Made by a program: the position numbers and the translations under genes | Notes under the pieces: generated by a model | The model's input: only the letters and a program-made list of their open reading frames with translations | What the model was told of the DNA's origin: nothing | Databases searched by the model: none | Origin: an uncultured Francisellaceae bacterium | Lineage (GTDB): Bacteria; Pseudomonadota; Gammaproteobacteria; Francisellales; CACEW01 | Assembly (NCBI GenBank): GCA_905612315.1 | Contig: CAJQSL010000089.1 | Coordinates: 1-29,724 of the forward strand | DNA: 29,724 bases | Direction of reading: 5' to 3' | Shown here: one piece after another, positions 1 to 29,724 of the stretch | Numbering within the stretch: position 1 is the first letter of the stretch | Layout of the letters: every line of letters begins with the position of its first letter

Positions 1-8985: not shown

Positions 8986-9059
8986 TTTTATGAGTATTGA
9001 ATCAAATTTGTTGAAACAGATCATTTCTGACCAGCAGGAGGAGCTGGCATGGGTGTGAT

Positions 9060-9167
9060 GGGAGTATCTCCTTTTATGGCAGCAATGGGTAATGGTGGTG
9101 GGGCTTCGGCTGCTAAGAAGGAGGGTGTTCCTGAACAGCAAAATGGGGCTTCTTAGGAGCCCCTTTC
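9060..9167 (+). pseudogene. 35-codon ORF (MGVMGVSPFMAAMGNGGGASAAKKEGVPEQQNGAS) that is a near-copy of the 3' end of the large gene (7024..7123). Likely a gene fragment, but it carries a consensus SD (AGGAGG 7 nt upstream).
   Basis: DNA-level similarity to 7024-7110 is very high (for example ccttttatggcagc[a/t]atgggtaatggtggtggggct), with a 9-nt indel. At protein level, PAGGAGMGVMGVSPFMAAMGNGGGAS aligns with QAGGAGMGMAPFMAAMGNGGGAAS. An in-frame stop lies immediately upstream of the similarity, so no larger ORF exists. Confidence 0.45.
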
Positions 9168-9179
9168 TAGCTTTGTACC
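9156..9179. terminator. Weak hairpin between the convergent small ORF and the AAA+ ATPase gene
   Basis: GGGGCT-tcttagg-AGCCCC is a 6-bp GC stem followed by tttct on the + strand. Confidence 0.35.
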
Positions 9180-9191
9180 TTTGCTAAGTTA

Positions 9192-10352
9192 TTAAATGTC
9201 ATCAGGTAAGAAATTCATTAAGCTAAAGGTGGAAAGAAACTCAGCAAGGTCCCGAATGTGAATATTATCTTCTGTATCAAATTCTTTTGGGCAATTTAAA
9301 ACTAACTGGTAGCAGTCTTTTAATTTGAGGGCCTTTTTGAAAAAATTAAGATGCTTGCTTGGGGTTGTGTCTGATGTTTTAACCTCACAACAAAAAGCAG
9401 GTTTGTCTTCTATTGTTATAAGAAAGTCAACTTCTTGGTTGTTTCTGGTTCTTAGATAGTGCAATCTAGCACTAAACCCCTCAGTATCTTCTAGGTAGTG
9501 AATTTCTTTTAACAAAGCGCAAGCTACTAGATTCTCTACTCGTGCGCCTTCATCTTTTACTCTGGGAGTATCAAAGAAGTAGAATTTAGGTTCTTTTAAA
9601 ATGGAGCGAGCTATATTGTGATGGTACGGCGTTATTCTAAATAACACATAAAAGTTTTCTAATAGCATGGTCCAGTTTTTTACGGTTTTGGCATCTACTT
9701 GTAAATCTTGTGCTAGGTTCGAGTATGATAGTGGCGAGGCAATTCTACTCATGAGTAAGTCAATTAATATTTCAATGCTTTTGATGGACCTTATGCTGCT
9801 TAGGTCTAAAAAGTCTTGTCTTAGGATGATGTCCAGATGAGTTTTGCGCCATCTTCTGTAGAATGTCTTAGAGTCTTTTAAATACGGCTCAGGAAAACCG
9901 CTTAGCTGTAAAATTTTTGTTGCTGTTTTATGGGGGGATTCTTTGGTAAGTGCGGTTATTTCTTTTATATCTACAGGGTGTAAGCGAAATTGAAAATATC
10001 TGCCAGCTAATGAGTCACCAACTTTAGTAAAGCTGTCCATATTAGCACTGCCAGTGACTATTATTCGAGGACGTACTCCTTCAGTATCATAAATTCCTTT
10101 TATCCAGCGTTTCCATTCGGGCATTTTATGTAACTCATCAAAGATTACGCACTCAACATCTCTGGGCCAGTGTTTTTTTAATATCATCTCGCGCTCAGAG
10201 CTTAAGTCATAATTTAGGTATGCATAGTTTTTAAATAGAGCTTTTGAGAGAGTGGTTTTTCCTGTTTGGCGCGGGCCGCTAATTAAGATTATTTTTTCGT
10301 CGCAGTCTTTTTTTATCAAATCTCTAATATATCTATCCATATTTGTAACCAA
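9192..10352 (-). CDS. AAA+ family ATPase with C-terminal DUF4143 domain (ATP-binding protein, archaeal-ATPase type)
   Basis: 386 aa with a Walker A motif (GPRQTGKTT) near the N-terminus and a Walker B-like motif (VIFDELH). The overall layout is typical of the widespread DUF4143 ATPase family. It is the only intact gene between the tRNA direct repeats. Confidence 0.8.
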   Translation of the reverse strand: MVTNMDRYIRDLIKKDCDEKIILISGPRQTGKTTLSKALFKNYAYLNYDLSSEREMILKKHWPRDVECVIFDELHKMPEWKRWIKGIYDTEGVRPRIIVTGSANMDSFTKVGDSLAGRYFQFRLHPVDIKEITALTKESPHKTATKILQLSGFPEPYLKDSKTFYRRWRKTHLDIILRQDFLDLSSIRSIKSIEILIDLLMSRIASPLSYSNLAQDLQVDAKTVKNWTMLLENFYVLFRITPYHHNIARSILKEPKFYFFDTPRVKDEGARVENLVACALLKEIHYLEDTEGFSARLHYLRTRNNQEVDFLITIEDKPAFCCEVKTSDTTPSKHLNFFKKALKLKDCYQLVLNCPKEFDTEDNIHIRDLAEFLSTFSLMNFLPDDI

Positions 10353-10378
10353 TTGTTTTTAAATATTATCTTAATGAC

Positions 10379-10443
10379 ATTTTAGGACACAATTCCTGTT
10401 TTGTCAAGACAATTCGGGAATTGTGTCCTGTTTTGTCTTGACT
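10379..10443 (-). promoter_or_regulatory. Near-consensus sigma70 promoter for the AAA+ ATPase, overlapped by a perfect 12-bp inverted repeat (candidate operator). A divergent TTGACT -35-like element lies on the + strand.
   Basis: The minus strand reads TTGACA (10407..10402), a 17-bp spacer, then TAAAAT (10384..10379), with the ATG at 10352. GGACACAATTCC (10385-10396) and GGAATTGTGTCC (10417-10428) are exact reverse complements flanking the -35. cctgttttgtcaagac and cctgttttgtcttgac are a direct repeat pair. A + strand TTGACT lies at 10438-10443. Confidence 0.55.
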
Positions 10444-10503
10444 TGTTAAGCCTTTTTTGAGTATATTAATTTAACGAAAGGATGGAAAAATAAGTAAAAA
10501 GAA

Positions 10504-10580
10504 TGGTGGCTATGGGTGGACTTGAACCACCGACCCCAGCATTATGAATGCTGTGCTCTAACCGGCTGAGCTACATAGCC
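10504..10580 (-). tRNA. tRNA-Met (anticodon CAT), elongator type. tRNA-Ile2 (lysidine-CAT) cannot be fully excluded.
   Basis: The reverse complement folds as a cloverleaf: acceptor GGCTATG/CATAGCC, D-arm GCTC-AGCCGGTTA-GAGC, anticodon stem CAGCA/TGCTG with loop TTCATAA, T-arm GGTGG-TTCAAGT-CCACC, and an encoded CCA. The G1:C72 pair argues against initiator tRNA. The sequence is close to E. coli metT. Confidence 0.85.
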
Positions 10581-10595
10581 AAAGTAATCCGCGTT

Positions 10596-10624
10596 ATTAT
10601 GTAATAATTGAGTGAAATTGTCAA
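10596..10624 (-). promoter_or_regulatory. Putative tRNA-Met promoter
   Basis: The minus strand reads TTGACA (10624..10619), a 17-bp spacer, then CATAAT (10601..10596), about 15 nt upstream of the tRNA 5' end. Confidence 0.45.
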
Positions 10625-10704
10625 TAATTCAGAGCACAATAACTTGCAATCAGATATTATATAGACTTAAGATTATAACAGTATAATAATAGTTTGGGGT
10701 TGGT

Positions 10705-11751
10705 GTGATCGAATCTGATAAAATTGATGTTATTGAAAATAATCAAGGTGATAGGATTATAAGCGCAGATCAGCAAGGCCCTGATAATATTATTGATCGG
10801 GCATTGCGCCCTAAAACGCTAGAAGGTTTCGAGGGTCAGCCCAAAGTTTCAGCACAAATGCGTATTTTTATTGATGCTGCTATAGCAAGAGCAGAAAGTT
10901 TGGATCATGTTTTAATTTATGGTCCGCCGGGCTTAGGTAAAACTACTTTATCTCACATAATTGCGTATGAGATGGGAGTTAGTGTAAAGCAAACTTCAGG
11001 TCCTGTGATAGAAAAGGCAGGAGATTTAGCTGCTATTTTAACTAATCTGCAGCCTAATGATGTATTGTTTATAGATGAGATCCATCGATTATCCCCGCAA
11101 ATTGAAGAAGTTTTATATCCAGCTTTAGAAGATTATAAATTAGATATTATGATTGGTGAAGGCCCGGCAGCGAGATCCATAAAGCTTGATTTGCCCCCCT
11201 TTACTTTAGTTGGGGCGACTACTAGAGCAGGTTTATTAACCGCACCTTTAAGAGACAGATTTGGTATCACCCAAAGACTGCAGTTCTATGATGTAAAATC
11301 TTTAGTTAATATAGTTAAAAGATCAGCTCAATTGTTAGATGTGAATCTTTCTGATTGCGGCGCTAATGAGATTGCAAAAAGATCGCGCGGCACTCCAAGA
11401 ATTGCAAATAGATTATTGCGCAGAGTTAGAGATTTTGCCCAGTGTAAGAATTGTAAAATTATTAAAGCATTTGATGCAGATGCCGCGCTTAATTTATTAG
11501 AAGTAGATGCAAGAGGCTTGGATGAGAGTGATCGGATATTATTAAGAACCATAGTTAAGCAATTTGCCGGCGGCCCGGTTGGCTTAGATACTTTGTCTGC
11601 AGCCATTGGCGAAGAAAAAGGTACCATTGAGGAGATAATTGAGCCATATTTAATTCAGCAAGGTTTAATACAGCGATCTCCTCGAGGAAGGCTCGCTAGT
11701 GATTTAACTTATGAGTATTTAGGTTTACCAAATAAAAATAGGAGAAATTAA
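10705..11751 (+). CDS. ruvB: Holliday junction branch-migration helicase RuvB (GTG start)
   Basis: Collinear with E. coli RuvB from MIESDK.../MIEADR... through Walker [16 protein letters not shown], and the C-terminal EPYLIQQG(L/F)(I/L)QR(S/T)PRGR. Confidence 0.95.
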
Positions 11752-11753
11752 AT

Positions 11754-12437
11754 ATGCAAGGTCATTTATCTATTTGGGCATTAATTGCACACGCCGACTG
11801 GGTGGTTAAGTTCGTTTTATTAGTATTATTAGGGTTATCTATTGCCTCATGGTGCATTATTTTTGAGAGAACTAAAGCTATAAAAGCTGCCAATAGAGCT
11901 TTGAATGATTTTCAATTAGATTTTTGGCAGGCATCGGATCTGCAATCTTTGTATCATAAGTTTAATCGAATGCAAGAAGAGCTATCCGGAGCTGCTAATA
12001 TATTTTTGGCAGGTTTTAAAGAGCTTGTTAATAGGCAGGCGCAAAATAATAACAATAAAAGTCCAGATAAATTATTAGAAGGTGCCAACGGCATGATGAA
12101 AGTTGCCTTCTTAAAAGAAAGTGATAGGTTAGAAACTGGTTTAAGCACTCTTGCAACCATTGGTTCAGTAAGTCCGTATATTGGCTTATTTGGAACAGTT
12201 TGGGGGATAATGAGCGCGTTTCAATCTTTAGGAATGGTTGAACAGGCAACTTTGCAGATGGTAGCTCCTGGCATTTCAGAGGCATTAGTTGCAACTGCGA
12301 TGGGTTTGTTTGCAGCAATTCCGGCTGTTATAGCTTATAACAGTTTCTCAAGCGCATCTGATAATTTAGTTAATCAGTTTGAGAATTTTAAAGATGAATA
12401 CAGTGGCTTATTGCACAGACAACTTTATGCGGCATAA
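11754..12437 (+). CDS. tolQ: Tol-Pal system protein TolQ (MotA/TolQ/ExbB proton-channel family)
   Basis: 227 aa with 3 TM segments. The conserved C-terminal TM region is GLFGTVWGIMSAF...APGISEALVATAMGLFAAIPAVIAYN. It is followed directly by the tolR homolog. Confidence 0.85.
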   Translation: MQGHLSIWALIAHADWVVKFVLLVLLGLSIASWCIIFERTKAIKAANRALNDFQLDFWQASDLQSLYHKFNRMQEELSGAANIFLAGFKELVNRQAQNNNNKSPDKLLEGANGMMKVAFLKESDRLETGLSTLATIGSVSPYIGLFGTVWGIMSAFQSLGMVEQATLQMVAPGISEALVATAMGLFAAIPAVIAYNSFSSASDNLVNQFENFKDEYSGLLHRQLYAA

Positions 12438-12448
12438 AGGAGCATAAT

Positions 12449-12871
12449 ATGTCAAGACGTAGAAATAAAAGAAAGTTAGAAGCACAAATCAATGTGGTTC
12501 CATATATTGATGTGATGTTGGTTTTGCTAATAATTTTTATGGTAACAACTCCCTTGTTAAAGCAAGGCGTAACAGTTGATTTGCCCAGCGCTCATGCCAA
12601 AAGGTTGTCTACTAAAGATATGCAGCCAGTAATAGTGACCGTAAATAGAAGTGGTAAATATTTTGTTAATTTACAAAAGGGTAATGGTTATGTAAGCCCT
12701 GAGAGATTAGGCAAGGTTGTAAGTGGTTTTCTTAAGAAAAATTCCAAGCGCGATGTTTTGGTTCGAGGAGATAAGGAGGTTAGTTATGGTAAAGTTGTTG
12801 AAGCCATGGTCTTATTGCAAACAGGGGGGGTGAATAAAGTTGGGCTGATGACGGATTCTAAGTATAATTAG
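12449..12871 (+). CDS. tolR: Tol-Pal system protein TolR (ExbD/TolR family)
   Basis: 140 aa. A basic N-terminus and single TM (INVVPYIDVMLVLLIIFMV) are typical of ExbD/TolR. It is adjacent to tolQ. Confidence 0.85.
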   Translation: MSRRRNKRKLEAQINVVPYIDVMLVLLIIFMVTTPLLKQGVTVDLPSAHAKRLSTKDMQPVIVTVNRSGKYFVNLQKGNGYVSPERLGKVVSGFLKKNSKRDVLVRGDKEVSYGKVVEAMVLLQTGGVNKVGLMTDSKYN

Positions 12872-12873
12872 GA

Positions 12874-13773
12874 TTACTTCCAGCCTTTACTTTGTTTTAT
12901 CATGTCATATGCAGCTTTAATGTTTTGAGCTTTTTCTGTCGCTGATTTCATAAGATCATCCGGAAGTCCTTTAGCAACAAGCTTATCTGGATGATAATTA
13001 TTCATTTGTTTTCTGTAAGCTCTTTTGACAGTGGCTGAATCAGCGTGTTGATTAACTTCTAGGATTGTGTATGCATTTTTAAGAGTAACTTGTTGGTTTT
13101 GTGGTTTATTTATGTTTTGGCTGTTATTTTGATTTTGACTTTGTGAAGATTCTTGATATTGATATCTGCTTTGATGAGACTGTTGTTGGTTAAATTGCGC
13201 ATTAAATTGTTCTTCAAATTGCTTTTGGGCTTTGAATTTGCGGTGAACATCATCAAATTCTTTTTTACTTATACCTAGGGAATAAGCTACAGAGATTAAT
13301 AACTGGCGCTCTTTGGTGGATAAAGCCCCATCAGCGTAAGCAGCAACAAGCAGGTACTCCATAAATACTCGTAGTAAGTTCTTATTGCCTTTTGATTTAT
13401 CTCGAAGCTGGCGTAAGTAATAATGGATATTAAAATTTTTATCTTTGCCTGCTCGAAAGGCATCCATGGCAGCTATAGTTTGTTCTTCACTTAATTTTAA
13501 GTTGCGCATTATTTGTCTTGCGGTTTTAATTTCAGATTCACTAACTGTACCGTCAACTTTGCTTAAATGACCGATACAAGAAAATAGTGTATAAAAATAA
13601 AGCTTTTTGGTTTTATTTAGAGTTCCAAATAAACTAAAAGGGTGTGCTTTGGCATAGTCTTGTGCAAACCTTTTATCTAGGGCATGGCCGACTAGTATTC
13701 CCACTAGAGCCCCCACGGGCCCTAGGAACATAAATCCAAATATCAATCCAAGTATTTTTCCTATCCAAGCCAT
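12874..13773 (-). CDS. djlA: Co-chaperone DjlA (N-terminal TM, TerB-like domain, C-terminal J domain)
   Basis: The N-terminal hydrophobic segment is MAWIGKILGLIFGFMFLGPVGALVGILVG. The C-terminal J domain carries HPDK (AYTILEVNQHADSATVKRAYRKQMNNYHPDKL). Confidence 0.85.
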   Translation of the reverse strand: MAWIGKILGLIFGFMFLGPVGALVGILVGHALDKRFAQDYAKAHPFSLFGTLNKTKKLYFYTLFSCIGHLSKVDGTVSESEIKTARQIMRNLKLSEEQTIAAMDAFRAGKDKNFNIHYYLRQLRDKSKGNKNLLRVFMEYLLVAAYADGALSTKERQLLISVAYSLGISKKEFDDVHRKFKAQKQFEEQFNAQFNQQQSHQSRYQYQESSQSQNQNNSQNINKPQNQQVTLKNAYTILEVNQHADSATVKRAYRKQMNNYHPDKLVAKGLPDDLMKSATEKAQNIKAAYDMIKQSKGWK

Positions 13774-13799
13774 TTTATTAAATTTCTTCCGTAATATTT

Positions 13800-14768
13800 T
13801 TAAAATTTATTGGACATCTTGTCCGTTAATGTTTGTAGTTCAGGGCCTCTTGGATATCCAGGGTAAATAGCAGGTTTCCCTTTTTTATCTAAGTAAAGAA
13901 TTACAGGAGTACCTCGGAAGCCGTTATTGCTAAAGAAAGCAGTGTTATTGGCTACTTTTTTGAAGGCATTGGCAGTTGTTGGGTCAGTACTGCTCTTATC
14001 AAGTGCGCTTAGACCGCCTTCTTCTGTTTTAGTCTTAAATTTGTCCTCATCTTCTTGCAGTAATTTAACCGCTTCAGTATTGTTTTTGGCGCTAAGAAGG
14101 TGAGCTGCTTTCCCCGAGCTATCTGGGCGCATAATGCCAACAGGAACCCATCTTATTTGTAGGGTTCCAGCTTTTACTAGAGGTGCCATATCAAGGTAAA
14201 GTTGGTGGCAGAAAATACAGTTAGGGTCGATCATCACATATGCTTTATGAGGTGCTTTGTCTGATCCTTGGGTTACATAGCTTAAAGTATTAATGCTTTT
14301 ATAGGCATCGATTGCTTGTTTGCTTACAATATATTTTTGATTATATTCTTGTGAAAGGTTTTTACCATCAGCAGTTATGATATTTCCAAAGAAAGCAAAT
14401 TTACCATCTTTTTGGACAATTATAATCATTCTTTGTTTTGGGCCTTGCTTTGGATACACTATATAACCTTCTAAGTTATTTACAGCTTGGAATGAGCTTT
14501 CAATTACTACTTGGTTGTGAGTAATCTTGTCTATTAAAATGACAGCCTTTGGATTAAATTTTGTTTTTGCAGCTTTTTTAACAGCAGTTTTAGCTGAAAT
14601 TGTTTTTTTGGCTGGAGTTATTTTTTTAGCTGAAATTGCGCCTTTGGCTGAAATTGTTTTTTTAGCTGTATCAGCAAAACTTGAATTAGATATTCCAAAT
14701 GTGCAGGCAGCGGCTAAAGTTACAGCTGTAGTAATTAGTTTTAGTTTTTTGTTTAATCCCATCTTCAT
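13800..14768 (-). CDS. Periplasmic thiol:disulfide interchange protein, DsbC/DsbG family, with a Lys-rich tandem-repeat N-terminal extension
   Basis: The start is taken at M30 (14768), which has an agga RBS and the signal peptide MKMGLNKKLKLITTAVTLAAACTFG. The CxxC motif CIFCHQ sits in a thioredoxin-like C-terminal half. Repeats AKKTISAK/GAISAKK follow the signal peptide. Confidence 0.7.
   Translation of the reverse strand: MKMGLNKKLKLITTAVTLAAACTFGISNSSFADTAKKTISAKGAISAKKITPAKKTISAKTAVKKAAKTKFNPKAVILIDKITHNQVVIESSFQAVNNLEGYIVYPKQGPKQRMIIIVQKDGKFAFFGNIITADGKNLSQEYNQKYIVSKQAIDAYKSINTLSYVTQGSDKAPHKAYVMIDPNCIFCHQLYLDMAPLVKAGTLQIRWVPVGIMRPDSSGKAAHLLSAKNNTEAVKLLQEDEDKFKTKTEEGGLSALDKSSTDPTTANAFKKVANNTAFFSNNGFRGTPVILYLDKKGKPAIYPGYPRGPELQTLTDKMSNKF
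14590..14670 (-). repeat. In-frame coding tandem repeat (~3 copies of gctgaaattg-containing units) encoding the KKTISAK-type repeats of the DsbC-like protein
   Basis: tagctgaaattgtttttttggc, tagctgaaattgcgcctttggc and tggctgaaattgtttttttagc are read directly. Confidence 0.6.
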
Positions 14769-15108
14769 ATGTTGTCCTATTTTATTTAAAATTTTTTTAT
14801 GGATCGTTTTTATTCGTTTTAAGTCTAGTATTTTTTTGAGAGTATTGCGATCCATTGCTAGAATAAAGTTTTAACTAACCTTATTCTATTACTATCAAGA
14901 ATTTACCCGAAAAGACAGTATAAATATTATAGCGTAACCCGCGCTAGAATGCCCAAAAAATATTTTAATTATAAATTTATTATTTTTTTATAAAAATAAA
15001 GTATATATTTTTCATAAGATAAATTTTGCATTGATTTGAGCTTGAGTTACGTAATGTTTTAGCGGAAAATGGATAAAGTTTTTTTATTTTTTTATTTAGG
15101 AGTATGTT

Positions 15109-16071
15109 ATGCCAGGTATGGAGGAAGCACATAGAGCGGCAGAGGCTGCTAATTACGGAGCGATGAACGCTGTTGGTGCTGGTGCTGGTGCTGACGGTCT
15201 GCGCGAGCCATTAGGTAATTTTATAAAGTGGAGTGCTACTCAAAATCTTGGGGGTAAAAGGACTGCCAAAGTTCAAGAAATTATAGCAAAAGCAAAGCCG
15301 ATAATCGAACGTAAAGCTAAAGACATATATCAAGAGGTTTTACCTGGTCTTTTAAAAGGTAGGGAGGATGGCTTTGACCATAAGGCAGTTATAGATGCTT
15401 TAGATTTAGATAAAGAAATAGATTCTCTAGCAAACATTGAGGCTGTCAAGAATGCTATAAATAGCCAGGACAAAGGTACAAAATATAGTGATGAACAAAC
15501 GAAAGGATTACTTAATAGTCTTAAAGGAGCAACTACCCAAAAGTTTAATGAATTCTTTGAAGAACTGGCGCAGGAATACTATAAAAATTCCCTGGTTGAT
15601 CCACTAAGTAAGGTAAATCAGTTTTTAGATGCTTTTACTGCTGCAATTGCTGGCCCTCAAAGCCTGTTGGGGCATGCTTTTGGTGCATTGTATAGGAATG
15701 CTAAAGCAAATAAGCTTGGAAGTATATCTAAGAATAAGATTGAAGAGCTTGAAGGTAAATATAAAGATAATGGTTTAGATGGTGCAGGTAGTGTTGAGTT
15801 TAGTGCAGCACAAAAACGGGGGCTTGGTGACGGTGGTGGTGCTGGTGCTGGTCTTGCTCCTTCTCCTTCTGCTAAAAGGGCGAGAGCAGGAGTAGATGAT
15901 GGTGGCGGTGCTGTCCTTGCCGCTGCAGCAGCTGATACTGAGATACATAGCCCTCAACCACCGGCAGTACAAGCACCTGTCGCCGCCGCTTCTGCAGCTG
16001 CTGCGGGACTACTAGATGGTGTAATAGGCCGAGACGCCGATGGTGTGTTTGATGCAAGTGGTAGTGTCTAA
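15109..16071 (+). CDS. Hypothetical protein with Gly/Ala-rich termini and a KRAR basic motif. Possible secreted or host-targeted protein.
   Basis: 320-aa ORF with SD taggag. The ends are GC-rich and low-complexity (AVGAGAGADG; GDGGGAGAGLAPSPSAKRARAGVDDGGGAVLAAAAAD). The central region is K/E-rich with helical character. It has no recognisable enzymatic motifs. Confidence 0.6.
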   Translation: MPGMEEAHRAAEAANYGAMNAVGAGAGADGLREPLGNFIKWSATQNLGGKRTAKVQEIIAKAKPIIERKAKDIYQEVLPGLLKGREDGFDHKAVIDALDLDKEIDSLANIEAVKNAINSQDKGTKYSDEQTKGLLNSLKGATTQKFNEFFEELAQEYYKNSLVDPLSKVNQFLDAFTAAIAGPQSLLGHAFGALYRNAKANKLGSISKNKIEELEGKYKDNGLDGAGSVEFSAAQKRGLGDGGGAGAGLAPSPSAKRARAGVDDGGGAVLAAAAADTEIHSPQPPAVQAPVAAASAAAAGLLDGVIGRDADGVFDASGSV

Positions 16072-17186
16072 ACCTTAACCAAAGCAACCTGCACAACTTT
16101 ATCAGCTTTTAAGACTTTTTTAGTCTTAGAGCTGATAATTATCTTCCCAAGATTATTATCTTTAGAGCTGTCATCTTTAAGATCATTATTTTCTAAATTA
16201 TTCTCTAAAATAATTGCTTCACTCAAGCTTGCGCGCCATTTTATATTCTTATTACTTAAGATCACTGGGGTAAGATGTACATCTTTGTTTTTCTTAAGAT
16301 AATCTTCAAGATTTATATTAGATATTTTATAATCTTTGGTGTTATTAAAAGTATTAATCTGCTGCATTTTGGCATGAAGAGTTGGGCCTGCATCAAATAA
16401 ATCTACATATCCTTTGAATTTAAAACCTTCTTTTTCAAGAAGAGCTTGCGCTGGAGCTGTAAGTTTATGGACTTTTCCAATAGCATTTCTTGCACCAGTC
16501 GGTAGCATGCTAGTGTAGATTCTAGTCTCGGGGATAAGATCCGTAATAAATTGCTTTTGTCCGCAACCTTTTATGTAATCGGCTTCAGGGAATTTAAGCC
16601 CGATAAAGCATTTTCCTATTGCATTCCAAAAAGGGCTAGTGCCTTTTTCATCACTAACTCCGCGCATTTCAGCGATAATTTGTTCCGGGAATCTTTCTTG
16701 AAATAGCTTTAAAAATAAAAATCTTGCACGGGATATAAGCTGCCCCAAGCACTTATGGCGATGTTCAGGTAATAAAAATAAAGTGCAAATTTCAGTGGTG
16801 TTACTAAGGTCCGTAGTTAGGGTAAGAATATCATGGGTGATTCTTATATCCAGATCTTTGGAGACTTTGGCAAGTTTTCCAATCTTATAATGATAAAATA
16901 ACTCTTCGGCGCCAACATTTGCTTCTATCGCAGAGACTCCAACAATTTTATTACTAGGTAGATGCTCTAAAGCAAATAGATAATACTCAGAGGATAATTC
17001 TTTTTGATTTTTTGCAAAACTTTTTATAGATATTTTTATTTTTTCAGATAAAGCTTCTCTTGAGTCAGGAAGGGATGTAAATCCTATGCCAGATACTTTT
17101 GCTAAATTACAAAGCTCGGTTAAATCAGTTTTTTTAATTGGGCGCAGGCGATAGTTATCAAAATGAGAAAGGTTATGTTTTTTCAT
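16068..17186 (-). CDS. astA: Arginine N-succinyltransferase family protein (AstA-like)
   Basis: 372 aa. The N-terminus LRPIKKTDLTELCNLAKVSGIGFTSLP parallels E. coli AstA ([27 protein letters not shown]). Confidence 0.65.
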   Translation of the reverse strand: MKKHNLSHFDNYRLRPIKKTDLTELCNLAKVSGIGFTSLPDSREALSEKIKISIKSFAKNQKELSSEYYLFALEHLPSNKIVGVSAIEANVGAEELFYHYKIGKLAKVSKDLDIRITHDILTLTTDLSNTTEICTLFLLPEHRHKCLGQLISRARFLFLKLFQERFPEQIIAEMRGVSDEKGTSPFWNAIGKCFIGLKFPEADYIKGCGQKQFITDLIPETRIYTSMLPTGARNAIGKVHKLTAPAQALLEKEGFKFKGYVDLFDAGPTLHAKMQQINTFNNTKDYKISNINLEDYLKKNKDVHLTPVILSNKNIKWRASLSEAIILENNLENNDLKDDSSKDNNLGKIIISSKTKKVLKADKVVQVALVKV

Positions 17187-17275
17187 TTTTTTATTTGGTC
17201 CAGTTATATTTCTTTAATTATGGTGTACTTATTGGAGTAATAAAAAGTTAATAAGTTTAAATGTTTTGTCAGTTA

Positions 17276-18520
17276 TTAAGCCTTTTGCGCTAATTTGTAT
17301 AAAATTAGTGTAGATAATTTAGTACGCTCAGCCAAGCTATTTAAATGTACGAACTCTTTATCAGAGTGAATACAGCCGCCGCGAACTCCTAGAGTATCAA
17401 CAACAGGTAACCCGCAGGCTGCAAGGTTATTGCCATCACAAACGCCTCCTGCTGATTTCCAGTTGATATCCATATTTAGTTCTTTGCCGCACTCTTTGAC
17501 CAGGTTAAATAGCTTTTCTTGGTTTTTATCTAAAGGCTTAGGTGGGCGCGAAATAGATCCAGAGTAACTTAATTTACACTGAGACTCGCTTTCAACTTTT
17601 TTTAATATCTCATGTAGTTTAGCTTTGAAAAAATCTAAATCAGCTTTGCTCTTAATTCTTATATTTAAAGCGCAAGTAGCAGCATCAGGGACTTGATTTA
17701 ATGGGCTATCAGCGCTAAATCTTGCGATATTAACTAGTAGCGAATTATCTTTTTTGCTAAGTTTGTGTAGCCTTGTTGCTACTTCTGCCAAGGCTATAAT
17801 TGCATTTCTGCCACCAAATAGATCTCTTCCAGCGTGGGTGCTTTTGCCTTGAGCGTGAATCCTAAAGCTGCCACTGCCAGATCTTGCTCCAGCCAAAGTC
17901 CCATCTGGGGTAAGGCTTGGTTCATAAACTAGTCCTACGCTGTTTTTATTGGCTTTTATTATCTTTTTGGCATGATTTTCTAAATGTACTTTTGAGCTTA
18001 TAGAGCCGATTTCTTCATCTGGATTTATCATAACTATCCAGTTTAGTTTATGGGCTAAGTCGGTTTTTTCAAATGCTTCAAGAGCACTTAACATTACTAA
18101 TAAACCGCCTTTCATATCAGCGACACCGGGGCCATTTAGAATATCTTTTTGTAGTTTTCTTGTTTTTTGAAAGTGATTATTTTCACAAAATACGGTGTCA
18201 TAGTGGCCAGATAATAATATTGTTGGTAGTTTTGGATTTATATTTTTCTCAAATATTAGTAATGGGCCGGTTTGCATGTCTTGTGTTATTGTCGGGTTAT
18301 CTTTTGATATGATATCTGGGAGTTTGATTTTTTTGCATTTTATTTTAAGTTTTTTTTCAAAAAGATTACTAATTGCAACAGCCTGCTTTAGTAAGCCTTT
18401 TGTATTTGTTGAGCCTGAGTTTATCTCAGACCAGCTTATTAGAGTTTTTATTAGTTGATCAGTTTGTTGGTCAATGTGATTTAAAATGTGATTTAATCTG
18501 GGTAGATCATTATGGCTCAT
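17276..18520 (-). CDS. M20-family metallopeptidase / desuccinylase-deacetylase (ArgE/DapE/CPG2-like)
   Basis: 414 aa with M20 signature motifs LLSGHYDTV and GVADMKGG. Confidence 0.7.
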   Translation of the reverse strand: MSHNDLPRLNHILNHIDQQTDQLIKTLISWSEINSGSTNTKGLLKQAVAISNLFEKKLKIKCKKIKLPDIISKDNPTITQDMQTGPLLIFEKNINPKLPTILLSGHYDTVFCENNHFQKTRKLQKDILNGPGVADMKGGLLVMLSALEAFEKTDLAHKLNWIVMINPDEEIGSISSKVHLENHAKKIIKANKNSVGLVYEPSLTPDGTLAGARSGSGSFRIHAQGKSTHAGRDLFGGRNAIIALAEVATRLHKLSKKDNSLLVNIARFSADSPLNQVPDAATCALNIRIKSKADLDFFKAKLHEILKKVESESQCKLSYSGSISRPPKPLDKNQEKLFNLVKECGKELNMDINWKSAGGVCDGNNLAACGLPVVDTLGVRGGCIHSDKEFVHLNSLAERTKLSTLILYKLAQKA

Positions 18521-18533
18521 GTTAATTCAACTT

Positions 18534-18809
18534 TTATTTAAATAAATTTGAGTGTGACCCGGTTCTAACGAAAATCACAACATTTTCTTTTATTATTTGT
18601 TTATATATTAATAACCAGTCGGGTTCAAGGTGGCATTCGCGATGATTTGTCCAGTTGCCTTTTAATGAATGGTCTTTAAAAGAGTAAGGTAGGGGGATGT
18701 TTTTTTGAATGTATTCCATGGCCTTTTTGAGTCTATCCAGTTTTTTATTGCTTTTTTTGATGAGTTTTAAGTCTTTTTTGAACTGGTTTGTGTATTCTAT
18801 TTGTAGCAT
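18534..18809 (-). CDS. yafQ: Type II toxin YafQ (RelE/ParE superfamily mRNA interferase)
   Basis: Similar to E. coli YafQ (LKGNWTNHRECHLEPDWLLIYK versus LQGSWKGYRDAHVEPDWILIYK). The start is taken at the MLQIEY methionine (18809), giving ~91 aa. A longer ORF to 18842 overlaps dinJ. Confidence 0.8.
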   Translation of the reverse strand: MLQIEYTNQFKKDLKLIKKSNKKLDRLKKAMEYIQKNIPLPYSFKDHSLKGNWTNHRECHLEPDWLLIYKQIIKENVVIFVRTGSHSNLFK

Positions 18810-18819
18810 TCTTTTGTTT

Positions 18820-19068
18820 TTAATCTTCCAATAAGTCATCAATGTTTTTTGCTTTCAGGGTTTTTCTATCGTTTGCGTCTTTCATGGCCTGGATAGTTTT
18901 CTCATTTGGTATTTTTAGCTCAAATGGTATTCCTTTTTGTAGGCATACTTGTTTGTAAAATAGCCTTATCGCTTCAGCGGTTGATAGGCCTATGGTATGG
19001 AATATTTTTTCTGCCTTTTTCTTAACGTTTGGCTCTATTCTAACGTTAACGGTCGATAATTTGTGCAT
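18820..19068 (-). CDS. dinJ: Type II antitoxin DinJ (RelB/DinJ family)
   Basis: 82 aa. VNVRIEPNVKKKAEKIF...GIPFELKIPNEKTIQAMKD aligns with E. coli DinJ (VRARIDEDLKNQA...ALPFDLREPNQLTIQSIKN). It lies immediately upstream of yafQ. Confidence 0.8.
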   Translation of the reverse strand: MHKLSTVNVRIEPNVKKKAEKIFHTIGLSTAEAIRLFYKQVCLQKGIPFELKIPNEKTIQAMKDANDRKTLKAKNIDDLLED

Positions 19069-19219
19069 TTTGAATTGCTCCTTTGCATAATGTGTTATAT
19101 TGTTATTGTAAGACGTACGTTACACAAAGTCAAGTTTTTATACTATTATTAATACTTTACATTTAAATTAAAAAAGATATCAGCTAAACTTCAAATAATA
19201 ACTTGCGTGGGGGTAGATT

Positions 19220-20290
19220 ATGGCTAGAAATTTAAAATTAATAAGGCTTGCTAAAACTAGTGTGTTAGTTAGCTTAACTATATGTTTTAACGGGTATTTG
19301 TCGACAAATTGCTTGGCTAATAACAATGCTAAAGCAAGCGTGCAAGCTAGTGTGAATACAAAAGCATACACGGTAAGGCGGGGGGATAATTTATGGATGA
19401 TTGCTAAAAGACATCGGCCATCGAAGAAAATATCGACTGCTAATATGTTATTGGCTATTCAAAAACTTAATGAATATCAGCTAAATGGAAGTACTGCTTT
19501 GAATTCGGGCATGCATTTAAAATTGCCGAAAACAAGTGCAGGAGTAAAAGAAATTTTACATCCTAAAGAGCAGATATCTAAGCCTAAAGAAGTTACTAAA
19601 CAAATCAGTAAAAACAGTAAAAATTTAGCAGTTGATAATTATTATAATTCTAGTGCTAACCCAATTCCCGTTGGCGTAAGTAATATAAATAATAAAACTA
19701 AACCTAAAAAAATAGAGTTCAAAACTCAGATCTTAGCTACACCTAGGGTTGATAAGTTTGATAAAATTAAGGTGCAAGATAATAAATATCAAGTAGATGC
19801 TTGGATGCTTCTAAGTGCTTTTTTCATGTTAACTACAGTGTTTTTATACTGGAGATATAGACAAAGCCAGCAATCATCAGGTGCTTCTGGGACAGCAGCT
19901 TTGCGTTTAGGAATTAGATCTAAGAATAATAGGAATTATCAAAATACTGCGCCAACGCAAGTTTCAGTACTAACTACCTCTGAGCCTAAACTAAATATCC
20001 AAGTAGACTCAATAAATCAGGTTGAGAGCGTACCATTAACAAATGTAGATAATATATCTAATAGGCAGGATTTGTTAGATGAGCTAGATTTGATAAAAAC
20101 TAGAGTAAGTGCAGCTCCTCATAGTGTTGATTTGAGATTGGAATTATTAAGAAAATTAGTAAAACTAGATGATCAAGACGGTTTTAAAAAAGCTGTAGAC
20201 GAGTTAACCCCGTTATTGACTGAAGAGCATCAAACGGTTTGGAGTGATATCCGAAGCATGTATTTTGGTAAGTGGGCATATGATGCTTGA
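19220..20290 (+). CDS. LysM-domain membrane protein (FimV-like N-terminal region)
   Basis: After a signal/anchor region comes a LysM motif, YTVRRGDNLWMIAKRH. There is one internal TM (WMLLSAFFMLTTVFLYW) and a helical C-terminal region. Confidence 0.6.
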   Translation: MARNLKLIRLAKTSVLVSLTICFNGYLSTNCLANNNAKASVQASVNTKAYTVRRGDNLWMIAKRHRPSKKISTANMLLAIQKLNEYQLNGSTALNSGMHLKLPKTSAGVKEILHPKEQISKPKEVTKQISKNSKNLAVDNYYNSSANPIPVGVSNINNKTKPKKIEFKTQILATPRVDKFDKIKVQDNKYQVDAWMLLSAFFMLTTVFLYWRYRQSQQSSGASGTAALRLGIRSKNNRNYQNTAPTQVSVLTTSEPKLNIQVDSINQVESVPLTNVDNISNRQDLLDELDLIKTRVSAAPHSVDLRLELLRKLVKLDDQDGFKKAVDELTPLLTEEHQTVWSDIRSMYFGKWAYDA

Positions 20291-20359
20291 TAAATAGCAC
20301 GTTGGTGCTTAAAGTATGTGATATAAATTATATATAAGTTATATTGAGTTAGGTATTTT

Positions 20360-21316
20360 ATGGAGTTTCTTGATTTTGAAAAACCAATTGCTGAGCTAAA
20401 AGCTAAAATTGATGCTTTGCAAGCAGTTGAGGATGGTTCAGCAGTTGATATTCAGGAGGAAATCGTAAGGCTTGAAAAAAAACAGTTGGCCCTTACAAAA
20501 AAAGTGTTTTCGAACTTAAGTGACTGGCAGGTTATTCAGGTCGCAAGGCATCCAAATAGACCTTATACATTAGATTATATAAAGCTCATATTTGATGAGT
20601 ATGAGCCACTTCATGGAGATAGAAGCTTTGCCGATGATCCGGCTTTAGTCGGTGGGTTGGCCAAGTTAGGAGATTATCCGGTTGTAGTTGTGGGTCATCA
20701 AAAAGGAAGAAATACCAAAGAAAAAATATATCGCAATTTTGGTATGCCACACCCAGAAGGCTATAGAAAAGCAAAAAGATTATTCAAAATGGCTGAAAAA
20801 TTCTCATTGCCTGTGGTGACTTTAATTGACACACCAGGAGCGTACCCTGGGATAAATGCTGAAGCTCGTGGCCAAAGTGAAGCTATTGCAACAAACCTGC
20901 AAGTTATGGCGCAGCTTAAAGTGCCAATTATTTGTGTTGTAATTGGTGAAGGATGTTCAGGTGGCGCTTTAGGAATTGGTGTTGGCGATAACATGTTAAT
21001 GATGCAATATAGTTATTTTGCGACCATTTCACCTGAAGGTTGTGCAACTATTCTTTGGAAAAGTGCCGATAAAGCATCAGATGCAGCTAAAATTATGGGA
21101 ATAACTCCAAAAAGGTTATTAGAATTGGGTATTATTGATGAGATAATTCCGGAGCCTTTGGGTGGAGCGCATCGTGATTTTAAAGAGTCCGCGCATAATT
21201 TAAAACAAGTTTTGCAAAAACATTTAAGAGACTTAATGCAAAAATCACCGGATGCGCTATTAAAATCTCGTTATGATAGATTGATGAACTTTGGTGAGTT
21301 CGAGACTAAAAAATGA
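20360..21316 (+). CDS. accA: Acetyl-CoA carboxylase carboxyltransferase subunit alpha
   Basis: 318 aa. [18 protein letters not shown]...[13 protein letters not shown] and the [10 protein letters not shown] region are typical AccA. A tilS overlap follows. Confidence 0.95.
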
Positions 21317-22803
21317 AAACAAATCACATGGAAGTGCTTCTAAGTTTTAAGAAAGCCTGGCTAGATACAAATTTAATATCATATTTAGATCAATCTAATA
21401 AAATTATTTTAGCTTTTAGTGGCGGGCTAGATTCTAGTGTTTTGATTGATAGTTTTTTATATTTTATGGAAAAACAAGATATAAAAAATTATAAAAACAA
21501 GATATTGCTTTGTCATGTAAATCATAATTTAAGTAAGTTCGCAGATTCTTGGGTCAAGCATTGTCAAGTTCAAGCCGATAAATGGGGGGTGTCTTTAGTT
21601 ATAGAGAATATAAAAGATACAAATTTTAATGGCGATGGGTTAGAGCTGTGGGCACGAAAAGCTAGATATAATATTTTTAATAATCATCTAAAAGCTGCAG
21701 ATATATTATTAACCGGGCATCATATGGATGATCAAGCAGAAACGTTTTTATTGCAGTGCTTGCGTGGTGCTGGGGTAAGCGGGATGCGCGCTATGCCAAA
21801 GGTAAAAGACTTTGGGAAAGGCTTTTTGCTGCGGCCATTACTTAATATATCTAAAGAAGATTTTGAAAGTTGGGCAACTTTAAGAAAACTAAGCTGGATT
21901 GAAGATGATTCAAACACTGATATTAAGTTAGATAGAAATTTTATTCGTCATGAAATTTTACCGAAACTAGAAAAGCGCTGGCCAAAAGCTAAGCTTAAGT
22001 TCGCTCGAGCTAGTTATTTTTGTCAGCAGGCTATGAGAGTTATAGATCAAAATATAGACTTAGAAAAATATTTAGAAAAAGATCTAGAAAAAGATTTAAA
22101 TAAATATTGCTCTTTAAATATTAAAAAAATAATAGAGCTAGAAAATAATGATCAAATAGTTTTTATTCTAAGAAAGTGGTTAGATTCTAATAATATTCTG
22201 ATGCCAAGTGAAAATAGATTATTAGAGTTTATCTCGCAGGTGAATAGTTTGATCTTATCTAATAAATCAGATAGCAGTGTTGAGCTTGAAGTAAAGACAA
22301 AAGATATAAAAGATATAAAAGATATAAGCGAGCAGCTGTTTAGAGTTCAGCTATTTGATTTTAGATTATATTTAGTATCTGAAAATATTTTTGAATATCA
22401 AAAGGCGGCGTTTAAGTTTGAGTCGAGTGTTGATTTTAATAAAGAAGATAATTTTTTATTGCCAGAATATGCATATATGAAAAAATTTAGTAACTATAAT
22501 GCCGACTGTTTTATTAATTACGAGTCTGCTGAGGAATTGATTGCTTGTGATACATCTATTGATTTTGTAAAAAGTTATGAGATATCAAAAAAACAACTTG
22601 AGTCTTTAGGTTTAAGCTTAAATCATGAGCAATGGCAAAAAGTTATAATAAGATTTAGACGCGGTGGAGAAATTGTTAAATGGCAAGATCAGCATAAATC
22701 TTTAAAGAAAATCTTTAATGAAAAAAAGGTAATTCCATGGCAAAGAGCTTTGGTGCCCTTGGTTATAGTTGATGATGAAGTGAAGTGGATTATAGGATTA
22801 TAG
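21313..22803 (+). CDS. tilS: tRNA(Ile)-lysidine synthetase TilS, with low-complexity insertions
   Basis: PP-loop SGGLDSSVL. Conserved accA-tilS order, with an ATGA overlap against accA. The 496-aa length is inflated by K/D/E/L-rich repeats ([22 protein letters not shown]). Confidence 0.85.
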
Positions 22804-22807
22804 GATT

Positions 22808-22921
22808 ATAGCTCACCTTACGCAAAAACATACCCAGTGCAGTCATTGCGAGACTACGTCGAAGCAATCTCGGGTGGAGTGCTAAGCGCGTAGCCCGTAT
22901 CGATTTTTAAAAATCGATAAA
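22808..22921. repeat. Dispersed intergenic repeat element, copy A (~114 bp)
   Basis: Starts atagctcac. Core is gtcattgcgagactacgtcgaagcaatctcg. Ends with the palindrome atcgatttttaaaaatcgataaa. It is homologous to 25801-25900 and 29686-29724. Confidence 0.75.
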
Positions 22922-22959
22922 ACACATAAAGTGCATAATATGAGTTATAGGTAAAAAAT

Positions 22960-23805
22960 ATGAAAGTTTTAGATCAAAAAGATATTGCCAAATTATTACC
23001 AAAGCGTGCGCCTGACTCCCACAAAGGAGATTTCGGGCATGTATTGGTTATTGGGGGTGAGCCTGGGTTAAGTGGCGCAGCTTTAATGGCAGGGCAGGCG
23101 GCTCTTCGAGTTGGCGCAGGATTAGTGAGTATTGCAACGCATCCACATCATAGTAAAATTTTAAATTTAACCCAGCCAGAGTTGATGGTGTATGGCATAG
23201 AGCATGTTGAGCAGTTAGATCCATTGCTAGCCAAAGCTGATGTTATTGTTCTAGGGCCAGGAATGACTATAGGAACTTCTGATAATTGGTGGTCGCAGCA
23301 GTTAATAGATTATTGCCTAGTTAATGAAGATACAAAAAAATTACATGCTAAATTATCTTTCGTAATTGATGCAGGAGCCTTGGCTCGAGTTAAAAAGCTT
23401 AAATTAAAACAGGATAATTGGGTATTAACTCCGCACCCAAAAGAGGCTGCTAATTTATTGGGAGCAAATGTTTCTCATATACAAGATAAAAGGCCAGAAA
23501 AGGTGCGAGTTGTTCAAAAGCAATATGATGGGGTTTGTGTTTTAAAAGGTCACAATACTTTAGTTGATGATGGCGAAAATACTTATTTGTGTGAGTATGG
23601 AAACCCTGGAATGGCAACAGGTGGGATGGGAGATATTTTAAGTGGGATGATAGGAGGTTTTTTATCTCAAGGTTTATCTTTAATAGATTCTGCTAGAGTT
23701 GGAGTTTTATCTCATGCTATAAGTGCGGATCTAGCATCTGAAGATTTTGGCGAAAGATCTTTGTTGCCAACAGATTTGTTTTCTTACTTTTCTAAAATTA
23801 TTTAA
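22960..23805 (+). CDS. nnrD: ADP-dependent NAD(P)H-hydrate dehydratase (YjeF C-terminal domain; Nnr dehydratase)
   Basis: 281 aa. GDFGHVLVIGGEPGLSGAALMAGQAALRVGAGLV and GGMGDILSGMIG are typical of the YjeF_C family. Confidence 0.8.
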   Translation: MKVLDQKDIAKLLPKRAPDSHKGDFGHVLVIGGEPGLSGAALMAGQAALRVGAGLVSIATHPHHSKILNLTQPELMVYGIEHVEQLDPLLAKADVIVLGPGMTIGTSDNWWSQQLIDYCLVNEDTKKLHAKLSFVIDAGALARVKKLKLKQDNWVLTPHPKEAANLLGANVSHIQDKRPEKVRVVQKQYDGVCVLKGHNTLVDDGENTYLCEYGNPGMATGGMGDILSGMIGGFLSQGLSLIDSARVGVLSHAISADLASEDFGERSLLPTDLFSYFSKII

Positions 23806-23900
23806 TAATTAATTTATCTTTCTGGTATTCTAAATTTAGAACTATGTGAAATAAATATTTCTTCCCAAATAACAATAACAATAAAAATAAAGGGGTTCTT

Positions 23901-24530
23901 ATGTCAAATAATTCTAATTCACAAAATTTATCAAAAGATGAAGATTTTTTTAAAGGTACAATAAATGATGCAAAATTTGTAGCGGCGTGTTTTATTTTAA
24001 AAGTAAGATTGATGCAAAAAGATAGTTCTTTATCTAAAGGATTAAAAAAATCTCTTAAAAAGTATAAGAAGCCTAAGTTAACAAATCAGCAAGTTTTAGA
24101 TATCTATTTAAAATTATCTTTTAAGGATTTAGTAAGTTGTAAGCATAAAAGATTTTTGCAATGGATAGATAATAGTAATATTTTTGACTTTGTTATCCCT
24201 GTAGCTGGGGTGGGTGCGGCAGCGTTTATGTTATATGTTGCTGCAGGAGCTATTAATGAGCATTTGTTGTTAGGGTTACTAGATTTTATCCCAGGAGCTG
24301 AGGTTATTGGTTTCTCTGTGTTTTCGATGGTGGTTTTATCAGCTGCAGTTATGTTCAGTGAGTGCGCAAGGAGTAACCCCGGCGCAACTGGTATCCATGA
24401 TTATTTAAAAGAACTTGAGTCTTACCCAATTCCGCCTTTTTTAGCATGTTCTAGGTTAGAGGATGATGAGGAGCCTTCCACGAAGCCTCAATCTTCTTCT
24501 GAGCAGATGCAGGAACCACAATATAGTTAA
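23901..24530 (+). CDS. Hypothetical membrane protein
   Basis: 209-aa ORF with an RBS (aagggg), two or three hydrophobic segments, and an acidic C-terminal tail. The 3' end overlaps pstS convergently by 80 nt, so the exact extent is uncertain. Confidence 0.45.
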   Translation: MSNNSNSQNLSKDEDFFKGTINDAKFVAACFILKVRLMQKDSSLSKGLKKSLKKYKKPKLTNQQVLDIYLKLSFKDLVSCKHKRFLQWIDNSNIFDFVIPVAGVGAAAFMLYVAAGAINEHLLLGLLDFIPGAEVIGFSVFSMVVLSAAVMFSECARSNPGATGIHDYLKELESYPIPPFLACSRLEDDEEPSTKPQSSSEQMQEPQYS

Positions 24531-25551
24531 GATTTTTAGCCATAGCATCACCATTTTTAAATGCCCAAGAAAAGAACTTTAAGCTGGCTTTATTTACAGC
24601 AACCTGTTGTTTATCTTTAGGGTTATCTTCAGGAACCAGGATAAAGGTCGTTGCAACAATCGGCCAGCTTGCGGCCCCTGGCTGATTGGTTAATAATTGA
24701 TAAAAGCCGTTATCAGCACTCCATTTTGCATTATTTGCAGCTGATGCAAAAGATTTTAAATTAGCTTCAACAGTTTTGTTAGCTTTGTTTATCATTCTAA
24801 CAGCGGTCATTTTATTTGCTACAGCATAGGCATATTCAACATATCCAATGGTATTTGGCACATTTTGCACTTGGGCGGCAACTCCAGCATTACCTTTGCC
24901 ACCCATGCTAAGCCTGCCAGGCCAAGCAACTACAGTGTCATAGCCGACTTTACTTTTCCATGATTTGCTTACTTGAGATAGGTAATATGTTAAATTAAAA
25001 GTTGTGCCAGAGCCATCAGCTCGGTGGATAGTTATTATAGGGGTTTTGGGTAGATCAACTTTTGGATTTAGTTTTTGGATTTTAGGGTCATCCCATTTTG
25101 ATATTTCTCCTTGATAAATATCTGCCAAAACTTCACCAGATAGAGCTATTTGATTATTATGTATGCCATGAAGATGAACTACAGGCACTATTCCGCTCAT
25201 TACCATAGGAAATTGTATTGCATTTAGTTTATGTAAGTCTTGAATTCTGAGGGGTTTATCTGATGCAGCAAAATCTATAGTTTTAGCTTCTAGCTGTTTT
25301 ATGCCGCCGCCTGAGCCAATAGCCTGATAGTTAACTTTAGTGCCTGTTTCTTTAGCATAACTTTGGGTCCACTTTGCCATTACAGGATAAATGAAAGTTG
25401 AGCCAGCACCTGTTATTGTATTTGTTTTAGTAGGTTTAGCGGCTACTTTGCCAGTGGTTTTGTTGGTGTCTTTATCTGATGAGTTATTGTCGCAGCCAGG
25501 TGTAATGCTAATGATTAAGGCTATTATGGATGCTTTAATTAGAGTTTTCAT
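24451..25551 (-). CDS. pstS: Phosphate ABC transporter substrate-binding lipoprotein PstS
   Basis: The start is taken at MKTLIK (25551), which has an aagga RBS. The lipobox is ITPGC. The PstS core is ITGAGSTFIYPVMAKWTQSY...AIGSGGGIKQ. Confidence 0.85.
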   Translation of the reverse strand: MKTLIKASIIALIISITPGCDNNSSDKDTNKTTGKVAAKPTKTNTITGAGSTFIYPVMAKWTQSYAKETGTKVNYQAIGSGGGIKQLEAKTIDFAASDKPLRIQDLHKLNAIQFPMVMSGIVPVVHLHGIHNNQIALSGEVLADIYQGEISKWDDPKIQKLNPKVDLPKTPIITIHRADGSGTTFNLTYYLSQVSKSWKSKVGYDTVVAWPGRLSMGGKGNAGVAAQVQNVPNTIGYVEYAYAVANKMTAVRMINKANKTVEANLKSFASAANNAKWSADNGFYQLLTNQPGAASWPIVATTFILVPEDNPKDKQQVAVNKASLKFFSWAFKNGDAMAKNLNYIVVPASAQKKIEASWKAPHHPLT

Positions 25552-25800
25552 AATTTGTATCCTTTTGTGTTTAGTTATTAACATTTTAGTTGTAAATGCT
25601 AATAAGGCAATAAGGTTACAGATTTGTTTTTATTTTGTATTCAAAGAAGCTGTGCCGCCGCTTCCCATCCATGGGTTCCTTTGGGCACTTCATTTGTCTT
25701 CCTGATAACTTTATGTTAAACCTTATTAGGGCTTGAGGATATTGGTAAAGCTCGTAAAGGCTTGTGAGTGTTTTAGGAATAATACGTTGAGACATTGGCT

Positions 25801-25900
25801 ATAGAGACAAAACAAATAAAAACACCGACCGCTGTCGTTGCGAGCATACTTGCGAAGCAATCTCGTGCATAGCACGTATCGATTTGTTAAAATCGATAAA
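25801..25900. repeat. Dispersed intergenic repeat element, copy B (~100 bp)
   Basis: ctgtcgttgcgagcatacttgcgaagcaatctcg...cgtatcgatttgttaaaatcgataaa aligns along its length with copy A. Confidence 0.75.

Positions 25901-29724: not shown

Follow-up and report, generated by a model that had tools for sequence, protein, structure and literature searches.

In Escherichia coli, prophage e14 resides in icd, where it supplies the gene with a new 3’ end and leaves a 163-bp fragment, icdC, at the far end of the prophage (PMC6379469, PMC13626634). Excision of e14 rebuilds a chimeric icd (PMC6379469, PMC13626634), and chimeric genes that arise by deletion between direct repeats or paralogous fragments are described for both icd-icdC and cpsG (PMC13626634).

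The locus reported here belongs to a metagenome-assembled (MAG) contig that was analysed over its whole length of 29,724 nt (36% GC), and that we refer to as the window. As for e14 (and phage 21) in icd, the probable insert lies in the 3’ end of a protein-coding gene, in this case a giant SPFH/Band-7 gene, and supplies that gene’s new end. The native end appears to have been orphaned on the far side, as 163 bp in icd and as 124 nt here, and the flanking homologous repeats would permit an excision that rebuilds a chimeric gene. However, e14 is 15 kb long and encodes its own integrase and excisionase, whereas the insert here measures 2 kb and carries one cargo gene, for an outer-membrane porin, and no recombinase. 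The substitute end of icd is a close homologue throughout; here the homology is that of a short direct repeat alone, which we call R, and the last 12 codons are unrelated. As in the described chimeric genes, recombination between the two copies of R would remove the porin cassette and restore the old C-terminus, and cassette-bearing and cassette-less strains coexist, but the switch is deduced here from a presence/absence polymorphism in metagenomes.

Genomic islands in tRNA genes include integrase-less remnants flanked by att repeats (cis-mobilisable elements). The locus shares with them a direct repeat of the 3’ part of a tRNA, a small accessory gene (for an ATPase) between the repeat copies, and palindromic and inverted repeats beside the tRNA repeat. 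It departs from them in that the displaced tRNA half lies inside the R-bounded cassette, such that the two repeat pairs interleave and do not nest; in that there is no integrase, the ATPase gene being the sole gene between the tRNA copies; and in that a cassette-less strain, as read from its gene table, is without the tRNA half yet has the ATPase gene. Displaced gene ends of the icd/icdC type are known; what is slightly unusual in this case, in an uncultured and probably Legionellales-like bacterium, is an integrase-less 2-kb cassette with interleaved repeats.

Layout of the locus and its repeats

From left to right, the region consists of the large gene, R, the new tail of that gene, a hairpin, the porin gene, a tRNA half, a non-coding stretch (X), a palindrome array, a spacer, the second copy of R, the old tail and the ATPase gene. 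Downstream of the ATPase gene come an inverted-repeat region and then the intact tRNA-Met gene, ruvB, tolQ and tolR. The individual features, with coordinates in the window, are as follows.

3098-7123, + strand: giant SPFH/Band-7 domain gene (Pfam Band_7, E 6e-10), 1341 aa from ATG
7021-7084, + strand: left copy of R (A1), 64 nt, coding for ..AGGAGMGMAPFMAAMGNGGGA; marks the probable left boundary of the insert; in repeat families D7 and D3, and also detected by self-BLAST
7085-7123, + strand: probable substitute tail from the insert, 12 codons (ASSASKDGEHKK) plus TAA
7154-7193, no strand assigned: hairpin plus T-run (inverted repeat I5), 17-nt arms, 94% complementary; also found by self-BLAST
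7203-8572, - strand: LbtU-like outer-membrane porin gene (NCBIfam LbtU_sider_porin, E 1e-19, below the curated cut-off), probable cargo of the insert
8665-8718, - strand: copy of the tRNA-Met 3’ part (B1), tRNA positions ~29-76 plus 6 nt, inside the probable insert
8719-8898, no strand assigned: non-coding stretch X, 180 nt, with a 9-bp-stem hairpin near 8863-8895
8899-8997, no strand assigned: three tandem 33-nt units (family D1), each with the palindrome CTTCCATT-N3-AATGGAAG
8998-9032, + strand: spacer of 35 nt that holds the TGA at 9028-9030, probable right edge of the insert; 100% identical in assembly L008
9033-9105, + strand: right copy of R (A2), 73 nt in the window, with a 9-nt ATGGGAGTA segment common to the outgroup L001
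9106-9156, + strand: probable native end of the large gene, SAAKKEGVPEQQNGAS and then TAG; the 35-codon orphan ORF is made up of 9049-9105 and this tail
9145-9163, no strand assigned: GGGGCT..AGCCCC hairpin that overlaps the fragment’s stop codon, terminator-like on the - strand
9192-10340, - strand: AAA_14/DUF4143 ATPase gene (Pfam), 382 aa
10504-10580, - strand: intact tRNA-Met gene (ARAGORN; Rfam 72.7 bits), whose 3’ part plus 6 nt (10498-10551) is the second tRNA repeat copy (B2)

The open reading frame of the large gene opens at a GTG at 3080, and its product is identical to the database protein P0001. The family to which it belongs is rare: an exhaustive HMMER search found 19 clusters at E<1e-30 among 1.84 billion representatives, a word-indexed search returned 3 clusters, and a scan of a genome collection with the large-protein alignment yielded a 31%-identical MAG (L004, the same as L002) and no others. 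A sequence search of the PDB produced a marginal SPFH match and nothing else. The AlphaFold2 model of residues 265-1010, built from a 3-sequence alignment, was unusable (pLDDT 37); a putatively vault-like protein, with beta repeats, an SPFH shoulder and a long helix, is one idea of its architecture. Its C-terminus is of low complexity and rich in Met, Gly and Gln. All members of the family have Met/Gly/Gln/Pro-rich tails whose sequence is not conserved, and because the Met/Gly/Gln-rich character is constant, the tail probably matters.

The initial annotation of this DNA had described a copy of the large gene’s 3’ end within the downstream islet, reused there as a short open reading frame. A repeat does link the 3’ region of the gene to the islet: in a self-BLAST of the window, 7021-7084 aligned with 9033-9105 in 60 of 73 columns (E 7e-14), as a 21-nt block at 95%, the 9-nt indel that had been reported, and a 48-nt block at 90%. 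The 35/36 match on which the description drew, CCTTTTATGGCAGC[T/A]ATGGGTAATGGTGGTGGGGCT, was present as claimed (7049-7084 versus 9070-9105). Self-comparison found only two significant direct repeats in the window, namely R and the tRNA-Met half. A 13/15-nt likeness between the tRNA-Met 3’ end (10503-10517) and R (7055-7069) was considered and set aside as not significant (E 4.8). Beyond 7084 and 9105, what remains of the gene (39 nt) and of the fragment (51 nt) was 46% identical, a value equalled in 190 of 500 shuffles. Because the similarity ends at 7084/9105, the copy is a 64-nt stretch just short of the gene end and not the end itself; the 64/73-nt repeat is real, but the two termini resemble each other no more than shuffled sequence does.

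The orphan ORF occupies 9049-9156 (108 nt, 35 codons), which is 11 nt to the left of the 9060-9167 first assigned to it. Homology to the large gene begins abruptly at 9033 after unrelated DNA, with no gene sequence further upstream, and the in-frame stop said to precede the copy was found immediately upstream of the homology (TGA, 9028-9030). An AGGAGG at 9036-9041 stands 7 nt upstream of the ATG, and the frame had been credited with a consensus Shine-Dalgarno element on this account. The same AGGAGG-N7-ATG string is also found within the large gene (7024-7039, with AGGAGG at 7024-7029 and the ATG at 7037), where it encodes Gly-Gly-Ala-Gly-Met (..A-G-G-A-G-M-G..). The motif and its spacing are as described, but as read from these letters the apparent Shine-Dalgarno and the ATG are inherited coding sequence.

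Within the insert, the porin gene is the only ORF of at least 60 aa. Its product is 98% identical to an intact 457-aa porin (P0004/P0140). By frame analysis, a T11 run (8550-8560) in the window shifts the signal peptide and start codon into another frame, which may be a phase-off allele or an assembly error. The hairpin at 7154-7193, between the convergent large gene and porin gene, is likely to be a bidirectional terminator. The displaced tRNA-Met copy matches its counterpart in the intact gene (8665-8718 versus 10498-10551) at 52 of 54 positions (E 9e-19), and is also found in three other assemblies (L005, L008 and L012). The two repeat pairs interleave in the order R, tRNA half, R, tRNA half. 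The GC content of the insert is 35.7% versus 36.3% for the window, and composition does not mark it as foreign.

In the non-coding stretch X, Rfam found no family at gathering score, and at a permissive threshold 8560-9260 gave sub-threshold noise; the fold of 8850-9035 had z = -5.1 relative to shuffles. The palindrome motif has 3 matches, against 0.24 expected, and occurs nowhere else in the window. Evenly spaced beside R, the three palindromes are candidate protein-binding sites. ARAGORN calls part of the array a 95-nt ‘tRNA-Val’, which is a miscall when set against Rfam, and the third unit together with a T5 run (8964-8984) is terminator-like on the + strand. BLAST of 7021-10704 against plasmids and phages returned tRNA-Met matches only, and viral-contig scans for the palindrome array and the porin found nothing. 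The best plasmid match, to a Legionella adelaidensis ‘plasmid’ region, is uninformative.

To the right of the orphan, the stop of the ATPase gene lies 35 nt beyond the fragment’s TAG at 9156, and the hairpin at 9145-9163 is probably the original terminator, shared with this convergent gene. The ATPase matches the PADLOC candidate defence family PDC-S01 (E 3e-52). Its homologues at 84% and 76% identity lie in unrelated contexts, and L006/L007 have the ATPase module alone (9204-10446), in unrelated surroundings and with no gene fragment. Since the module occurs alone elsewhere, the adjacency of fragment and ATPase gene appears to be specific to the chromosome of this lineage.

Orthologous loci in other assemblies

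Relatives for comparison are few. The initial annotation had pointed to orthologous loci as a source of evidence; one outgroup gene, one contig without the porin gene and one long contig with the filled structure could be compared.

The outgroup is a low-coverage ENA contig (L001) whose orthologue of the large gene is 86% identical over 4.1 kb. It is a single gene that ends with the islet-type tail. Its alignment to the window’s large gene stops at 7087, and its last 109 nt align to 9037-9156, through the stop codon. After R, the outgroup tail is 82% identical to the fragment tail, a level reached by 0 of 500 shuffles, and 44% identical to the present tail, which is the level of chance. Both the outgroup gene and the fragment hold the 9-nt segment ATGGGAGT. 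As the outgroup tail matches the fragment in sequence and with the expected divergence, this comparison argues that the fragment is the native gene end. The substitute tail (7085-7123), which is identical in L005 and L008, has no similarity beyond chance to either the fragment tail (46%) or the outgroup tail (44%).

The 90% cluster of the ATPase includes a JGI protein that differs from the window’s by one residue. An 8136-nt contig of JGI sample 3300072015, from a nearly identical strain, has the order ruvB’ / 358 nt / ATPase / 35 nt / Band_7 / YajQ / CitMHS’, with the Band_7 gene (1363 aa) on the strand opposite to the ATPase gene and, by the gene table alone, no porin gene between the two. 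In the window, too, 35 nt lie between 9156 and 9192. The JGI contig has 4220 nt from the stop of YajQ to that of the ATPase gene, and the window, minus the insert, has 4225-4234 nt, an agreement within 5-14 nt. This is the geometry expected of an unoccupied site, read from a gene table in which loop-skipping by the assembler at an exact 64-bp repeat is possible. Metagenome scans with protein patterns and with an exact 28-nt junction pattern found nothing, and exact look-ups of two ATPase start variants and of YajQ returned no record.

The filled structure is present in four other assemblies (L005, L008, L011 and L012). One of them, L008, is an independent ENA assembly from another sample (coverage 12.7) and is collinear with the window from 4139 to 12494. 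Its two copies of R form a perfect 64-bp repeat (64/64), 2016 nt apart and with no indel; in L005, L011 and L012, too, the right copy is 64 nt long and identical to the left copy. Short contigs from further samples (L005, L009-L012) end in or cross the same junctions, again with an indel-free right copy.

Two statements about paralogues are affected by these comparisons. The repeat had been said to exceed in DNA identity the aligned proteins elsewhere; no paralogue pair exists for such a comparison. The fragment might also have been the end of a second, intact large paralogue, as the initial annotation had allowed, but in relatives it is the end of the same gene.

Origin of the orphan fragment

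We consider it likely that the orphan is a recombination scar: the giant SPFH gene’s own 3’ end, which an insertion of ~2.0 kb separated from the rest of the gene. The ancestral layout would have been the large gene (ending ..GNGGGASAAKKEGVPEQQNGAS*), 35 nt, the convergent ATPase gene, tRNA-Met and ruvB. Into this layout, ~2.0 kb of DNA would have entered by a single crossover in the 64-nt R, towards its left end, as a Campbell-type insertion of a circular intermediate. The circle would have brought its own, slightly different R, 12 new codons and a stop, the terminator hairpin and the LbtU-like porin gene, together with the tRNA-Met 3’ half, the non-coding stretch and the three palindromes. 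The product would be gene-R-new tail-porin-...-R-old tail, in which an uninterrupted gene has acquired a substitute C-terminus and its former end persists as the 108-nt orphan ORF. We infer the circle, the donor and the enzyme alike; the last could be RecA, or an integrase acting in trans. A filled site would be recognised by its gene-to-GCAAGTTCTGC join, an empty site by the join of the large gene to the TCGGCTGCTAAGAA.. tail, and the excised circle by the junction ..TTCTGACC-R-GCAAGTTC... With a 64-bp direct repeat at its flanks, the insert should be removable through recombination of one copy with the other, and gene conversion can take place between the two. A removable insert fits the coexistence of filled and empty strains.

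Recombination between the 3’ end of the large gene and adjacent accessory DNA, as the initial annotation had proposed, is marked by the repeat. The proposal that the event was recent also holds, given the perfect 64-bp repeats and the ~99% identical block described below, but its polarity is reversed: the fragment is probably native and the present tail the newcomer.

Several observations count against an insertion. No recombinase gene is present in the insert or in the 29.7-kb window, where none of the 20 proteins scanned had an integrase, excisionase or transposase domain. The repeats interleave, and a mirror-image history would yield an identical final structure. The tRNA-Met half in the insert lacks an explanation under a cassette history; it may be a relic of an earlier stay of the cassette beside or within an element integrated in tRNA-Met. 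Finally, the outgroup-like 9-nt segment of the right copy is kept in the window only, in a short ATGGGN-repeat context where recurrent indels are possible. Two further origins were rejected. Target-site duplication by a transposon or IS is contradicted by the lack of a transposase, by insert ends without a terminal inverted repeat pair and by a flanking repeat of 64 bp; moreover, as the R copies differ in the window, they point to two homologous partners and not to a duplicated target. Tandem duplication of the whole gene-to-tRNA interval fails because the two halves hold unrelated genes.

The structure can also be read from its tRNA repeat. In tRNA genes, the identity block of a tyrosine-integrase site typically begins in the anticodon stem and extends to the 3’ end, and the repeat here has this classic extent (anticodon stem to 3’ end plus 6 nt), with the palindromes on one side and inverted repeats (10384-10442) on the other that could be attP arms. 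Read in this way, 8719-10497 would be a degraded, integrase-less 1.8-kb island, site-specifically integrated in tRNA-Met, that carries X, the palindromes, the ATPase gene and a captured gene end made up of R and the old-type tail. This end would have been picked up earlier, from a genome in which the large gene abutted the ATPase gene; the present tail and the porin gene would be native, and the cassette-less contig would be a deletion between the R copies, which a 64-bp direct repeat is able to mediate. That the ATPase is in a candidate defence family that travels between genomes also suits an island. We nevertheless regard this history as unlikely. It needs a gene-porin-tRNA-Met-ruvB layout, which is unseen in the four retrieved porin contigs (three of them at most 2 kb long), it still presupposes an earlier adjacency of large gene and ATPase gene, and no integrase is present. 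It would give this lineage a native tail with no relation to the one on the 86%-identical L001 orthologue, whereas the ‘captured’ tail diverges as an orthologue should. Under this history, moreover, a native tail and the porin gene’s first 500 nt would have to be free of differences between strains whose core genes differ by 4-7%. The occurrence of the ATPase module by itself in L006/L007 also counts against it, as the adjacency of fragment and ATPase gene then looks chromosomal. Under the insertion and the tRNA-islet readings alike, the fragment is a recombination by-product. A more elaborate form of the insertion, in which the 2-kb cassette is a non-autonomous element that targets the 64-bp R and is moved by an integrase encoded elsewhere that recognises the palindromes, would make the locus a reversible porin/tail switch, with the orphan as a stored tail or a translated mimic. 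We think this improbable; if it were true, a surface porin would be gained or lost together with a swap of the giant protein’s tail.

That the 35-codon ORF is a real micro-protein gene, whose product acts as a decoy or competitor for binders of the large protein’s C-terminus, had been raised as a possibility, and appears to us very improbable. The frame is open in the window and in other strains, AGGAGG lies 7 nt upstream of its ATG, and Met/Gly/Gln-rich tails are constant across the large-protein family. However, the event is too young for the openness of a 108-nt ORF to carry meaning, and the start signals come from the parent coding sequence, the same string being present inside the large gene. 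The + strand of 8719-9048 (330 nt) holds no promoter-like site, the terminator-like hairpin and T5 at 8964-8984 lie directly upstream, and the neighbouring genes are on the opposite strand, which leaves no operon placement. The frame has 35 codons in the window versus 32 in L008 and L011, with one non-synonymous (Lys/Asn) difference in the tail. Gene calling in the complete L008 context placed nothing at this position, no gene is recorded there for the window’s own contig, an exact look-up of the 35-aa peptide returned no record, and the cassette-less contig has no free-standing copy of the fragment. We conclude that a micro-protein with a perfect Shine-Dalgarno is a false lead, and that the frame is probably an insertion scar. 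A decayed paralogue remnant, or a duplication produced by metagenome mis-assembly, seems hardly credible to us. The window is a whole MAG contig, repeats cause mis-joins and few relatives are available, but the same order recurs in the independent L008 assembly at its coverage of 12.7, and short contigs from three further samples agree at the junctions. A remnant of a second gene is opposed by the abrupt start of homology at 9033 after unrelated DNA, by protein searches that found no second copy, and by the outgroup and JGI contigs, in which the large gene is single-copy and the fragment forms its end.

Age of the probable insert and exchange between strains

For the large gene, the window and L008 agree at 94.1%; ruvB and tolQ are 96.4% and 93.3% identical, respectively. 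Their divergence falls from ~6% to ~0% at 7048: no difference was found in 7049-7616, and 9106-10704 was ~99.3% identical. The accessory block reaches ~99% identity in strains that are 93-96% identical in their core genes. This low-divergence block starts inside R and ends ~140 nt into ruvB, limits which indicate that the whole gene-to-ruvB accessory block was recently exchanged between strains, with one end-point in R. Judged by these identities, the insertion event appears to be young.

Strains of this lineage differ in the carriage of an LbtU-like porin and in the C-terminal tail of a giant SPFH protein. A speculative consequence is that, were proteins of the lineage secreted by way of a C-terminal signal, exchange of the tail could affect function. 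For annotation, the locus is a warning about short ORFs at insertion junctions, a false 95-nt ‘tRNA-Val’ on palindromes, and chimeric gene ends.

Within the low-divergence block, differences between the window and L008 are clustered in three patches. One lies in the porin gene (7617-7714) and probably corresponds to a surface loop, and another lies just upstream of the tRNA half. A third comprises 30 nt of the right copy of R (9054-9084), and is best read as a gene-conversion event in L008-like strains in which the left copy overwrote the right, with the window keeping the outgroup-like state. Gene conversion between the two copies of R probably occurs.

Reading frame and variation of the porin gene

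The start of the LbtU-like outer-membrane porin gene (window 8550-8572, minus strand) contains a T11 homopolymer run, and because of it the ATG and the signal peptide (MLISKKK..) fall in a different frame from the barrel ORF. At the same homopolymer site, the strains L005, L008 and L012 read TTTGTTTTTTTT, and they encode an intact 457-aa porin. The frame break in the window means that the allele is phase-off or a pseudogene, unless it is an assembly error.

Comparison of the window with L008 or L005 showed ~99% identity across the porin gene, apart from 17 clustered differences, including a 3-nt indel, at 7617-7714. The clustering suggests a hypervariable loop at the protein surface or a small patch of recombination. 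A disruption was found in L012 (GCA_029936035.1, contig JAPOGK010238775.1), where the porin gene is broken by unrelated DNA joined at window ~8136:

L012 1-121 (reverse-complement view), interrupting DNA in the porin gene, with two copies of TTTGCAGGCGACAGCCACGCTA

Both an insertion and an assembly chimera are possible explanations. The high number of this contig, above 238,000, points to a large assembly, of a host or a metagenome.

The ATPase as a candidate mobile gene

In PADLOC, the AAA_14/DUF4143 ATPase matched PDC-S01, a candidate defence family (E 3e-52). The homologous regions compared were:

window 9192-10446, ATPase gene and upstream stretch
L006 3827-5081, homologous region
L013 727-1883, homologous region

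The ATPase homologues at 84% and 76% reside in unrelated neighbourhoods (between a methyltransferase gene and lgt; adjoining RNase T), and those at 60% identity occur in MAGs of Rickettsiales and Alphaproteobacteria. The ATPase looks like a single gene travelling between genomes, accompanied by ~100 nt of upstream inverted repeats.

Palindromes and small resemblances at the repeat junctions

Within the palindrome array, at window 8939-9033, ARAGORN called a tRNA-Val of 95 nt with anticodon AAC, and it made the identical call in L008 and L012. Rfam found no tRNA at this position; the ARAGORN call is a false positive. Repeated palindromes (AATCCCTTCCCCTTTGGGGAAGG) are also present in the outgroup contig L001, at 6325-6480, immediately 3' of the large-gene stop, and their style is like that of the CCTTCC...GGAAGG palindromes of window 8899-8997.

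The 3' end of tRNA-Met (ATGGTGGCTATGGGT, window 10503-10517) has 13/15 nt in common with the direct repeat R that flanks the porin insert (ATGGCAGCTATGGGT, 7055-7069). This resemblance is not significant (E 4.8), and is curious because both are repeat junctions of one structure. A second tiny ORF at 8990-9058 (MSIESNLLKQIISDQQEELAWV, 22 codons) starts 5 nt past a GGAGGG and runs into R in a different frame; its counterpart in L008 is longer, at 62 codons. The 22-codon ORF is probably meaningless.

The large SPFH protein family and distal intergenic repeats

The large protein (window 3098-7123) and its homologues P0141-P0156 belong to a very rare family, whose members are 1050-1340 aa long and run from a disordered N-terminus through ~500 residues of predicted beta-hairpin repeats, an SPFH domain and a long coiled coil to a Met/Gly/Gln/Pro-rich tail. 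This layout recalls the major vault protein, a likeness that the AlphaFold model (pLDDT 37) is too poor to test.

Elsewhere in the window, 22824-22921 and 25818-25900 form a weak intergenic direct repeat (E 1e-5), matching at 70% over ~99 nt. Positions 22898-22919 make up a perfect 22-nt palindrome. Together, these could represent a dispersed intergenic repeat family.
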